Positions 1 through 64,000 of a stretch of DNA of 64,000 nucleotides are shown one piece after another. The translations under genes and the position numbers were made by a program. Origin of the DNA: a virus (Duplodnaviria; Heunggongvirae; Uroviricota; Caudoviricetes); the IMG/VR virus record IMGVR_UViG_2648501802_000002; one strand, written 5' to 3'. The notes beneath the pieces are model-generated. The model did no database searches, was not told the DNA's origin, and worked only from the letters and a program-made list of their open reading frames with translations. Numbering within the stretch: the stretch's first letter is position 1; each line of letters starts with the position of its first letter.

Positions 1-951
1 GCCATCAACAATAGTTGTCACAGCCTGCTTGTGCGCTTCTCCTGATAAAGCCTGCATCTGGACAAAATCATTGGCTGCCGCATTAAGCGCCGTCAGAACA
101 TTACGCATATCCGGATCAGGTTCTTCTGCAACCATCCTTACCAGGCGCGCATCCTTATATGCCTTGGCAAAGATCGCGTTTTGTATACGGTCTACAAGTT
201 GCCGCGTTGGTCGCCCATCTTCCGTTACAAGGCCAGCAGCCTGTGTGGCACCAACTTGCGTCATGAATCCGCGAATAAACGCGTCATTACTGCGGCTAAG
301 CAGATCTCCACTTTCTGACGGGTTAAACAACGCCATCATCGCCGGTGTTATGCTGTCGGCATCAACAAAAGCCTTTTCACTGGCTGCCATTTCCTGGAGA
401 TCAGAAATATTTGAGTCCTTGGCAAACTGAACACGGTCAGCCTTCGTTAACCGGCGGCGCACCAGTACCGGAGCCGTCATTGATTCAACCTTTTCAGGCC
501 GTATGCCGAATTCGGTCGCATGTTCAATCAGGTACTCCCGATACCGATCCGCATTACCGTCCTGATAGGCTTTAATGATCCCCATGGTCCGCCCATTACC
601 TGACTCAACGGCATTGTCCTCACCAATTATTGGCGCGCCATGGCTGGATAAACCGGAATCGGTAAGCTGGGCAGGACGCAAATCCTTGGATATCTGGTTG
701 ACCTGAAGAAGGCTGGATGCGCGGGTCCGGTCGCGCGGCTGAAGTTCCTGGGGATAGTCTGGATTAATTTTCCCATCCAGAGTATTGGATACCAAAAGAA
801 CTGAGGCATCGACGATATCAAACGCTGTTTTTACCTCGTCTCCCTTCGCTGTCACCACATACGAAACCCGCCCGTAATCGGGCAGGTTTTTTAGCAGCTC
901 GATCAGCGTTTCTATGCTGGTGGCCATCACCACCTGATCGCTTAAGCTCAT
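1..951 (-). CDS. Partial CDS (N-terminal part; runs off the window start); ParB/Srx-like N-terminal domain protein
   Basis: Manual minus-strand translation from ATG near 949-951 (MSLSDQVVMATSIETL...) stays open to position 1; motifs QPRDRTR and SGNGRT resemble the ParB/sulfiredoxin fold. Absent from the ORF track because there is no stop in the window. Confidence 0.45.
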   Translation of the reverse strand, partial: MSLSDQVVMATSIETLIELLKNLPDYGRVSYVVTAKGDEVKTAFDIVDASVLLVSNTLDGKINPDYPQELQPRDRTRASSLLQVNQISKDLRPAQLTDSGLSSHGAPIIGEDNAVESGNGRTMGIIKAYQDGNADRYREYLIEHATEFGIRPEKVESMTAPVLVRRRLTKADRVQFAKDSNISDLQEMAASEKAFVDADSITPAMMALFNPSESGDLLSRSNDAFIRGFMTQVGATQAAGLVTEDGRPTRQLVDRIQNAIFAKAYKDARLVRMVAEEPDPDMRNVLTALNAAANDFVQMQALSGEAHKQAVTTIVDG

Positions 952-963
952 CCCTGTTACGCC

Positions 964-1329
964 TTATGCTGCCTCTTTAATGTTGGCGGCTATCCATGCC
1001 GCCGTGTGCTGTTTAACCTGGTCCAGATCGATGTATGTGCCAACATATTGACTCAAGTCCTGCAACGTACCGATAAATGCATCGGTGCTCTGATCGACGA
1101 ATTTATCAGCCAGGAAATCAGCAACCAGTTTTGGCACACCATCATGTACCGAAGGTTGTTTTTCCTCGCCACTACCGCCGCCGGACGCGCCGTACCCCAT
1201 CTGTTGCATGATCTGGTCAATTTCATCGCTGATATCCAGCAACTCCATGCCACTCGCGGTAGCCGCTTTGGACATCAGAGCATCCAACTTATCGCTGAGA
1301 TCCATTAACTCAATAGCTGATAGTGTCAT
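964..1329 (-). CDS. Hypothetical small acidic protein (position of ddrA in a P1 dar-like operon)
   Basis: ORF track 121 aa; co-directional with and overlapping the stop of the upstream 639-aa gene. Confidence 0.5.
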   Translation of the reverse strand: MTLSAIELMDLSDKLDALMSKAATASGMELLDISDEIDQIMQQMGYGASGGGSGEEKQPSVHDGVPKLVADFLADKFVDQSTDAFIGTLQDLSQYVGTYIDLDQVKQHTAAWIAANIKEAA

Positions 1330-3245
1330 GCCGCTACCCCCGCTTTCTGGATTGCTACCAGCAGATCAGCCAGGTGGCGAGCTGCGCCGTTAACCAGCTC
1401 TTCGTTTTCCTCAAAACGTCCGGCAGCCTGAAGGGCTGCAATCGCTTCCCGGACATTGCCCCGGGCGTTACGGATCTCCGCCATGTCAGTGCTTTGTATA
1501 TCCATCACGTTATTGAGATATTCAATGGCTTTATTAGCCTCTGCATCTGCTTCGCTAACCGTTTCATCAGGCTGTGCCGGGGCCGGTTCTGGCTGAGTAA
1601 TCTCACCGACTTCGGCCTGCAATGCATTGATCATGCTCTGCACCATTTTCTCGGTGCCAGCGCCCCCAGGAAACGCAATATTGGGGAAAGTTTTTTGAAA
1701 CTGAGTTTTCAGCATTACGCGGAACTCGTCTGGTGAGCTGGTGGCCAGCTCCAGAGCTTTTTGTGCATATTTGCCAAACGGACCATTAGTAAGTGTCTTC
1801 GCCAGGAAGTCGAAAGAATCCTCGCGAGGCAATAACTTCAGGTCGTACTCACTCATTTGCTGATCAGAAAGCGGGGTATCGTAAGTAGCAATGCCGTAGC
1901 GTGCATATTCATAATACGGGTCACCTTCATCAGGGCGCGGCAGAATTGCTTTGTTACCTTCAGGTATTGCGCCAGGGGCCGCCGGACGCATTTGCAGGGC
2001 ATATCGATATGCACCTACAGAGACTTCTGGTTCAGGCGAAGAGCTACCGGTATCCTCCGCTGGTTCAGGCTCGACGTTTTCCGGTTTATGTTCTTCTGGT
2101 TGGACCAGGTATTCCGATACATTACCCGCTTTATAGGCTTTAAACAGCTTGCCGATCGCATCTGCCATGTCCACACCCTGTATGGATTTAGCCTTGATCA
2201 TGTATACGCTGCCATCCGGATCGGTTAACTGGATATACCCTTCGCCGCCCCCAATGAATTGCTTCATTGATGCACCATTACTGAGCGTCACTTCCCCGTC
2301 CATATGCATACGATTTTTGATACTGGCAAGGCGATCCGTCAGCGCGCGAGAGTGCCCACCAGTCATCCCCGCTGGAGCAATGGTATCGCGCCCACCAGTG
2401 CGATTGAGCTGATCAATCTCCGTCTGCAAACGCTCATTCTCTTCATAAAGAGAATCCGCTTCCGATGCAACAGCGTTAATTTTCTGCTCCAGATCTGCCT
2501 TCTGCCCTTCTACCGCTGCCACCTGATCCGCGAGGTCGCTCATGGCATCCTCTTTCTGGTCACTGTCAGCCTGTAGTTGGGTTATTTCATCAACAAGGGC
2601 TTTTTTCTTCTTCTGCGCACGCTGGAATTTTGCCGAGTTTTTCTCTGCAAGGTTGGCAAGTTTCATGGTGACCTGCGCCAGCGTCATATCACGTCCACTC
2701 ATCGGAGCAACGGTGTGAGTAACGTCTTTTTTATTCAGTAAGAACTGGAAAGCAACCAGCGTATCGCTATTGGTGATCCGGTTTTCCGCTGTCGGGCTAT
2801 GAAACAGAATGCTGATAGTCTGACCATCACTGAGCGGAATAATGGCTGGCAGGACTGGCAGCCCGTTAACGTTACGTGCCCGGCCAATTTCAGCGCCGCC
2901 GATCGCGCGCGCGCCGCTCTGGGCCACATCCCCCGTTTTATCACTCCCCGCAGAGATTCCGGTACCATTCAGCTTCTGGTTCAATGCCCGGACAAATGCC
3001 TGCATGGTCCGGTGTAACTGCAAACGAGTAGAACTAATCGCCTCCAATAAATCCGTAGCACACCAGTGGATCGGCGTGTCATAGAAGAACGTTGCCTCGA
3101 TTTCCTCCAGGGTGTTGGATTCCGTCATCAGATAGCGGTCCTGACCAGCCATTAATGCGCGATATTCATCATCAGTCACCGGCGGGGGAAGCACGTCAAG
3201 CCCCGGCTTAATCGTCACCCCTTTATTGATATTGAACTGTTCCAT
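1326..3245 (-). CDS. Large coiled-coil protein, candidate DarA-like antirestriction / internal virion protein
   Basis: ORF track 639 aa; central coiled-coil (LQADSDQKEDAMSDLADQVAAVEGQKADLEQK); shares a domain with the upstream 203-aa protein (DGQxIxI...KNSAKFQ). The size and the paralogous upstream fragment fit P1 hdf-darA from memory; not verified by alignment. Confidence 0.5.
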   Translation of the reverse strand: MEQFNINKGVTIKPGLDVLPPPVTDDEYRALMAGQDRYLMTESNTLEEIEATFFYDTPIHWCATDLLEAISSTRLQLHRTMQAFVRALNQKLNGTGISAGSDKTGDVAQSGARAIGGAEIGRARNVNGLPVLPAIIPLSDGQTISILFHSPTAENRITNSDTLVAFQFLLNKKDVTHTVAPMSGRDMTLAQVTMKLANLAEKNSAKFQRAQKKKKALVDEITQLQADSDQKEDAMSDLADQVAAVEGQKADLEQKINAVASEADSLYEENERLQTEIDQLNRTGGRDTIAPAGMTGGHSRALTDRLASIKNRMHMDGEVTLSNGASMKQFIGGGEGYIQLTDPDGSVYMIKAKSIQGVDMADAIGKLFKAYKAGNVSEYLVQPEEHKPENVEPEPAEDTGSSSPEPEVSVGAYRYALQMRPAAPGAIPEGNKAILPRPDEGDPYYEYARYGIATYDTPLSDQQMSEYDLKLLPREDSFDFLAKTLTNGPFGKYAQKALELATSSPDEFRVMLKTQFQKTFPNIAFPGGAGTEKMVQSMINALQAEVGEITQPEPAPAQPDETVSEADAEANKAIEYLNNVMDIQSTDMAEIRNARGNVREAIAALQAAGRFEENEELVNGAARHLADLLVAIQKAGVAA

Positions 3246-3246
3246 G

Positions 3247-3858
3247 TTAATTTCCTGCTTTCAGTTGCTTAAGACGGCGTTTGAGTTCGCCATTCCGTGC
3301 CTTTTCGTTATTGAGTCGGCCCGTCTCCTTATCCAACTTCGCCCGCAAATCTGTGATCTGCTGTTGATTGAAAGACACCGAATTCTGCGCGGACTTATAA
3401 GCGGCAACCACCTGAGCATTCCGCTGTTTTGCTTCTTGCAGGCGCTGAAAGTTGGATTTAACTGCCGGTTTCTTGTCTACCGGATTGGCAACACGCTTCG
3501 CTTTGGCGATCAGTGATTTCTGGAATTTCGCAGAGTTTTTGCGGGCCGCTTGCCCCATGACGGTACCAAGCGTCTTGATATCTGGCGACTGTGCGTTAGG
3601 AATAGATTTTCCATTCAGTTTCACAGCCGATATATCACCAGTATCGTTTACCTGTATGGCAAGAATTTGTCCGTCGTTAAGAACCAGTTTTGCGGTTTTA
3701 ACTTTAACGCCATCTTTCGTTGTTGCGCGGTTGCTGGAGTCAACCTCAATTACCGTAACACCGGTTTTATTGATCGCCGCGATAAGGGATTTCAGCCCCT
3801 TTTCATTAACCTGGTCAAAATCGACCGTTGCATACTTATTTTTCGTCATCTGACACAT
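3247..3858 (-). CDS. Hdf-like protein (homolog of a fragment of the 639-aa protein)
   Basis: ORF track 203 aa; motif ...LNDGQILAIQVND...ARKNSAKFQ matches ...LSDGQTISILFHS...AEKNSAKFQ in the downstream 639-aa protein. Confidence 0.5.
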   Translation of the reverse strand: MCQMTKNKYATVDFDQVNEKGLKSLIAAINKTGVTVIEVDSSNRATTKDGVKVKTAKLVLNDGQILAIQVNDTGDISAVKLNGKSIPNAQSPDIKTLGTVMGQAARKNSAKFQKSLIAKAKRVANPVDKKPAVKSNFQRLQEAKQRNAQVVAAYKSAQNSVSFNQQQITDLRAKLDKETGRLNNEKARNGELKRRLKQLKAGN

Positions 3859-4279
3859 CCTGTGCGAGATTTATTACGTAACTTCTGCGGATTTGCTGAG
3901 TAACAGGGAAAATCCGATACAACGGGTTAATGAACGAGTCGCCATGCGTAACCATGACGTTGAAATGCCACAGTCGCTCTCCTTTACCCATATATTCAGT
4001 GGGTATGTACAACCATTCACTGTTTTCGCCCTGTTCAGCCGACGTCAGACAACGTTGTTCGCCTTCAATCACTGTCGTCGGCTTCTGAACATCGCGGATC
4101 CAATATCTGACCGTTGCGCCGCGCAAAAACGGGAATTTAGACCGGTATTTGAACGGCACCCGAATGAAACCCGGTTTAATTTCCACATCACCAAGTTCTA
4201 AATGCGTGATGTCCTTGCGTTTTAGCAAATAGCGATCGGCTAAGGCTAACGCAAGAACGCATACACCCCAGCCAATCAT
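3836..4279 (-). CDS. Hypothetical protein (position of P1 lydB-like gene)
   Basis: ORF track 147 aa; overlaps neighbours in operon fashion. Confidence 0.45.
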   Translation of the reverse strand: MIGWGVCVLALALADRYLLKRKDITHLELGDVEIKPGFIRVPFKYRSKFPFLRGATVRYWIRDVQKPTTVIEGEQRCLTSAEQGENSEWLYIPTEYMGKGERLWHFNVMVTHGDSFINPLYRIFPVTQQIRRSYVINLAQDVSDDEK

Positions 4280-4605
4280 TTCCCACCTCCCTTTTTCACC
4301 AAACTTGTAAGAACATTCAGAATGCTATCGATATTCACTCGTTTCATCCCTGAAATCACCTCATGACCGTTATTGCTGGCTATCGTTACCATTAAGTACG
4401 TAATTGATAACTCCCAGCCTTCGTGTTGCCCCAATAGGTACGCCACCGCGCCAGCTGTCACTGCAACAAAGATCTCCGTAACCAATCCCAACAAGTTGCC
4501 AGACTGGCGACCATCTCGGACATCCATCAGGAACGTGCCTATCCCACCAATTACTGAAAGCAGGAGCGCAATAGCAACTGGAGCTAATTCCTGTGTGTCA
4601 AGCAC
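4276..4605 (-). CDS. Small membrane protein, holin-like (P1 LydA-like position)
   Basis: ORF track 109 aa; hydrophobic helices (VAIALLLSVIGGIGTFLM; IFVAVTAGAVAYLLG) and charged C-terminus; first gene of a co-directional operon. Confidence 0.45.
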   Translation of the reverse strand: MLDTQELAPVAIALLLSVIGGIGTFLMDVRDGRQSGNLLGLVTEIFVAVTAGAVAYLLGQHEGWELSITYLMVTIASNNGHEVISGMKRVNIDSILNVLTSLVKKGGGK

Positions 4606-4705
4606 AAGTTCCCTCCTACGTTGTCAGGAGGTAATGGTATGCAAAGTAACTTCTCAACCGGTCATGTTACTTGACATCCTCCACGTCCTTTAGAGCGTGG
4701 AGGAT

Positions 4706-5177
4706 GTGTGCGCCCAGCATGGGCGCGATCTTGGAGGTGAAAGCCCTCCCGCGAGCTGACCACAGCGAGCGAAAGGAAGTGCAACTGCGTGAGGGCGGCT
4801 AGGCGTGGGGAGGAAGCACGGAATGAACCCGTGAGCCGATGAACAAGAATCGGATATGAGGCGCGATGGAGCAAGGCGAGCAGGCACATCACTGCGAAGC
4901 TTTCGTGACAAAGTCGCGTAGATCCGACGGTTGTGCGGGGAAGGATCGCGTTCTTACCTGGGGAGTTCTCGCCTCATGCCTGAAAGGGCAACGTCGTAAG
5001 ACGGAGCGAGAAGTCAGCAGAGGCCGTAGTAGTCAGGACTCCGACGAAGGGCCGAACGAGAAGGAAAGCCAAAAGATATGACTCTTGACAGGACATTGCG
5101 TCAGAAGCCGGGGAAGCCCGGTACGGACCCGCATGCCGGGTGGTGTGGCAGGGGCGCAGCCTTGTGCTCCCCCCTAT
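4706..5177 (+). ncRNA. Candidate ORF-less group II intron-like structured RNA (possibly a decayed remnant)
   Basis: GC-rich segment with no credible ORF. Starts GTGCGCCCAGCATGGG (group II GUGYG 5' consensus, close to Ll.LtrB GUGCGCCCAGAUAGGG from memory) directly 3' of a perfect 11-bp hairpin (CATCCTCCACG-N10-CGTGGAGGATG, 4675-4706). Many GNRA-like loops; ends ...CUCCCCCCUAU (AY 3' end). No RT/IEP ORF, and I could not pick out an unambiguous domain V by eye. Confidence 0.3.
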
Positions 5178-5603
5178 GCCGATCAAGCAGAACATTGTGC
5201 TGGGCCTCTGACGCATCTCCTTGATGGTCTTGGCATCGTGCTTAAGTGGATTGGTGTCGTCTCTGATAGGCTCATGGAGGCAGAATGAAACTCAAAAATC
5301 CGGGACAGCACGCAAAACAGGCTGCACAAAAAGCGCAGGTTGCGTAGGAGTGGAATCCCGCTCCCAAAAAATGGTGCAGAAGTTGCGGCAGTGGTCATCC
5401 GACGCACTGGAAAATAACAAACCCGCCGTGACCAGAATCGGAGGCCTGAGGGAGTGACCGTAAAACCGGATAACCCAGGCAGCAAATACCCGCTGGATGA
5501 GGCATGGTTCCGGCAGATAATACCGAAAACCGCCAGACACACTGGATAATCAGTAGAAATAACCCATTAAAATCATTATAATAATTGGGCACATTATTAT
5601 ATT

Positions 5604-6167
5604 ATGCTGAATAATAGAGACATGAATATTAATGAACTTAAAGACTGTATTCACTATGAAGTAATCGGTAGCGAGCGTCCTTTCTCCTGGCGAAAGGCAA
5701 TTGTTCGCGCAATAAAACATAGAAGAGTTCGTTATTTATTTTGGTGGCGCATAGCCAAATACCTTTTTGATAAAGGCGGATACTGTCGGAAGATTGCGGG
5801 GAAAATGGAACGTTTCATTCTTGATAAATATAGTGTAACAGTCCCTTTAACTGTAAATATAGGGAAAGGCTTTGATATTTCTTATCTCAACGGTGTTGTT
5901 ATCGGTCACAAAGTAACCATTGGTGAAAATTGTTCAATAAAACCAGGGGTAACTATTGGGCTACGTGGTGATTTTAATGATATGGATATTGTTATAGGAC
6001 ATAATGTGACCATTGGTTGTAATGCCACCATTCTTGGTGGCAAAGTGCGTATAGGAAACAATGTCACAATAGGTGCTCATGCATTGGTATTGCATGATAT
6101 TCCTGATGATTCAACATTCATCACTAAATTTCAGTCTGAAGTTATCTGCTCGTCCTCTTGCACATAA
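5604..6167 (+). CDS. Hexapeptide-repeat (left-handed beta-helix) acetyltransferase, WcaF/LacA-like; moron
   Basis: ORF track 187 aa; hexapeptide repeats ([22 protein letters not shown]...[33 protein letters not shown]); AT-rich island; convergent with tfa; TATAAT-like box near 5577. Confidence 0.8.
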
Positions 6168-6748
6168 CCCTGATTCATCAGCTCTGGCCATACGATATCC
6201 GGAGCTGTACTGGTGTCAATTCGACTCACTAATACTCTGTATTTTCTCCAGGAATCCAGTTGTGAATTTTCCTCGGTTGTTGCTATTTCAAGATTAACTG
6301 CATCCTGCAGAATTGCGATGTTATCTGTTGCCTCCTGAATCAACCTTGCCTTTTTCTCTTCCGCTTCCCGTATCCGAAACAGTTTTTCTGCTTCCTCATC
6401 CTTCACCCAGGATACGCCGTCCCACTTCTGATACTCCCCTGCTGGCGACAACCAGGTGACATTCTCTGGTAACGGTCCGAGTTCAGAAATAAACAACGCG
6501 TCCCCCGATGCCACGTCATAGACCGTTTTACCACGATGGTCTTCAACAATAATCCATGATTCATTTTCACTGTTAAAAACTGCCACAAAGCCAGCAGGAA
6601 TTTCCGGTGGGGCGATATCTGTAGAATTAGCTGGTAGCCCTGTATGAGGTGGAATATATGCGTCACCTTCACCAATAAACTCATTAGTTCCGGCGAGCAG
6701 GTTATAAATTTTTACAGTACGTGATTGTTCACTCATTCTGAATGCCAT
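6131..6748 (-). CDS. tfa: Tail fibre assembly protein Tfa
   Basis: ORF track 205 aa; N-terminus [41 protein letters not shown] is near-identical to lambda Tfa as I recall it. Confidence 0.9.
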
Positions 6749-7640
6749 TATGCAAGCCTCACAATATAATTAAATGCGATGTTTTTAACGGTGTTTTCCG
6801 AGTTACCAGCAGCGTTAACGGTGATGGTGTGTCCATGTGAACCAATCGCAACAGAGTGCGTATGAGCGCCAATATCAACTGTATGTGCATGCGCCCCTGC
6901 ACTTGCAGCGGTGCCTGATACTGAGTGGGTGTGTGCACCAGAAGAAGGCACAGTTCCATTCCCCACCACAGTGCCGCTTGATGAGCCATCAAGCCAGTCG
7001 AAATTCATACCGCCACCATCTGGTCTCCTTAATGGAACGGTATGAGTATGTGCGCCAGCACTATTTGCAGTACCAGATACATTGTGGGTATGTGCACCTG
7101 TGTTATTCGTTGATTTAGTACCGTAATCAAACGAAGATGTGGTTTTCGTACCCAAATCCGTATTGGATGCGCTGGCGCTGTGGGTGTGCGATTTAATGCC
7201 ATCCTGTTCCAGAGACAATACGTCCCGACCACTGGCGGGTTTGCCCTTGATTGTCCAGCCACGCATATCCGGGATCACGCCTGACGGATAAGCGGCTGCA
7301 AGTTTCGGGTATGCAGATTTGTCAAAAGTCTGTCCCTGCATCAGGGCGTAACCAGACGGCACAGTATCTGATGGCCACGGATGCGGAACACCAACAGGAA
7401 GGACCTCAATATCCCCGGAACCATCAAACGAAACGTTATTAATTTTACGGGCTGTTTTCAGCTTTGTAGCCGTTGAGGCATTGCCGGACAGCTCACCAGA
7501 AATGCCACCAACAACTGTTAGATCACCAGTTATTGTGCCGCCTGAACTTTCCAGTTTTTTAGCAACATCACTCTTAATAGAGTCGATTTCTTTTTTTCAG
7601 ATTAGTTATATCTGCTGGTATCGTTGTCACTGTTGCCATA
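6748..7640 (-). pseudogene. Side tail fibre C-terminal (receptor-binding) gene interrupted by a +1 frameshift in an A7 tract
   Basis: ATG near 7638-7640 with AAGGA Shine-Dalgarno; reads [16 protein letters not shown] then hits a stop. The long frame (..[23 protein letters not shown]...[15 protein letters not shown]...GAHTHSV...[11 protein letters not shown], lambda Stf-like C-terminus) opens at the homopolymer (plus-strand T7 at about 7594-7600). A6 would give one ORF of about 297 aa. Confidence 0.65.
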
Positions 7641-7812
7641 TTAATTCCTTACGCCCATTCCCGCAGCGGTTGTTCTAATTGAACTTCAAAACCATCAAAC
7701 ATTTGTTGTTTCAAACTGTTGTTTAAAATACGAACATTAACGAAGAAGCCATCATTTTTAATCACTGTTGGTTCTTCGTTCTCGCCGTTTGGTATTTCGG
7801 TATATGTAACAC

Positions 7813-9240
7813 CTACAACATCAAGAAGAATGTTGTTTTGCAGCTCTTCATTATCGTGGTGCCGAGTTCTCTTAAACCAAGGTATTGGATAACAGCAAGG
7901 ACGCTTGTTTTGGACAGAATATCGCGACCGACTGACGTTAAGTCAGTCTGAGAAACAGTGTCTGTACCGGTAAAGTACGGCAGTTTATTTGCGCCTGTAG
8001 CAAGACCAGCAAGCGCGGTTAAAGTTGCATCCAGAGGCTGTTTGCCTGCCAGCGCATTTGTCATTGTTGTCGCAAAGTTCGGGTCATTACCAAGTGCTGC
8101 GGCAAGCTCATTCAGGGTATCAAGAGCTTCTGGTGATGAACCAACCAATGCGGATATGGCAGCTCTTACATAAGCAGTCGTAGCAATCTGCGTATTATTT
8201 GTGCCCTGCGCAGCCGTAGGCGCAGTAGGGACTCCCGTTAATGCAGGGCTTGCCAAAGGCGCTTTGAGGGCTAGGGCATTGTTGATAGTTGTGCTGAAAT
8301 TCGGGTCGTTATTGATCGCAGCAGCTATTTCTTTAAGCGTATCCAGTGTGCCAGGTGCACCGTTGATAAGTGCCGTTATAGCTGACTTAACAAAGGCTGT
8401 ATTTGCGATCTGCGTGCTATTTGTACCTTGCGCTGCCGTCGGCGCGGTTGGCGTTCCTGTCAGACTCGGGCTTTCTATTGGCGCTTTGGTATCAGCAAGA
8501 CCTTTTACAGACTTAACGGCTTTAGGGGTAGCCGCCATTGTTTCGCTGTCGCTGTTAGTTTCGCTACTGAGCTGAACTAATCCCTTTTGCGTTGTGCTTG
8601 CATCCTGTGCCGTATACTTGCTTTTCGCCAGATCGTAGGCTTTTTTAGCTGCCAGCGAACTTGCAGCAACATCACTTCTGCTACTGGTTACAGAGTCTGA
8701 AATATCAATGCCGATCGTGCGGTTAATACGCTCGGATGTATCAATCATCTCCTGGGTAATGGCTGATACGCCAGCAGGGATATTCACCGTACAAACAAGC
8801 AGCTCTCCATCTCCTAACTGATATGAATCGGTATAGGTTCTGGCAACAAATTCAGCCGCATGAATATGTGACGCGGTATTAACCTGATAGGTATCCTCTC
8901 CAAGGAGGTATCTTCCCTTCAGCACAATTGCATATTTCTTGCCTTCACTAAGTGCAAGAGAAATATCCTTACGGTGCCGAATAGTTACCTGGTAGAATTC
9001 ACCAATATCCACTGACGCAGCGCCAGCAGTTTTATCACCATCCACTGAGGTGATTAACAGGTTCATACCACCGCCAGGCTTCGGCAGGAAACCGGCATAA
9101 AACCCAGGATCAACAATTCCCCTGAATTTTCGGTTTAGCGCGGCTGACAGATATGGTTCGTGGTATTGCACATCAGCCACCAGAGCCAGTGACTCGGGCG
9201 ATGGGTAAGTAACTGATGTAACAACTGTAACGTCATTCAT
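7813..9240 (-). CDS. Tail fibre protein, N-terminal/constant part (Stf / P1 S-like)
   Basis: ORF track 7813..9327; start set at internal MNDVTVVTSV. Contains TTQKGLVQLSSETNSDSETMAATPKAVKSV and repeated SP(A/S)LTG(T/V)PTAPTAAQGTN fibre repeats. Ends abruptly after YLGLRELGTT. Confidence 0.8.
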   Translation of the reverse strand: MNDVTVVTSVTYPSPESLALVADVQYHEPYLSAALNRKFRGIVDPGFYAGFLPKPGGGMNLLITSVDGDKTAGAASVDIGEFYQVTIRHRKDISLALSEGKKYAIVLKGRYLLGEDTYQVNTASHIHAAEFVARTYTDSYQLGDGELLVCTVNIPAGVSAITQEMIDTSERINRTIGIDISDSVTSSRSDVAASSLAAKKAYDLAKSKYTAQDASTTQKGLVQLSSETNSDSETMAATPKAVKSVKGLADTKAPIESPSLTGTPTAPTAAQGTNSTQIANTAFVKSAITALINGAPGTLDTLKEIAAAINNDPNFSTTINNALALKAPLASPALTGVPTAPTAAQGTNNTQIATTAYVRAAISALVGSSPEALDTLNELAAALGNDPNFATTMTNALAGKQPLDATLTALAGLATGANKLPYFTGTDTVSQTDLTSVGRDILSKTSVLAVIQYLGLRELGTTIMKSCKTTFFLML

Positions 9241-9251
9241 CAAGCATATCC

Positions 9252-9686
9252 TTATGCTATAGTCGTGTTGATGGCCATAACTGCGGTATATGTTTTTCCC
9301 ACATACAGCGAGTCTTCCTGAACACAAATAATTGCGATGGGCTTATTCTCGTTATCCAGAACAACCAGAGTGTTGAATGGATAGTTTTTCCCTTCCTGCA
9401 ACTGGCTTTGATCAAGGTCCATTCGGACAGTAATTATCCCGCCAGAGTAGGTTGGGACGAGGTTGATGGTGCAAAATTGACTGGTCAGTTCTGCCAACTC
9501 GAAAGTCTTTGGCAGTTCTCCAATGTCATAAGTACCATCTTCATTTTTGGTAACCAGCGAACTGGTGCCGAAAACGGCCTTGCTGATTAAAAATCGAGAG
9601 CCTTTGTTAATGGACGATTCAGCGCGTCGCTGATAGTAATAATCCAACAACTGACTCTTATAGAGATTTGTTGAGACGTCAGACAT
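9252..9686 (-). CDS. Tail/baseplate-associated protein (P1 R-like position)
   Basis: ORF track 144 aa; directly upstream of the tail fibre gene in the same operon. Confidence 0.45.
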   Translation of the reverse strand: MSDVSTNLYKSQLLDYYYQRRAESSINKGSRFLISKAVFGTSSLVTKNEDGTYDIGELPKTFELAELTSQFCTINLVPTYSGGIITVRMDLDQSQLQEGKNYPFNTLVVLDNENKPIAIICVQEDSLYVGKTYTAVMAINTTIA

Positions 9687-9764
9687 GATTTTCCCTAATC
9701 AATGTTGTGAAGCCTCATTGTAAGAGAAGTAACTTGTCACCCCGCCCTGCGGACGGGGTAATTG

Positions 9765-10604
9765 TCAGGCATCGCTATCCAGCAGCAAATCATCTGCGCG
9801 GGAGCGATCAAACGTAGGCGTTGCTTTCACAATAGTGCCGCCCGGCGTTGCAGTGATCGGGGCACTAATCGACGTAACTCCGGCAAGCGAAGTTGTATCC
9901 GAAGTTTCAAACCAGCAGTACGCTTTTTCGGTATCAGAAATCTCGTTCAAAGTGATCATGTCGGCCTGTTCATTTACAACAACCGACAAATAGAGCGTAA
10001 GCCCATCAAACACTATATGCAGTGGCAGTAGAGGCTTTACGAACTGATTAAACTTTCTGAGAATTTCTTCTGTAATTGCGGACTGATCTATCGTGCCAGT
10101 AATACCCATTGTCCTGGCCAGGTCGTTTATGGGAATACTGATCATCCCTCTGGAAGTCAGAAACATCTCGCCGAATGTGCCGCCAGTAGTCTCCAGTGTG
10201 CTTTCTGGTATTAGAACTGTGCCATAGGGATGACGCTCAAGGTCCACCGGTGCATATATCGGATCCCATAAAACAGAAATACCGTTAAATTCGCGGTAAA
10301 TTGTCTGGTTTATAGGACGTTCAGTTCCCTTAAAGTGGATCTCATCAAGCCGCTGTTGTAACAACATCGGAACGGAAGATGAGTTCGAGGTTCTGATAGT
10401 AAAGAACTGGCCAAGTTCATTTGTCCTGGTCTCCAGATCCTCCTTGCTCATGGAGAAAATAGACTTCCGGTTGGTAATTCGCTCCAACCATGGGTCAACA
10501 AAGGTGTCCATCATTGACTGAACCAAATCAGCCAATGATTTATAGAGCAATGACTTTTGCTTAGCTGATGTAAGCCGGTTATTAAACCAGGAACGCTGCA
10601 TCAC
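9765..10604 (-). CDS. Tail/baseplate protein
   Basis: ORF track 279 aa; operon context with overlapping stop/start. Confidence 0.45.
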   Translation of the reverse strand: MMQRSWFNNRLTSAKQKSLLYKSLADLVQSMMDTFVDPWLERITNRKSIFSMSKEDLETRTNELGQFFTIRTSNSSSVPMLLQQRLDEIHFKGTERPINQTIYREFNGISVLWDPIYAPVDLERHPYGTVLIPESTLETTGGTFGEMFLTSRGMISIPINDLARTMGITGTIDQSAITEEILRKFNQFVKPLLPLHIVFDGLTLYLSVVVNEQADMITLNEISDTEKAYCWFETSDTTSLAGVTSISAPITATPGGTIVKATPTFDRSRADDLLLDSDA

Positions 10605-12034
10605 TCCTCCTCATACGAAATATTAAAGGTGGAGCTTTCTGTATCCAGATAAACGAAATCGTAAAAGCCGTTGGACTCATTCCACTCGACAAATTCCAGA
10701 TAAAAGTCGCGGAAATAACCCAGCGTTTCGATAAACGCCCAAACGTCTTTTTTCTTAATCAGGATGTACTTTCCGACGCGGTTCGGATCAAAGAAAGTTG
10801 AGTCGCGCCCAAATTTTGTTTCCAGTGCCGACTTCAGCTCATCGGTCACATTCTCAATGGTCAGGCTTGCCGATATCCGTCCGGTGATGGTTATCTTAAA
10901 TGGTAGTTTTCTGACCTCTTTATAAGAGAATTTCTTGTTCAGTTCATTCGGTACCTTCTTAAAGGCAGTCAGGATCATTTCTTCAAGCTCTGACTGGCTT
11001 TTATTTGGATGCCATCCTGAAATAAATATCTTATTGATATTCTGAACATTATAAGCACCATCTAATTTCTCTTGCTGGCCTTCGCCCCATGCCTTTACCC
11101 AGGACAGCCCCGGGATGTTACGAACCAGAAAATACGTATAGTCCCCGCCCCATACGACCTGATCATCATAGGCAAGGTAATATTGTGCACGGTTACGTGT
11201 GATCTCCGTTGTTTCAGCATCGGTACCTGCGGTTATAGGTGTCGTTGTCTTAACTGAAATCAAATTAGCTAAATCAGCCGCAGAATCGACAGGCGTCAGG
11301 TTTTGGCCAGCAACCAGGGTTATATCGCCGTTGGTGCACCATACCTTAAGCGTAATTGTCGAACCTTCTGGCGGTATTTGCCCAATTAGCCCATCGCCGA
11401 ATCGAACCCCCAACTGCTCGGATGGTTTATAAAACTCAACGTAGACCTGGCTTTTACTACCGGCTAACCGGAACATAGTGCTGGAAGACCACTGCGTGGT
11501 CTTCCCATCGGTTGTCACGAATACTTCCAGCTTATAGCAGACAGCAGTAAGAGCCTTTGATAACACGACTTCCAGAAATTCTTTGGCTGCCGTAACGGTA
11601 TATGTCACCTCCTGGATTTCCAACTGTGCCACTTCTACCGTACCGGTGCCGTCAACCAACCTGCATACATCCATAGTCATGTAAGGGTACTGGTCGTCAG
11701 ATATTAAAGGCATGTTTTTGGGGATTACCGCTGGGGCATCTTCACTTGTGGCGGTGATCTCAATCATCCCCGATGACGGTGTTGGCTTGGTACCAACATA
11801 ACTGTTCGTTTCTGCCGCAGCCAGGATAGAGGAACGCCGCGTCGCGGTCGATATAAAGCCTTCAGCCAGCGCCGCATCGGCATACTGAAAGCACCTGTAG
11901 ACAATCTGGGTAATAAACAATGTCAGCATCGAGACAAATTGAGAGCCGACAAACTTCGACCAGAATGAATCTTTCTCGACAAGCTCTTCAAACTCTGCAC
12001 GAATACTGTCTTTAGTCGGTGTTGTTTTACTCAT
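10601..12034 (-). CDS. Baseplate protein (J/gp47-like; P1 BplA-like position)
   Basis: ORF track 477 aa; size and position within a myovirus-type baseplate cluster. Confidence 0.45.
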   Translation of the reverse strand: MSKTTPTKDSIRAEFEELVEKDSFWSKFVGSQFVSMLTLFITQIVYRCFQYADAALAEGFISTATRRSSILAAAETNSYVGTKPTPSSGMIEITATSEDAPAVIPKNMPLISDDQYPYMTMDVCRLVDGTGTVEVAQLEIQEVTYTVTAAKEFLEVVLSKALTAVCYKLEVFVTTDGKTTQWSSSTMFRLAGSKSQVYVEFYKPSEQLGVRFGDGLIGQIPPEGSTITLKVWCTNGDITLVAGQNLTPVDSAADLANLISVKTTTPITAGTDAETTEITRNRAQYYLAYDDQVVWGGDYTYFLVRNIPGLSWVKAWGEGQQEKLDGAYNVQNINKIFISGWHPNKSQSELEEMILTAFKKVPNELNKKFSYKEVRKLPFKITITGRISASLTIENVTDELKSALETKFGRDSTFFDPNRVGKYILIKKKDVWAFIETLGYFRDFYLEFVEWNESNGFYDFVYLDTESSTFNISYEEE

Positions 12035-12390
12035 AGCACCACGTCCTGTGTGATAGTTATATCCCTGATACGAATGGATATTTTCAACTTATCAAAAGCA
12101 TCTCCCTCGGCTACTGACAAGCCAGAAATCGGTATGTCAGGTAAATCTACCGTCAGTTTTTGCAACAGCATTGCCTCAACCGCAATTTGAACATGCGACA
12201 AGTTGGTCGGTTCGTGTTTAAACTGCGGTAAAACATTGCCCCATGACGGATCTCCGTATACCTCACCCTGATAAGTGTTTAGCCACTCATATAAACGAGC
12301 GCCCCAGGCCTCCTCCTGGGACTCATACGTTTTTACGCCGGATAACTCCAGCGTCAGCAAAGGATCAATTTCGTTATTGTTGGCCATCAA
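12031..12390 (-). CDS. Small baseplate assembly protein (gp25/W-like position)
   Basis: ORF track 119 aa; translationally coupled to its neighbours. Confidence 0.4.
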   Translation of the reverse strand: MMANNNEIDPLLTLELSGVKTYESQEEAWGARLYEWLNTYQGEVYGDPSWGNVLPQFKHEPTNLSHVQIAVEAMLLQKLTVDLPDIPISGLSVAEGDAFDKLKISIRIRDITITQDVVL

Positions 12391-15300
12391 TCAACTCTCG
12401 CGTAGTCATTCATCAACGGATCATCAATTGACAGTGGCACCGTGCGCATAACGCCCGGTTGAGGCGTGCTGACCTTTACGACAGTTCCCTGGCCTTTCGC
12501 CGAGTCTTTAGTGTGCTCTTCAATCCTGGCAAGCAATGAGGTCATCTGCGCAAACAGCCGCTTCGTTTCACCATCAAGTGAAACGGTATTATCAGCCAAC
12601 TGCATTGTCGGCTTGGCACCAGAGCCGCCAAGGTCACTAATAACCTGTCCGTCTATCTGCATACGACCGGTTGGTTGCTGCAAATCGTTGGCGGCAGTCG
12701 TCACCTGGGACGTGGAGGCTGGTTGAGGAGAGTTATTTGAGCGCATTCCCCGGGCATTAATGAGTTTGTCATACAGCCCATCAATCCCCATTTGTGCACC
12801 GAGTTGGTCAAAGTAACTTGAGTTGTTTGCTACCGGACGTGCCTCTTCAACTGGCATAGGTGTATCAACATACACATTGCCAGCAGCCGTTGCGGTTCCC
12901 CTTCCTCGTGCACGTTCTTCGAGGGTTCCCTGAACGACTTCCCGACGCATCCCCCGACCATTCATGAATTTGTTGACCAGATCGTTAACGCCAACAGCAT
13001 TACCGATTTTGTCTACCAAACCGCCTTTCTCAAACGGGCTATCACCAGGGGTAAACGCCAGACCAGTAGACTGATCGATAACGGCGTTATCAGGCAGTGG
13101 TCCCCTCACTCCATATTGCGCCCCACCCTGTGCTCCTGCTCCAGGTGTATAGATTTCACCACCTAAATAGCGAGCACGATGAGTATTGACCTTGATCGCG
13201 TACTCACGGTTTTCTTTCGATAAGTCACCTGTGCCTTTTTTCCACTTATTGATAGTGCCAAACCCAGCATTATATGCAGTGATGGCCTCGTTTAAGTCTC
13301 CATTGGCTTGCTTCAGATACTTGCTCATGAGAAGAGCCGCAGCTTCTGCCGATTTCACAGGATCAAATGCATCCTGTTCCGATATCCCTGTCTCTTTACG
13401 AGCAATACTCGTGAACTGGAACATCCCGAGTGCGCCACCACTTAACTTTCCATCTGGTGATCTTGTAAGCGGAGACTTTGCGTTAGGATCCCCTCCTGAT
13501 TCAGTTGCCGCAATCGAGTAAAGAGTGCCTTCAGGAAGGCCATATTTATTCTCTAGTTCAGCAAAATACGGAGCCAGCTTATCCAGATTTGCCTTACCTT
13601 CAGCGCCAAGGCTTCCGACTTTTACATCTAAGTTGCCATTGTTGTAGGTATCCGCAGCTTTCTGAATGTCATTCCTAGTGCCAGTAGTATTAAGCGACGA
13701 TGATGATGAGCTATTTTGACCAATAGCATTATCAATTTTCTGCAACGCTCGATTGCCCGTTTCTACGGCATTTGCATTGATAATCTGATTGGCAGTTTCT
13801 TTAACTGTTTTATTGCTATCTTTCGCCGTCTCTAGGGATGCATTTACAACACGAGTGACAATATTAGCCTTTTTAGGGGTATATTCAGTCTTAGGAGCAT
13901 TGTCCTCCTGACTTTCTTTAGCTGGTGTTTTTAATTCAGGTGTAACCTCTTTCGCATCCGCTTTGTTGACTAGCTTTGATGCAACCCAGGCCACAGGGGT
14001 GCTCTGAACAGCGGCATCGGCAACCTTACCAGGAAGCTCTTTTGCGGCATTCCATAGATTACTACCAGCCTCTTTAATGTATTTTCCCGGGTTCTTAATG
14101 AAATCAATTGCACTATCAATTGCATCACTGAAAACCTTTTTCAGGTTATCGACAGTAAAGAAGTCTTTGATGGCGTCTAATTTTTCGTTCAGACTCTTGG
14201 TTGTGTCACTGAACCAGGCTGAAATAGCATCGCCAATCTTGGCTGTGTAATCGTTGAATGTTGTGGATATGGTGTCACCAAGGTTAGAAATATATGTTTC
14301 TAAATTGGTAATCCCACTATCAATGGCCTGGGCAATACTTTCCGTCGAAAATGATTGCAACATATTGCCGATATCCTCAAATCCAAGTGATTTGAGAACG
14401 CCACCAATGGCATTGCTAATACCAGATACCAGTCCTCCCATATCGAGAACGTTAGCCAGTGTATAAGCCGCTTTTTGCTGAAAAGATGGATCTTCCCCAT
14501 CCTTAAGCCCAAAGGTCCGACGTTGTGCTTCTGTATCATTCCAACCGGTTACCGCATCATAGATACCTCCAGCCACCGTGCCGACTAGCGGAATTGCGCG
14601 TAAAGCCCCCTTTGCAAAAGCCTTAACACCTAGTTTCTCCAATCCCTTAGTTGCAAGTTTTCCGGCACCGCGAGTAGCCAATTCGCCAGCTTCTTTGGCA
14701 GCAGCTTTTTTCCCACCAAAGCCCAATAAGCTTGCAACTTTTTTTATACCTAAAGCGCCTAGTGCCATCGAGCCAACTTTCTTTAGTGCCCCACGGCAAA
14801 AAATAAGGGAAGCAATACCACCGGCCCCCTTCCCTAACAGGCTAAATAATTTGGACAGCAAGCCGCCCTTCTTTTTCCCGGTGTTTTTGGCTATCTGATC
14901 AAGGGCGCTGAGAATCTTGTCATTGCCCTCTTTAATTTCGCTGGTCTGATCCTGAAGTTCCTGAACCGTCCGTTTTTGGGTGTTAACCTGAACGACATCG
15001 GCACTACTTTGCGATTTACGCCTAAAAAAACCTTTTCTACGGCTGTTATCGTCATTGCCACGAATCACATCGGCAATTGACTTTCTGGCACCATTAAGCG
15101 AACCGCCAACTTCTTTTGATATTCCGCCAAGCTCCTTTCCTGCTGCCCACAATGGACCAGCAACGGCATAACCTAAAGCATCGACGGCACGAGTCTCTGA
15201 AGGGTTACCTATGCCTTCAGCTACTTTTGACAGTTTTTTTAATAAACCCGATTCAGCATTTAGACGCTCATCATCCTCTTTGCGCCTAGCTTTTTCAGCA

Positions 15301-15815
15301 CGTTCAGCACGGGCATCTTCCGCTGCGGCCTTACTCCCTGACTTCCCAATAAAACGACCACGCGCATCGCGTTGGTTTTGGCTTTTTTGCGCACCGCCTT
15401 TTTGACCGAACATTTCGCGAGCGTGTTCGGCTGCTTCGGTCCGTTGTGCCTTTACATCCTCTGGTATAGCCTTCCTGCGTCGTTTTTTACCCTTTGGTGT
15501 GGTTGATTTGGCCCGCTGTTCCTGTTGAGCAACATCTTCCTGAACTACACGAGAAACGTCCCCTAAGTTAAGCCGTTTCATTGCCTCAACAATAGGGTCC
15601 ACTGATGGCGCATTGGCCACAAAGTCTGGCCGTGAATTTTCGATTGTGCGATTTAATGCCGACACACTGCGAGAGACAGGATCAACAGTTGCAACGCGCC
15701 CCCCTTTCAAATCTTCAACAGCTTCCCGGATACCTGCAAGCTCTTCCAGCTCTTTTGCGCTGGCGGTTTCAACTGTCCTTATAACATCGTCAATGTTGGC
15801 GTTTTTTCGTTCCAT
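12387..15815 (-). CDS. Large tail/injection protein with lytic transglycosylase (SLT) domain; P1 Sit-like
   Basis: ORF track 1142 aa; SLT motif YSIAATESGGDPNAKS...GALGMFQFTS...AYNAGFG; Gly/Ala/Lys-rich extended regions. Size matches P1 Sit (about 1140 aa) from memory. Confidence 0.7.
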   Translation of the reverse strand: MERKNANIDDVIRTVETASAKELEELAGIREAVEDLKGGRVATVDPVSRSVSALNRTIENSRPDFVANAPSVDPIVEAMKRLNLGDVSRVVQEDVAQQEQRAKSTTPKGKKRRRKAIPEDVKAQRTEAAEHAREMFGQKGGAQKSQNQRDARGRFIGKSGSKAAAEDARAERAEKARRKEDDERLNAESGLLKKLSKVAEGIGNPSETRAVDALGYAVAGPLWAAGKELGGISKEVGGSLNGARKSIADVIRGNDDNSRRKGFFRRKSQSSADVVQVNTQKRTVQELQDQTSEIKEGNDKILSALDQIAKNTGKKKGGLLSKLFSLLGKGAGGIASLIFCRGALKKVGSMALGALGIKKVASLLGFGGKKAAAKEAGELATRGAGKLATKGLEKLGVKAFAKGALRAIPLVGTVAGGIYDAVTGWNDTEAQRRTFGLKDGEDPSFQQKAAYTLANVLDMGGLVSGISNAIGGVLKSLGFEDIGNMLQSFSTESIAQAIDSGITNLETYISNLGDTISTTFNDYTAKIGDAISAWFSDTTKSLNEKLDAIKDFFTVDNLKKVFSDAIDSAIDFIKNPGKYIKEAGSNLWNAAKELPGKVADAAVQSTPVAWVASKLVNKADAKEVTPELKTPAKESQEDNAPKTEYTPKKANIVTRVVNASLETAKDSNKTVKETANQIINANAVETGNRALQKIDNAIGQNSSSSSSLNTTGTRNDIQKAADTYNNGNLDVKVGSLGAEGKANLDKLAPYFAELENKYGLPEGTLYSIAATESGGDPNAKSPLTRSPDGKLSGGALGMFQFTSIARKETGISEQDAFDPVKSAEAAALLMSKYLKQANGDLNEAITAYNAGFGTINKWKKGTGDLSKENREYAIKVNTHRARYLGGEIYTPGAGAQGGAQYGVRGPLPDNAVIDQSTGLAFTPGDSPFEKGGLVDKIGNAVGVNDLVNKFMNGRGMRREVVQGTLEERARGRGTATAAGNVYVDTPMPVEEARPVANNSSYFDQLGAQMGIDGLYDKLINARGMRSNNSPQPASTSQVTTAANDLQQPTGRMQIDGQVISDLGGSGAKPTMQLADNTVSLDGETKRLFAQMTSLLARIEEHTKDSAKGQGTVVKVSTPQPGVMRTVPLSIDDPLMNDYARVD

Positions 15816-15896
15816 GATCTTATCGCCTACCGTTTCGGTTTAAGTTTTTCTTCCAGTTTCTCCAACAGGAAAAACGCATAGGATTCAGTAAGCCTT

Positions 15897-16637
15897 TCAG
15901 CGTCCTGAATCGGTATACCCCCATACAAAACCAGGTTGGACACTAAGGTCTGATAGCTTTTCAATCCCCACCTGTGGAATGAAGTCGGTAGCCCGAAAGG
16001 GCACCCACAGACGGGTATATGCACCCTCTGTGGACTCCTTTTTATCCTGATTTGGGCATTTATGCGGCGGGAGACGAAGACGCATTTCACCTTTATCGAT
16101 GTAGCACGGCAAACCATGTTCGAGCTTTTCATGAGCCAGTCGGATGTGTGCCGCCAGCTTCATAAATTCAGTATCAATGGCCATCCGTTTAATCGTTTCA
16201 TAACGACGCTCAGCCTGATCTTCACGAGTACCGCTAACATCGTTATAAAGCTCACACTGATAAGCGAATTCCCAAAAACGCAAATCAACGATCGCTTCTT
16301 TGAATTCCGCGTCGTCTTCAGGTGGCAATGCTGCACGGCGCATCTCCAGCATTTCCATTGCCCAACCATCAAGCGGCACGATACGCCATTGATAAGGCAC
16401 TCCCTCTACAGACACCTCAATATCGTCAATGAACGGTTCCGCTTCCAGGACCTGGATATCTTCAGCCAGGGCATTCATATCGCAATCGTAATAATGCTCT
16501 TTACCGCAATGTTTACAGGTGTAGGTGAATGTCTCGACCGGTGTTTCACGGGAGCCGGTAAATATCCACCATAACGCGGTAATCCGGTCCTGCGCCGTCC
16601 ATGTCAGGGGATCATGTTTCGCGGGTTCAGCCAGCAA
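15897..16637 (-). CDS. Hypothetical protein with Cys-rich zinc-ribbon-like motif
   Basis: ORF track 246 aa (TYTCKHCGKEHYYDCD); first gene of the non-lambdoid block, just past the truncated stf. Confidence 0.5.
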   Translation of the reverse strand: MLAEPAKHDPLTWTAQDRITALWWIFTGSRETPVETFTYTCKHCGKEHYYDCDMNALAEDIQVLEAEPFIDDIEVSVEGVPYQWRIVPLDGWAMEMLEMRRAALPPEDDAEFKEAIVDLRFWEFAYQCELYNDVSGTREDQAERRYETIKRMAIDTEFMKLAAHIRLAHEKLEHGLPCYIDKGEMRLRLPPHKCPNQDKKESTEGAYTRLWVPFRATDFIPQVGIEKLSDLSVQPGFVWGYTDSGR

Positions 16638-16642
16638 GGCTT

Positions 16643-17123
16643 TTAAATACGCGCTGCCGCCTGTGCGCTGTTAGCTGCATTCGTTTCTGAGGTTTTCGCC
16701 GCGTTCTTTCGATGATGCCGCTGCAGTTTCGGATTTCTTTGCCGCCGCTGCGCTCTGAGAGGCGGCTTCAGCGTTGCGTGCCGCTTCTTCCACCATTTCC
16801 TCAAAACGACGCAATGCCTCCGGCATGACATCATCTTCCGTCATGGCACCGAGAAAATCATTCAGCGTACCTGGTCTGGAACCTTCATAGACGGTAATGG
16901 TCCCGGCATGTGAAGGCGGAAAACCTTCAACCAGCAGGGTGACGCTGTACTGACCATACTCAACATCCATGCTGTAACGCCCGGCTTCATCCGGATTTTC
17001 AGAGGCCACCGTGTTCACCAGTACCGTGGTGCTGTTACGCTTTGCCTTCAGTTGAATAGTGCAGTTCTGTATTGGTTTTCCCGCACCATCTTTCAGCACA
17101 CCTGAGATTTTTACTGCTGCCAT
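16643..17123 (-). pseudogene. stf: Truncated/frameshifted 5' fragment of lambda-type side tail fibre gene stf
   Basis: MAAVKISGVLKDGAGKPIQNCTIQLKAKRNSTTVLVNTV...GRYSMDVEYGQYSV matches the lambda Stf N-terminus as I recall it. The frame ends after about 150 aa, and an overlapping frame (16643..16834) carries further Stf-like AAKTSETNAA text; no fibre shaft or C-terminus follows. Confidence 0.6.
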
Positions 17124-17186
17124 ATCCACTCCACAAAAAAGCCGCCTGAACCGGCGGGCTGTCATAACACTGTGTTACCTGGCTAA

Positions 17187-17782
17187 TCAGAACTTATAAC
17201 CGACACCACCGATGAAACCGTCAGTGCGCCAGTCGCCACTGCCGGAGCCTTCATAAGCAATATCAATGGCCACGGATTCGGTCGGGTTAAACTGCACGCC
17301 AGCTCCCCACGCCAGAGACGTGTTGCTGTGGCGATCGTCATCACTTCCGGTCAGCACATCGTGCGTTTTCCCCTTGTTGTCAGTTACGCGGAGATAATCC
17401 CCGGAGAACGTCGAAACACGGCTGTAAGCCACACCTGCCATCGCATAAGCACTGAACCATTCATTCACGCGTACAGATGGCCCCGCCATCATGCTGAACC
17501 AGCGGTTACGCACTGAATCTTCATGCCAGCGGGTATCGCTGTAATGCGTTTTTTGCTCATCTTTGGCATTGGCATAACTGAATGACGTCACCAGCCCCAG
17601 CGTGTCCGTAAATTCATAACGGTATTTCACGTTAATGCCCTTCAGGTCATCACTGCCTGGCATATCAGTATGGGCCCTGAAGATACCCGGCGCTTAGTGT
17701 GGACTGATGCTCTGCTGCGCTCGCTGGCGTACCAGCGGCAACCAGCCAGACTACTGCGGACAGAATAACAGCACATAATTTA
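17187..17782 (-). pseudogene. lom: Lom/Ail-family outer-membrane protein gene with a frameshift between signal peptide and mature part
   Basis: Mature part (ORF track 17187..17663: GSDDLKGINVKYRYEFTDTLGLVTSFSY...GVGYKF) is Lom-like. The signal peptide MRKLCAVILSAVVWLVAAGTPASAAEHQSTLSAGYL is in another frame starting near 17782 and stops at about 17670. Confidence 0.6.
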
Positions 17783-17789
17783 CGCATAA

Positions 17790-20700
17790 TTACCTCTCGC
17801 TTTTCTGCAATAAAAAAGGCGTCATTTCTGACGCCCGTATTGGGGTTATAAAATTCAGCTGATACTGATGCCTGCGGTGGCTTTCTTCATCACCACAACC
17901 AGCAAATCGCTGATACTTGCTGTGGGATACCAGCCATTTACCCACCATGCTGATACCGAAAACTCCAGTGTCATTACCACTGCCTGCAGGCATATCAATA
18001 ACACCCGTGTATATCAGAGTATTATCCAGAGCCGTTCGGTTATAAATTTCAGCCCCCGTTTTTTCTCCTATCAGACGGCATGACGAATAAGTATCGCTAT
18101 TTCTCCGTTCATCGTCTGGCACCGCTGAAAGCCACCGCCGGATAACAATTTGCCGGTCAAACGGCTGATCGTCATAAACCCTGACGGTAATGGTCCCTGA
18201 TGGCCACCGTTCCGGTGCACGGGAGTCACGGGGGAAAGCTTTGCCCACTGTTTTAACGAGATCGCCTTCAATCTGGTTCGCGGACAGTTTTCCCAGAACC
18301 CGGCAGTTCTCGTTAATCGTGACGTTGTTGAGCGTCCCGGAGTTCGCATTCACGTTACCGCTGATATCGGCATTTTTTGCCGTCAGCCGCCCGTCCGGTG
18401 TCAGGGAAAATGCCGGAGGATTACCGCCGCTGGTAATGGTGGGAGCCGTCAGATATTTCAGGAACACTTCATTCATAAATATCTGATCGCCCTGACCAAC
18501 AAACATCGGCTTTGTGTTGCCATTCGCAGGATTAATCATCGCAATCCTGTCCGCCGCCAGCAGCACCTGACTCTGCATACCGTCAGGGGTATTCTCAATA
18601 CCGGCACCAATACCCGCGATATAAAGGCGTCCGTCCTGCATCTGCTGCAGCTTCACAGCCCACATGCTGTTCAGGTTATTATTTGTATCAACCTGAACCT
18701 TCTGTATCTGCTGAATTGCCGCACTCTGGTCTTCCAGTTTCTTATTGACGGTCTGCGTGATTTCATTGCTGACATCCGTAATGGACGTCCTGATTTCAGC
18801 CAGGTCAGGCGCAAGCTGACCGTTATCAATCTGCGTCCACAGCTCCTGAGCCAGATGGCTTTTCCCTATCTCTCCTTTGAAAAAATCCAGATAGCCGGAT
18901 GCATCATCACTCGGCTGGCCAACAGCCTCCACAAATGCCGATTTGCCAACGGTGTTCACACTGCGGATGTAAAAATAATAATCATGGCCCGGTTTGATAT
19001 TGATACTGGCGGCTATCCAGTACAGCGCCGTGCCAAGATAGCGGGCTGTGGTTTCAACCTGCCTGATATCGGTAATCCGCTTTTCCGAGAACCAGAACTC
19101 AAACTGTACCGTCGGGTCATAAATGGCAAGATGCGGCGTGGCGGTTATCTGAAAATAGCCCGGCGTCAGCTCAATCCTCGACGGTGCTGCCGGTGCGGCA
19201 ATCCGGAACGATACCGACGCCGCATCGCCCTGCTGCCCCCACGCATTTACCGCCCGGACTGTCAGCCTGTAGTTCCCCAGCGCCAGTTGCGTGAAGCGGT
19301 ATGTGGTTTCCGTCGTCCGGGCCGTGCTGACCAGCCGCTCACTGCCGTCGTCCGCTGTTACGGTCAGACGGAGCAGGAAGCTCACGCCCTTCACCACCTT
19401 CGGTGTGTCCCATCGCGCCAGCACCTGATATTCCCCGCTGTCTGCAGTGACTTCTGCGGTCAGGTGCTGCACCGCTGGCGGCGTGACACCATTCACCGTG
19501 CCACTCTGTTCGCCGTCAAAGTGCGCCCCGTTATCCACGATGGCCTCTTTTTCCGGCACATGCTGCACGGCGGTGATGGCATACGTGCCGTCGTCGTTCT
19601 CACGGATACTCACGCAGCGGAACAGGCGCTGGCGCAGCGTCGGCAGCTTCAGCCCCCATACGCTGTATTCAGCAACACCCTCAGGAACACGGCTCACTTT
19701 TACCTTCACGCCGTCGTTGACGGACTGAACCTCCACGCTGACCGGATTGCCACTTCCGTCAACCAGGCTTATCAGCGTGGTACCGGAGGATGGCAGCGTG
19801 ATTTCACGGTCGAGCGTCAGCGTCCGGGTCTGGCTGTTCACCGCCAGCACACGACCACCGGTGCTGATACCGGCATAGTCATCATCGCAGATTTCAATAA
19901 CATCGCCCGGTACATGGCGAAGCCCTTCTGCGCCGACGCTGAAATCCACGGTCTGCGTCTCCAGCAGCTCCGTTTTAATCAGCCACAGCCCGGCGCGGTG
20001 TGCCTGCCCCCGGCTGGTACAGCCAAAGGCATCCATCTTCGTAACATTACGACCGTAACGGGCAATGGCCTGCGTATCTTCAACAAGCTCTGTCGCCGTC
20101 TCCCAGCCGTTGTCCGGGTCAATCCAGTTCACCTCAACGGCATTATGGCGGTCTTTCAGGGCGCTGAAGCTGTAGCGGAACGGCGCGCCATCATCCGGCA
20201 TCACCACATTACTGCGGTTATAGGTCCACGCCTTATCCGACGGTCGGTCCTGCACGAACGTCAGCGTCTGCCCGTTCCATACCGGCATACAGCGCATCGC
20301 CGAGCAGAAATCACTGAGAACGTCCCACGCCTTGCGCTGTGTGGTCAGGTACGCATTACAGGTGATGCGCGGCTCCGTGCCGCCAAAGCCGTCCGGCACT
20401 GACTGGTCGCAGTACTGGCCGATGACATACAGCGCCCATTTGTCCACATCCGCCGCACCAAGACGTTTCCCCATGCCGTAGCGCGGATGGGTCAGCATAT
20501 CCCACAGACACCAGGCCATGTTGTTGCTGTATGCTGGCTTAAACGTTCCGTCCCAGATACCGCTGTATTGTCGCGTCTGCGGGTTATAGTTCGACGGCAC
20601 CTGCAGAATGCGCCCGCGAAGATGATAATTACGACTCACCTGCTGGCTGCCGAACTGCTCCGAGTCCACCTGTACGCCGACCAGTGCCGTGTTCGGGTAG

Positions 20701-21332
20701 CACTGTTTCACATCGATGATTTCGGTGTATGACGACCAGAGCGTTTTGTTCTGCAGCTGGTCTGTGGTGCTGTCCGGCGTCATCCTGCGCATCCGGATAT
20801 TAAACGGGCGCGGCGGCAGGTTATCCACCACCACCGAGGCCAGATACTGCGAGGTGGTTTTGCCTTTAATGGTGATGTCTTTTTCCGTCACCCAGCCACC
20901 GTTACGCTGTATCTGAACCAGCAGGCGGACTTCCGACGGATTCCGGTCCCCCTTTGAGGTGGTTTCCACCAGTGCCTGCACACCGAAGGTAAAGCGCAGA
21001 CGGTCGATGTTTGCAGACGTGATGGTCCGGGTAATCGGCGTGTCGTACTTCACTTCCGTACCCAGCACCGTCTCGGAGCCGGAGGATTCAAACCCCTCCG
21101 GCGGTGTCTGCTCCTGCTCACCGGCACGGAACACCACCGTGACACCGGAGATGTTGGTATTCCCCTCAGTGTCCAGCACCGGCGTACTGTTCAGCAGCAC
21201 GCTTTTTAATCCATCCACCGGACCTTCAACCGGCCCTTCGCTGATGGCATCGATCACACTCAGCAACTGCGTGGACTTCAGGTTGTCCTTCGCTTCGCGC
21301 GGGGTATGCCCCTTACTGCTTCCTTTACTCAT
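17790..21332 (-). CDS. J: Tail tip host-specificity protein J (central tail fibre)
   Basis: ORF track 1180 aa; follows I/K/L/M in lambda order; size and position. Confidence 0.85.
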
Positions 21333-21392
21333 TCCTCACGCTCCATAAATGACAAAACCGCCCGCAGGCGGTTTCACATAAAACATTTTGCA

Positions 21393-22064
21393 TCAGCGAC
21401 CAATCACCACAACCTGACCACCGTCCCCTTCGTCTGCCGTGCTGATCTCCTGAGAAACCACGCGTGACCCCACGCGCATTTCCCCGTACAGAACAGGCAG
21501 AACATTGCCCTGGGCAACCATGTTATCCAGTGAGGAGAAATAGGTGTTCTGCTTACCGTTATCCGTTGTCTGTGTACGGGGAGTTCTGGCTTTCGGTGCC
21601 AGCATCTGCGCCACACCACCGAGGACCATACTGGCACCGAGAGAAAACAGGATGCCGGTCATACCACCGGCCCCAATGGCTGCCCCCCATGCTGCAAGGG
21701 TGGCTCCGGCGGTAAAGAATGATCCGGCAATGGCGGCAGCCCCCAGGACAATCTGGAATACGCCACCTGACTTGGCCCCGGCGACTCTGGGAACAATATG
21801 AATCACAGCGCCATCAGGCAGAGTCTCATGTAACTGCGCCGTTAACCCGGACGTGCTGACGTCCCGCCCGGCAATCCGTACCTGATACCAGCCGTCGCTC
21901 AGTTTCTGACGAAACGCCGGGAGCTGTGTGGCCAGTGCCCGGATGGCTTCAGCCCCCGTTTTCACACGAAGGTCGATGCGGCGACCAAATCGTTGTAAAT
22001 CCCCGTAAAGGCAGATGCGCGCCATGCCCGGTGACGCCAGAGGGAGTGTGTGCGTCGCTGCCAT
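21393..22064 (-). CDS. I: Tail assembly protein I
   Basis: ORF track 223 aa; MAATHTLPLASPGMARICLYGDLQRFGRRIDLRVKTGAEAIRAL matches lambda I as I recall it; Gly-rich hydrophobic middle. Confidence 0.85.
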   Translation of the reverse strand: MAATHTLPLASPGMARICLYGDLQRFGRRIDLRVKTGAEAIRALATQLPAFRQKLSDGWYQVRIAGRDVSTSGLTAQLHETLPDGAVIHIVPRVAGAKSGGVFQIVLGAAAIAGSFFTAGATLAAWGAAIGAGGMTGILFSLGASMVLGGVAQMLAPKARTPRTQTTDNGKQNTYFSSLDNMVAQGNVLPVLYGEMRVGSRVVSQEISTADEGDGGQVVVIGR

Positions 22065-22706
22065 TTGTCGGTGTACCTCTCTCGTTTGCTCAGTTGTTCA
22101 GGAATATGGTGCAGCAGCTCACCGTCACCACAGTAAATGGCGGCATGATTCGGCACCGATGAACCAAAACAGCACAGCAGCACATCGCCCGGCTGCGCCG
22201 CTGACAACGGCACCTGATACAGCCCTGTGGCCTCCAGATTATCCAGATAGAGATTCTGACCGTGACGCCACCAGTCATCCCCGCGATGAAAATCCGGCAT
22301 CTCAATCCCCGCCAGATGATAAGCATCCCGGAACAGCGTGTAACAGTCCGTCACCCCCGTGCTCAAAGCGCCGCCCGGTGAGATGCGGCACACAGCGGAA
22401 CTTATGAATCGCCCCCCGGCAGACCAGCCACCACGGCAAATCACTCTGCACCTGCAGCCGCCGGTCAGCCTCACTCAGCCAGGGCAGACCACCGGGGTGG
22501 CTGTGGACCAGCGCCACAATCTCACCCTGCATTTCTGCCTGCAGCCAGTCCTCCGGAGCCATCCGGAAATAATCCTCCGGCTCACCGGAAATATTCACGC
22601 CGGGAAAATATCTTTCCCCCTCCGGCGTGCTTACCACGAAGCCGCACGACTCCGCTGGCGCACATCGCCGGGCGTGCGCCAGAATCGCTGATTCTGTCTG
22701 TGTCAT
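21962..22706 (-). pseudogene. K: Tail assembly protein K (JAB/MPN plus NlpC/P60) split by a frameshift at a C5/G5 homopolymer
   Basis: Two overlapping ORFs (22302..22706 and 21962..22474) together reconstitute lambda-like K: HSHPGG JAB motif in the first, GVTDCYTLFRDAYHLAG...CCFGSSVPNHAAIY in the second. Frames switch at CACGGGGGTGAC (plus-strand CCCCC at about 22355-22359). Confidence 0.7.
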
Positions 22707-22711
22707 GGGAT

Positions 22712-23410
22712 TTACTGCGAAAGTTTGTTAATGGAAAGGAAGCCGCCAAAGTTGCCGACGTTATTGCGAAACTTACAGCCACTCAGGCATTTGCTGCATT
22801 TATCCTTCGTGATATCGGACGTCGGCTGGTCATATTCATCCGCGACCGCCGGACCGCTATAACCGCACTCATCGCCGCGATAGGTCCAGGTGCAGGTGTT
22901 GGCCAGCATGATACGTCCCGGAAAAACAGCGCCATCCGTTTCAGTCGGCGTGGACAGTACAAAAGAGGCACTGACCGCGCTCAGTTCGCTGCACTGCTCG
23001 ATGCGCCAGCGGCTGATCACCTCCTGCTCCGGATCGGCTTCGCTGTTTCCGTTGACGAAGTTCACCGCATCCAGAAAGCGGGCGTAAACCTTACGCCGGA
23101 CCACCGTTCCGCCGACCAGACTCTGCAGATCTTCCGCCATCCCGGTGATCATGCCGTGCAGGTTAGAGACCGTCAGTGTCGGACGGGCAGCACTGCCCTT
23201 GCCGTTCATCTCAAATCCACTCCCCTGAATGGGATAGGCCTGATACTGCCGACTCTGCCAGGTGACAGACTCACCTTTTTCGTTCTGCTCATTACAGAAA
23301 AAGTAGCGATCCCCGTCTACCTCTGTCAGGTCGATTTCCCAGAGCACCACGCTGGCAGACTGCTCCGCACGAATGCATTCATTCAGCGTTTCCTGTTGTA
23401 TGTCCTGCAT
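22712..23410 (-). CDS. L: Minor tail protein L
   Basis: ORF track 232 aa; lambda gene order M-L-K-I-J. Confidence 0.8.
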   Translation of the reverse strand: MQDIQQETLNECIRAEQSASVVLWEIDLTEVDGDRYFFCNEQNEKGESVTWQSRQYQAYPIQGSGFEMNGKGSAARPTLTVSNLHGMITGMAEDLQSLVGGTVVRRKVYARFLDAVNFVNGNSEADPEQEVISRWRIEQCSELSAVSASFVLSTPTETDGAVFPGRIMLANTCTWTYRGDECGYSGPAVADEYDQPTSDITKDKCSKCLSGCKFRNNVGNFGGFLSINKLSQ

Positions 23411-23748
23411 CAGATCACCACTTCGTCAAACTGACACGAAAAATCGGTATAGGTGATATGTTCTGTCGCTGACCACGTTCGACACACCACTCTGATTTTT
23501 CTGTTAATACCCGGCGGGCGCCAAAAAAAAGATTTATAGCCTTCATGCCGGGCTAAAAATTTTTCAAATGAATCACGTTCATTCGCCTCAACTTTGAAAT
23601 CACAGGTGAAAACGCGCAGAGAATGATTAAGTCCATTTGGACTTCGTTGCTCATAACCATCGCCAAATCTTACAGTTTTTATCGATGGTTTATTTTCTGT
23701 TTTCATTCCATCCTCTGGTAACCAGTGAAATTCTTCCGTATTAGCCAC
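23410..23748 (-). CDS. M: Minor tail protein M
   Basis: ORF track 112 aa; [17 protein letters not shown] and FDEVVI resemble lambda M. Confidence 0.8.
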
Positions 23749-26700
23749 TTAACATTCCCCCATCACGTCGCATATTTAACAGATTGCCCTGCACCCGCTG
23801 ATCAACCATCCCCATAAGTGCTTTTATTGCCTGAGGGCCAATCTCTCCATTCTGGCCGTCATTTTGAATAGTGATTTGGTATACAGGGGCATAGGTAATA
23901 TCTCCGCCTCCATTACCACTTTTACTATTAATAGCTCTGACACCAAGAGAACCATCGGAAGTTCGTGTTAATGGCATAATGGCTTCCGGACCAGCCTCAC
24001 CAAAAACACCAGCCCCTCTTGCAAAAGCAAAAAATTGCGGGGAATCATAAATACCGTTCGAATACGTGTTCAATGACGGAGACTCATAAACACCGCCCTT
24101 TGCATTCGGAATAAATTTACTAATAGCACTCCCGATAGTTCCTAAAATCCCCCCAGAAGAACTGTTACTAATGCTGTCGAAAATCCCAGTAATTGAAGCC
24201 TTTAATGCTATTCGACTAAGATCCGAAATCACGGAAGTAGCGAAAGAACGAAAATTTGCCTTGCCTGTCGTGACAAAATCACCCAGCGCATCGGTCATTC
24301 CATCAAACATCTGAGTCGTGGTTGATTTTATCTGCTCACTGATATCCTTAGTGTCATCCAGCCAGTTATTGAATCCCTGGGAGGCACCACTAACCCAGTC
24401 TCCTGCCTGAATATCGAGCTGCTCGTTTTTCTGTCTGACAATTTCTTTTTCTCGTTCCAGAGCATCATTCAGAGCCTGCATTTTCTCCTGAAAAACATGA
24501 TTTGACATCCCACGGGATTTATCTGCATAGTCACGTTCAAGTTGCAGACGCTGATTGTTATATTCACGTTCAATCCGCAGTAATTCCTGCTGGCGTTGCT
24601 GATTTTTATCGCCAACCCCATAACCAGCAATCTGAATATCATACCCCTGTTGACGATTATCAATCGAAGCCTGCAATGAATCACGCCATGCAGCTATTTC
24701 GGCGGATTCCTTGATTAGCCTGTTATTTTTTTCAATCGCAACATTTTTCTCCATCAACGCGGTTATTTCTTCCAGGTGTAAGAGAAGCGATTTCTGATCC
24801 TGGGTTAATTTCGATGACGGTCGTGACTCCAGGTCGGCAATCTGCTGACGCCACTTAACCAGTTCCTGTTCAGAGGAACTTAATTTAACGGTTAATTCAG
24901 TTTGTGAACTTAGTAACGCATTCTGTTGATTCAGATGATCAATCATTCGTTGGGCAGCATCATCCGAATAACCTTTCGCCTTTGGTTGCTTTGGATCTTT
25001 ATAACGCTCATTTATTTGAGCGATAAAATTATTATATTCTTCCTTTGAATACTGACTCTTTAGCTTTTCCAGTTTTGCAAGTTCACTAGCTCTCTGCTGC
25101 TCCCGGGTCTGATATTGTTTTGAAAAGGCATCTGCTCTCTGTCTGAGTTCAATTCCTTCCTGTTGTCGCTTGTTGTAATCGTTTATTGATGAATTTAGGA
25201 CGTCCTGAGCAATTTTTTCTGCTTGAAGTACGCCCAATTGCTGCTTTAATCGTGCCAGCCTTTTATTTTGAGCTCCGCCATCTCCAATGCCACCTAACCC
25301 GAAAACTCCGGGTCGGGTATTTTTTTCTATTTCATCAATTTGACGGAGAACATCTGAGATTTTTTGATCAAGGGAGGCCTCACGGCCAATGTCCAGCATG
25401 GAATCCCATGCCCATTTTGCGGAGTCTGCGACAGCTTTCCATGCAGTCTCAAGATAACCAAGATTTTCTTTAATCTGGTTGGTGCGCTGGATCATTGAGG
25501 ATGAGTATTCTTCTGTCGCAATGCGGGCGGCCTCCTGCTGGTTCCCTTCATCCTGTAGCGCCTTAATCTGGTTATAAGTCGCAAGTGTCAGAAAATGGTA
25601 CTGATCATTAAGTTTTGATATGGCACTGACAGGATCCTTTGCAATTTCATTGAAGTCATTAACCAGTTGTTCGGTTGATATTCCTGTTACTTCGCTCGTT
25701 TTTACTATCGCTGTCGTCACTTGCTCCAGCGAACTGCTCGCTACCTTTCCCGAACGCACAAGCTGATTTAATACTGCCGCCGCAGCACCAGTTGTCGAAT
25801 CAGCCGCATTCCCGGCACGTTGAGCTATATCGCCCAATTGCCCGCTGGTTGTCCCCAACTGATTTCCGGTAAGAATAAGAGATTTATTAAATTCGTCCTG
25901 CTCCTGAGAGCCTTTATAGTAAGCCAGTCCTAAGACCCCAACGGCTGCTGCGGCCAGGGTAAAAGGATTAATTAATCCCAGCACATAAGAACCTACACCT
26001 TTGATCGCCGGGCCAATCCCACCGAACATATCTTTTAGCTGGCCGCCCTGCTGCATTAACACCATAAATGGCGACTGACCAGTGGACAACCCAACAACAA
26101 TATCCGTCATTTGTGCAGGCAACATGCGCATAGCAAAAGCCGTTTGTTTTGCCGACATTCCGGTTTTGCTTAATTGTGATTGAGTAACCTCAAGCTCACT
26201 CCGCATAGCACGAAGTTTTCCAGAAAGCTCCTCATACATTTCAGGAGAAAGCATCCCCTTAGCTTTTGCTTCATTGAGCTGTTTCTGTTGTTCTACCAGA
26301 CGATTAAAAGCAGTTCCGACAGGATCAAGTTGAGCAATCAGACGTTGCAAAGCAACAACCTGTTCATCATGCGCTTTTGCTGCTTCTCGCTCTGCCTGAG
26401 CCTCTCCGGTAAGCTCTCGCCGTGTTTCCTGTATTTTTCGGCTATAATTCTCAAACTGAGAACCATTTATTTTCCCGGATGCAAACGCAGCATTAAGTTC
26501 ATCATGCTGTTGTTCAAGATTTCTTAGCGCCGCAGCCAGAGGGTCGATCTTGTCCAGCATTCTTTGAAAGGCCTGAGCCTGCGCTTCCTGCTGGGCGGCA
26601 GCAAGTTTTCCGGCCTTCTCGGCTTCTCTCTGCGCTTGCGCAACCCCGCTCAATTCCTCTGTGGTTTCATTAAGTTTACGGACAAGAAATTCATATTCTT

Positions 26701-26974
26701 CTTTATCAATAAGCCCTTTATCGAAAAATTTCTTTAATTCAGAATAGCGTCGACCGACAGTATCAATTGCGGCACCAACTGGATCAATAGCTGCTTTTAA
26801 TTTTGCGAGCGCGTTCTTCTCATCTTCTGTTGCCTTAGTCACTTTCCCTGCGCTATTTGCAGCAGTTTCCCCAGCCTGCGTCATTTTGACTAATGAGGAG
26901 GTCAGATTGTCAGCATTATTTTTCGCTCCAGTGCTATCAATAATTATTGCGAGACGCGAGGTTTGCTCTGCCAT
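23741..26974 (-). CDS. H: Tail tape measure protein
   Basis: ORF track 1077 aa; long coiled-coil-rich protein with a hydrophobic segment, immediately downstream of the G/GT chaperone pair. Confidence 0.85.
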
Positions 26975-26994
26975 TTATTAAAACTCCTGACAAC

Positions 26995-27021
26995 AAAAAA
27001 CCCACCGCGAAGTGGGTTTCA
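26995..27021 (-). terminator. Hairpin plus U-run between the chaperone GT and tape-measure genes (possible attenuator)
   Basis: Minus strand reads ACCCACUUCGCGGUGGGUUUUUUG about 20-45 nt upstream of the tape-measure start codon and its GGAG-like ribosome-binding site. Confidence 0.4.
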
Positions 27022-27139
27022 GGCGACATAATAGTAGATATAGCGATTACGAGGCCACGCAATGCTTTTCTCCAGGAGCATCATCGATTTAATTAAAGAC
27101 ACCATCACATCTCTGTAACAGAGTGTACGTAATTAACAA

Positions 27140-27373
27140 CTACACACACTGCTCCTGAAAATACTGGTCATCCAGTGCAAAGATCACTGCTTCAAATTCA
27201 TCGCGCTCAATCAATACCGGATGAGTGGCTAAATATTCATTTATCTCTGTCAGAGATAAAGGCAAAGGCACCCCAGCCATTCCAGCATAACGTCGGGCAC
27301 GGGATATTACCGAATAGGCGTACAACAACTCCTTAAGCACCGGGTCTATTTCTGGTTCCGGTATCGGTGGCAA
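27140..27373 (-). CDS. T segment of tail assembly chaperone (expressed as G-T fusion by -1 frameshift)
   Basis: ORF track 77 aa, in the -1 frame relative to G; that frame is open back across the G stop and is entered at the A AAA AAG slippery heptamer. Confidence 0.6.
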   Translation of the reverse strand: MPPIPEPEIDPVLKELLYAYSVISRARRYAGMAGVPLPLSLTEINEYLATHPVLIERDEFEAVIFALDDQYFQEQCV

Positions 27374-27447
27374 CCTGAGTTTTTCTCGCTTCCATCTTGC
27401 CTTTTCCCCCCTTTCTCCCCCGAACTCCGATAACCACCGCTGGGCAG

Positions 27448-27909
27448 CTATGGCTTTTTTATCGTATCCTGCTTCTGCTGCTCTTTACCCTGGGCGATGC
27501 TGGCTGCTTCTGCAAGGATCTGCCAGTACAACTCTGGATTCTGCTTAAGCAGCGCGATCCCTCGTTCTGCCGTATATTCCAGTGCAACCTCAACACCATT
27601 AACCAGTTCACCAACCCCTTTCCAGTCTTTCAGCAGATAACGAGCGGCATTATCAATGAGTAAATCATCAACAGAATCCACCTCGGAAACCTTTGAAATA
27701 TCAAACTCCTTCGTTCCGACGTGCAAACTGGCATCCATTTTCTCAATGTGGCGACGGATTAATGCATTACGGGAGCGATACTGATCGTTATCGCTGCTTG
27801 CCACCAACAGTTTTAACCCGTCTACAGGTTTTAAGTCCTTCATTGGCGTAAACCAGCGTTCTCCACCAATGATAATTTTCTGATTAAGAATAAACATCCA
27901 TAACCTCAT
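27448..27909 (-). CDS. G: Tail assembly chaperone G
   Basis: ORF track 153 aa; directly upstream of the tape measure gene; slippery site at its 3' end. Confidence 0.75.
   Translation of the reverse strand: MRLWMFILNQKIIIGGERWFTPMKDLKPVDGLKLLVASSDNDQYRSRNALIRRHIEKMDASLHVGTKEFDISKVSEVDSVDDLLIDNAARYLLKDWKGVGELVNGVEVALEYTAERGIALLKQNPELYWQILAEAASIAQGKEQQKQDTIKKP
27454..27462 (-). promoter_or_regulatory. Programmed -1 ribosomal frameshift site (A AAA AAG) for the G-T fusion
   Basis: mRNA reads ...GAU ACG AUA AAA AAG CCA UAG; the canonical X XXY YYZ heptamer sits 1 codon before the G stop, and the -1 frame continues KKAIAAQRWLSEFGG... into the T ORF. Confidence 0.65.
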
Positions 27910-27970
27910 TCAATGCGTCCCCCTGTAGGGCAGTACCACAGGAGGAATAACGGAAAATCAACTAATCGCC

Positions 27971-28921
27971 TCAGCACTGGCTTTTGCGATCACGGCAGCC
28001 GGGGAATTTTTTTTTTCTGGTTATCGTAGGTGCTTCATCTGCTGCGGTAATGCTCAATTGAACCTGGATAATGTCGCTATTACCCCCATCAGGCCATTCA
28101 CCTGACACCTGAACCTTCGGGAAACTGAAAGTGTATGCCCCCTCTCCATTCGAAAGCGTGAAGCTGAACGGAACTGTTTCTCCAGTCAGTGTTTTACTCC
28201 AGATTTCCCACGCGGCTTTAGACCATGAAAGCGTCACCGTACCGGACGGTGTAAAAGTAGTCGGAATATTTGCTCCTGCATAAGGCGAGCCAGTCCCGAT
28301 ACAACGCTGTGTCTGGAGTTTGTTATCGAACTGAATATCAAAACTGTCGATACAAAAACCGTTACCTCCGGCAACACCATTCAGGCTTACTGCTGAAACC
28401 TCCTTAAACGAATAACGTAGCTTTCCTGCACTATCCACAGGTTCGCCTTTGATAAAATTCGTATCATCGGCCTTTGATTCCCAGTCCAGTCCGGCAAAGG
28501 TTACGGTCGCTGTAATATCGCCGTCGTTAGGGATCTGCATTTTCCATGAGCCAACCTGCGCTCCTCTGACGACAGAGGCAATTCCGACATCGGACGCATA
28601 GGTCGCCAGAGAAAATGTTATTCGCTCATTCCCCATTGTCAGAGAATCGCCTGACCATTCCGCGCCGAAACAGGATGCAAGAAAATCATCATGTTGACCC
28701 CAGCGAAATTTGGTACCAACATCACCGCCGACATCCACAGTGCCAGGCGTCGCCCCCTGAGCCATCCGGGAGCCACCAATCTCATTATTTTCGCCTTTAT
28801 TATGGGTGGGTTTTACTCCCCAGCTTGTGCGTTTTAATAAACTCCAGTCACCACTTGCTGGCGTAGTGCCTGCAACCGTCTCCCGGATAAATGCCGAGAT
28901 AACCTTTGCACCTGAACTCAC
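27971..28921 (-). CDS. Major tail protein
   Basis: ORF track 316 aa; position upstream of G/GT; Ig-like Thr/Ser-rich C-terminal region. The odd C-terminus (RKKKFPGCRDRKSQC) follows an A10 tract, so the true 3' end is uncertain. Confidence 0.65.
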   Translation of the reverse strand: MSSGAKVISAFIRETVAGTTPASGDWSLLKRTSWGVKPTHNKGENNEIGGSRMAQGATPGTVDVGGDVGTKFRWGQHDDFLASCFGAEWSGDSLTMGNERITFSLATYASDVGIASVVRGAQVGSWKMQIPNDGDITATVTFAGLDWESKADDTNFIKGEPVDSAGKLRYSFKEVSAVSLNGVAGGNGFCIDSFDIQFDNKLQTQRCIGTGSPYAGANIPTTFTPSGTVTLSWSKAAWEIWSKTLTGETVPFSFTLSNGEGAYTFSFPKVQVSGEWPDGGNSDIIQVQLSITAADEAPTITRKKKFPGCRDRKSQC

Positions 28922-28947
28922 AGGAGCCTCCTATGTCATTAATTGCG

Positions 28948-29340
28948 CTAGAGCGCGCGATATGGAATTTGAAGATTAAGCTGGAACCAGCCATTCTTTT
29001 CGCCAACGGCTATTGAGGAAACAGCCTGGTAACTGAGACGATCGTCATCCTGAAACTCAAACAGTTCCCGCAATTTATCGGCTGTCTCAGTAATGAGTTT
29101 TGAACCAGAACCTGCGGGGACAAATAACTGAATAATGATTATCCCCGTGCGATAAACAATCGGCCCCGCGCCAATTTCATTAACTCCAGCCTGCCCGGGA
29201 ATATTACTTAACCGCGCCCAGATTAACTTACCGGAAGGATCGAACGTTGGCGCGTTCGGATACAATACGTCTTTTCCATCAATAATCGTCTGTGCCGTCA
29301 TTCTGGAAATAACCGTATTTCTGATTTCAGTAAACGTCAT
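28948..29340 (-). CDS. Tail terminator / tail completion protein
   Basis: ORF track 130 aa; gene order between head-tail joining genes and the major tail gene. Confidence 0.55.
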   Translation of the reverse strand: MTFTEIRNTVISRMTAQTIIDGKDVLYPNAPTFDPSGKLIWARLSNIPGQAGVNEIGAGPIVYRTGIIIIQLFVPAGSGSKLITETADKLRELFEFQDDDRLSYQAVSSIAVGEKNGWFQLNLQIPYRAL

Positions 29341-29717
29341 TTGTAAGCCTGTAAAACACCATGAAAAGCGTTGGCATACACGCCAGTTGGCGCTTGTTGT
29401 GAATGACCGTTTTCAAGAGCCTCTGCATAAGGAAGGTTATTCTGGATATAAATAACTCCGTAATTTGCAGCTTTCGAAATAACCCCGATCCCACGCTGAA
29501 CAGCAATCGTACCGTTCGGATCCACGTTATCAGATATACCAAAATCGGGATGCTGTAACGACACCAGGTTGTTATTTCTGAAACGTCCGGTATCAACCGG
29601 AGCAGCAATATCAATAGCAGTAAGAATCTGAATAGCGATGTAGCGAATCTTCAGCCCTACATCTTCCTCAATCATCCCGGCAAATATTGACGGTTCTATA
29701 TCCCATGCCTTTGCCAT
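29337..29717 (-). CDS. Tail completion / head-tail joining protein
   Basis: ORF track 126 aa; operon context. Confidence 0.5.
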   Translation of the reverse strand: MAKAWDIEPSIFAGMIEEDVGLKIRYIAIQILTAIDIAAPVDTGRFRNNNLVSLQHPDFGISDNVDPNGTIAVQRGIGVISKAANYGVIYIQNNLPYAEALENGHSQQAPTGVYANAFHGVLQAYK

Positions 29718-30101
29718 TTACGCTCTCCTTAACTGGATAGAGTAAACTGATGCGGAAGGATCTACACTTGCTGTAATTACCTCGTATCGTTGTAACTGCC
29801 TTGATACAGGATCATAAATCTCAATAATATGGTCGACAGCTGGTTTATCCGTAACCTCGCATACCAGAGCGGTTAATTTAAGGTCACCATGCAAAATATT
29901 AATCCCATCAATTCTGCCCAGCTTATAACGTGTCAACACGCCTCGCCCGGTATAGATTGCGGTGGATTCGCCGCCAGTTTCCGTCACAGGATCCCAGTGC
30001 CGGTGCGTAACGTAAGAACCAGAAAAATCACTCACGGCGTCCGCTAAATCCTCATCAAAAGCAGCGGCAACCTCTGACTGAATCTCTTCACGAAGCCCCA
30101 T
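29718..30101 (-). CDS. Head-tail adaptor protein
   Basis: ORF track 127 aa; operon context. Confidence 0.5.
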   Translation of the reverse strand: MGLREEIQSEVAAAFDEDLADAVSDFSGSYVTHRHWDPVTETGGESTAIYTGRGVLTRYKLGRIDGINILHGDLKLTALVCEVTDKPAVDHIIEIYDPVSRQLQRYEVITASVDPSASVYSIQLRRA

Positions 30102-30496
30102 TATCCCCCCCTCACAACCCTGACTTGTGAGCGACTAAGTCCGTACGGTTTCAGCAGTGCTATCGCAAGCTGTAAATCGGGTTCAAGCAATGCAGTGCTG
30201 TTTGCTGGCAACTCAGAAAATGATTTCGATACACTGACCCCGTCAGCCGACACGGCTTTACTGATAACAACGCCAGAATCATTTTTCTGCTGAAACAACT
30301 TACCGAATGAGGCAATTCTGGCTGCATATGCTCCCGCAAGTTTTACCTCTTCCGGAATACGGGATGGGTTAATTTTCAGGTTGAAGCCATTAAGCCAGGC
30401 ATTAGCCATTAAAACAGCTTTATTTTTAGCGTTCTCACTCGTCCAGGCGTTCCCAAACGCATTATCAACGTCATCACAGGTCACGTAAGTGATCAT
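30101..30496 (-). CDS. Head completion / DNA packaging-stabilising protein
   Basis: ORF track 131 aa; downstream of major capsid. Confidence 0.5.
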   Translation of the reverse strand: MITYVTCDDVDNAFGNAWTSENAKNKAVLMANAWLNGFNLKINPSRIPEEVKLAGAYAARIASFGKLFQQKNDSGVVISKAVSADGVSVSKSFSELPANSTALLEPDLQLAIALLKPYGLSRSQVRVVRGG

Positions 30497-30499
30497 GTG

Positions 30500-30676
30500 T
30501 TACTCCTGAGTTTTCCAGCCCATAGCCTTCCAGTTGTCAACTTCATCAGGATGAACATTAGCGATAGTTGGTGCGCCGGGAAACATCTGATAATCGGTCA
30601 CCATAACCACTAACTCAATTTGCGTTTTTTGTGCGGCTTCACGCTGTGCTCTTTGCTCTTTAGTTAATCCGGCCAT
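30500..30676 (-). CDS. Small hypothetical head-region protein (about 58 aa)
   Basis: Manual translation (MAGLTKEQRAQREAAQKTQIELVVMVTDYQMF...) fills the gap between capsid and head-completion genes; below the ORF-track size cutoff. Confidence 0.35.
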   Translation of the reverse strand: MAGLTKEQRAQREAAQKTQIELVVMVTDYQMFPGAPTIANVHPDEVDNWKAMGWKTQE

Positions 30677-30718
30677 ATGCCCCCCATTAAAAATGGGGCC
30701 GAAGCCCCGTTTGAATGT

Positions 30719-31858
30719 TTAACCAAGAATCAGACAACCATGTGCCGGCTTCACTGATGAAACACCCCATGCCAGTCCAACTTCATAGCGCACCTGGCGA
30801 TACTGACGATACAGTGCAATCTGGAACGTAATCCCTGAAATCGGGTCCGTAACATTCATTACATCATCAGCATTATCGCCACCTTCCGGCATTGCCGGAG
30901 TACGGGATGCCAGCAGAAACGCGTTGCGATCAAACGCCATATTTGCCGTAAAGGCCCCAACAACTGTGATGGCAGTATCATCGGCCAGATCCTGACGCAG
31001 TCCGGGCGCTGCAAGAGTAATCAGATTGCTGGTCGCTGCTGCCACAACATACTGATTCGGATCACCAGCGAACGTAACAATCTGACCTGCAGAAATACTC
31101 CCCGAACCAGTATCAATGGAAATAAGAACATCGCCTTCTTTTTTCTCTCCATTCACGAGATAACCAGTTGCAGCAACCTTTGGCGCTCGTTTCACACCTG
31201 CCGAACTGTGAATATTGAATCCCTCCAGACGCCCCAACACGCCCTCACGCAGTAGCTGTTCAGTGCCGGATTCATTCACTTTAAACAATACAGACTGTTT
31301 TCCGCGCAAATTAGCAATGGCAGTGGAGCCAAGCACCATCTGCAGATCGGTTGTCGGTGCGCCGTTATCCTCCAGAACCTGACGAGCCAGAGCAGCATCA
31401 GAAAGATCATCTTTAACACCAAACGGCGTTGTCCCTGCGGTTCCCACGGCGCGGGAAGCACCGAAATACAACGCACCAAGATCAGCCTCAACCTCGTTTG
31501 CAAGGGCGCGAAAAGCCTGCTTGAACTGATCAGCCAGAATGGTGTTGTAAGTCCCTGAAGGGCCAAGAGCCAGTTGTTCTTCACCATTCCATTTAACCGG
31601 TGCCATTTTGGATTTAGTAATTTTTACATCAACAGTGCCAATATTTTGATCACCGGTATTCGGAGCTGACGGCCCCGGTACGATATCTTCGGTTTTCGCC
31701 TCAGGCGCAACTGGCGCGGTTACCGTCTGATCTTTTGCTGCGGCGTCAGCTTTTGCGTTTTTTGCTACCGCAGGGATAAAACCTACCTGCTCACGGGATA
31801 CAACATCCAGGGCGGTATAAATAGTCGGGATCAACCCGGTCAGGGTATTTCCAGCCAT
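30719..31858 (-). CDS. Major capsid protein
   Basis: ORF track 30719..31951; start placed at internal MAGNTLTGLIPT, which has an AAGGA Shine-Dalgarno upstream; follows the scaffold gene. Confidence 0.75.
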   Translation of the reverse strand: MAGNTLTGLIPTIYTALDVVSREQVGFIPAVAKNAKADAAAKDQTVTAPVAPEAKTEDIVPGPSAPNTGDQNIGTVDVKITKSKMAPVKWNGEEQLALGPSGTYNTILADQFKQAFRALANEVEADLGALYFGASRAVGTAGTTPFGVKDDLSDAALARQVLEDNGAPTTDLQMVLGSTAIANLRGKQSVLFKVNESGTEQLLREGVLGRLEGFNIHSSAGVKRAPKVAATGYLVNGEKKEGDVLISIDTGSGSISAGQIVTFAGDPNQYVVAAATSNLITLAAPGLRQDLADDTAITVVGAFTANMAFDRNAFLLASRTPAMPEGGDNADDVMNVTDPISGITFQIALYRQYRQVRYEVGLAWGVSSVKPAHGCLILG

Positions 31859-31956
31859 AATTAAATATTCCTTAAAAATTTGCGTAATTGTGAATAGATG
31901 GAGTAATGAGCTATCCAGCCCTGACACCAGCTCCCATCCGGAAGCTGACAAATGTG

Positions 31957-32793
31957 TTAATCAACGATTGTGATACCGTCTTTCAATGCGTTTTGCTTAC
32001 CTGCAACATCCAGTGCATCAAAAGCAGAGCGTTTCATCGTTTTCTGACCAATATCATGCTGTGTCGGACGGGAGCCGCCGCCATTGTTGCCACTGGCTTT
32101 CAGGATGTAGTCTTTCTGAGGGTAATTTTCGACAAGGAACTCCAGCGCCTCATCAAACTGCGCCAGTTCGCCAGGCTTCGCGCGGGAATAAATTTTGTTG
32201 CCGGAAGCGTCATAAGCAACGATCCTCCCTTCTTCCACTTTGAATGCCTGCCCGAAGCGGGCTTGTAATAAATCTGCCGGGATCGCAATTTTATCGGCAA
32301 TATATTTTGAACCCGCAAAACTACCGCCAATCATAGAATCGTAAAGCTGCTTCTCCAGCATCTGAGAGCGTTGCTTTTCTTCATCTAATTGCTGCTGAAA
32401 ATTTTTCGTAATTTCTGCCTTAACCTGGTCAACCTGTCCCGCATCGAGCAGCTTTTTCTGGTCGATTTTTGACAGCATTTCCAGTGCCTCGATCGCCTTC
32501 TTCGGGTCTTCGATAGCGGCAAACTTAGCCAGTTTTTCCTCTGCAGCTTCTTTAGCCAGGCGATGATTTTTTGCCTCGCCATTAAGCTCTGTAATTTTTT
32601 TTGTCGCCAGCGGTGCATCGAAGCCAATTTCTTTACCATCGTCGTGCACATAAACTGGCAGGCCAGCAGTATCAATTTCTGCGTATTGTTTTCCGTTAAT
32701 CTCGACCGTTTTCAGTTTCATATTAGTACCTGGTTTAAGTCTTCCGACAGTTACGCTGCTCACCATCCGGATCGCAGCAATAAAAAAGGCCAC
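31957..32793 (-). CDS. Scaffolding protein
   Basis: ORF track 278 aa; charged alpha-helical protein between head-morphogenesis and capsid genes. Confidence 0.6.
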   Translation of the reverse strand: MAFFIAAIRMVSSVTVGRLKPGTNMKLKTVEINGKQYAEIDTAGLPVYVHDDGKEIGFDAPLATKKITELNGEAKNHRLAKEAAEEKLAKFAAIEDPKKAIEALEMLSKIDQKKLLDAGQVDQVKAEITKNFQQQLDEEKQRSQMLEKQLYDSMIGGSFAGSKYIADKIAIPADLLQARFGQAFKVEEGRIVAYDASGNKIYSRAKPGELAQFDEALEFLVENYPQKDYILKASGNNGGGSRPTQHDIGQKTMKRSAFDALDVAGKQNALKDGITIVD

Positions 32794-32825
32794 CCGAAGG
32801 TAGCCTGTTGTAATAAATGATTTAT

Positions 32826-33941
32826 TTAAATCCCTGCTTTTCTGAATACCTGTGCATCACGCTCACGGAGCTGCTTCAGCGTCAGCCATTCGCCTTTATC
32901 GGTGTAAAATTCATCTGGCGACATACCACCATCCCGAATCAGCTTTGCTCGGGTTTCCCCCACAATCTGTTTTTGTCTGGTGTAAGGCTGACGCAAAAAC
33001 CATTCCCTGTAGGTTGTATCTCCGGCCACCACGCCATCCATGCTGGCCCGCTCAGCCGGGGAAATATCGCGAACATCAATACCCAGTTCCTTCGCTGATT
33101 TCAGAATGAACGTTTCCGTTGAGCGGCAGCAGAAATGAATTTTTCCCGGCCCCTGCAAATAAGGCACGCTGTGACCTACAGGTTTATTATTCAGCGTATA
33201 TTTGAGGCGATCCCTGATTCGACATTGTGGCGTAGTACGATTATCAAGCGTTGATAACCATTGCTTACCCTTAATCAAATCATTATTCGCGCTGGCAAAA
33301 CTCTCACGGGCAGTAGCAGCAAGATGTCCAACCGCTGTTTTTGCAATGCTGGCCGCATTAGCCCGGCTCATCTGCAATGCACCATCCTGAAATCCCTTAC
33401 TGACATGTCCCCGAATTTTTCTTGCGATCTGCTCATTGGTATCCCCCAGCAAAAAACCCTGACGCACTGTATTTGTTATGCGTCTGAGCCGATCCGCCTC
33501 AAGATCTGAGGCCCACTCACTGAGCAGTCGTCCCTGGAATGGTCGCGCCATTGCAGCGGCATAAAGTGCATCAGGAGAGATACCAACCAGAGGGTGAACA
33601 TCAGCAACAAAATCAGGTAGCATAGAATCAAACAGACTTAACTGATAACCAGCCTCATAAATTGCCAGCTCGTTCAGCTCTCCGGAGAGACTGGTAAACA
33701 TGCTGTTAATAGCAGTGCGGTTAACCTTTCTGACGCTCGCCAGAAGTGACTCCAGGCGCTTAACGGTAAAATTACCTGGATCGAGGCTGTCCAGTGCTAT
33801 CAGCAGGCGAGCAGTAAGTTCCGCATCGCTGTCATTCAGTATTTTCACCATTCTGGCAGCCACGCCAGTGCTATAGCGGGATATCCAGACTGCATGAGCA
33901 ATTGATTCATCACGCAGCCGTTCATTCACGGTTTGCATCAT
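32826..33941 (-). CDS. Head morphogenesis protein (SPP1 gp7 / Mu F-like minor head protein)
   Basis: ORF track 371 aa; immediately downstream of the portal gene. Confidence 0.65.
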   Translation of the reverse strand: MMQTVNERLRDESIAHAVWISRYSTGVAARMVKILNDSDAELTARLLIALDSLDPGNFTVKRLESLLASVRKVNRTAINSMFTSLSGELNELAIYEAGYQLSLFDSMLPDFVADVHPLVGISPDALYAAAMARPFQGRLLSEWASDLEADRLRRITNTVRQGFLLGDTNEQIARKIRGHVSKGFQDGALQMSRANAASIAKTAVGHLAATARESFASANNDLIKGKQWLSTLDNRTTPQCRIRDRLKYTLNNKPVGHSVPYLQGPGKIHFCCRSTETFILKSAKELGIDVRDISPAERASMDGVVAGDTTYREWFLRQPYTRQKQIVGETRAKLIRDGGMSPDEFYTDKGEWLTLKQLRERDAQVFRKAGI

Positions 33942-35328
33942 TGATTTCCATCAGCATTACACTCTGATTTTTTAATTCATCGATCACTTCCTCTGGACGG
34001 GAATCCTGATCGATAAATTTCAACGCCTGCAACACCCGAACCGCATCAATCTGACGTATATCACCGCCCTGACGCAATGACTGAACAGCCAGCGCGGAGG
34101 ATGAGTCAAACACCTGGGCAGATACATCCAGTTCAGTGCGCACATCCACATTGCCACCGCAACTCTCTCCGATCCATTCCGCCATTATCTGGAGAATATT
34201 ATCGAGGGCATCTTCGAGGGAGTTCGCCATTGTATAAAGCGGCGAGTTTTCCTGCATTCGCTCTTCATTAGTCTGATCAACAGATTTGGTGGATGTATTT
34301 TCAGCACGCAGAAGTTTAGCGCCGGCATGACGCATCTGATTTTCCAGCTTCTCAAGTGATGTTTCGCCAGATTCTATCGCTGCGCCACTATGTTCAACAT
34401 ATTCGAGGCCATTTTTTGTTCTGTCCTCAAAAATCGTAGCGGTGGATGCACCAACCGTCAGTTCTTCATTCCTGTCCAGCCCGTAGGCCACCAGCAATGG
34501 AACGCGGGTAACATGAAGAATATTGTCCTGCTCGCTCTGGCTTTGCCAGTGCTTGATATTCAGCAAGCCAAGATTAAGCAATGGCGGTGTACCACGCATA
34601 AATCCTGTTTTCTTCGTGTACAGTGTTACCAGAGGAATATCATCACGGCTGGTATTCCATGACTCATGAAGCGTCCAGACAGATTCGCCATTAGTGCCTT
34701 CGCTACGTCGATAAATTTCAACTCGACGGGGCATAATATGGCGGATCTGCTCCACCTTCTTCTGCCCGAAATCATCACCATCAATAATGATGACCTCTTT
34801 TATACGCAAATCAGTGAGAACAACTTTCCCTTTTTCAACTTTCGATTTCCATCCAATAACCTGGCGTGGATTCAGCATCGTAACGTACGGACGACCACCG
34901 GTCGCGTTTTCATCGGCTTTTGTACGAATCTCTTTCATATCCGTTCGTGGATAGTCCACCAGCGCATGTGCCACACCATACTGAAATGCGAGGCTGAAAA
35001 ATTGCTGGGCCCACACATCCAGTCGGCTCCCCTCCATGTCGATATTTTCTGCATATTCCCTGATTTTTGCCGGCGTTTCCTCACTCAATACTGTCGGCTC
35101 TGCAAATATGCGCCCAATATTTTGCTTGATGCTTTCTTCATACACAGGAAGTAGCGTAGCCACAGACAGGCGTTTTTTATAAGCGTCTTCATCTTCGTTA
35201 GGCCATTTTGGGAGATAATTTTCCCCCTGCCTGCGCATTTCAAGCGTACCGCCCATCAGTGCGTCGTTAATATCCCACGCCTCCAGCATATCGTTATAGT
35301 CGAGGTTGGGTGTTGATATATCAGCCAT
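33922..35328 (-). CDS. Portal protein
   Basis: ORF track 468 aa; follows terminase large subunit; acidic C-terminus. Confidence 0.8.
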   Translation of the reverse strand: MADISTPNLDYNDMLEAWDINDALMGGTLEMRRQGENYLPKWPNEDEDAYKKRLSVATLLPVYEESIKQNIGRIFAEPTVLSEETPAKIREYAENIDMEGSRLDVWAQQFFSLAFQYGVAHALVDYPRTDMKEIRTKADENATGGRPYVTMLNPRQVIGWKSKVEKGKVVLTDLRIKEVIIIDGDDFGQKKVEQIRHIMPRRVEIYRRSEGTNGESVWTLHESWNTSRDDIPLVTLYTKKTGFMRGTPPLLNLGLLNIKHWQSQSEQDNILHVTRVPLLVAYGLDRNEELTVGASTATIFEDRTKNGLEYVEHSGAAIESGETSLEKLENQMRHAGAKLLRAENTSTKSVDQTNEERMQENSPLYTMANSLEDALDNILQIMAEWIGESCGGNVDVRTELDVSAQVFDSSSALAVQSLRQGGDIRQIDAVRVLQALKFIDQDSRPEEVIDELKNQSVMLMEINDANRE

Positions 35329-35330
35329 AA

Positions 35331-36641
35331 TTAAATCCGAAGTGATGTGACTCTTCCGGTCGGTTTGACAATAGGGAATTGCTTAACGATGAAATAACCT
35401 CCTGCATCATTCGGGTGATCATTGCCAGATTTTTTATCAGGCTCCCCCTTCTCATCCCAGACCTGTTGCTCCAGAGATTCGGCATATAACGGGCAACGCT
35501 TCACATTAACTTTATAGCGACGCTCACCATTGGCATTGCAGAACATTGCATTCATTGAGTTAACGCGATCTTTTACTGGCGGGTTCGAGCTGTTCACCAC
35601 AACGTTAAAACCAGCCTGCTTAAGCTGGGCTATATCCGTCGTACTTGCGTTACTTGATTTTCTGGAATCCCCGGAAGCATCTGGATAAATATAAATTTCC
35701 CTCACTTTCCGGTAATCATTCCCATCATACAGCCAGAAGCGTTCTTTAATGATGCGGATCATATCCGGCGTATCGTAGGCATTGATGATTTCAGTTACCG
35801 CACATGGAAGCCCCAAACGCAGCACATGGACGATTCCCGCCATCTTTCCAACGTTAAAATCCATCCCAATATAAATCGGCTCCCCTGGCTGCTCCACTTC
35901 TTCGCAATTATTCAGTTTCCGGTCAAACTGATGGTAAACAGTACCACTTGTCAGGTTAGTAAACTGTCCTCGAAGATAGGCTTTAATCAGCTCTGGAGGG
36001 TATGATTCAAGAAGCGAAGGAATGTAATCTGCTGGCAGGTTCTTTTCATTATCGAAAGTAGATGCCTGCACCAGACCATACAGTGAGGCCAGCTCTGTTT
36101 TTTCACGCACGGCTTTAACAAACTGCTCGTAGACAAATTTGAATCCTTCCGGCGTGGTTGTAACGTCAATACCGTTGCGAAGTCCATCAATCTTATAACG
36201 CATACGTGCAATTATCTTGCGCCACGCCGTTCTGGCTTTTTCCTTCGGCAAAATGTCCAGTTCATCCACCAACGCATTACCAATTTTGAAACCGACGATC
36301 GTTTGTGGCTTCTCCATCGATCTGCAGATAGTGGTTCCCCGATACTGGCGTCCGTAATAAAAGTGAACCTCTTTATTTCCCTCATTAATTTTTACGTTCA
36401 ATCCCCAGTCAGCAGCAACTTCTTCCACTGTAGGGTAAAAAATATCGCGAATTTGGGGATACGTTGGCGCAAAATATCCCTGATTTATACCTGGATGCTC
36501 CCAAATCCCCTTGCATATGCCGCCACACCCAACCCATGTTTTGCCCGAGCCAAAACCAGCAATATAGGCTTTAAATTTATGGGGCATTGAAAGAAATCGC
36601 GCCTGAGGCACATTAAGCGTCGGAGAGATCATCTTCATCAC
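35331..36641 (-). CDS. Terminase large subunit
   Basis: ORF track 436 aa; Walker A (AGFGSGKTWVG) and C-terminal nuclease-like acidic motifs (IYIYPDASGDSR). Confidence 0.9.
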   Translation of the reverse strand: MMKMISPTLNVPQARFLSMPHKFKAYIAGFGSGKTWVGCGGICKGIWEHPGINQGYFAPTYPQIRDIFYPTVEEVAADWGLNVKINEGNKEVHFYYGRQYRGTTICRSMEKPQTIVGFKIGNALVDELDILPKEKARTAWRKIIARMRYKIDGLRNGIDVTTTPEGFKFVYEQFVKAVREKTELASLYGLVQASTFDNEKNLPADYIPSLLESYPPELIKAYLRGQFTNLTSGTVYHQFDRKLNNCEEVEQPGEPIYIGMDFNVGKMAGIVHVLRLGLPCAVTEIINAYDTPDMIRIIKERFWLYDGNDYRKVREIYIYPDASGDSRKSSNASTTDIAQLKQAGFNVVVNSSNPPVKDRVNSMNAMFCNANGERRYKVNVKRCPLYAESLEQQVWDEKGEPDKKSGNDHPNDAGGYFIVKQFPIVKPTGRVTSLRI

Positions 36642-37707
36642 TCCTTACTCTGGCATCAACCACATTAATATTGATCGCCACAGGCTGGGGATGTTCATTA
36701 TCTTCCACCGTTTCGATCTCTTTGCGCAGCTTCTGGTTTTCCATTCTGCGCCGTTCAATTTCCAGTTCCTGTAGCCGTTTATCTGCACATAAAGCCCCGC
36801 CAGCAGAAAACAAACGCAACAATTCACGCCGGGCGGCAGCCTTATCCTCCAGCAGGATCTCAACGCCGAATTTTCCGAATTTTGCCCCTGCATATAATTG
36901 CCGCGCATCCCCATCAAGCAGAGTGGTATCAGCCATATAAAGCTGTCCCGTTCCCTCACCGCAGCACTTCGGGCAGTCCGGATTGGGTATGGCGTTATCA
37001 ACAAAGCCGAGGCCTCCATATTCCGGTTCGGGTTTGCCATCTCTGGAAGCCTGCGCCGCTGCCTTGTCGAATTCTGCTATATCGCGCCACTGGTAGAGAT
37101 GATTCTCGCCCCAGCAATAACGGCAGTTAACACGGCGAAATTGTGCAAGCTGATTGGGGTCGGCCAGGACAATAGCCATCAACTGACTCACTAGTAAATC
37201 CAGGTCTGCGGTATAGCGTTTCTGGTACTGATTGCGGAAGTAGCTGATAGCGCGAAAAACCCTGGCATTTCTAAGCATACGACTGGCGTTGCTGTTAGCT
37301 GTCGCACCTTGCCCCTCATAACCGGCTAGTCGGTACGCCTCTGTCGGCTTTTTACCCTGAGCAACAAGCATCGCAAACTTAGCCTGCTGGTCAGAAATGC
37401 CGAATTCATCGGGACAGAACGAAAATTCCTCCGCGTCGCCCTCATTCAGGCCCGCATCGAATACTGGCTTTTTTTCCTGAGATTTTTCGTTCCGCTTTTG
37501 TGCAGTCTGCGCAGATTTTTTCTGCGCACTTTTTTGCGCAGTTTTGCACATTTCTGTCTGCGCATTTTTCGGAGTTTTTTTGATGTAACGACGGGCTGTT
37601 GCGTAATTCAGTCCCCTTGCTTCACACCATGCCACCGGAGATATACCGGAGCGGGTGTATTCAGCAATATACTCCTGCTGCAACGCCCCCCAGTCCGGTC
37701 TGCTCAT
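36613..37707 (-). CDS. Terminase small subunit-like DNA-binding protein
   Basis: ORF track 364 aa; N-terminal HTH (ISPVAWCEARGLNYATARRYIKK); immediately upstream of and overlapping the large terminase gene. Confidence 0.5.
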   Translation of the reverse strand: MSRPDWGALQQEYIAEYTRSGISPVAWCEARGLNYATARRYIKKTPKNAQTEMCKTAQKSAQKKSAQTAQKRNEKSQEKKPVFDAGLNEGDAEEFSFCPDEFGISDQQAKFAMLVAQGKKPTEAYRLAGYEGQGATANSNASRMLRNARVFRAISYFRNQYQKRYTADLDLLVSQLMAIVLADPNQLAQFRRVNCRYCWGENHLYQWRDIAEFDKAAAQASRDGKPEPEYGGLGFVDNAIPNPDCPKCCGEGTGQLYMADTTLLDGDARQLYAGAKFGKFGVEILLEDKAAARRELLRLFSAGGALCADKRLQELEIERRRMENQKLRKEIETVEDNEHPQPVAININVVDARVRSDEDDLSDA

Positions 37708-37710
37708 CAG

Positions 37711-37962
37711 TTAGTCCTGATTTTTATCCACCCTGAGTAGTTCGCGCAGAGCAAAGGCATCCCCTTTTCTGGCAAGCTTAAACAATGCCGCTCGTAACTC
37801 GGCTTCACCTTTCGCTCTGCCCTTACGGATGGCCGCATAAAAATCTGTCATTGCTTCCCGATTTTCTTTCAGTCGGTTCAGATCAACATCCAGAACGTCA
37901 GCGATTTGTTGTGCAGTCATCCGGCACGCTGCCAGAGACTCGACTTTCGAATACGGAATCAT
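37711..37962 (-). CDS. Small HTH DNA-binding protein
   Basis: ORF track 83 aa; HTH-like MTAQQIADVLDVDLNRL. Confidence 0.4.
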   Translation of the reverse strand: MIPYSKVESLAACRMTAQQIADVLDVDLNRLKENREAMTDFYAAIRKGRAKGEAELRAALFKLARKGDAFALRELLRVDKNQD

Positions 37963-38851
37963 TTGTCACCCCCATTGATATGCAGGGTGTCTTCTTCCTG
38001 TATTTTTCGTGAAGGATTTTTACTGCAGCGTTGTTCCAGGTGACCTGATGGTGAATGCGTTTATGGCTGGCACCCATCAGTGAGATTTTTACGCACGACG
38101 GCGCATACATGACGGAGTAAAAACTTTTAACGTAGGTTCCGGAATCCAGATACAGCTCGGTCATTCCGCCGCTGTTTTTCTGCGTCTGTTTCTGCCCTAA
38201 CTGGACAGCACCGATCGTCATAAACAATTCACCACAGCGACCGAGATTCGTGTACGTATTCACATCCTCGTTAATGCGCCCCATGAATGAGAACGGTCGA
38301 TCAACCGAACAGATAAAGCTGTTCATTGCCTTGCGTTTCACCCACGAAGCATGGCCGCCATTGTCACCAAGAAAATCCCCGCCCTGCGACATAGCGATGG
38401 AAAGAGCAGGTATTGATTCGTAGTACGCCAGCATTTCAGAAAGGATCGCATCCAGTTTCCTTATCGGAAAATAGGCCTGGTCATAGTTGCGATCCACCCG
38501 AAACTGGAACTCGTGATAATCATCATCGAGCTGAATGAAGTATTTACACCCGACCAGTTTTGCCAGGTCGAAACAGGCATTACGGGCGTAAAAAATTGAG
38601 CGGCGGTCACAGAAATTATCGGCTTCGTCAAAACGACTGGCGATATCGGCTTTGGAAAACACCAGCACCTGTTCACCAAATTCAGCCATGTACTGATTCC
38701 GTGTCTTATCTTCATCATCAACAACGATAAAAATTTTCCCGGTATAGCCAGCACGACGCAACGTCCGGTAAGTCAGAACTTTGTCCGGTCGCCCGTGAGT
38801 CAGAATAAAGGCGCAAAAATCATCACGCATATTCCTCCTCCTCACCACCAT
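37898..38851 (-). CDS. Hypothetical protein, possible nucleotide-sugar transferase-like fold (acidic DxD-like motifs)
   Basis: ORF track 317 aa; IFIVVDDED and IQLDDDYHEF motifs; overlaps and is coupled to the upstream ParB-like gene. Confidence 0.4.
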   Translation of the reverse strand: MVVRRRNMRDDFCAFILTHGRPDKVLTYRTLRRAGYTGKIFIVVDDEDKTRNQYMAEFGEQVLVFSKADIASRFDEADNFCDRRSIFYARNACFDLAKLVGCKYFIQLDDDYHEFQFRVDRNYDQAYFPIRKLDAILSEMLAYYESIPALSIAMSQGGDFLGDNGGHASWVKRKAMNSFICSVDRPFSFMGRINEDVNTYTNLGRCGELFMTIGAVQLGQKQTQKNSGGMTELYLDSGTYVKSFYSVMYAPSCVKISLMGASHKRIHHQVTWNNAAVKILHEKYRKKTPCISMGVTNDSVFESRVSGSVPDDCTTNR

Positions 38852-39614
38852 GCATGATCTCCACCATGCGCTGCGTCATCCGGACAAATCCATTTTCAAT
38901 AGCCTGCTGATAATCAATGATCACCAGCGCCGACTCCTCGAAAAAACACTGAATTTCAGAGGGGGCGTGAGCGTAATAGTCCGCAATTCTGCTGAAATTA
39001 AACACCGTGTGACGTTCTGCCGCACACAGGAGGAATTTCTCAATATCAGGCTCAAGGGACGCCGAACGTATCCGGCTGATCAGCTCCTGAGTTTTCGTAT
39101 CGTCGTACAGTTCACTGATATCCGGTTTACCGCCCGACGGCTCATAAACAGGCGTATCAATTTTCGTCGCATACGGCTCCTCCTCATTTCCTGTACCGGG
39201 CAAAACATCCGTCAACAGTTCATCAATTTCTGTCGGGATGAAGCCTGTCAGGGAGACATCAAAATCAGCATTGATTAGGTCCGACAGCTCCATCCGCAAC
39301 AGATCTTCATCCCAGCCAGCATTCATCGGCAGGCGATTATCTGCCAGGCGGTACGCCTTTTTCTGCTCATCCGTCAGGCCAGACAGAACAATGACCGGAA
39401 CAGAATCCATTTTGAGCATTTCAGCCGCCATAACACGACCGTGACCCGCAATAATTTCGCCCTTTTCGTCAATCAGCACCGGATTAGTCCAGCCGAATTG
39501 CTTAATACTTTCTACCAGTTGTGCCACCTGCTCAGGGCTGTGCGTCCTGGCGTTGTGCGCATACGGTGACAATTCTTGTAATGGGCGATAGACTATCTTT
39601 AATTTCTCGCTCAT
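38823..39614 (-). CDS. ynaK: ParB-like nuclease domain protein (full-length counterpart of Rac ynaK)
   Basis: ORF track 263 aa; ParB N-terminal motif (PVLIDEKGEIIAGHGRVMAA). Confidence 0.7.
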   Translation of the reverse strand: MSEKLKIVYRPLQELSPYAHNARTHSPEQVAQLVESIKQFGWTNPVLIDEKGEIIAGHGRVMAAEMLKMDSVPVIVLSGLTDEQKKAYRLADNRLPMNAGWDEDLLRMELSDLINADFDVSLTGFIPTEIDELLTDVLPGTGNEEEPYATKIDTPVYEPSGGKPDISELYDDTKTQELISRIRSASLEPDIEKFLLCAAERHTVFNFSRIADYYAHAPSEIQCFFEESALVIIDYQQAIENGFVRMTQRMVEIMHGGEEEEYA

Positions 39615-39751
39615 ACAGCCTTGCTTTATGAATAAAACGCACCCCAGCAGCCAGTGCTACTGGGGACGGAGGGGTTGCTGGTAAAGTTAGGTATTGGATC
39701 AATGAGTGAGTCAACATAATATTAAACTCACAATTATAAATCAGCCATATA

Positions 39752-41227
39752 TTAGGAGCGCCAAAAAAAACCTGAAAACAATATAATAACAGGATAAATT
39801 TCAAGGCGACCAAGAATCATAGCTATGCACATTAAACATTTTGCAATGTCATTAAGCACTCCGAATGACGATGCAGTAGCCCCAAAACCTAATCCCATAT
39901 TATTAATACATGCAGCCACTGTTGCAAATGATGTAAGAAAATCATATCCCATACCATTTAACACCAGTATAAAAAACACCGTGAAGAGAGTATAAAGAAA
40001 AAAGAAACTCCATACAGACCTCATTACACGATCTGTAACTATCTTCCCTCCTACATTTACACTCAACAACGCTCTGGGATGAGAAAGCTGATTTATCTCG
40101 TGTTTGCTTTGTTTGAAAAGTATAAGAAATCGAAGTGACTTAATTCCACCACAAGTTGAACCTATACATCCCCCAAAGAAACTTGACAACAGCAAAAACA
40201 CTATCGTGTGCGTGGGCCAACTTGCATAATCCTGCGTAGCTAAACCATTATCAGTGAGCATGGAGCTGGCAAGAAAAAACGAATGAATAAAACTTCCATG
40301 CAAGTCATACATACCTATATGCCAGACCTGGAAAGAGGTAACAATGATCACCCCTAAGGCTATTAACAGAAAGAAACGAAGTTCAATATCTCTGATTAAA
40401 GGTTTTATCGTTTTCCTGCTAATAACAATATACCAAAGAGTGAAGTTGAAAGCCGATAGCAGGGAAAAAGAACCAGCCACCAGCTCAACCAAATAGTTAT
40501 TAAAATATCCGATACTCTCGCTATGAGTTGAGAAACCACCAAGCGAAACTGTGGAAATCCCGTGACAAATAGCATCAAACAAAGGCATTCCTGCAAGTCT
40601 ATAACAGACAATACAAGCAATACCTAATAAAGAATAAGTTATCCACAGTGTCCGTGACGTATCGGCCAGGCGGGGAGTGAGTTTGTCATCCTTAAATGGC
40701 CCCGGCATTTCTGACTGATAAAGCTTTGCACCACCAATACCCAATAATGGCAATACAGCAACCGCCAGAACAATAACTCCTAAACCACCTATAAAATTTA
40801 ACTGTGACCGATAGTACAAATATGCCCGAGGTAATGAACTAACATCATCAATTACAGTTGCTCCTGTTGTTGTTATTCCAGAAACCCCTTCAAACAGAGC
40901 ATCAATGAACGTTAAATTAAGTTCTGAGTCAATCCATAAAGGGAATGCACTAATAACAGAAAACAAAATCCAAAACATTACAATTATAATAAACCCATCA
41001 CGGGTACGTAATTGAATGCCAGATTTCTTAGTTGTATACCACGCTCCGCCACCAATGCAAAAAAATATAACGAAAGTTATAAAGAAAACGAACAGGCTTT
41101 TTTCTTTATAAAACAATGCTACAACCATTGGTGGCAACATTGAAAGACTATAGAGCCAAACCAGGAACCCACACATATGAGTAACAACTCTTACATGAGA
41201 TGTATTCATATCTAAATATTCTTTCAA
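39752..41227 (-). CDS. trkG: TrkH/TrkG-family potassium uptake membrane protein (Rac prophage TrkG)
   Basis: ORF track 491 aa; polytopic membrane protein with repeated selectivity-filter-like glycines (SGITTTGATV, GGLGV, LGGFST); AT-rich moron in the position Rac has trkG after rz. Confidence 0.85.
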   Translation of the reverse strand: MKEYLDMNTSHVRVVTHMCGFLVWLYSLSMLPPMVVALFYKEKSLFVFFITFVIFFCIGGGAWYTTKKSGIQLRTRDGFIIIVMFWILFSVISAFPLWIDSELNLTFIDALFEGVSGITTTGATVIDDVSSLPRAYLYYRSQLNFIGGLGVIVLAVAVLPLLGIGGAKLYQSEMPGPFKDDKLTPRLADTSRTLWITYSLLGIACIVCYRLAGMPLFDAICHGISTVSLGGFSTHSESIGYFNNYLVELVAGSFSLLSAFNFTLWYIVISRKTIKPLIRDIELRFFLLIALGVIIVTSFQVWHIGMYDLHGSFIHSFFLASSMLTDNGLATQDYASWPTHTIVFLLLSSFFGGCIGSTCGGIKSLRFLILFKQSKHEINQLSHPRALLSVNVGGKIVTDRVMRSVWSFFFLYTLFTVFFILVLNGMGYDFLTSFATVAACINNMGLGFGATASSFGVLNDIAKCLMCIAMILGRLEIYPVIILFSGFFWRS

Positions 41228-41346
41228 TTATAACCACCTTGCTGCAATATTATGATTATACTGTATAAAATTTAACTCCTCTTAGATCTTACTTCACTGT
41301 TCCTTATGAAACAATCATCAAAATGAATCATATTGTAGTTAAGATT

Positions 41347-41823
41347 TTACTTTAAACACTGCTCGGTTATGTATTGCTGAGCACCTTCAAGTTGGGCCTG
41401 CATCATTACCAGTCGTTCCCGGAGGGTGAAATAATCCCGTTCAGCGGTGTCTGCCAGTCGGGGGGAGGCTGCATTATCCACGCCGGAGGCGGTGGTGGCT
41501 TCACGCACTGACTGACAGACTGCTTTGATGTGCAACCGACGACGACCAGCGGCAACATCATCACGCAGAACATCATTTTCAGCTTTCGCATCAGCTAACT
41601 CCTTCGTGTATTTTGCATCGAGCGCAGCAACATCACGCTGACGCATCTGCATGTCAGTAATTGCCGCGTTCGCCAGCTTCAGTTCTCTGGCATTTTTGTC
41701 GCGCTGTTCTTTGTAGGCGATGGCGTTATCACGGTAATGATTAACACCCCATGACAGGCAGACGACGATGCAGATAACCAGAGCGGAGATAATCGCGGTT
41801 ACTCTGTTCATTGCTGACCCCAC
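41347..41823 (-). CDS. rzpR: Rz i-spanin
   Basis: ORF track 158 aa; N-terminal TM then coiled-coil; follows endolysin. Confidence 0.8.
41406..41591 (-). CDS. rzoR: Rz1 o-spanin lipoprotein (embedded in Rz, +1 frame)
   Basis: ORF track 61 aa; lipobox LVVVGC, Pro-rich ([15 protein letters not shown]); entirely within rz. Confidence 0.7.
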
Positions 41824-42305
41824 AAACAGATTTCACGCTCAATCTCACGACGAGTCATGAGACCTTTCCATTGCTTACCGCCAGCATATGTCCAGCGACG
41901 TAGCTGATCACATGCGCCTTTGATATCGCCCTGGTTTATTTTGCGAAGAAGCGTCGATGTTCTGAAATTGCCAGCACCCACGTTGTAAACGAATGAGTAA
42001 AGAGCGCCGCGCGTTGTTTCCGGTATATCGACTTTGATGTACGGGTTAATTTGTCTGGCGACCGTGGCAAGGTCTTTATTCAAGAGTGTTTTGCATTCTG
42101 CTTTGGTATACGTTTTACCGAGCATGATGTCTTTTCCTGTATGCCCGTGACATACAGTCCATACACCAACAATATCTTTGTATGGTATGTAGCTGACACC
42201 TTCCAGACCATCGTTACCACTTGGGCCAGTGATTAACACTGATGCTATAGCAATTGCTCCGCCACCAATAGCAGCAGCAACGACTTTTCGTAATGATGGA
42301 GGCAT
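41808..42305 (-). CDS. SAR endolysin (T4 E-type lysozyme with N-terminal signal-anchor-release domain)
   Basis: ORF track 165 aa; N-terminal Gly/Ala-rich SAR helix ([18 protein letters not shown]), catalytic region resembling phage 21 R. Confidence 0.85.
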
Positions 42306-42520
42306 TATTCACCTCTCGCAGCCTTGCGCTTATCTTCTTTAATCTTGAAATAAAGGTTTGTCAGGTACGTCAGCAGGCCAAATACCAGACTACCCAGCAC
42401 ACCGATTGCAGCCCACTGTGACGGAGTTACTCTATCGAGCAACTGTAAAAACCAGTAGCCAGCACTGCCTGCGGAGGTGCCGTAGGCAATGCCTGTTGAA
42501 ATTTTGTCCATGGATTTCAT
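42305..42520 (-). CDS. Pinholin, phage 21 S21-type (dual start)
   Basis: ORF track 42305..42577; start placed at [26 protein letters not shown]..., which matches S21 as I recall it; two TMs and a charged C-terminus. Confidence 0.85.
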
Positions 42521-42771
42521 AGCCTCACCTCCGCACGGAACGGATGGCATAGTTATTATGTGTAGGCTTTCAGACACATCAATCAGAGCCTTAATTGATA
42601 TATATGCTGGAGACGATGCAATATAAAAAGCTCGCCGTAGCGAGCTAATAAAATGTATTTCTCTGATATTATGTTTATTTGTATTAGCTCAGACTTGACA
42701 TCACAGGTTTCGTATATAGAACATCATCAAATCTGTCAGTTTGCTATGAATGAGATATAGTAACTGAAGAG

Positions 42772-43167
42772 CTAACCTCGCATGTCAAAGCCAGATTTCT
42801 GAAAATCTCTGTAGACTTCCGGATTGTTGAAGGCCGGAAATTTGGCTTTATGAGCTGCGGACTTTATCGCTTCGCAATAGGCTTTATCACCGTTACTGGT
42901 AGATATTTTTAACGCCGTACCATCCTGAGAGAATTCCATATGCAACCTGCATTTTTTCCCTTTCCAGTTATGCGGCTCATCAAGTTTGGCATTAATTGCA
43001 GCTCTGATTCCCCGCGCTTGCGCCCCCCATTCATCCTGATCATCCCAGCGTCCTGAACTGCAACTACCTGTAGCAGTAGTTTTGTGGCAATCTGAAGGGT
43101 GTAAAGGTGTGCATCCCGCAACAAAACCGACCCAAAAAGTCAACATAACGATTTTCTTTAATCCCAC
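42772..43167 (-). CDS. Lipoprotein (paralog B), unknown function; moron
   Basis: ORF track 131 aa; signal peptide and lipobox (FVAGC); shares GKxCxLxMxxxxxGxxLxxxxxxGDxxxCxAxxxAxxxxxxPAxxxPEVYxxFQ with the upstream lipoprotein. Confidence 0.65.
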   Translation of the reverse strand: MGLKKIVMLTFWVGFVAGCTPLHPSDCHKTTATGSCSSGRWDDQDEWGAQARGIRAAINAKLDEPHNWKGKKCRLHMEFSQDGTALKISTSNGDKAYCEAIKSAAHKAKFPAFNNPEVYRDFQKSGFDMRG

Positions 43168-43317
43168 TTCTTGCTCCTCAATCCATTAAAATCTCAGCAA
43201 TAGTAGTTGTTACGTCCGCCACTGGCTCAGAGCTGACTATCCGCTAAATTTAGCTCAGTGCCGTAGCTGTGTCAGAACAAACCTAAGCCGAAACCGTTTA
43301 TTACAAAACAATAAATA

Positions 43318-43746
43318 TCAGGGTTTAAAATCCAGCACCCCATTTTGAAATACTTTATATACTTCCGGCGAAGGGGGGGCAGGTATATCAGCATTCTTTA
43401 TCGCATTCATCGCTTCACGACATAAATCGAGGTCTCCACTTTCTCTTTTAACCTCCAGTAGAAGGCCATTCGGGGCCATATGCATTCTCAGTGTACACTC
43501 TTTTCCTGAATACTTACTCGCATCCCCGAACTGTTTTTCGATGGCGCTCTTGATTTGATGGGCATACAGACGGATATCCTCACTAACATCAGAAGTACGT
43601 TCAGATGAACTCACATACTGTGTCTCTATTGCTTTATCGGAGTAATATGATGTACGGTCATGATAATTTGTCGATACAGCATCAGTGCACCCGATAATAA
43701 TCCCACTAATAATCAACGTAAGAATTGATGCGCTACGAAAACCCAT
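43318..43746 (-). CDS. Lipoprotein (paralog A), unknown function; moron
   Basis: ORF track 142 aa; lipobox (IIGC); paralog of 42772..43167; AT-rich surroundings. Confidence 0.65.
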   Translation of the reverse strand: MGFRSASILTLIISGIIIGCTDAVSTNYHDRTSYYSDKAIETQYVSSSERTSDVSEDIRLYAHQIKSAIEKQFGDASKYSGKECTLRMHMAPNGLLLEVKRESGDLDLCREAMNAIKNADIPAPPSPEVYKVFQNGVLDFKP

Positions 43747-44682
43747 TTTTCCTCACATATGTCATATAGTAAAGGATTATATATACCGTTGTTTTGGACG
43801 CTCAAACAGCGAATCAGATCAAATAAAACGCACATTTGTTAACATTTACACAAAGTCTGCGTGGGATATTCTGAAAGAATATCCATAATGTGGAGAGAAT
43901 CTATTGAAGTGCATGGTGCCGGGTGCCTCCCGGTGAACAAAATGTTCGTGATACCTGTCGGCGACAGAAAAGGTTAATGGTATCACCCCACCGCACAGGG
44001 GGATTCACCATGCAGGAGTTTTCTTAGCAAACTCACTGCGCGCCCGGCAACTCCCAACCACATAAAATGCGGAGTTTGTGGTATTTATGCATATAACTCG
44101 CAGGAATTATCTTAAAAAACTGATGTCGATCCGGATTAAAAAGAAGCAGGTCATCATCAGATGACTGGAAAAAAGGAAAACAAAAAATACTCATCATACA
44201 GTTTTGATTGCAGGGATGAGCCTGCTATGCACAATATGCAGAATATAAGCAAGATAAAAATATGCAGGCATATTATTTCGGATTTTGTTATTAACACAAC
44301 CTTTTTAATAATCATTTGGCATACAATAAACCAGCCCAAAAAGAACCGCCTAAACAGGCGGTTGGTCAATACAAAGGATGCTTCGTCTTTATTATAGTAA
44401 TCTGAGGCGTCGAGTGTCTTGTATCAGACAACATATTGTCCCGCTAAACAGCGAATTACAAACCACCCTGCAATGATCTCTCATCTCATTTTATATGAGT
44501 TGACGACATCAGGATAACGCATCATCAGCCCCTGCCAAGAAATATCAAAACTCCCGCCAGCAATGTGTTATCACAATATTGTAAAAAAAACACAGCACCG
44601 AAACTATAACTGGTCTCTGTTATAATTTGGAGCAGAAAGACCAGTTGCCCAACTAGCAGCATTCTCCCCTGCTTTCCTGACG

Positions 44683-44712
44683 TAAAAAAACCGCATTGAG
44701 CGGTTTTTTTAC
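44683..44712. terminator. Bidirectional intrinsic terminator downstream of the Q-like gene (tR'-like)
   Basis: AAAAAAACCGC-ATTGA-GCGGTTTTTTT perfect hairpin flanked by A- and T-runs, about 80 bp downstream of the Q-like stop. Confidence 0.65.
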
Positions 44713-44790
44713 GATGTCCATGTCTGCAATCCGCCTCGCGATACAGCTTTACGAAGCATAGCAAAATTGAAGCAGTTTATACGTAAGAAA

Positions 44791-45384
44791 TCAAGCCATT
44801 TTCTCAGCAAATGATTCACGCATGGGAATATATAGGGCATACTCAGCAACAGCTAACCAATTAGCAATCCGTTTTTCGCATGTGCTAAAACACCACTCTG
44901 GGTGTGCATCATTTAGCAATTCAGCCATTTTGCGCTTAGTCATCCCCCGCCCTTCATAGCGTTGCCGGAGAATGCAAATCAATCCTGGATGCTCTGCCAG
45001 CACCTCACTTATGACTCGATCAATACATAACGCCTCTGCATCAGTACAATGCGCCAGCCAGCTCTTTTGCTTGCCGTTGATCATCTCTCGCAAAAACGCT
45101 TCCAGCTCAGCTTTCTCTATTCCCGCTTTTTTCATTCTGCGCAGGGCTTCATTAATGGCTGTTTTCGTCAGTTTTTTGGATGCCAACAACTGATTGAACA
45201 TATTCCCTGACCTGCCACCGCCAATATACGACCAGCGCCCCACATACGTAGTTTTCCCTGAATCCAGACACTTTCCAGCGTGGTGAGGCGAAGGTGTTCT
45301 CCGCTTTTTCCTGTATTCGTTGGGTAAATCATAAATGACCTTTCTTTCTCCAGATTTCTTGTGTGCGAAAAACCCCTTCAGCAT
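44791..45384 (-). CDS. Putative late-gene antiterminator (Q-like)
   Basis: ORF track 197 aa; Cys/His-containing basic protein immediately upstream of a strong terminator and the lysis cassette. Positional inference only. Confidence 0.4.
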   Translation of the reverse strand: MLKGFFAHKKSGERKVIYDLPNEYRKKRRTPSPHHAGKCLDSGKTTYVGRWSYIGGGRSGNMFNQLLASKKLTKTAINEALRRMKKAGIEKAELEAFLREMINGKQKSWLAHCTDAEALCIDRVISEVLAEHPGLICILRQRYEGRGMTKRKMAELLNDAHPEWCFSTCEKRIANWLAVAEYALYIPMRESFAEKMA

Positions 45385-45619
45385 GCATCAGGCGCAATTC
45401 TTCTTTGGTGTAATCGCTGGTTTTTACCCGCCCGTCGATTAGATCGTGGCATGAGCTACAGGCTATCGCCGCCTGCATATCGTGTGGTTTTGTCGCTGTT
45501 CCGCACGTCCCCGCCAGCCTGTAATGCGCCAGCACAGAGGTTTCGGGATTGTGATTGCAGTAGCCAGGGATTCTGATCTGGCATATCTGGCCTTTAGCCG
45601 CTTTACGTAAATTCACCAT
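45329..45619 (-). CDS. Small Cys/His-rich zinc-binding phage protein (nin-region type)
   Basis: ORF track 96 aa; CNHNPETSVLAHYRLAGTCG...CSSCHDLIDG. Confidence 0.55.
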   Translation of the reverse strand: MVNLRKAAKGQICQIRIPGYCNHNPETSVLAHYRLAGTCGTATKPHDMQAAIACSSCHDLIDGRVKTSDYTKEELRLMHAEGVFRTQEIWRKKGHL

Positions 45620-46218
45620 TACGCAAACTCCAGTAGTTGTGCGGCCACATTTTCAACTTCCTCCTGAGAGGAGAATTTACGGAACAGAATCCAGTTCCAC
45701 AGCACATTCAGTACAGATTTATAAACCTGCTGAAACTCGACTTCGTCCATATTCGCAAAAGCGATGGATTTTGCCCGACGCCCACGGCTACCGTCCGGAT
45801 AAATATGCTCGGTGTAAAATCCGGCCTGAATGGTTACCCACTCGCGGAAAGCCTCAAACGACTTTAGCAACGCCGTATCCCGGGTTCTACGAGTCGCAAC
45901 GGTGTTAAGGTATTGCTCTGCGGCATCACTCAGGGCTGGCGTGTGTTCCCGACCAACTGATTCGCACAGGTAATCAACGAAACCAGACAGCAGTTCTCGT
46001 TCGCGAGGCGTGATCGCCCCACCGACCGGAGTCCAGTAATCGAATCCCAGTTGCAGGAGTTTGAAAAAACGCTTGTGGAATGCGTAGTTACGCACACGCT
46101 TAAAATCTGCGTGTATCCACTCACCTATTTTGATTTGATGCAGAAAATCGCAACTCTCCGGCGTCGCCGGGAGAAGTAAACCAGAAGAAGTTTGTTTGAC
46201 CAGTTGTATATGCGCCAT
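45619..46218 (-). CDS. Hypothetical nin-region protein
   Basis: ORF track 199 aa; coupled to the downstream gene. Confidence 0.55.
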   Translation of the reverse strand: MAHIQLVKQTSSGLLLPATPESCDFLHQIKIGEWIHADFKRVRNYAFHKRFFKLLQLGFDYWTPVGGAITPRERELLSGFVDYLCESVGREHTPALSDAAEQYLNTVATRRTRDTALLKSFEAFREWVTIQAGFYTEHIYPDGSRGRRAKSIAFANMDEVEFQQVYKSVLNVLWNWILFRKFSSQEEVENVAAQLLEFA

Positions 46219-46717
46219 TTCTCAATCTCTCGATGGCGCAGTGCAGCAGATGCCAGTTGTTCAAGCTAGCACGCAAATTGTAAACCAGAATGCCAGGAAA
46301 AAACAAAACCCGCCGAAGCTGGTTGTGTGCGGTTGCGTTGAAGTCTCCTAGCCAAAGAGTAGCGGTGACCACTCCCCGCCGATAATCTTAGTTGTTTAAT
46401 TTCGTAAGCTAACTAGGCTAAAAGCTCTCTGTTGTCTGCCTGTTGTACAATTAACAAAATGAACAACGAACTAGATATACCAACGCCAGAATGGTGCAAC
46501 AAATCCCAAACAACACAGCAATGCAACAATAACATATGTTATTTTCCTCTCACGGGATTCAGTCCTGAATTCTCATAAAGCTAATCTTTTTTTAAAAACA
46601 TACTGTTAGATCACATGCACTTTCTTTCTTAACATCGTTGACTTCGCATGCGAAGCGTTTAAAATCAACAATTTGCACTTAAGGTATTTATTTTCCCAAA
46701 CACATAGAGAGTAAATT

Positions 46718-48109
46718 ATGACTGAGAACACGACTCCAACAGCAGACTTTAGTCCTAGTAAAAGATTTTTTGTGAGTATGCTAACTCGAGATATCGACTT
46801 AAACGATGCCATACTTGATCTGCTTGATAACTGCGTCGATGGGGCTTTACGTACAATAAAAGACACAAAAAAAACTTCAAAACCATATGAAGGATTTTAT
46901 GCGAAACTTACGATTAATAAAGATGTCTTTATTATAGAAGACAATTGCGGAGGTATCCCTAAAAGCTTCCGAGAATATGCTTTTAAAATGGGACGACCCC
47001 ATCAAAAAGAAGAAGAAAATGAAGGCACCGTTGGCGTCTATGGTATTGGTATGAAAAGAGCCATTTTTAAAATGGGTAGAGATTGCTCAATACAATCGAA
47101 TAATCCCGATGGCGCATTCACTGTAGATATAACACCTGATTGGATCGATGGTGATGGTTGGAAAATACCGATGCACGAGAGTGACTATGATAACAAAAAT
47201 CCAACAGGCACAACTATAGAGATAAAAAAACTCCATTCTAATGTGGCACAAAAATTTAATGAGAGCACATATCTTACTGATCTCTTTTTACAGATAAAAC
47301 ACTCATTGTCATTTATTATTCAAAAAGGATTTAAAATAGAATTAAATGGAGTTGTTGTTGAACATAATCCGATTAACATCATAACTGATCATTCTAAAAT
47401 AGAACCATACATATATAAAGCTAAAATAGACGATGTTGATATCGATTTAGTTGTTGGCTTCTATAAAAATTTAGAAGATGACAATGATGATGTTTTAGAA
47501 AAAAGGAGTTCTGATGATGCTGGATGGACTGTCATTTGCAATGACCGCGTTGTTCTATATTGTGATAAGACACATCTCACAGGTTGGGGCTTTGCTAATG
47601 TACCAAGGTTTCATACCCAATTTATAGCAATTTCTGGGGTTGTTCGCTTTACCAGTAAAAACCCAGAAAAATTACCAATAACAACAACGAAACGAGGTGT
47701 CGATCTTAGTTCTACATTGTACAATGATGTACGAAATAAAATGATTGAAGGGATGATGCATTTTATTCGATTCACCAATCAGTGGAAAGGTGAGCATCTT
47801 GAAGAAGGGAAAAAATTACTTAAGTCAGCTCAGTCACATGAAGCTCAATCTTTATTTGAAATTACCCCACAATCAACTCCAGAAGATAAAAAAAATAACT
47901 GGTCCAACCCTAATAGAAACAAAAATGAGTGGCGATATACACCTAAGCTGCCTACCCCAGTAAAAAAAAGCTCTACTGTACGAATAATCTTCACCAGAGA
48001 GAAAGAAGATGTTAAAATTTTATCTAAATATTTCTTTGGACATGAAGATGCTAGCGCTTCTGATGTGGGGATGCAATGCTTTGATACGGTGATTGAAGAG
48101 GTGAAGTGA
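46718..48109 (+). CDS. MORC/MutL-like GHKL (Bergerat-fold) ATPase with C-terminal region of unknown function
   Basis: ORF track 463 aa; N-box LDLLDNCVDGA, G1 box IIEDNCGGIP, G2 box GVYGIGMKRAIF; low-GC island; opposite strand to all flanking phage genes. Confidence 0.8.
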   Translation: MTENTTPTADFSPSKRFFVSMLTRDIDLNDAILDLLDNCVDGALRTIKDTKKTSKPYEGFYAKLTINKDVFIIEDNCGGIPKSFREYAFKMGRPHQKEEENEGTVGVYGIGMKRAIFKMGRDCSIQSNNPDGAFTVDITPDWIDGDGWKIPMHESDYDNKNPTGTTIEIKKLHSNVAQKFNESTYLTDLFLQIKHSLSFIIQKGFKIELNGVVVEHNPINIITDHSKIEPYIYKAKIDDVDIDLVVGFYKNLEDDNDDVLEKRSSDDAGWTVICNDRVVLYCDKTHLTGWGFANVPRFHTQFIAISGVVRFTSKNPEKLPITTTKRGVDLSSTLYNDVRNKMIEGMMHFIRFTNQWKGEHLEEGKKLLKSAQSHEAQSLFEITPQSTPEDKKNNWSNPNRNKNEWRYTPKLPTPVKKSSTVRIIFTREKEDVKILSKYFFGHEDASASDVGMQCFDTVIEEVK

Positions 48110-49098
48110 TGTCTGGACAATACATTCCCTATCACTTAAGGCATAATAAGTCTATTGATAGAGAGATTTTTCTCGAAAGCCTAAACCTCTTAAGCAAAAG
48201 ACTAAATATTCAAGAATATACATATATAGGTTTTGGTGGTCCGATGCTTGAAGATTTTAGAATCATGCATAATCGTATCGCTCTTTCTGATATGATTTCT
48301 CTCGAAGAACAAGAGTCTACTCACATCAGACAAAAATATAATTTGCCTTATAATTGTATTGATTGTAAGCTAATATCAGCTCATGACTTTATTCTTGATT
48401 ATAGTTTTTCTAAACCATCAATAACATGGTTAGACTATGCCTCCCCGAAAAAAATACAAACGGATCTAGATGATATACACTTACTAAGTACTAAAGTAAG
48501 CTCTTTTGATATTTTGAAGGTCACCTTCCCCATAAATCCTAGTTCTTATTACCAACGTAGAGTTGGAGAAAGTTTAGATATTTTTAAAGAAGCTTTTATT
48601 AATTCATTAAAATCATTGCTTGGGAAAAAGTATCTTGATTTTAATCTTCAGATATCAAATGCAGATCTTTCAGATCGTAAGATTAAAGCTCTTTTAATAC
48701 GAATTATTACAAACGCTTTTAGATCAGCAATAGAACGTGGTCTTTCAGGACGTAAGGATAAGATTCAGTATTACCCATTATCTTTAAATCAATATAATGA
48801 TGGCAGTCATACCATGTTGACAATATCAGGTTTTTTCTCCTCAGAACAAGAATATATAGAGTTATCTAAGGCATGCGACCTTTCTAACTGGCAATTTTAT
48901 TCAACAAATTGGGAAGACGTGCAAGAAATAGCAATACCAACACTAACAATTAAAGAAAAGATAAATTTAGATAGTAAACTGCCTGATAAAGAAGCATATC
49001 AGGCAGCCGCTGAAGAGTTCTCTTTAAACGAAAATGAACGGGATAACTATTATAAATACTATAGGTTATACCCTAACTTCCAAAGAATTATGGTTTAA
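48109..49098 (+). CDS. Hypothetical protein coupled to the GHKL ATPase (candidate effector/partner)
   Basis: ORF track 48106..49098; ATG overlaps the upstream stop (TGATG); 329 aa with no motif I can assign; low GC. Confidence 0.7.
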   Translation: MSGQYIPYHLRHNKSIDREIFLESLNLLSKRLNIQEYTYIGFGGPMLEDFRIMHNRIALSDMISLEEQESTHIRQKYNLPYNCIDCKLISAHDFILDYSFSKPSITWLDYASPKKIQTDLDDIHLLSTKVSSFDILKVTFPINPSSYYQRRVGESLDIFKEAFINSLKSLLGKKYLDFNLQISNADLSDRKIKALLIRIITNAFRSAIERGLSGRKDKIQYYPLSLNQYNDGSHTMLTISGFFSSEQEYIELSKACDLSNWQFYSTNWEDVQEIAIPTLTIKEKINLDSKLPDKEAYQAAAEEFSLNENERDNYYKYYRLYPNFQRIMV

Positions 49099-50217
49099 AT
49101 ATTCGGGCTGTACTCTTTTATTTAATAAATTGTACAGCCCCTTTAATATATATTCAGCAACTATTGGTGACACGCTATTTCCTATTTGTCTGAAACTATG
49201 CCATTTAGTTACATGAAAGCGAAACCAATCAGGGAAGCCTTGTAATCTAGCAGCTTCTCTTGGTGTAATCACTCTTGGATGATAAGGGTGGATCGGCCTG
49301 ACGGCTTGAAAGCTTCCTTTATCTCTAGCGGTTCCCGCCCTTAAAGTCGGGCAAAAACCATTTGGATCTAATCTTGTAGATCTTGAAATTTTATCAGTTT
49401 CCCCAAAAGATAAGGAAGCATAACGCTCTTGGACGATTTTGCTATGTAATGTTCCGGTACATCCAGATATGATATTATTTTTTAACTTAGCGATCGATTC
49501 TGTATCACCAACATTCCGAGGGATCTGCCCCCATAATTTTTCATAAAATCCCCCTTTTCGATCTTTTTTAATTGTTCGCCAACTCTCAGAGTCTGATTGC
49601 CAATTGGCATCGATAATATCTGGTAATCCATACAAAGCATCTTTTACAGTAACCGGATCAATCATTTTAGGCATAAATACTTCATCTGAAATATCAAGCT
49701 TCAATGATTTTTTTACACCGATAAAAAAATATCTAGTTCGAATAGTTGGAGCACCATAATCAGATGCTTTTACCTTGATGGGATCAAGAATATCATAATC
49801 ACCGCTAACCAAATTAAATGCTTTATTTCTAATGCCAGAATATTTCTCTTGCATAATACCTGGAACATTTTCTGCCAAAAAGAATAATGGCTGTAATTCT
49901 GATACTAAACGGTAGAAATGCATGTAAAGCTGATTCCTGCTATCATCAGGATTCCCCTTGCCTATTGAACTAAATCCTTGGCACGGAGGACCGCCAATAA
50001 TACCATCTATGGGCATATCGTTTTTAAAAAAACCCTTAATTATTTCTGCATTTAGTAAAGAAACATCTTCTTGGACGTGCAAACTTCTTGGAAAATTAAT
50101 TGCGTGAGTATTAATAGCATGTTGATCAATTTCAACTGCCATTTTAACATCAAATCCAGCACGTGCAGCACCAAGACTTAGACCTCCAACGCCAGAAAAC
50201 AAATCTATTACATTCAT
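49066..50217 (-). CDS. DNA cytosine-5 methyltransferase (Dcm-type)
   Basis: ORF track 383 aa; motif I DLFSGVGGLSLG, motif IV GGPPCQGFS, motif VI ENVPG; convergent with the GHKL operon, 3' ends overlapping. Confidence 0.9.
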   Translation of the reverse strand: MNVIDLFSGVGGLSLGAARAGFDVKMAVEIDQHAINTHAINFPRSLHVQEDVSLLNAEIIKGFFKNDMPIDGIIGGPPCQGFSSIGKGNPDDSRNQLYMHFYRLVSELQPLFFLAENVPGIMQEKYSGIRNKAFNLVSGDYDILDPIKVKASDYGAPTIRTRYFFIGVKKSLKLDISDEVFMPKMIDPVTVKDALYGLPDIIDANWQSDSESWRTIKKDRKGGFYEKLWGQIPRNVGDTESIAKLKNNIISGCTGTLHSKIVQERYASLSFGETDKISRSTRLDPNGFCPTLRAGTARDKGSFQAVRPIHPYHPRVITPREAARLQGFPDWFRFHVTKWHSFRQIGNSVSPIVAEYILKGLYNLLNKRVQPEYLNHNSLEVRV

Positions 50218-50648
50218 ATAGTTGCAACGTCTCTTATTAGTTTCTATGTATTATAACACAACTGTTCTTGATGTTTTAACCCCATAAGATAACCTCATAA
50301 AGGCTATCCCTTGAAAATACCGGATCGCATAAATTTAATCTTTCAAAACTACTTGTCTATTAATCGAGCAATTTAAGGTTTTTTTAGTCATGTCGATACC
50401 GACATAGTTAACTAAACCCATTTCATCGTCCAACAAATGGGGGTAATACACTTTGATTTATAGTCGGGTGGGTTTTTCTCTATCTGCCTTTGGTGTTCAT
50501 GCCCAAGGCAGATAGCCTCAAGCACCCGCAGCAATTCTACTTAACTATCCTTTTCCCGCAAATCGTTTTTATCCCCAGCGGCAAATCGAATACACAACCA
50601 GCGCCACCGCCATCGCAATTCCTACCGTTGTGAATGCTTCAGTCCAGG

Positions 50649-50906
50649 TCATCGTGAAACATCCTCCACGCTTATAAGTCCGCTTCGCTCCAGGTAGTCC
50701 ATCACTTTATCCGGCAATTTGCAGCCCGGTTTCGCTTTCTTCAGTTGACTAACCAATTGTTTAACCAGCATTGTCAATTCGCGAACTTGTTTCCCGGGCT
50801 CCCCTTTGCCCTGAAGCAGGGCAGCGCGGCAAGCGTTCCATCCCTCAGCATATGTTTCAGTTACACCATCGAGATGGCATGTAAGCAAATCCATTTCTTC
50901 CGGCAC
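50649..50906 (-). CDS. Hypothetical protein (possibly the 3' part of an amber-interrupted longer ORF starting near 51152)
   Basis: ORF track 85 aa; same frame is open upstream to a TAG at about 50973-50975, preceded by a 58-codon ORF from ATG at about 51150-51152. Confidence 0.45.
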   Translation of the reverse strand: MPEEMDLLTCHLDGVTETYAEGWNACRAALLQGKGEPGKQVRELTMLVKQLVSQLKKAKPGCKLPDKVMDYLERSGLISVEDVSR

Positions 50907-51312
50907 TACTGGCGCTGGAAAAACGGCATAGGGTGGCGTCCATTTTGGCGCTTTATCTCCAGCCGAACGCTGCTACCAGTCATCCGGTTTGTATTCATAA
51001 AAATCACCAACTGGCTCTGCTTCCAGCGATGCCAGAGCAATTTTGAATAATTCGCCCTCTACCCGTGCCATCCCTGAATTGGGGTGGCATTTCTCAATCG
51101 CTATTTTTAATTTAGCTTCTTCGATTAATTGCTTTTTGGTTAATTCAGTCATTTTTCATTACCGCCCTTTCGGGCCGCCTCCTAATATTTTGAGGGTGCA
51201 GCCCCCCCTCCGGTTAAGGATTAAATTTTATTTACAGTGCTAAATTTAATTATTCAGATTTGGATTATGATTTCTCTTTCAGTTCACGCAGTTCCCTGAT
51301 TGTTAATTTGGC

Positions 51313-51750
51313 TCACAACAGCACATCCTGAAAATTACCCTGATAGAACGCCAGTACACGCTGCATGACTTCGCTCTTCCGGCACTCGCGACAGATTATA
51401 TTCAGACGCCTGTCATAGCGGCGTATTTCTCCGTCTGGTAATGACCAGATAAGGTCCGGATCAACTACAGCAGGTTTCTTCACCTTTGCCCTCGATAGTT
51501 TTTTGCGGGCGTTTTGCCAGTCTTTACGCGCCTGTTCAGACGGGAATAACCCGTAACCAGAGTTGTATACATCGCCACTGGCAACCAGCTCACTGGCGAG
51601 AACACTCATCAGATATCTTGTCGCACCTGTCTTGGCTTCCAGTTGCCGTAACGTCTCGCGACCGCTCAGACGTACAAGTTCAACAACCTGCCCTTTAATT
51701 TTTTCCCGCTCTTCTGGTGTAAATACTTTTGCCATAAGCGCCTCCGGCAA
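51313..51750 (-). CDS. Hypothetical nin-region protein
   Basis: ORF track 145 aa. Confidence 0.55.
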   Translation of the reverse strand: MPEALMAKVFTPEEREKIKGQVVELVRLSGRETLRQLEAKTGATRYLMSVLASELVASGDVYNSGYGLFPSEQARKDWQNARKKLSRAKVKKPAVVDPDLIWSLPDGEIRRYDRRLNIICRECRKSEVMQRVLAFYQGNFQDVLL

Positions 51751-52563
51751 TCACTTTTCCGATGCAACACAGCGAGAAGAATCAGTAATCTGTCGAACAA
51801 TATCCCGGTGCTTGTTCAGCTCCCGCAGCGCGGCGCAGACACGCTCCCACTTCTGGACATGATTTTTCGCCCGACGCAGTTCGCGGTTTGCCATATGCAG
51901 CGATGGCAGAACGAGGTCATCCGCTCGCGTTTCGGTAAACGATGGCAACGACTGCACAATGTCCGCCACAGTTTCTGTTTTAATATCTTCCTGTGTTGCA
52001 GCTTCCTGTCCCGGTAACGCAACACCTGCTGGTTGAGGAAAGGCTTTACCATCAGTTTCCGTTACCGATGCAGCTTTCGGCTCTGCTGGTAAATTATCGC
52101 CCGGCATGCAGTAACGAAATTTACCGTTCTGATTAACGCGAATCAGACGACCTTTACTGATTGCCATTGCCAGCGTTGAAGCCACTTTGCGTGATGTGAT
52201 GCCGAAAAACGTAGCCAGTTCATCCGCCGTTTGTGGGCCACGTTGTTCAATCGTCGCAGTTAAATCGCACTCCGAAATTTTTGCGACTGTTGCCGTGGTG
52301 GTTTCTTCCGGCAGTTCTGCCTGCTCTGGCTGTTCCTGCTGAACGTTGTTATCAGCCACGCGCCAGGTGTATACGCTTTTATCAACGAAGCCAGCCTTTT
52401 TCAGTTCCCACAGCTCGTTCAGCACTTCTTCACGACTGATATCAAGTCGCGCAGCCAGTTCTACCGACGTAGCTTTCCCCATTGCTTTCAGTGCGTCAAA
52501 AACAGTCTCCATTAAATTTTTCTCCCGGTAAAAACTACTTCGCAATTCCTGGCTGGACGACAT
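51751..52563 (-). CDS. Hypothetical protein with winged-helix-like N-terminus (ydaW position)
   Basis: ORF track 270 aa; immediately downstream of the DnaC-like gene. Confidence 0.55.
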
Positions 52564-53281
52564 TCGGACGCCAGCTCTCCCAGTTAAAATTCACCCATCG
52601 CCCGCCGTTCATGGTCATGCGATCCATAATCCGCTCGCCGAGCAATGTTTTCATGGCCTCATAGTTCAGGTTTGTCAGCATTCCCACGCTACGCATCGAC
52701 GCTGTCCGTCGATCAATAATCTGGTGCAGTACCACCTGCTCGTTTTTCGTCTCGCGCTGAATGCCAATTTCATCAAGAACCAGCAGATCCACTTCGCACA
52801 GTTCCCGCAAAAATTTTTCGCCTGACTGCCCGTCGTCATAGCTGGCGTGGAGGGCACTCATAACATCAGCCACGGTAACCACAATCACTGTCTGACCGTC
52901 TTTCAGCAGGCGATTCCCGATAGCTGCCGCTAAGTGATTCTTCCCGGTACCAGGTTTTCCGCTGAACGCAAAATTTGTACACCCGGTCATCAGTTCATCA
53001 GCGATGGATTTCGCCTGACTCAACGCGTATCGCTGCCCTTCGTTCTGCACCTGGTAATTCGAAAACGAGCATTTGCGGTGCAATGGCTGGATGCCAGAGC
53101 GATTCAGAATTTTTTCCACCCGCAACTGACGATTCTGACGGTTGATCTCCTCACAACGTTTCTGGCCTTCGGAAAGTTGCCACTCGCGCCACTCCGCTAC
53201 CGTCTTGAATGGCGCGGTTACATGTGACGGGGCCAGTCTGCGGATACGTTCAAGAACGTCGCCTGTCGCAATATTTTTCAT
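52535..53281 (-). CDS. ydaV: DnaC/IstB-like helicase loader ATPase
   Basis: ORF track 248 aa; Walker [16 protein letters not shown] and Walker B LLVLDEIG. Confidence 0.85.
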
Positions 53282-53287
53282 GGTCAG

Positions 53288-54076
53288 TTACCCCCTGAAG
53301 CCTGGCGGGATCGCACTATCCGGTAACGAGACGGTGTTAACCTGTCGGAGTAACGTCTCAGGTCGAACACCTTTCGGCGCGAACAAGCCCTGGTATTCGT
53401 TGGCGATGCTGTGTCGAATCACCTGCTCAGGTGAAAAACCCTGCTGGCGGAATTTTTCCAGCTCCCGTATCGCCCCGTTAGCGCCCTGCTCCGTTCGAAT
53501 CGGTTTTCGCAATGCCTGCCTGAACTGAACCCACTCATGCCAGAGTGTTTCCGGCAACCAGTCAGGCAGCTCGATAGCCTCCGGTTCGAATTTTTTAGAC
53601 GCTCGTTTTTGGCGAGGGGGATTTAGGGGGAGATAAGTATTTATATCTTCCTCTTTCTCTTCCTCTGGTAACGCTTTTTGATCCGTTTTTGTAACGCTGG
53701 CAGCGTTACCTTTTCGTTTCAGTTCTCGTATTTTTGTTACTCTCTCGTTTGTAACCGCCCGTTTTTTAGAGCTTTTCCCGTTATGGCGCTCAAAGTTAGG
53801 AAGCGACAACACACCATTAGTTTCGACCAGCCATCCAACCTGAATTAACGCATCAGCAAAACCAGCCATAAAAGTGATGCGATCTATTGCACTTTTTGTA
53901 ACGCCGCGAGCGTTACACTCTGCGTTACCGTCTATCATTTGTTGATCCGCCCATGCCCAGAAGCGAATGACTTTCCCTAATGCGGCATCTGGATCAATAT
54001 TCAGAATCTCAGCAAGCCTGAATATTTCCGGCTTATCCGGCGTAATAACTTCGAGCTTTATCCAGTTTGAAGCCAT
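53288..54076 (-). CDS. ydaU: Replication initiation-like protein (O-like position), gene carries iteron-like palindromes
   Basis: ORF track 262 aa; position between ydaT and the DnaC-like gene; palindromes GTAACGC-N5-GCGTTAC inside and just upstream. Confidence 0.6.
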   Translation of the reverse strand: MASNWIKLEVITPDKPEIFRLAEILNIDPDAALGKVIRFWAWADQQMIDGNAECNARGVTKSAIDRITFMAGFADALIQVGWLVETNGVLSLPNFERHNGKSSKKRAVTNERVTKIRELKRKGNAASVTKTDQKALPEEEKEEDINTYLPLNPPRQKRASKKFEPEAIELPDWLPETLWHEWVQFRQALRKPIRTEQGANGAIRELEKFRQQGFSPEQVIRHSIANEYQGLFAPKGVRPETLLRQVNTVSLPDSAIPPGFRG

Positions 54077-54110
54077 TTGTTTTCACCTTGTAACGCTCGC
54101 AGCGTTACAT
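53690..54110. repeat. Three copies of palindrome GTAACGC-N5-GCGTTAC plus half-sites (candidate ori iterons / operator sites)
   Basis: GTAACGCTGGCAGCGTTAC (about 53691), GTAACGCCGCGAGCGTTAC (about 53897), GTAACGCTCGCAGCGTTAC (about 54090), with extra GCGTTACC/GTAACG half-sites; spaced about 200 bp apart. Confidence 0.55.
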
Positions 54111-54153
54111 TTAACTGATACCGAACAAAACAGTTCGGTACGATTAATTTCAA

Positions 54154-54576
54154 TCAATGCACTACGACAGAATCGCTAGGAGAACCGCCGCCGCTGAAAT
54201 GCGCTTTCCGGTAAACGGCTTGGACTGCATCATCATGCGCATCAATTGCCGTACTTAACGCTTCCTGCGCCGCCAGTAATGCACGGCGTTCCAGGGTATC
54301 GAAGATGCAGAGTCGGTGACGCAGCTCGCGCGGAAGGATTGCCAGAATTGCTGGGATCAGCTTCTGAATTTTTTCCCTTTGCGCATTCGTTTCACCTTTC
54401 AACCAACGGTGATAGATATTCTGCTGATTGTTCCAGTCCTTGCCTGGAACCAGGGGCAATTCGCCGCCCCCCTGGCGCAGATATTCTTCAGTAATTGCAT
54501 TGGCTACCCATGCCTGCCTTTTTTCGGCTGCCAGGGCAAACAACACCGATTCGATGTGCTCATGCTTGATTTTCAT
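54154..54576 (-). CDS. ydaT: YdaT-like early protein (cII-position)
   Basis: ORF track 140 aa; follows the cro-like ydaS. Confidence 0.6.
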   Translation of the reverse strand: MKIKHEHIESVLFALAAEKRQAWVANAITEEYLRQGGGELPLVPGKDWNNQQNIYHRWLKGETNAQREKIQKLIPAILAILPRELRHRLCIFDTLERRALLAAQEALSTAIDAHDDAVQAVYRKAHFSGGGSPSDSVVVH

Positions 54577-54598
54577 GAATCATTTGCCTCTTGATGTT

Positions 54599-54895
54599 TC
54601 AGGTATGATCAAATGAGGATTTGTTACTGTCATTTAGTTGCTTCACTGACATATTCTGCGAACAACATGCCGAACGTCGTAAATATGACCAGTCAATATC
54701 AGGACGAAGTTCTTCGCACAGCACCTCACCTCTTGTTGCACGTTCAATTGCTGGACATCTCTCGGCAGGCAATTGACGTACCCCTTTGATCCATTGATTT
54801 ACGCTTGGAGGTGATACACCTAAAAGCCTAGCCATTGCTGTTTGCCCACCGACAACAGCACAAGCTTGCTTGAATGAATAGTTCTCTTTTTTCAT
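54599..54895 (-). CDS. ydaS: Cro-like HTH regulator YdaS
   Basis: ORF track 98 aa; HTH (FKQACAVVGGQTAMARLLGVSPPSVNQWIKG); divergent from racR. Confidence 0.8.
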   Translation of the reverse strand: MKKENYSFKQACAVVGGQTAMARLLGVSPPSVNQWIKGVRQLPAERCPAIERATRGEVLCEELRPDIDWSYLRRSACCSQNMSVKQLNDSNKSSFDHT

Positions 54896-55018
54896 CGAAT
54901 GAACTCCAAAAACACACAGAGATATTAGGCGACGCCTAATACAAATGTCAATAGGCTATGCCTAATACAATGAGAGTAGGGATTGCCTAATGCAATGAGC
55001 ATAGGAGAATATTAAGCA
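54896..55018. promoter_or_regulatory. Divergent promoter/operator region between ydaS and racR with repeated GCCTAAT(A/G)CAA motifs
   Basis: AGGCGACGCCTAATACAA, AGGCTATGCCTAATACAA and GGGATTGCCTAATGCAA: three direct repeats in the 123-bp intergenic region. Confidence 0.6.
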
Positions 55019-55495
55019 ATGCTTAGTGGTAAAGACTTAGGCCGAGCGATAGAGCAGGCCATTAACAAAAAAATCGCATCGGGATCCGTCAAATCAAAGG
55101 CGGAGGTCGCACGCCACTTCAAAGTCCAACCACCATCAATCTATGACTGGATTAAGAAAGGCTCCATAAGTAAAGATAAACTTCCAGAATTATGGCGTTT
55201 CTTTGCTGATGTTGTTGGTCCAGAGCATTGGGGGCTTAACGAATACCCCATACCAACCCCCACCAATCCAGATACAAAAAGTGAACTTTTAGATATAAAC
55301 AACCTTTATCAAGCAGCCTCTGATGAAATAAGAGCGATTGTAGCTTTCCTGTTATCTGGAAATGCTACAGAACCAGATTGGGTTGACCACGATGTTCGCG
55401 CCTACATAGCAGCGATGGAAATGAAAGTGGGTAAGTATCTGAAAGCTCTAGAATCTGAACGGAAAAGCCAGAACATCACAAAAACTGGAACTTAA
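55019..55495 (+). CDS. racR: Prophage repressor RacR (cI-like)
   Basis: ORF track 158 aa; N-terminal HTH (SKAEVARHFKVQPPSIYDWIKKG); divergent from cro-like gene; matches K-12 RacR length. Confidence 0.8.
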   Translation: MLSGKDLGRAIEQAINKKIASGSVKSKAEVARHFKVQPPSIYDWIKKGSISKDKLPELWRFFADVVGPEHWGLNEYPIPTPTNPDTKSELLDINNLYQAASDEIRAIVAFLLSGNATEPDWVDHDVRAYIAAMEMKVGKYLKALESERKSQNITKTGT

Positions 55496-55574
55496 ACTTA
55501 TATGGTCTGACGGAAAACTCCTGGATTCCGTTATTTAACCCCCCCATCACTTTCTCCAGTCGCCATCACCTATT

Positions 55575-55640
55575 AGGTTACGCTTAAAACATTAGGCATA
55601 GCCTATTGACAATCAATTAGGCATTACCTATAGTTCCAGC
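55575..55640. promoter_or_regulatory. Second cluster of TTAGGCAT/GCCTA operator-like repeats downstream of racR
   Basis: CATTAGGCATAGCCTATTGACAATCAATTAGGCATTACC: inverted and direct copies of the operator half-site seen in the ydaS-racR intergenic region. Confidence 0.4.
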
Positions 55641-55803
55641 ATACCACCCACCCCGCCCCACAGAACGCCAGGCAATACTTCGAGTTACCAGGTAGTGGTC
55701 AGGGGTTAAGTAGCCAGCCCGAGGCGTATGAACATGACGGCGGGATTCAAATTTTGCAGTGCAGCAGTTAGTTCCGCCACCCGGCGTTAAGGGGATAGAT
55801 AAG

Positions 55804-55938
55804 ATGGTGCATTACGAAGTAGTTCAGTATTTGATGGATTGTTGCGGTATCACTTACAACCAGGCTGTGCAGGCTTTACGCAGCAACGACTGGGATCTCT
55901 GGCAGGCAGAAGTCGCTATACGTAGCAACAAGATGTGA
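55804..55938 (+). CDS. ydaG: Small protein, YdaG-like (44 aa)
   Basis: Manual translation MVHYEVVQYLMDCCGITYNQAVQALRSNDWDLWQAEVAIRSNKM; size and position match Rac ydaG from memory. Confidence 0.5.
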   Translation: MVHYEVVQYLMDCCGITYNQAVQALRSNDWDLWQAEVAIRSNKM

Positions 55939-55948
55939 GATTCGCAAA

Positions 55949-56104
55949 ATGCAAAAAATCGACCTCGGCAACAACGAATCCCTGGTGTGCGGCGTGTTCC
56001 CCAACCAGGATGGAACGTTCACTGCCATGACGTATACCAAAAGCAAAACATTTAAAACCGAAACTGGTGCGCGCCGATGGTTGGAGAAGCACACAGTAAG
56101 CTAA
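55949..56104 (+). CDS. ydaF: Small protein, YdaF-like (51 aa)
   Basis: Manual translation MQKIDLGNNESLVCGVFPNQDGTFTAMTYTKSKTFKTETGARRWLEKHTVS; position between ydaG and sieB. Confidence 0.5.
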   Translation: MQKIDLGNNESLVCGVFPNQDGTFTAMTYTKSKTFKTETGARRWLEKHTVS

Positions 56105-56589
56105 CGATTAAAACGTCTACTCCTGCTGTTCCAGAATAACTTCATAAAATGGGAGTATTTTTCGGTGACGAGATAATAAGAACAGTTTGCGCTATCACTC
56201 TGATGTTGAATGATGCCCTTCCGTTCTAATTTTTTCATAACCGGGTTACGGCAAGGAGAAGTGATAATAAGATTTCCTGTTTTAAGGAAATCTTTAAATA
56301 CAGCGATTTCTTTCTCAGATAAACGAAGCAATACTCGTTGCTCTGGTAGTAATGAATAATGCTTTTGAATATGTGCTCGCAATCTTGAGAAGGAAATGGC
56401 GACCACGAAAGAAAAGGCAAAAACGATAATCTGAAAGAGCCAAGGTATTTCAGTATAAGCATTGAATGCGACAGTAAACTCTTTCGGTATCAGCCAGAGA
56501 GTGAGACCAAAAATGATAATCGTATACATAAGTCTTTCGAGTGGCTCGTTAGCAAAAAGTTTCAACAATGGAGTAAATACATCCAACAT
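56101..56589 (-). CDS. sieB: Superinfection exclusion protein SieB
   Basis: ORF track 56101..56712; start placed at internal MLDVFTPLLKLFANEPLERLMYTIIIFGLTLWLIPKEF, which matches Rac SieB as I recall it; 2 TMs. Confidence 0.8.
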   Translation of the reverse strand: MLDVFTPLLKLFANEPLERLMYTIIIFGLTLWLIPKEFTVAFNAYTEIPWLFQIIVFAFSFVVAISFSRLRAHIQKHYSLLPEQRVLLRLSEKEIAVFKDFLKTGNLIITSPCRNPVMKKLERKGIIQHQSDSANCSYYLVTEKYSHFMKLFWNSRSRRFNR

Positions 56590-57030
56590 ATCAATAACTC
56601 TCAACTGTAAGGGTATTGAAATGTTAACACAAGCTCTCGCTGTAGGGGTATAGCCGAGACCACCGAAGCCCGGAGGTGGTGAAATAAAACCGGGCACAAC
56701 ACGAAGGCGCATTTCCGATATCCATAAAGAGTCGGTCTTGTCTGTTAAATTTAAATGGTGGGAGTGCGCCTCCGGTTGTAAATAACGACATTGCTGTGTG
56801 TAGTCCTGGCGGCATCAGTTTTTTTCTTGAAGTTCGGCTGATGTCCGCCCTTTTTAAAGTGAATTTTGTGATGCGGTGAATGCGGCTAAGCGCACGTGGC
56901 ACAGTTAAAAGTCATGTTTGTCCTTATTGGTTTGGGTGGGAAAGCCGACTGTAATTGTTAACTGGTTGCAGTCACCTGGAGGCACCAGGCACCGCATCAA
57001 CAAAGTTCATTTGTAAAAATGGAGATAATT

Positions 57031-57252
57031 ATGATTGCACATCACTTCGGAACTGATGAAATACCACGTCAGTGTGTGACTCCTGGCGATTATGTTCTTC
57101 ATGAAGGCCGGACATATATTGCCTCGGCAAACAATATTAAAAAGCGAAAACTATATATTCGTAACCTGACCACAAAAACATGCATTACTGACCGCATGAT
57201 TAAAGTCTTCCTCGGTCGTGATGGTTTACCTGTAAAGGCGGAGTCATGGTGA
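57031..57252 (+). CDS. kilR: Cell-division (FtsZ) inhibitor KilR
   Basis: ORF track 57019..57252; [31 protein letters not shown]...; 73 aa from the internal Met. Confidence 0.75.
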
Positions 57253-57422
57253 TGACTAAGAAAATAAAATGTGCTTACCACCTTTGCAAAAAAGACGTTG
57301 AAGAAAGCAAAGCTATTGAAAGAATGCTTCACTTCATGCACGGGATTTTATCAAAAGACGAACCGAGAAAATATTGCAGTGAAGCTTGTGCCGAAAAAGA
57401 CCAGATGGCACATGAACTTTAA
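57252..57422 (+). CDS. ydaE: Small zinc-ribbon protein YdaE-like (56 aa)
   Basis: Manual translation [56 protein letters not shown]; start overlaps the kilR stop (TGATG). Confidence 0.55.
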   Translation: MTKKIKCAYHLCKKDVEESKAIERMLHFMHGILSKDEPRKYCSEACAEKDQMAHEL

Positions 57423-57496
57423 TTAATTGACTATTCGAAACTGAATTTATGCCAGAAATGGCAGGTATTCGCTCAACCTTAATTAAGGAGAAAAAC

Positions 57497-57772
57497 ATGA
57501 TTACCAATTATGAAGCCACTGTTGTAACTACCGATGACATTGTTCACGAGGTGAATCTGGAAGGAAAGCGCATTGGCTACGTAATTAAAACAGAAAATAA
57601 AGAAACCCCATTCACTGTGGTTGATATCGATGGTCCATCAGGCAACGTAAAAACACTTGATGAAGGTGTCAAAAAAATGTGCCTGGTGCATATCGGAAAG
57701 AATCTGCCCACAGAAAAAAAAGCCGAATTTCTGGCAACTCTAATTGCAATGAAATTAAAAGGTGAAATCTGA
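57497..57772 (+). CDS. racC: RacC
   Basis: ORF track 57449..57772; internal start MITNYEATVVTTDDIVHEVNLEGKRIGYVIKTENKETPFTVVDIDG matches Rac RacC as I recall it (91 aa). Confidence 0.75.
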   Translation: MITNYEATVVTTDDIVHEVNLEGKRIGYVIKTENKETPFTVVDIDGPSGNVKTLDEGVKKMCLVHIGKNLPTEKKAEFLATLIAMKLKGEI

Positions 57773-57873
57773 AAGAAATAGCCTGCGTATGGCGCAGGCT
57801 ATGAACAGTGTGTATCCGGCAAGATCATTCACTGAACAAAACGAATTTTAATCTGAGTTGAGGTTAAAAAACA

Positions 57874-60800
57874 ATGAGCACAAAACCACTCTTCCTGTTA
57901 CGGAAAGCGAAAAAATCATCCGGTGAACCTGACGTCGTCCTGTGGGCAAGCAACGATTTTGAATCGACCTGTGCCACTCTGGACTACCTGATCGTTAAGT
58001 CAGGTAAAAAACTGAGCAGCTATTTTAAAGCTGTTGCCACGAATTTTCCTGTCGTTAATGACCTGCCCGCTGAAGGTGAGATCGATTTTACCTGGAGTGA
58101 ACGCTATCAACTCAGCAAAGACTCCATGACATGGGAACTAAAACCGGGAGCAGCACCAGACAACGCTCACTATCAAGGCAATACCAACGTCAACGGCGAA
58201 GACATGACTGAGATTGAGGAGAATATGCTACTCCCAATTTCTGGCCAGGAACTGCCCATTCGTTGGCTTGCTCAACACGGTAGCGAAAAACCGGTAACGC
58301 ACGTTTCACGCGACGGACTCCAGGCATTACACATTGCTCGGGCTGAAGAACTACCGGCTGTTACTGCCCTGGCTGTTTCCCACAAAACCAGCCTGCTCGA
58401 CCCGCTGGAAATTCGCGAACTCCACAAACTGGTTCGTGACACTGACAAAGTTTTCCCTAATCCTGGTAATTCAAACCTGGGACTGATAACTGCTTTTTTC
58501 GAAGCATACCTGAACGCTGACTACACCGATCGAGGACTGCTGACAAAAGAGTGGATGAAGGGTAATCGTGTTTCACACATCACTCGCACGGCTTCCGGTG
58601 CTAATGCTGGCGGCGGAAACCTCACCGATCGCGGCGAAGGTTTCGTACACGATCTGACGTCACTGGCGCGCGACGTAGCCACTGGCGTACTGGCCCGTTC
58701 AATGGATCTGGACATCTATAACCTTCATCCGGCACACGCTAAACGCATTGAGGAAATTATCGCTGAAAATAAACCGCCCTTTTCTGTTTTCCGCGACAAA
58801 TTCATCACCATGCCTGGCGGGCTGGATTATTCCCGCGCCATCGTGGTTGCGTCCGTAAAAGAAGCACCAATTGGGATCGAGGTCATCCCCGCGCACGTCA
58901 CTGAATATCTGAACAAAGTACTGACTGAAACCGATCATGCCAACCCTGATCCGGAAATCGTGGATATTGCCTGCGGTCGCTCCTCTGCCCCGATGCCGCA
59001 GCGAGTAACAGAAGAAGGAAAACAGGATGATGAAGAAAAACCGCAACCATCTGGAACAACGGCAGTTGAACAGGGAGAGGCTGAAACAATGGAACCGGAC
59101 GCAACTGAACATCATCAGGACACGCAGCCGCTGGATGCTCAGTCACAGGTAAATTCTGTTGATGCGAAATATCAGGAACTGCGGGCAGAACTCCATGAAG
59201 CCCGGAAAAACATTCCATCAAAAAATCCTGTCGATGCCGATAAATTGCTTGCTGCATCACGTGGTGAATTTGTTGACGGAATTAGCGACCCAGACGATCC
59301 GAAATGGGTAAAGGGGATCCAGACTCGCGATTGTGTGTACCAGAACCAGCCAGAAACGGAAAAAACCAGCCCGGATATGAATCAACCTGAGCCAGTAGTG
59401 CAACAGGAACCGGAAATAGCCTGCAATGCCTGCGGCCAGACTGGCGGGGATAACTGCCCTGACTGTGGTGCGGTGATGGGCGACGCAACATACCAGGAAA
59501 CATTCGATGAAGAGAGTCAGGTTGAAGCTAAGGAAAATGATCCGGAGGAAATGGAAGGCGCTGAACATCCGCACAATGAGAATGCTGGCAGCGATCCGCA
59601 TCGTGATTGCAGTGATGAAACTGGTGAAGCGTCAGCTCCTGTAGCAACTGAAATCATGTGGCCGTCATATTTCGAGCCTGGCCGCTATGAAAACCTCCCG
59701 AACGAGGTTTATCACTCCGCCAACGGAATAAGCAGCACGATGCTGAAGGATGCCCGTATCAGCCTGATGTATTACCATGGACGGCACATTGCCGGAACTA
59801 TTCCGAACGAGGAAAGTGATGCACTGCTGCGTGGGCGGATCATTCACAGCTATGTTCTGGAAACGGATAAATTCGCTGATGAATATGCCATTCCGGTACC
59901 GGTTCCTGAATATGTGGTTACTACTTCTAACGAACTGATCGCCATCATTAAAAAACACAATGCCAGTCTGCCAGCACTGATGACACCAGAGCAGATGAAA
60001 GAGTGGATCGAAAGCTACAACAGCACTCTTATACAGCCACTGTCTGTAAGTGCCGGGGCCGAAGAAACAGGCATCCTTTACGGTTCGCTTCCGGTGGAAT
60101 TTCGGCGTATTCCTGAGGGGGAAAAACACACAGCATCAGCAATGAAAGCCTGTATTAAAGAATACAACGCAAGCCTCCCTCCTCTGTTGAAAACCAGTGG
60201 AGCACGGGAGCAGCTTCTGGATCAAATTGAAACTGTAGCCCCAGAACTAGCAAAAAAAGAACGTGCTAAATCTTTGCCTTACAACATCAGTGGCACAAAA
60301 GAGCAATTAACCGAAATCGCACGGCAAATTCGCCCGGAACTGGTGACTCTGGAGGACTGGCAAAAACGCCAGCAAGAAGAAAACGCCGGGAAAACGTTTA
60401 TCAGTCCGGATATGTATGAACAGGCAAAAAATATTCACGCGGCACTACAAAACAATACCGATGCAGCAAGGTTACTCAACCACCCGGATCGCAAATCTGA
60501 AATCAGCTATTTCGGGTTTGATGAAGAAACCGGGCTGGAAATCAGGGTCCGTCCTGATATCGAAATCCGGCTGCCATACGAAAGCATTTGCGCTGACGTG
60601 AAGTCAGTCAGCCTCGGTTATGTGCGACAGGAACGACTTAAAGATCGCCTGCACCGTGAAATTATTGAACGTGATTATCATCTCAGCGCCGCAATGTATT
60701 GCGATGTGGCAAACCTGGACAAATTTTTCTGGATCTTCGTCAACAAAGATGCTGGCTATCACTGGGTGGCAGTCGTGGAAGCCTCGCAGGAACTCCTGGA

Positions 60801-60945
60801 ACTTGGTCGACAGGAATATCGCCGGACGCTACGCCAGATAAACGAAGCCCTGGAGACAAACAACTGGCCAGCACCGATTACCGAAAGTTATACCGACGAA
60901 TTAAACGACTTTGATCTTCGTCGTCTTGAAGCACTGAGCATCTGA
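57874..60945 (+). CDS. recE: Exonuclease VIII RecE (5'-3' dsDNA exonuclease, PD-(D/E)xK C-terminal domain) with long acidic N-terminal region
   Basis: ORF track 1023 aa; C-terminal nuclease region (...[11 protein letters not shown]...CADVKSVS...); directly upstream of the annealing protein gene in Rac order. Confidence 0.8.
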
Positions 60946-60956
60946 GGAAGGACACA

Positions 60957-62009
60957 ATGAACGAATTAACTCAACAAGAAAATATTAACTCTAATGTTGC
61001 GGTTTTCAGCCCTCAGTCCCTGGCTGCAATTCAGACATTTTCCCAGGTAATGGCTTCCGGCATGGCTACTGTACCGGAACACCTCCGGGGAAATCCATCA
61101 GACTGCATGGCCATCACCATGCAGGCGATGCAGTGGCAAATGAACCCTTACGCAGTAGCTCAGAAAACTTTCGTTGTGAATGGTGTGCTCGGATATGAAG
61201 CGCAACTGGTTAATGCCGTAATCAGTACTCGTGGGCCGCTAACCGGGCGTATTGAATATGACTGGTTCGGGCCGTGGGAAAAAATTATCGGGAAATTTGA
61301 AATCAGGAAGAGCGACAAAGGGAAAGAATATCGTGTACCTGGCTGGAAGCTGGCCGATGAAAACGGGATCGGTGTTCGTGTCCAGGCAACACTACGCGGC
61401 GAAAGTAAACCACGCGTACTGGAATTACTTCTGGCGCAGGCCAGAACACGTAACTCAACGCTATGGGCCGACGATCCTCGCCAGCAGCTTGCCTATCTGG
61501 CGCTGAAACGCTGGGCGCGCCTTTATTGCCCCGAAGTGATTCTTGGAGTGTACACCAGGGACGAACTGGACGAGCCACAGGAAAAAATCATTAATCCGGT
61601 TCAGGAACATAAAAACACTTCCGCTTGCCGCGCTGAACGTGAAACAACAATTATTGAGCAGGATGCCGGGGAAAACTGGATCGATGCTTTCCGTGAACGT
61701 ATTGAGCAGGCACAAAGCACCGGGGAAACAACAGCACTTCGCCAGGAAGTGGAAGATCATAAAAATACACTTGGCGCTCTCTATACGGAACTTAAAGGAA
61801 AAGTGGTTCAGCGTCATCACCGTCTCAATGCTATTGCCCGTATCGAGAAGATGATAAATGACCTACCTTCTTCAGGTGATCCAGAAGCAGAACAAAAATT
61901 TACTGCTCTGGAAAATACGCTGAATGCTGCCCGGCCACATCTGGGTGAATTATATGAGGCGTATAAAACGACACTGACAGATATGAAACCAGAATATATC
62001 GGCTCCTGA
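60957..62009 (+). CDS. Single-strand annealing protein, RecT/Redbeta superfamily (not the K-12 RecT sequence)
   Basis: ORF track 350 aa; segment TLWADDPRQQLAYLALKRWARLYCPEVILGVYTRDE resembles the Redbeta/RecT conserved core; positioned after recE. Confidence 0.55.
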   Translation: MNELTQQENINSNVAVFSPQSLAAIQTFSQVMASGMATVPEHLRGNPSDCMAITMQAMQWQMNPYAVAQKTFVVNGVLGYEAQLVNAVISTRGPLTGRIEYDWFGPWEKIIGKFEIRKSDKGKEYRVPGWKLADENGIGVRVQATLRGESKPRVLELLLAQARTRNSTLWADDPRQQLAYLALKRWARLYCPEVILGVYTRDELDEPQEKIINPVQEHKNTSACRAERETTIIEQDAGENWIDAFRERIEQAQSTGETTALRQEVEDHKNTLGALYTELKGKVVQRHHRLNAIARIEKMINDLPSSGDPEAEQKFTALENTLNAARPHLGELYEAYKTTLTDMKPEYIGS

Positions 62010-62072
62010 TATTGACTTTGGCGGTGTAGCCTCACCGCCATCACAAAATTTTATTTTATGAGAGAAAAGACA

Positions 62073-62267
62073 ATGCGGTATGAAAAAGTCAAACCATGCC
62101 CTTTTTGTGGTTGTCTATCAGTAACGGTAAAAGCCATTTCAGGATATTACCGCGCGAAGTGTAACGGATGCGAATCCCGAACCGGCTATGGTGGAAGTGA
62201 AAAAGAAGCACTCGAACGATGGAATAAACGAACCACTGGAAATAATAATGGAGGTGTTCATGTATAA
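62073..62267 (+). CDS. ralR: Restriction alleviation protein RalR (Lar family zinc ribbon)
   Basis: ORF track 62058..62267; MRYEKVKPCPFCGC...AKCNGCESRTGYGGSEKEALERWNKR; CxxC...CxxC. Confidence 0.8.
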   Translation: MRYEKVKPCPFCGCLSVTVKAISGYYRAKCNGCESRTGYGGSEKEALERWNKRTTGNNNGGVHV

Positions 62268-62448
62268 AATTACCGCCACTATTGAAAAGGAAGGTGGCAC
62301 TCCTACTAACTGGACAAGGTACTCAAAAACAAAATTAACCAAATCAGAATGCGAAAAAATGCTCTCAGGTAAAAAAGAAGCAGGCGGTTCCAGAGAGCAG
62401 AAAGTAAAACTGATAAATTTTAATTGCGAGAAACTTCAGTCGTCGTGA
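62260..62448 (+). CDS. ydaC: YdaC-like small protein
   Basis: ORF track 62188..62448; start placed at the ATG preceded by GGAGG (MYKITATIEKEGG...), overlapping the ralR stop. Confidence 0.5.
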   Translation: MYKITATIEKEGGTPTNWTRYSKTKLTKSECEKMLSGKKEAGGSREQKVKLINFNCEKLQSS

Positions 62449-62547
62449 ATTGCATTGTATTCAAATTAAAACTTCATAGCTGATTATTAATAATCAACAT
62501 CGGGCGTCAATTTCAGTCTAACATTGGCGCCTGCCAGAGGTGATGCG

Positions 62548-62763
62548 ATGGCACAAGTAATCTTTAATGAAGAGTGGATGGTTGAATACGGCCTGATGCT
62601 TCGCACTGGTCTGGGGGCCAGACAAATTGAAGCATACCGCCAGAACTGTTGGGTGGAAGGCTTCCACTTCAAACGAGTATCTCCTTTAGGGAAGCCAGAC
62701 AGTAAGCGAGGGATTATCTGGTACAACTATCCAAAGATAAATCAGTTTATCAAAGACTCATGA
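62548..62763 (+). CDS. xis: Excisionase (Xis-like, YdaQ)
   Basis: ORF track 62524..62763; start at [21 protein letters not shown]; small basic protein immediately upstream of and abutting int. Confidence 0.7.
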
Positions 62764-62764
62764 T

Positions 62765-64000
62765 ATGTCTAAATTACCAACAGGTGTCGAGATTCGAGGT
62801 AAATACATTCGCATCTGGTTCATGTTTCGAGGAAAACGATGTCGGGAAACATTGAAAGGCTGGGAGGTTACTAACAGTAACATTAAAAAGGCCGGGAATT
62901 TAAGAGCGTTGATAGTTCATGAAATCAACTCCGGTGAATTTGAGTATTTAAGACGTTTTCCCCAGTCCAGCACTGGGGCAAAAATGGTGACAACGAGGGT
63001 CATAAAAACGTTCGGGGAGCTTTGTGATATCTGGACAAAAATTAAAGAGACAGAGTTAACAACAAACACAATGAAGAAAACGAAATCACAATTAAAAACA
63101 CTCAGGATAATAATTTGTGAGAGTACACCTATATCACATATTCGTTATAGCGATATCTTAAACTACCGGAATGAACTGCTGCATGGAGAAACGCTTTACC
63201 TGGATAATCCAAGATCCAACAAAAAAGGAAGAACCGTGCGCACAGTTGATAACTATATCGCCCTGCTCTGTTCGTTGTTACGTTTTGCGTATCAGTCGGG
63301 ATTTATATCAACCAAACCATTTGAAGGAGTAAAAAAATTACAGCGAAACAGAATAAAGCCTGATCCGTTATCTAAAACAGAATTCAATGCATTAATGGAA
63401 AGTGAAAAAGGACAGAGCCAGAACTTGTGGAAATTTGCCGTTTACTCCGGGCTTCGTCACGGGGAACTGGCTGCTCTGGCGTGGGAGGATGTGGATTTCG
63501 AGAAGGGAATTGTGAATGTCAGAAGAAACCTGACGATACTTGATATGTTCGGTCCCCCAAAAACAAATGCCGGGATCCGGACGGTAACATTACTACAGCC
63601 AGCTCTTGAAGCACTGAAGGAGCAATACAAACTGACCGGGCATCATCGCAAAAGCGAAATCACTTTTTATCATCGGGAGTACGGCAGAACCGAAAAGCAA
63701 AAACTGCATTTTGTTTTCATGCCCAGGATGTGTAACGGAAAACAGAAACCTTATTACTCGGTAAGCAGTTTGGGTGCGAGATGGAATGCAGCAGTAAAAC
63801 GTGCTGGTATTCGCCGCCGTAATCCGTACCATACGCGACATACTTTTGCCTGCTGGCTGTTGACGGCAGGAGCGAACCCGGCATTTATAGCCAGCCAGAT
63901 GGGGCATGAAACTGCGCAGATGGTGTATGAAATTTACGGTATGTGGATTGATGACATGAACGACGAACAGGTAGCTATGTTGAATGCGCGGTTATCGTAG
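62765..64000 (+). CDS. intR: Tyrosine integrase (Rac IntR-like)
   Basis: ORF track 411 aa; C-terminal catalytic region HTRHTFACWLLTAGANPAFIASQMGHE; ends exactly at the window end, so attachment site and flank are not visible. Confidence 0.9.
   Translation: MSKLPTGVEIRGKYIRIWFMFRGKRCRETLKGWEVTNSNIKKAGNLRALIVHEINSGEFEYLRRFPQSSTGAKMVTTRVIKTFGELCDIWTKIKETELTTNTMKKTKSQLKTLRIIICESTPISHIRYSDILNYRNELLHGETLYLDNPRSNKKGRTVRTVDNYIALLCSLLRFAYQSGFISTKPFEGVKKLQRNRIKPDPLSKTEFNALMESEKGQSQNLWKFAVYSGLRHGELAALAWEDVDFEKGIVNVRRNLTILDMFGPPKTNAGIRTVTLLQPALEALKEQYKLTGHHRKSEITFYHREYGRTEKQKLHFVFMPRMCNGKQKPYYSVSSLGARWNAAVKRAGIRRRNPYHTRHTFACWLLTAGANPAFIASQMGHETAQMVYEIYGMWIDDMNDEQVAMLNARLS

Follow-up and report, generated by a model that had tools for sequence, protein, structure and literature searches.

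Phage 5mYOX enzymes are activated on double-stranded DNA by ParB-like proteins without a DNA-binding domain (PMC13229309). In the 5mYOX176/ParB176 class, a short phage ParB-like protein is encoded beside a post-replicative DNA-modifying enzyme, an Fe/2OG dioxygenase, and the two form a specific cognate pair (O'Toole et al., PNAS 2026, PMC13229309). In other phages, the ParB module is fused to DNA methyltransferases (PF02195 with N6_N4_Mtase or Methyltransf_23). Such fusions are over-represented in prophages, often close to the packaging genes; the survey that describes them makes no mention of glycosyltransferases (Kaljevic et al., PNAS 2025, PMC12704722). Phage DNA can also carry sugars, and the characterised phage members of the TAGT family (PF20691) glycosylate DNA (PMC13216743; bioRxiv 2023.12.21.572611). 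An R...DDD...ED signature marks the DNA-acting phage GT-A enzymes and the base-J glucosyltransferase (bioRxiv 2023.12.21.572611). The GT-A enzymes associated with TET/5mYOX are phage-encoded, sometimes in tandem for multi-sugar glycans. They act after a C5-methyltransferase and a dioxygenase, or after a thymidylate-synthase-type hydroxymethylase, and showed activity in reconstituted pathways that included no ParB gene (PMC8256090; bioRxiv 2023.12.21.572611). The T2/T6 beta-glucosyl-HMC-alpha-glucosyltransferase, of the same Pfam family (PMC13216743), attaches a second glucose to glucosyl-hmC; an alpha- or beta-GT and a dCMP hydroxymethylase occur alongside it. A "solitary" TAGT, without alpha- or beta-GT and with a function called undefined, is carried by 288 of 753 GT-encoding phage genomes (PMC13216743), and in an earlier metagenomic survey about 65% of contigs with phage DNA-type GTs lacked a dioxygenase or hydroxymethylase nearby (bioRxiv 2023.12.21.572611). 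We found no study dedicated to a ParB-TAGT pairing in the literature searched, a scope that left out the original TAGT-defining study.

The window, the whole 64,000-nucleotide stretch of viral DNA analysed here, carries an E. coli prophage with such a pair. The sequence-only reading had proposed two overlapping genes, and both are present on the minus strand: a ParB-like gene (38823..39614, minus strand; 263 aa, AGHGRVMAA at residues 56–64), identified from its ORF, ParB_N, PHROG 620 and an AF2 model, and a partner whose longest ORF (37898–38851, 317 aa) contains the strings IFIVVDDED and IQLDDDYHEF that had been singled out. The ParB-like gene is a full-length ynaK; in K-12, as had also been stated, ynaK (b1365) is an 87-aa remnant with ydaY directly after it. 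The 317-aa length of the partner is correct for the longest ORF. Translation probably starts at Met8 (MRDDFCAF..., ATG at 38830), as in all homologues and in the PGAP annotation, giving a TAGT-family GT-A glycosyltransferase of 310 aa (37898..38830, minus strand; PF20691, PHROG 842). From Met8, the genes overlap by 8 nt rather than by the 29 nt of the longest ORF, and this overlap, ATGCGTGA (38823..38830, minus strand), joins the TAGT start codon to the ParB stop codon and is preceded by a Shine-Dalgarno-like run, GAGGAGGAGGAA. The junction is therefore predicted from its sequence to couple translation of the two genes. Among 61 diverse viral loci, TAGT and partner genes typically overlap by 4–23 nt, and the identical 8-nt overlap occurs in Pantoea and metagenomic loci.

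Upstream of the pair lie trkG and the lysis cassette, and downstream the terminase genes TerS (36613–37707, minus strand) and TerL (35331–36641, minus strand), a pair recognised by Terminase_2, Terminase_6N and Terminase_6C matches. The description of a ParB and enzyme module beside terminase was thus accurate: the module is conserved, apparently translationally coupled and directly upstream of the terminase genes. A small basic ORF (37711..37962, minus strand; 83 aa, 69 aa in PGAP; pI 9.25) separates TAGT from TerS. It matches segment 145–218 of 319 of PHROG 309, "terminase small subunit" (E 8e-23), and an 85-aa ORF occupies the equivalent position in Pantoea loci; it probably encodes a packaging accessory protein and is not part of the pair. 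On the other side, a terminator-like hairpin (39642..39665, minus strand), a consensus match only, separates the ParB-like gene from the trkG moron; 7 pairs of its 10-bp stem are GC, and a T run comes after it. Transcription under late antitermination would be expected to pass through it.

The partner, first called unknown, was already covered by Pfam (PF20691, TAGT) and PHROG 842 (E 1e-103). It scores 121 bits against PF20691 (cut-off 27.5; E 8.4e-35) over profile positions 4–205 of 205, and all of its ~8,000 homologues carry this family. The profile and structure searches that had been suggested returned the TAGT glycosyltransferase family and GT-A-type structural matches, with no structural-protein homologue. 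The catalytic motifs are intact: R14, D102-D103-D104, D189 (of NEDV), G222 and T224 (of GGMT), K235 and H260-H261 are invariant across the TAGT clade, and E188 is conserved in most members. The R...DDD...ED signature, shared with the TET/5mYOX-associated and base-J enzymes together with PF20691 and the GT-A fold, is unchanged from the E. coli prophage to a haloarchaeal virus. In the AF2 model, residues 1–150 form a confidently predicted, Rossmann-like region; the C-terminal half is poorly modelled. The best Foldseek matches of this model in the PDB are nearly all GT-A glycosyltransferases, with TM-scores of only ~0.35; a sequence search of the 317-aa ORF against the PDB gave no match. The enzyme is mildly basic (pI 8.0–8.5). 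As first noted, it is not of the PAPS-reductase type: TAGT is its sole Pfam family, and no PP-loop motif is present, nor is an SGGxDS motif, which is not to be expected because the enzyme is of another type. The pair consequently lacks the PAPS-reductase/PP-loop ATPase domain that defines IbrA/IbrB-type pairs of ParB and PAPS reductase. A known defence system was also considered, and PADLOC gave no match for TAGT.

The ParB-like protein belongs to the ParB/Srx superfamily (PF02195, ParB-CTPase fold). It matches Pfam ParB_N with 28.9 bits (cut-off 26.3) and PHROG 620 over its whole length (E 8.5e-91). Its AF2 model, poor in the C-terminal half, matches CDP/CTP-bound ParB, Noc, PadC and KorB structures (Foldseek; 6sdk, 7bnk, 7nfu, 6ryk and 8qa9; E 2e-6 to 1e-5), with an rmsd of 3.6 A over 146 columns for Noc 7nfu. 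The NTP-binding fold and two following helices span residues 1–135 (39210..39614, minus strand), as delimited by alignment A2, Foldseek and PADLOC. In alignment A2, N21, S36, G57, G59, R60, D92 and N93 are invariant and H58 nearly so. This N-module is the one found in phage ParB-DNA methyltransferase fusions: residues 10–144 match the N-terminus of the PADLOC type II methyltransferase model (MTase_II, E 2e-38), and the module matches PHROG 498 (E 1e-50). Like those fusions, the pair is over-represented in prophages and commonly close to packaging genes; in contrast to them, its catalytic partner is a separate glycosyltransferase gene, bridged by a dedicated C-domain. A methyltransferase-type ParB module next to a member of a DNA-glycosylating family supports the original suggestion that the unit probably functions in DNA modification.

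A close likeness is to the ParB176 class. In both, a nucleotide-binding domain is followed by helices, a disordered linker and a C-terminal domain, a DNA-binding domain is not recognisable, and the N21-x-R23/S36/G57-H58-G59-R60 pattern is that described for 5mYOX-activating ParBs, with Asn for ParB Q52, His/Asp for E93 and the P-motif Arg. By this architecture, the N21/S36/R60/H58 pattern and its adjacency to TAGT, the protein fits the class of 5mYOX-associated ParB activators. Two features set it apart. The enzyme here is a GT-A glycosyltransferase instead of an Fe/2OG dioxygenase, and no dioxygenase is present; moreover, the C-domain can be a gene of its own without the ParB fold, the two classes being likened by architecture and N-module residues. 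A partition-like function, which had been mentioned as an option, finds no support: there is no annotated ParA gene at the locus and no detectable HTH, and the protein is strongly acidic (pI 4.5, net charge -25; residues 1–135, pI 4.7). A canonical ParABS partition ParB was rejected, with TIGR00180 at 38.5 bits (cut-off 58.45), no HTH family match and a different domain in the C-terminal half.

The C-terminal domain is preceded by a predicted disordered linker (39120..39209, minus strand; pLDDT < 50 for residues 136–164 in AF2) that carries the motif Y-T-x-K-I-x-T-P-x-Y-E-P-S (Y148...Y157). Y148, K151, P155, Y157 and P159 are invariant in alignment A2, and the Tyr of P-x-Y-E-P is also invariant in the cross-phylum alignment A4 (29 sequences). 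The C-domain follows (residues 166–263; 38826..39119, minus strand), an acidic domain of ~120 aa for which profile searches gave only noise in Pfam (best E 0.003–0.02; UPF0262, Phage_Gene47) and among PDB sequences (E >= 0.02). It forms ~1,190 representative clusters and exists either fused to ParB-N or stand-alone, in which case the linker motif is found as well; between about a quarter and nearly half of the loci sampled lack the ParB fold and have only the C-domain.

The link between C-domain and TAGT was counted in viral loci from distant-seeded scans, which replaced a first scan of almost only near-identical E. coli prophages, and in genomic loci collected with the TAGT alignment. The C-domain adjoins TAGT in 66/66 viral loci fetched by TAGT, in all 75 assessable viral loci fetched by the C-domain, and in 76 of 78 genomic loci, the other two being cut at contig ends. 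An apparent exception without a partner, a Vibrio 191-kb phage, was dismissed when its upstream 140-aa ORF proved to be a stand-alone C-domain. Full-length ParB-like orthologues adjoin TAGT in Lactobacillus phage c5 (40% identity) and Nocardia phage NTR1 (31%), and in L123, one metagenomic contig that could be a sequencing artefact, a single 522-aa ORF combines ParB-N, C-domain and TAGT in a natural fusion. The pair is intact in 864/5,426 complete E. coli genomes, about one in six, and is conserved in many bacterial phyla and in one haloarchaeal virus. The pairing is no chance juxtaposition. Co-evolution with TAGT is also tighter for the C-domain than for the ParB N-domain, with mirror-tree partial correlations r(C,TAGT|N) = 0.51 vs r(N,TAGT|C) = 0.07. 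The C-domain, a previously undescribed alpha/beta domain, is by the adjacency counts an essentially obligate, constant partner of the TAGT clade.

What does this enzyme glycosylate? An invariant Tyr in a predicted disordered segment just before the C-domain suggests a protein, most likely the ParB-like partner itself, modified on the invariant Tyr/Thr of Y-T-x-K...P-x-Y-E-P in the manner of glycogenin, or else a packaging or replication protein. Tandem TAGT paralogues, present in some loci in up to five copies, would then lengthen a protein-linked glycan. The partner is acidic and without a DNA-binding domain, the obligate two-way pairing is what would be expected of an enzyme and its substrate, and many of the top Foldseek matches are protein/peptide glycosyltransferases, among them self-glucosylating glycogenin, ColGalT1 and SunS/ThuS. 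Some sources also label the PF20691 superfamily "GREB1-related", and because GREB1 glycosylates a protein, such an acceptor is possible. However, the Foldseek TM-scores are low and the matches reflect the generic GT-A fold; an enzyme-substrate fusion like L123 would be unusual, though glycogenin is self-modifying; and strict placement with replication or packaging genes, along with a ParB module common with DNA methyltransferases, points to DNA. All characterised phage PF20691 members and related phage GT-A enzymes also act on DNA (PMC13216743; bioRxiv 2023.12.21.572611). We consider a protein acceptor unlikely.

The unit occurs in two genomic contexts. ParB-fused pairs are followed by terminases of at least four families in unrelated backbones, and in some phages the pair adjoins an HNH endonuclease and cos site; C-domain-only pairs are located among DNA polymerase A, primase, helicase, clamp, clamp-loader and RecA genes. 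The latter recall, as a functional analogy only, the T4 alpha-glucosyltransferase, which according to a proposal cited in PMC13216743 works with the replisome as a DNA glycosyltransferase tethered to DNA-tracking machinery; unlike the window TAGT, the T4 enzyme is of GT-B fold and its substrate is hmC built in as the DNA is replicated, and no clamp-binding motif was identified here. A terminase neighbourhood, in places with HNH endonuclease and cos site, would also suit two proteins with unrelated jobs, the ParB-like protein in packaging (pac/cos recognition or nuclease) and TAGT as superinfection-exclusion cargo acting on a host surface polymer or draining nucleotide sugars, and the structural relatives of phage GT-A enzymes do include TarP, a prophage teichoic-acid glycosyltransferase. 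We regard this as highly improbable given the obligate pairing via a dedicated domain, natural fusion, co-evolution and start/stop overlap, and given that C-domain and TAGT persist without the ParB fold, away from terminase, inside replication modules; family scans of both proteins gave no membrane-related or secretion-related match. Fainter still is the prospect that the pair acts on RNA or a small nucleotide, such as a signalling nucleotide or metabolite as counter-defence, with the ParB fold as NTP-binding site. The ParB/Srx fold includes the small-molecule kinases SerK and Srx and binds CTP, ATP or GTP (PMC12704722); but nothing in the locus is specific to such a role, the ParB fold is dispensable in the C-domain-only loci, and the context is consistently DNA replication or packaging.

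If DNA is the substrate, which group receives the sugar? The unit is widely conserved, and the enzymes that normally prepare DNA for sugars were not recognised in the prophage. At Pfam and annotation sensitivity, we found no dioxygenase or hydroxymethylase in the window prophage or in phages phi jlb1 and c5, whose genomes are complete. Across 31 independent neighbourhoods, scanned as sets of 16 and 15 loci, neither TET_JBP nor Thymidylat_synt appeared in more than one locus of a set, in bulk scans in which single occurrences would be hidden and metagenomic loci spanned 6–10 kb each side. The association of PF20691 with a TET/JBP dioxygenase or a thymidylate-synthase-type hydroxymethylase was accordingly not seen here, and this TAGT clade, in contrast to the TET/5mYOX-associated enzymes, comes without such neighbours and always with a C-domain partner. 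Since the prophage encodes no recognisable source of 5-hydroxymethyl-pyrimidine, phage-made 5hmC or 5hmU is probably not what receives the sugar.

TAGT, JGT and 5mYOX-associated GT-A enzymes nevertheless all use hydroxymethyl groups, and the pair could be a conventional hydroxymethyl-pyrimidine glycosyltransferase supplied by an unrecognised source: an undetected oxidase, the prophage C5-cytosine methyltransferase with an unknown hydroxylase, or oxidised bases that arise spontaneously or come from the host. The prophage does encode a C5 DNA methylase (49066–50217), proteins without family assignment exist in the compared phages (c5 ORF25, window 53288–54076), and a lone dioxygenase match could be hidden in the bulk scans. 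Yet the methylase lies ~10 kb from the pair in a separate island, and no methyltransferase is annotated in phi jlb1 or c5; as a general explanation of the pair the island was rejected, not being conserved with it. Phage 5mYOX enzymes measure ~290–300 aa (PMC13229309), and c5 and phi jlb1 contain no unassigned non-structural protein of that size; nor do TET_JBP or Thymidylat_synt recur among the neighbourhoods. A conventional enzyme of this sort seems to us quite unlikely. As a tentative suggestion, held with more doubt than belief, the TAGT clade and its C-domain partner might instead put sugars on a canonical base or a host-type mark, in DNA without phage-made hydroxymethyl-pyrimidine.

We lean, if modestly, towards the ParB-like protein and TAGT forming a two-component, post-replicative DNA glycosyltransferase that uses nucleotide sugars and double-stranded DNA. 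The 310-aa GT-A protein would be the catalytic, DNA-contacting subunit and the 263-aa ParB-like protein its dedicated accessory subunit; the charge contrast, a basic enzyme with an acidic partner, was counted in favour of DNA as substrate. The C-domain and the preceding Y-T-x-K...P-x-Y-E-P motif may dock on or activate TAGT, and the N-terminal ParB/Srx fold could provide nucleotide-dependent control or loading on DNA. Because it is strongly acidic and has no DNA-binding domain, the ParB-like protein is linked to DNA only by analogy, the parallels being the ParB-like activators of phage thymine dioxygenases on double-stranded DNA and the fusions of ParB modules with phage DNA methyltransferases. 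Concatemeric DNA would receive the sugar shortly before or in the course of packaging, a timing suggested by the translational coupling of the pair and its place in a late operon between the lysis/trkG genes and terminase. The most likely purpose would be shielding the DNA from nucleases of the next host, and tandem TAGT paralogues would fit stepwise building of a glycan with multiple sugars.

These comparisons bear on annotation. The window TAGT is ~23% identical to the homologue of the T4-like Aeromonas phage 65, with the T2/T6 enzymes unmatched at E <= 1e-3. Alpha-/beta-GT and dCMP hydroxymethylase pathway genes are lacking in the prophage at annotation and family level, and no C-domain partner occurs within 4 kb of the Aeromonas homologue. 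Thus, although PHROG 842 takes its label from the T2/T6 enzyme, the derived product name is misleading for the prophage enzyme. For the family as a whole, both "beta-glucosyl-HMC-alpha-glucosyltransferase" for the enzyme and "partition protein" for its partner are likely to mislead.

The locus places a solitary-type TAGT in a common, inducible E. coli prophage, so that the question of its function becomes testable. Such a TAGT is not really solitary: it always travels with a C-domain of ~120 aa, to which a ParB NTPase fold is fused in most cases. Should DNA prove to be glycosylated by the unit, the recently established principle of ParB-activated base modification would reach beyond dioxygenases to glycosyltransferases, new acceptor chemistry could be revealed, and the virions released by many lysogens may contain sugar-coated DNA, which, if true, would bear on restriction, on type IV and glycosylase-based defences and on sequencing artefacts. 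If a canonical base or a host-type mark were glycosylated directly, the DNA modification would be of a chemically new kind, and about one in six sequenced E. coli strains would have it, as would temperate phages of many bacterial phyla and of haloarchaea.

On balance, the ParB-like gene (263-aa ORF, 38823-39614, minus strand) and the TAGT gene that follows it (longest ORF 317 aa, 37898-38851, minus strand) probably encode a two-component, post-replicative DNA glycosyltransferase. We infer this from a partner domain dedicated to the enzyme, coupled translation, a fusion found in nature, co-evolution, a replication or packaging context, and a ParB module common with DNA methyltransferases. Along transcription, the gene order is lysis cassette, low-GC trkG insertion, ParB-like gene, TAGT, small basic ORF, TerS, TerL and portal. 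E. coli ST2747 has an identical region in a Rac-type prophage located at ttcA. Of 5,426 complete E. coli genomes, 864 carry the 2.1-kb module intact, and it is also present in ten deposited phage genome records (identity 99.6–100%). As the sequence-only reading had it, ynaK of K-12 is a short remnant, of 87 aa running into ydaY. Because all homologues have the same TAGT N-terminus (MRDDFCAF...) and PGAP chooses the same start, TAGT is most likely 310 aa long, from the ATG at 38830. Its start and the ParB-like stop overlap by 8 nt (ATGCGTGA) directly after a GAGGAGGAGGAA run, which together are a classic junction of predicted translational coupling.

Several features flank the module. The trkG insertion (39752-41227) has a GC content of 0.35–0.41 versus about 0.47–0.51 in the flanking phage genes; it ends in a strong terminator-like hairpin (39642-39665) just upstream of the ParB-like start, which late transcription must pass through before it gets to the genes for modification and packaging. 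At the distal end, TAGT of the E. coli lineage has an additional acidic C-terminal tail of ~25 aa (37898-37975), missing in all other homologues, whose coding sequence extends into the beginning of the small basic ORF (37711-37962; 83 aa, 69 aa in PGAP). This ORF is similar to an internal segment of a terminase small subunit (PHROG 309). Two small ORFs of 131 and 142 aa, located between the lysis genes and the Q-like antiterminator region (42772-43746), are TolA or TolA C-terminal-domain proteins by PGAP and may act by host Tol mimicry, excluding colicins or other phages. The window matches the ST2747 record exactly across the module; the tail region below about 27000 differs in ORF structure from the annotation of that record and there is an offset of 1 nt near 46-50 kb, mismatches that point to a related but different strain or to a mosaic prophage there.

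What kind of enzyme is the partner? The sequence-only reading had left it as an unknown protein; it matches PF20691 (TET-associated glycosyltransferase, TAGT) over the whole profile, with 121 bits against a cut-off of 27.5, as well as PHROG 842 (E 1e-103). An R...DDD...ED signature is invariant across the TAGT clade, from E. coli prophage to haloarchaeal virus, and a GGMT...K...HH block is conserved alongside it. Structure models of TAGT and of the ParB-like protein are both confident in part only: in the AF2 model of TAGT, residues 1-150 are confident and Rossmann-like and the C-terminal half is poor, and GT-A glycosyltransferases make up nearly all of its best PDB matches, at low TM-scores. 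The window TAGT is an intact GT-A enzyme of a DNA-glycosylating family, falling within PF20691 and outside the T2/T6 enzyme type, and the two genes are not an IbrAB-type pair. One PF20691 member is the T2/T6 enzyme, by which glucosyl-hydroxymethylcytosine receives its second glucose (PMC13216743). Other, related GT-A enzymes of phages attach sugar to the 5hmC of DNA; they are similar to the base-J glucosyltransferase of trypanosomes and have the R...DDD...ED signature in common with it (bioRxiv 2023.12.21.572611).

The N-terminus of the 263-aa protein is a genuine ParB/Srx nucleotide-binding fold. Its Pfam ParB_N score is just over threshold, and Foldseek matches it to CDP/CTP-bound ParB, Noc, PadC and KorB structures; in the G57-H58-G59-R60 motif, G57, G59 and R60 are invariant and H58 nearly so. 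Residues 10-144 match the N-terminal module of phage ParB–DNA-methyltransferase fusions (PADLOC E 2e-38; PHROG 498 E 1e-50). We considered and rejected a canonical partition ParB: the protein has no HTH domain and scores below the TIGR00180 cut-off, no ParA gene is annotated at the locus, and strong acidity (pI 4.5, net charge −25) also counters that identity.

In its C-terminal half, the protein has a disordered linker, bearing an invariant Y-T-x-K...P-x-Y-E-P motif, and then an alpha/beta domain of ~100 aa (the C-domain; consensus FL..AA.RH.VFNY.KIAEYYAHA...SALVIID). The C-domain is conserved across phyla and gave no match among Pfam families or solved structures. Its family comprises about 1,190 representative clusters at 50% identity and, among the matches listed, its position is C-terminal or nearly so in proteins of ~250-300 or ~130-200 aa, with a few longer exceptions. 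Over their full length, phage c5 ORF1 and Nocardia phage NTR1 Orf1 are 40% and 31% identical to the ParB-like protein.

The C-domain and the window's TAGT clade, to which the following statistics apply rather than to all PF20691, occur next to each other almost without exception, whichever of the two is taken as the starting point. We compared three "best 80" samples, whose seeds were the TAGT of phi jlb1 and, from L102, a stand-alone C-domain protein. Among viral loci fetched by TAGT, the C-domain was present in all 66 with enough upstream sequence; in 61 of these diverse loci a ParB plus C-domain gene ends at or overlaps the TAGT start, and the other five comprise an in-frame fusion (L123), three stand-alone C-domains (L102, L103, L147) and one larger gene overlap (L167). 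When the C-domain alone was used to fetch 77 viral loci, TAGT was adjacent in 71 and within 2.4 kb in 4, that is, nearby in all 75 assessable loci, the other 2 ending at a contig edge. The third sample, of TAGT-fetched bacterial-genome and MAG loci from many phyla, had the C-domain adjoining TAGT in 76 of 78, with 2 cut by the contig end. A 191-kb Vibrio phage, considered as a partner-less exception, was rejected as such: a 140-aa stand-alone C-domain gene lies directly upstream of its TAGT. Since the enzyme of T4-like Aeromonas phage 65 (~23% identical to the window TAGT) has no C-domain, the C-domain marks a distinct subfamily.

The fusion (L123:9287-10855) is one 522-aa ORF that joins ParB-N, C-domain and TAGT in frame (...KRFLK-MRDDFAVF...), known from a single metagenomic contig in which a sequencing error is possible. 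Across 107 non-redundant gene pairs, TAGT divergence followed that of the C-domain (r 0.63) more closely than that of the ParB N-domain (r 0.43), although both domains belong to one polypeptide; the partial correlations were 0.51 and 0.07, with a bootstrap interval of 0.15–0.25 for the difference. That the two genes merely sit together and have unrelated functions is very improbable. Tandem TAGT paralogues occur in 9 of the best 80 TAGT-fetched viral loci, with up to five copies. Arrays of two copies are present in L172, L147, L136 and L004, and five stand in a row behind a stand-alone C-domain gene on a 115-kb viral contig (L169:7794-13218). Closest to the C-domain in these arrays is a divergent paralogue, with the DDD and ED motifs retained and the GGMT/HH block absent.

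What does the sugar go to? The pair occurs in two contexts, ParB-fused and C-domain-only, and both concern DNA. ParB-fused pairs lie immediately upstream of terminase on backbones with at least four terminase families (examples are Pantoea and metagenomic phages, Lactobacillus phi jlb1 and c5, Nocardia NTR1 and a Porphyromonas phage); in halovirus HHTV-2 the pair is about 3 kb from TerL, and in the cos-type phage c5 it comes first after the cos site. C-domain-only pairs, often on large contigs, lie among genes for family-A DNA polymerase, primase, helicase, sliding clamp, clamp loader and RecA. Set beside these contexts, a protein acceptor, possibly an invariant tyrosine of the ParB-like partner itself, appears unlikely, and a small nucleotide as the target is the least probable alternative of all.

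Other candidate modification genes accompany some pairs. In a metagenomic phage that also has the ParB-TAGT-terminase module, four GT2-family glycosyltransferase genes stand in a row a short distance downstream of the major capsid gene (L007:17837-20316 and L008:8659-11138), which suggests that this phage has a second, separate kind of glycosylation, perhaps of the virion. Within 6-10 kb of the pairs at 16 ParB-fused loci, we found three radical-SAM proteins and, at one locus, a UDP-galactopyranose mutase (PF03275, E 6e-75), a hint of phage-encoded tailoring of the nucleotide-sugar donor, possibly to UDP-galactofuranose, in at least one case.

Where would a hydroxymethyl group come from? Characterised TAGT-family members require one on the pyrimidine (PMC13216743; bioRxiv 2023.12.21.572611), supplied either by a methyltransferase plus a TET/JBP-type dioxygenase or by a thymidylate-synthase-type hydroxymethylase (PMC8256090; bioRxiv 2023.12.21.572611). 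Neither route was found in the window prophage by PGAP annotation and Pfam scans of unassigned proteins. The complete genomes of phi jlb1 (38 kb) and c5 (32 kb) have no such dioxygenase or hydroxymethylase, no annotated methyltransferase, and no unassigned non-structural protein of ~290 aa, the size of phage dioxygenases (PMC13229309). Bulk Pfam scans covered 295 ORFs in the neighbourhood of the pair at 31 independent loci, and dioxygenase and hydroxymethylase families each appeared at most once per set; these absences hold at profile-HMM sensitivity, with 6-10 kb covered on either side in metagenomic loci. A conventional hydroxymethyl base made by an unrecognised enzyme is a quite unlikely acceptor. 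The window does encode a C5 DNA cytosine methyltransferase (49066-50217, minus strand), about 10 kb from the pair and not conserved with it. It belongs to a three-gene island in the early/nin region, convergent to a PF20553 "putative O-methyltransferase" gene (48106-49098, plus strand) that overlaps a HATPase_c_3 ATPase gene (46718-48109, plus strand) by 4 nt. The ATPase and the PF20553 protein matched no PADLOC model, and the island (46718-50217) looks like methylation-linked defence or counter-defence cargo.

How might the ParB-like protein act on a glycosyltransferase? The closest precedent is the set of ParB-like proteins lacking a DNA-binding domain that activate cognate phage thymine dioxygenases (5mYOX), specifically on dsDNA (2026, PMC13229309); their reported residue pattern is also present in the window protein. 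A 2013 proposal, as cited in PMC8256090 and PMC13229309, has modification machinery directed by ParB proteins during packaging. Glycosyltransferase genes close to ParB and terminase genes received a passing mention in 2023 (bioRxiv 2023.12.21.572611), "solitary" TAGTs were called functionally undefined in 2026 (PMC13216743), and glycosyltransferases are absent from the text of a 2025 ParB-fold survey (PMC12704722). We found no description or test of the ParB/C-domain-TAGT unit in the literature. Both the TAGT enzyme family and the ParB-activator principle are already known; not previously described are a C-domain dedicated to TAGT, its obligate pairing with the enzyme and the lack of a precursor pathway. 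As a two-component DNA glycosyltransferase, the pair would divide the work: the basic TAGT would contact DNA and transfer the sugar, the C-domain and linker motif would dock onto or activate TAGT, and the ParB NTPase fold would provide nucleotide-dependent control or loading on dsDNA. In the window prophage, the placement of this unit would lead to DNA being modified just before or during packaging.

Follow-up and report, generated by a model that had tools for sequence, protein, structure and literature searches.

Two adjacent genes, here termed A and B, lie on the minus strand of a 64,000-nucleotide sequence from IMG/VR (record IMGVR_UViG_2648501802_000002; this whole stretch is referred to as the window), within a Rac-type Escherichia coli prophage. 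The site that they occupy is bounded upstream by a gene for a Q-like antiterminator and downstream by the holin gene, the first of a phage-21-type lysis cassette (Table 1). Beyond the holin, which with its PGAP start is 71 aa long (42305-42520), the cassette spans 41347..42305 (-). A reading made from the nucleotide sequence without database searches (the sequence-only reading) had described two adjacent lipoprotein ORFs with lipoboxes IIGC and FVAGC, placed where lambdoid phages carry cargo such as stx. The ORFs, their coordinates and their lipoboxes were as described, and the position was borne out by DUF1133 on one side and the P21-type holin, SAR-type lysozyme, Rz and Rz1 on the other. The comparison with stx also held, since divergent A-type genes adjoin nanS-p/DUF1378/DUF826, which is the stx position. 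The DNA had been called AT-rich, and is so only mildly: the interval in question (42772-43746) has a GC content of 43.6% and the cargo cassette 41.9%, compared with 47.1% over the whole window and 46-52% in flanking phage genes. No tRNA genes were found in the gap between Q and the holin. Sub-threshold Rfam matches at 44629-44768 (isrK, Thr leader) were set aside because they merely reflect a terminator hairpin. IS elements are frequently inserted in the cargo region and, in strain ST2747, the host prophage contains tail genes with frameshifts.

Table 1 Features of the A/B locus, in the order of transcription.
Feature	Coordinates	Strand	Basis and remarks
Q-like late antiterminator (DUF1133)	44791..45384	(-)	PF06576 E 2e-85; PHROG 753 'anti-termination protein Q-like' E 7e-60
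Candidate late promoter	44420..44391	(-)	AAGACA-18-TATAAT, consensus scan
Terminator hairpin after candidate late promoter	44363..44344	(-)	Consensus scan
STnc100-family prophage sRNA element	43857..44043	(-)	Rfam RF02076, 86.6 bits vs gathering score 47, E 1.5e-18
Sigma-70-like promoter candidate	43776..43805	(-)	TTGAGC-18-TATAAT, 10/12, ~30 nt upstream of A start codon
Gene A, lipoprotein, 142 aa	43318..43746	(-)	ORF + SD + PF06519
Gene B, lipoprotein, 131 aa	42772..43167	(-)	ORF + SD + PF06519
Intrinsic-terminator-like hairpin	42629..42646	(-)	AGCTCGC-TACG-GCGAGCT then TTTTATATTG; between B stop codon and holin gene
Phage-21 S-type holin	42305..42577	(-)	PF04971 E 4.5e-35; annotated essD
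Lysozyme, N-terminal SAR-like hydrophobic segment	41808-42305	(-)	PF00959 E 1.8e-45
Rz	41347-41823	(-)	PF03245 E 4e-53
Embedded Rz1 lipoprotein	41406-41591	(-)	ORF, lipobox VVGC, Pro-rich tail

A promoter-like site and a terminator-like hairpin bracket A and B, both as consensus matches only. The promoter scan returned 11 sites against 6.6 +/- 2.5 in shuffled sequence, and is therefore weak evidence for the site at 43805..43776; the sequence of this site is conserved in P0007-type loci and in mEp460. Directly upstream of A lies the STnc100 element, which moves with the cassette (mEp460_ev081, P0007 loci). STnc100/PasD are prophage sRNAs located between Q and the holin (bioRxiv 10.64898/2026.05.13.724894). 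Closer to Q, the candidate late promoter and its hairpin (44344..44420) allow us to infer a resemblance to a pR'/tR' pair. The sequence-only reading had called A and B morons and, in appearance at least, the unit resembles one, given the promoter-like site, the terminator-like hairpin, the lower GC content and the occurrence of the cassette in at least two phage backbones.

Gene A begins with ATG preceded by the Shine-Dalgarno sequence GAGGA (4-5 nt upstream), and gene B with GTG preceded by GAGGAG (6 nt upstream). The A protein comprises a signal peptide (residues 1-19), the lipobox IIGC with lipid Cys20 and Thr at +2, a disordered tether (~21-54) rich in Ser, Thr, Tyr and Asp, and a C-terminal domain (55-142) ending in ...VLDFKP. 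The B protein possesses a signal peptide (1-18) with KK in its n-region, the lipobox VAGC with lipid Cys19 and Thr at +2, a short Cys27...Cys36 loop region after the lipid Cys, and a C-terminal domain (~46-131) ending in ...GFDMRG. B-type tethers have an invariant motif of their own, CxPLHPSxCHKTTATGSCSSGRW, with two extra Cys. A lipobox is kept in 125 of 137 homologues; the +2 residue is A, T or S in 117 of these 125, the remaining eight having L, C, G or V, while Asp (the Lol avoidance signal) never occurs at +2 among the 125. A and B are consequently predicted to be outer-membrane lipoproteins.

The sequence-only reading had noted a common C-terminal domain of a family that it did not recognise. 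That the domain is common to both was confirmed by BLASTP, which aligned A with B over 141 residues at 29% identity (E 2e-18), and the motif given for it was correct in outline (GKxCxL...G..L...GD...C...P.....PEVY..FQ) with a few positions inexact. The family, however, is a known one. The homology and structure search that the same reading had proposed identified the C-terminal domains of both A and B as TolA domain III (Pfam PF06519), at 82.6 bits (E 2.4e-23) for A and 54.6 bits (E 1.3e-14) for B, far above the gathering threshold of 25 bits. Residues 55-142 of A align end to end with TolA 334-421 (PDB TolA, E 5e-28), with 52 of 88 residues (59%) identical to E. coli TolA; the domain of B is divergent, matching PDB TolA at E 5e-9 with ~31% identity. 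AF2 models of the two domains show the secondary structure H-h-E-E-H-H-E at pLDDT >90 (residues 52-140 of A, against <50 at 1-50, and ~46-125 of B). Using Foldseek, the model of A was superposed on the solved TolA-III structure 2x9a_B with TM 0.96 and rmsd 0.6 A, and that of B on 3qdp with TM 0.92, rmsd 1.1 A and 31% identity. Entry 2x9a is the structure of IF1 g3p in complex with TolA-III.

Both domains share with E. coli TolA-III (1S62, 3QDP, 1TOL, 2X9A, 3QDR) the Pfam domain, the alpha-beta-beta-alpha-alpha-beta fold and the Cys pair, Cys84/Cys109 of A and Cys73/Cys98 of B aligning with the pair that forms a disulfide in E. coli TolA-III; these residues are invariant in the family. The C-terminal LDFKP strand of A is identical to the TolA beta3 motif L417-D418-F419-K420-P421, and A has LLEVKR, a conservative change, where TolA 375-380 reads LLDIKP. 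B ends in FDMRG, keeping the Asp of the beta3 motif. A additionally gave a weak match to PF13103 TonB_2 (E 5.6e-5), and TonB C-terminal domains ranked low among the Foldseek matches of the two models (E >0.02, TM 0.3-0.4).

By equivalog score, architecture and gene cluster, A and B are nevertheless not bona fide TolA. Against NF007065 (cut-off 213) A scored 107.8 and B 53.7, the match being limited to the last ~90 profile positions; against TIGR02794 (cut-off 59.45) B scored 47.2 and A 75.6. PGAP names A 'tolA' because it exceeds the latter cut-off. The NCBI pipeline already lists genes of the A and B types as 'tolA' or 'TolA C-terminal domain-containing protein', and the database name 'TolA' is misleading for gene A. 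Unlike E. coli TolA (421 aa), the 142-aa A and 131-aa B proteins begin with a lipoprotein signal peptide that leads into a short disordered tether, and lack the inner-membrane anchor and the long helical domain II. Furthermore, they are prophage-encoded, with the Q-to-holin gap as their setting in place of the ybgC-tolQRA-tolB-pal-cpoB cluster. With neither a transmembrane anchor nor domain II, and encoded outside tolQRA-tolB-pal, A and B cannot be energised by TolQR.

The pair had been described as paralogous, which is true insofar as the domains are homologous; judged by their sequences, however, they belong to two long-separated lineages. A recent tandem duplication was rejected because A is nearer to TolA (59% identity) than to B (29%), and because B falls in a strongly conserved lineage of its own. 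A recent copy of host tolA was likewise rejected as the origin of A: blastn at word size 11 matched gene A in 896 of 5426 complete E. coli genomes (~16%) rather than in all of them, and so does not cross-match chromosomal tolA. A rough NJ tree places A-type proteins outside the enterobacterial TolA clade. B is present in 1267 of the 5426 genomes (~23%), and the E. coli copies of both genes are essentially always on prophages or plasmids.

A and B are under purifying selection, with dN/dS values of 0.05-0.35 at dS 0.2-1.2 (0.12-0.35 for the A domain and 0.05-0.08 for the B domain). Fourteen aligned B-type homologues from Enterobacter, Citrobacter, Serratia, Klebsiella and Raoultella are 78-89% identical in amino acid sequence to the B protein of the window. 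By these values neither gene is a pseudogene, an outcome that the sequence-only reading had allowed for. Its other reservation, that the genes might encode a well-known lysis accessory protein, was rejected as no homology to any such protein was found.

In lambdoid prophages, A-type genes take up the stx position, sometimes accompanied by B and sometimes not; they also occur alone in other Q/lysis contexts. The A+B cassette is present in Rac-type backbones as well as in others whose Q and lysin differ; homology with mEp460_ev081 spans 42304-44034, holin included. Single-protein scans of IMG/VR returned near-identical prophage copies only, with a P21-type holin always adjoining the cassette, which occurs in one of 50,697 sequenced GenBank phage records. 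B-type genes lie directly behind nikA-nikB (relaxase) on I-complex conjugative plasmids, on pO157, and on the chromosomes of Enterobacter, Serratia and Citrobacter. In Enterobacter and Citrobacter they are single genes with housekeeping-type neighbours, while in Serratia the neighbours are GmrSD and HEPN defence-type genes. In addition, 10-kb Klebsiella ColRNAI plasmids that carry a colicin-like bacteriocin with its immunity and lysis operon encode, beside that operon, a 123-aa TolA-III lipoprotein (ending FKNAPLDFRP) and, next to this, a secreted TonB_C domain protein. Among the top 150 TolA-III matches in a scan of 1.84 billion cluster representatives, 84 were proteins of <=175 aa, and 48 of these 84 have a lipobox.

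The only PHROG match of A and B was PHROG 5772, annotated 'unknown function'; PADLOC gave no match for either at E <= 0.1, and no TolA-III fold was found in BFVD. Full-text literature searches did not find a functional study of such TolA-III lipoproteins: 'tolA' is merely listed on small E. coli plasmids (PMC6807383), and the O157 proteome paper holds no information on the pO157 homologue.

Superinfection exclusion, receptor masking and inhibition of an envelope enzyme, the candidate functions put forward by the sequence-only reading, were unspecific; the TolA-III identity would restrict them to mimicry of the hub domain of TolA. In the host, TolA-III forms the globular tip of TolA, where it binds the TolB N-terminus. 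Entry into the cell depends on binding to TolA-III both for group A colicins and for the pIII of filamentous phages; the domain is the single periplasmic handle that these colicins and filamentous phages of the Ff, IF1 and CTXphi types use. Levengood-Freyermuth et al. reportedly observed in 1993 that periplasmic export of TolA-III results in colicin tolerance. The beta3 residues D418 and K420 (within LDFKP) form a site common to g3p-N1, colicin N and TolB (PMC4339652), whereas colicin A contacts LLDIKP at TolA 375-380 (PMC3365938). Reported affinities for TolA-III are 1 uM for colicin N, ~1.3 uM for colicin A, ~12 uM for g3p-N1 and 40 uM for TolB (PMC3365938 and PMC4339652 among the sources). 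Point mutations that block TolA-TolB binding produce a full tol phenotype. Periplasmic pIII-N1 sequesters TolA, resulting in colicin A resistance and a 4-log reduction in phage uptake (PMC10424213), and export of TolA-III at high level renders cells leaky, an effect used in biotechnology for the release of periplasmic proteins (PMC6195910).

We tentatively favour the reading, to which we give a little short of an even chance, that A and B are outer-membrane-tethered TolA-III decoys that make their bearer tolerant of group A colicins and of filamentous phages. In each protein a lipoprotein signal peptide is followed by 25-35 residues of flexible tether and then by TolA-III in full; the predicted lipid anchor would hold the protein such that the domain hangs without connection to the TolQR motor. 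Such decoys may catch the TolA-binding segments of colicin translocation domains or of pIII-N1 while these are coming through the outer membrane. Once bound in this way, an invader would be uncoupled from the proton-motive force, its import would abort and the lysogen would be tolerant. A would serve as the close TolA mimic, and B as a divergent second version with either a wider ligand range or a different conserved partner. Expression in the lysogen is possible because the cassette has moron features, and Q-antiterminated late transcription may also cross both genes. As the invaders' affinities for TolA-III are stronger than that of TolB, a modest amount of decoy could intercept them without fully titrating TolB.

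Several lines of evidence point to the decoy reading. These include the PF06519 matches, the superposition on TolA-III, the invariant Cys pair, LDFKP in A and the conservation of the lipobox, together with the selection on both genes, their prevalence, the moron architecture and the mobility of the cassette between backbones. There is also precedent, in that pIII-N1 and, reportedly, exported TolA-III interfere at the TolA interface. The position of B-type genes behind nikA-nikB, on pO157 and on the chromosomes of other genera argues for a function independent of lysis, and the Klebsiella bacteriocin-plasmid neighbourhood favours decoys through guilt by association. Carriers of I-complex plasmids make pili that are used by TolA-dependent filamentous phage. 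On the other hand, B is only ~31% identical to TolA-III yet near-invariant, which fits a conserved endogenous partner better than TolA mimicry or a colicin arms race. The leakiness caused by exported TolA-III likewise suggests that a decoy would be costly, and could equally mark the domain as an anti-envelope tool. We know of no use of TolA by the tailed lambdoid phages themselves; a decoy would thus be a form of host protection as opposed to classical superinfection exclusion.

Known phage proteins offer partial parallels. T5 Llp and phi80/N15 Cor block FhuA. Like A and B, they are small phage lipoproteins of the outer-membrane inner leaflet (a location predicted for A and B) that protect against phages and the colicins sharing their route, an effect again predicted for A and B (background on Llp in part from bioRxiv 10.64898/2026.03.26.714494). 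A and B are, however, unrelated to them in sequence and fold, Pfam and PHROG having returned TolA, TonB_2 and PHROG 5772 only; moreover, Llp and Cor are receptor plugs, whereas A and B would mimic an import hub of the periplasm and thereby titrate out the invader. Periplasmic pIII-N1 engages the same TolA-III beta3/N1 interface, and the same tolerance to colicin A and Ff would be expected (PMC10424213). The arrangement would be a mirror image, since pIII-N1 masks host TolA while A and B would present a spare TolA-III that masks the invader. Exported recombinant TolA-III (Levengood-Freyermuth 1993; Wan and Baneyx 1998) is similarly a periplasmic domain uncoupled from TolQR, but is artificial, soluble and over-produced, where A and B are natural, predicted to be lipid-anchored and diverged in sequence. 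Finally, lambda Bor and Lom and the cargo of Stx phages are accessory genes near the late/lysis region that are dispensable for phage growth. The likeness extends to Bor in that A and B are lipoproteins, and to Stx cargo in that A-type genes lie exactly at the stx site beside nanS-p; the proteins nonetheless belong to different families, and A and B have no known link to virulence or serum resistance.

Were the decoy reading correct, a natural, motorless copy of TolA-III, mobile and widespread, would constitute a simple new route to tolerance of bacteriocins and plasmid-dependent phages, and could account for unexplained colicin tolerance in wild E. coli. It would also bear on plans to attack resistance plasmids and pathogens with colicins or with phages specific for pili; one such pathogen is O157:H7, whose plasmid pO157 carries a B-type gene. 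A wider proposal, which we consider somewhat unlikely, is that mobile elements of the Enterobacterales share an undescribed defence based on stand-alone TolA or TonB C-terminal domains as 'hub-domain decoys'. Its sites may include the prophage stx position, the I-complex position behind the relaxase, pO157 and small bacteriocin plasmids. The decoys would be outer-membrane-tethered or secreted, with a TonB version on the Klebsiella plasmids, and would intercept, within the periplasm, colicins that depend on Tol or Ton and filamentous phages specific for pili. In this scheme the prophage pair of A and B would be a two-decoy cassette of widened spectrum, and co-transcription with nikAB on plasmids might protect piliated cells from phages that use TolA as a co-receptor.

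The location of the genes lends itself to a different account, which we judge unlikely, in which A and B sabotage the Tol-Pal system late in infection. The genes would be transcribed as part of the late operon, shortly before the holin gene. The tethered TolA-III would bind the TolB N-terminus or compete with TolA for it, blocking the TolA-driven release of Pal from TolB; the outer membrane would be loosened, aiding lysis, vesicle formation or the release of periplasmic and prophage-encoded cargo. Q-antiterminated transcripts must cross both genes as these lie between Q and the holin, the segment common to mEp460_ev081 includes the holin, and the IMG/VR copies always adjoin one of P21 type. 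Furthermore, the beta3 site kept exactly by A is also the TolB site (PMC4339652), exported TolA-III makes E. coli leak periplasmic proteins (PMC6195910), and the loss of TolA-TolB binding by mutation suffices for the full tol phenotype. Yet the prophage already possesses a complete holin, endolysin and Rz/Rz1 set, and the terminator-like hairpin between B and the holin, together with the promoter-like site upstream of A, suggests an independent unit. B-type homologues on plasmids, pO157 and the Enterobacter, Serratia and Citrobacter chromosomes have no lysis context, and at 40 uM TolB is bound only weakly by TolA-III. If such a role were true, natural modulators of Tol-Pal and vesicle release would be encoded at the Stx-phage cargo site.

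The conservation of B raises a further alternative, again improbable, whereby the proteins (B especially) are envelope accessory factors with a conserved host partner: an old family of short TolA-III lipoproteins serving mobile elements as general fitness cargo rather than in defence. At the outer membrane they might modulate or supplement Tol-Pal or another partner bound by beta-strand augmentation, possibly in the positioning of TolB/Pal or in tolerance of envelope stress. This would suit the single chromosomal B-type genes of Enterobacter and Citrobacter with their housekeeping-type neighbours, the 14 homologues at 78-89% identity and dN/dS 0.05-0.08, the many distinct short TolA-III proteins (84 of the top 150 matches at <=175 aa) and the invariant B-type tether motif with its two extra Cys. 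It sits less well with the accessory status of A and B in E. coli (16-23% of genomes, essentially always on a prophage or plasmid) and with the GmrSD and HEPN genes in Serratia, and the association with bacteriocin plasmids suggests conflict as opposed to housekeeping; no partner is known.

It is very unlikely that the domain instead pairs, in the way of the TonB C-terminal domain, with the Ton boxes of outer-membrane transporters, shutting the receptors of phages and group B colicins in the manner of T5 Llp or phi80 Cor. The TonB C-terminal domain is structurally related to TolA-III and recurs among the low-rank Foldseek matches, A has its weak TonB_2 match, and a TolA-III lipoprotein is paired with a secreted TonB_C protein on the Klebsiella plasmids. 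However, A is 59% identical to TolA-III with the beta3 motif exact, against E >0.02 and TM 0.3-0.4 for TonB domains, and the separate TonB_C gene on those plasmids implies that a TolA-type domain does not cover Ton functions.

Lastly, A and B might be passengers without a function, remnants of a captured tolA that hitch-hike in a cryptic prophage while they decay. This notion could appeal to the frameshifted ST2747 tail genes, the single phage record and the frequent IS insertions, but is scarcely credible, and the data on selection and conservation already contradict it: no nucleotide-level match of A to chromosomal tolA was found by word-11 blastn, both ORFs are intact with strong SD sequences, dN/dS lies well below 1, homologues conserve the signal peptide and lipobox, and several backbones and types of replicon carry the cassette.

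The two open reading frames that a sequence-only reading had proposed as paralogous lipoprotein morons, here genes A and B, were both found where that reading placed them. The C-terminal domain said to be common to their products is real and not a chance resemblance, since A and B align end to end with 29% identity (full-length alignment, E 2e-18). The family, which that reading did not recognise, could be named: both proteins match Pfam PF06519 'TolA C-terminal', with 82.6 bits for A and 54.6 bits for B against a threshold of 25. An ungapped alignment pairs A 55-142 with E. coli TolA 334-421, the entire domain III (TolA-III) through its final residue, with 52/88 positions identical; B shares ~31% identity with the same stretch. 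The TolA-III cysteine pair is invariant across the A/B family.

AlphaFold models of A and B, generated from a 22-sequence family alignment, gave pLDDT values >90 for the domain and a disordered segment over the first 40-50 residues of each protein. The models run through helix, short helix, strand, strand, helix, helix and strand, as in the described TolA-III crystal structure. In Foldseek searches the model of A matched E. coli TolA-III 2x9a_B (TM 0.96, rmsd 0.6 A) and that of B matched E. coli TolA-III 3qdp (TM 0.92, rmsd 1.1 A), followed by Vibrio and Pseudomonas TolA-III, with TonB C-terminal domains ranked far lower. By every testable criterion A and B belong to the TolA-III family. Neither is TolA proper: the membrane anchor and the long helical domain II are missing from both, the genes are located away from the tol cluster, and both proteins score far under the cut-off of the full-length model NF007065. 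A exceeds the cut-off of the older TIGR02794 through its C-terminus alone, which is evidently the origin of the NCBI pipeline name 'tolA' for gene A, an over-annotation.

The signal peptides of A and B both terminate in a canonical lipobox, a feature found in 125 of 137 homologues. The +2 residue is Ala, Thr or Ser in 117 of these 125 and Leu, Cys, Gly or Val in the other eight; Asp occurs in none. E. coli lipoproteins with such +2 residues are sorted to the outer membrane, and since Asp is never present, A and B are predicted to reside there. After processing, each protein would thus have a lipid anchor joined to TolA-III by a disordered tether. The tether of A (~34 residues) is rich in Ser, Thr, Tyr and Asp, while that of B (~26 residues) holds an invariant CxPLHPSxCHKTTATGSCSSGRW with two additional cysteines. 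The RefSeq start of gene B is ATG 43146, against the GTG at 43167 preferred here, and yields a signal peptide without the Lys-Lys n-region.

On the 5' side the two genes are preceded by DUF1367, YbcO and a DUF1133 protein (PHROGs: 'anti-termination protein Q-like'), and on the 3' side they are followed by a phage-21 S-type holin, a lysozyme with a SAR-like N-terminus, and Rz with embedded Rz1. The site had been described as AT-rich, which holds only mildly: GC is 43.6% for the feature itself and 41.9% for the cassette, against 47.1% for the window and 46-52% for flanking phage genes.

Features of the A-B locus, in order from the Q-like gene to the holin gene
Feature	Coordinates	Strand	Details
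A7-hairpin-T7 bidirectional terminator	44710..44684		directly 3' of Q-like gene
Promoter-like site AAGACA-18-TATAAT	44420..44391	(-)	consensus match
Terminator-like hairpin	44363..44344	(-)	within ~30 nt of promoter-like site 44420..44391
AT-rich spacer			between pR'/tR'-like pair and STnc100 element
STnc100-family sRNA element	43857-44043	(-)	Rfam RF02076, 86.6 bits vs gathering score 47
Promoter-like site TTGAGC-18-TATAAT	43805..43776	(-)	upstream of A; consensus match
Gene A	43318..43746	(-)	142 aa; ATG start, GAGGA upstream; product N-terminus MGFRSASILTLIISGIIIGC followed by TD
Spacer			150 nt, between A and B
Gene B	42772..43167	(-)	131 aa; GTG start, GAGGAG 6 nt upstream; product N-terminus MGLKKIVMLTFWVGFVAGC followed by TP
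Intrinsic-terminator hairpin, good	42646..42629	(-)	between B and holin gene; consensus match

With its predicted promoter and terminator the locus is laid out like a classical moron, but these signals were called as consensus matches, and their total barely exceeds shuffle expectation. The pair at 44420..44344 resembles a pR'/tR' late-promoter unit for the DUF1133 Q-like protein. Prophage sRNAs of the STnc100/PasD type have recently been described in the interval from Q to the holin/lysozyme operon (bioRxiv 10.64898/2026.05.13.724894). In the window the STnc100 element lies directly 5' of gene A, and it travels with the cassette to other phage backbones. Its terminal hairpin has no U-run, so that read-through into A is conceivable, and the element might serve as a long leader for A-B instead of a separate sRNA.

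E. coli ST2747 matches the window at 100% identity; its copy of the element is a Rac-type prophage located at ttcA, with intR, recET, kilR, sieB, racR and trkG and with part of its tail genes frameshifted. Among 5426 complete E. coli genomes, gene A was present in 896, nearly always on the chromosome, and gene B in 1267 (824 chromosomal and 536 plasmid places); ~780 records hold both at >=99% identity. GenBank phage records provided a single example in 50,697, mEp460_ev081, where A is annotated 'TolA protein' and homology to the window runs from 42304 to 44034; no TolA-III fold was found in the BFVD viral structure library. IMG/VR contributes at least 125 near-identical prophage copies, among which the block of STnc100, A, B, terminator and holin occupies at least two backbones, the Rac type and one with another Q (PF03589) and another lysin, as in mEp460. 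A-type genes that have diverged further (91% and 66% identity) are found without B, always flanked by a Q gene on one side and a P21-type holin on the other, and several adjoin nanS-p, DUF1378 and DUF826, the stx position of Stx phages.

Outside phages, B-type genes of ~88% amino-acid identity were found in three settings. On I-complex conjugative plasmids (IncK2/Z, IncI1/B/O; MPF_I) they lie directly 3' of nikA-nikB on the same strand, with a gap of ~70-100 nt (comparison loci L002:6004-9558, L184:342-3896 and L185:342-3896), and hence probably belong to the relaxase operon. On pO157-like plasmids the gene adjoins toxB (L001), and in Enterobacter, Citrobacter and Serratia it is a single chromosomal gene, which in Serratia (L175:6001-8736) stands beside a GmrSD-family (PF03235) gene and a HEPN-domain gene, a defence-island-like neighbourhood. 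At the protein level 917 of 72,556 plasmids matched B and 1300 matched A. A HMMER search of 1.84 billion cluster representatives returned 333 clusters related to A; among the best 150, 84 are <=175 aa, of which 48 carry a lipobox and some others an ordinary signal peptide. Thus, short stand-alone TolA-III proteins that are secreted or lipidated form a large, diverse and essentially unstudied class.

On Klebsiella ColRNAI plasmids of ~10 kb, an operon for a colicin-like bacteriocin with immunity and lysis genes stands beside a gene for a 123-aa lipoprotein (LLTAC followed by K) whose TolA-III ends FKNAPLDFRP. This gene overlaps that of a 121-aa TonB_C domain protein bearing a signal peptide. 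In the example of Klebsiella pneumoniae plasmid p1_020030 (10,060 bp; L182:4908-5641) the bacteriocin is annotated with a tRNase domain, and hundreds of Klebsiella plasmids match; the two proteins are a possible Tol-plus-Ton decoy pair. On Klebsiella IncF plasmids a gene for a 144-aa TolA-III lipoprotein adjoins a thioredoxin-fold gene. On one of these, K. pneumoniae plasmid pCuAs (L183:5229-6258), the 144-aa lipoprotein gene lies immediately 3' of that for a secreted thioredoxin-fold (Dsb-like) protein, a pairing that may relate to the disulfide of the domain.

TolA-III is a binding hub. The TolB N-terminus, filamentous-phage g3p N1 and colicin N bind by beta3 strand addition, and a single proline at D418 or K420 abolishes all three interactions and gives a full tol phenotype (PMC4339652; PMC7391070). 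The colicin A strand is added at the opposite edge, TolA 375-380, LLDIKP (PMC3365938). Affinities for TolA-III are ~1 uM for colicin N, 1.3 uM for colicin A, ~12 uM for g3p-N1 and 40 uM for TolB (PMC3365938, PMC4339652). At the beta3 end A carries the identical LDFKP and B its own invariant FDMRG with the Asp retained; Yersinia TolA has VKFPQ at this site (PMC4339652). The colicin A edge reads LLEVKR in A, and the element of A most diverged from TolA is helix 2, by our count on the alignment. Interference at this interface has precedents: periplasmic pIII-N1 sequesters TolA, making cells resistant to colicin A and lowering phage uptake by 4 logs (PMC10424213), and exported TolA-III causes periplasmic proteins to leak (PMC6195910).

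Given the likeness at the hub sites and the known interference at the TolA-III interface, we tentatively favour, as the likeliest reading, that A and B act as TolA-III decoys. A TolA-III tethered to the outer membrane with no TolQR link would catch invaders at the point of emergence and abort their import; the gap in affinity between invaders and TolB would allow this without fully titrating TolB. The settings apart from lysis genes support a putative role in conflict that is independent of lysis: B-type genes lie in the probable relaxase operons of plasmids with pili to which TolA-dependent phages are drawn, and the bacteriocin plasmids also hold a TonB_C copy. These same settings count against sabotage of Tol-Pal at lysis, as homologues thrive there and the prophage already has a full spanin set; we consider this explanation unlikely, even though late transcription has to cross A and B, the genes in phages are always next to a holin, and the outer membrane is known to become looser when TolA-III is exported. 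Interaction with a conserved endogenous partner is likewise improbable for the pair and has its strongest case in B, a poor sequence mimic of TolA that is near-invariant across genera and chromosomal in several. A TonB-box blocker fits the data poorly and is very improbable, and a functionless passenger, also a poor fit, is the least credible.

Substitution ratios show purifying selection on both genes (pairwise Nei-Gojobori, few pairs), and neither A nor B is a pseudogene. For A, dN/dS is 0.12-0.35 in the domain and 0.36-0.68 in the tether; for the B domain it is 0.05-0.08 at dS 0.4-0.8 in comparison with plasmid, Enterobacter, Serratia and Citrobacter copies. The neighbour-joining tree, built on 88 columns, is indicative only.

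In Pfam, PHROG and PADLOC searches neither A nor B proved homologous to Llp, Cor, Bor or any PADLOC model. The nearest functional likenesses to the decoys include T5 Llp and phi80 Cor, phage outer-membrane lipoproteins that close an entry route, and the laboratory construct of exported TolA-III, for which a 1993 study reportedly also described colicin tolerance. Sequestration of TolA by pIII-N1 is the mirror image of the action proposed here. The TolA-III domain and its annotation are already known, and a survey of small E. coli plasmids merely lists a 'tolA' gene (PMC6807383). A full-text literature search, from which most subscription journals are absent, turned up no work on TolA-III lipoproteins carried by prophages or plasmids. 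We know of no earlier description or test of this architecture, of how it has spread among mobile elements or of the logic of a decoy; the expression, localisation, binding and phenotype of A and B are what we infer.

Elsewhere in the window, an AT-rich island at 46718-50217 (GC 0.29-0.38) between the DUF1367 gene and the replication genes carries two + strand genes, for a GHKL-type ATPase (PF13589) and for a Methyltransf_35 'putative O-methyltransferase' (PF20553), which converge with the gene of a Dcm-type C5 DNA methyltransferase. PADLOC gave no match for the ATPase or the Methyltransf_35 protein; the island could be an uncharacterised defence or modification module. The potassium transporter gene trkG (GC 37.8%; 39752-41227 (-)) lies between Rz/Rz1 and the ParB/terminase genes, and ahead of Rz in this trkG-bearing prophage come the Q-like gene, A, B, holin and lysozyme. 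Across genomes, IS1, IS2, IS3-family and IS5-family elements have inserted repeatedly in the AT-rich cargo region, which seems to be an insertion hot spot; one genome (L052:5504-6698 and 7393-8719; same contig as L092) has insertions between A and B and in the holin start.
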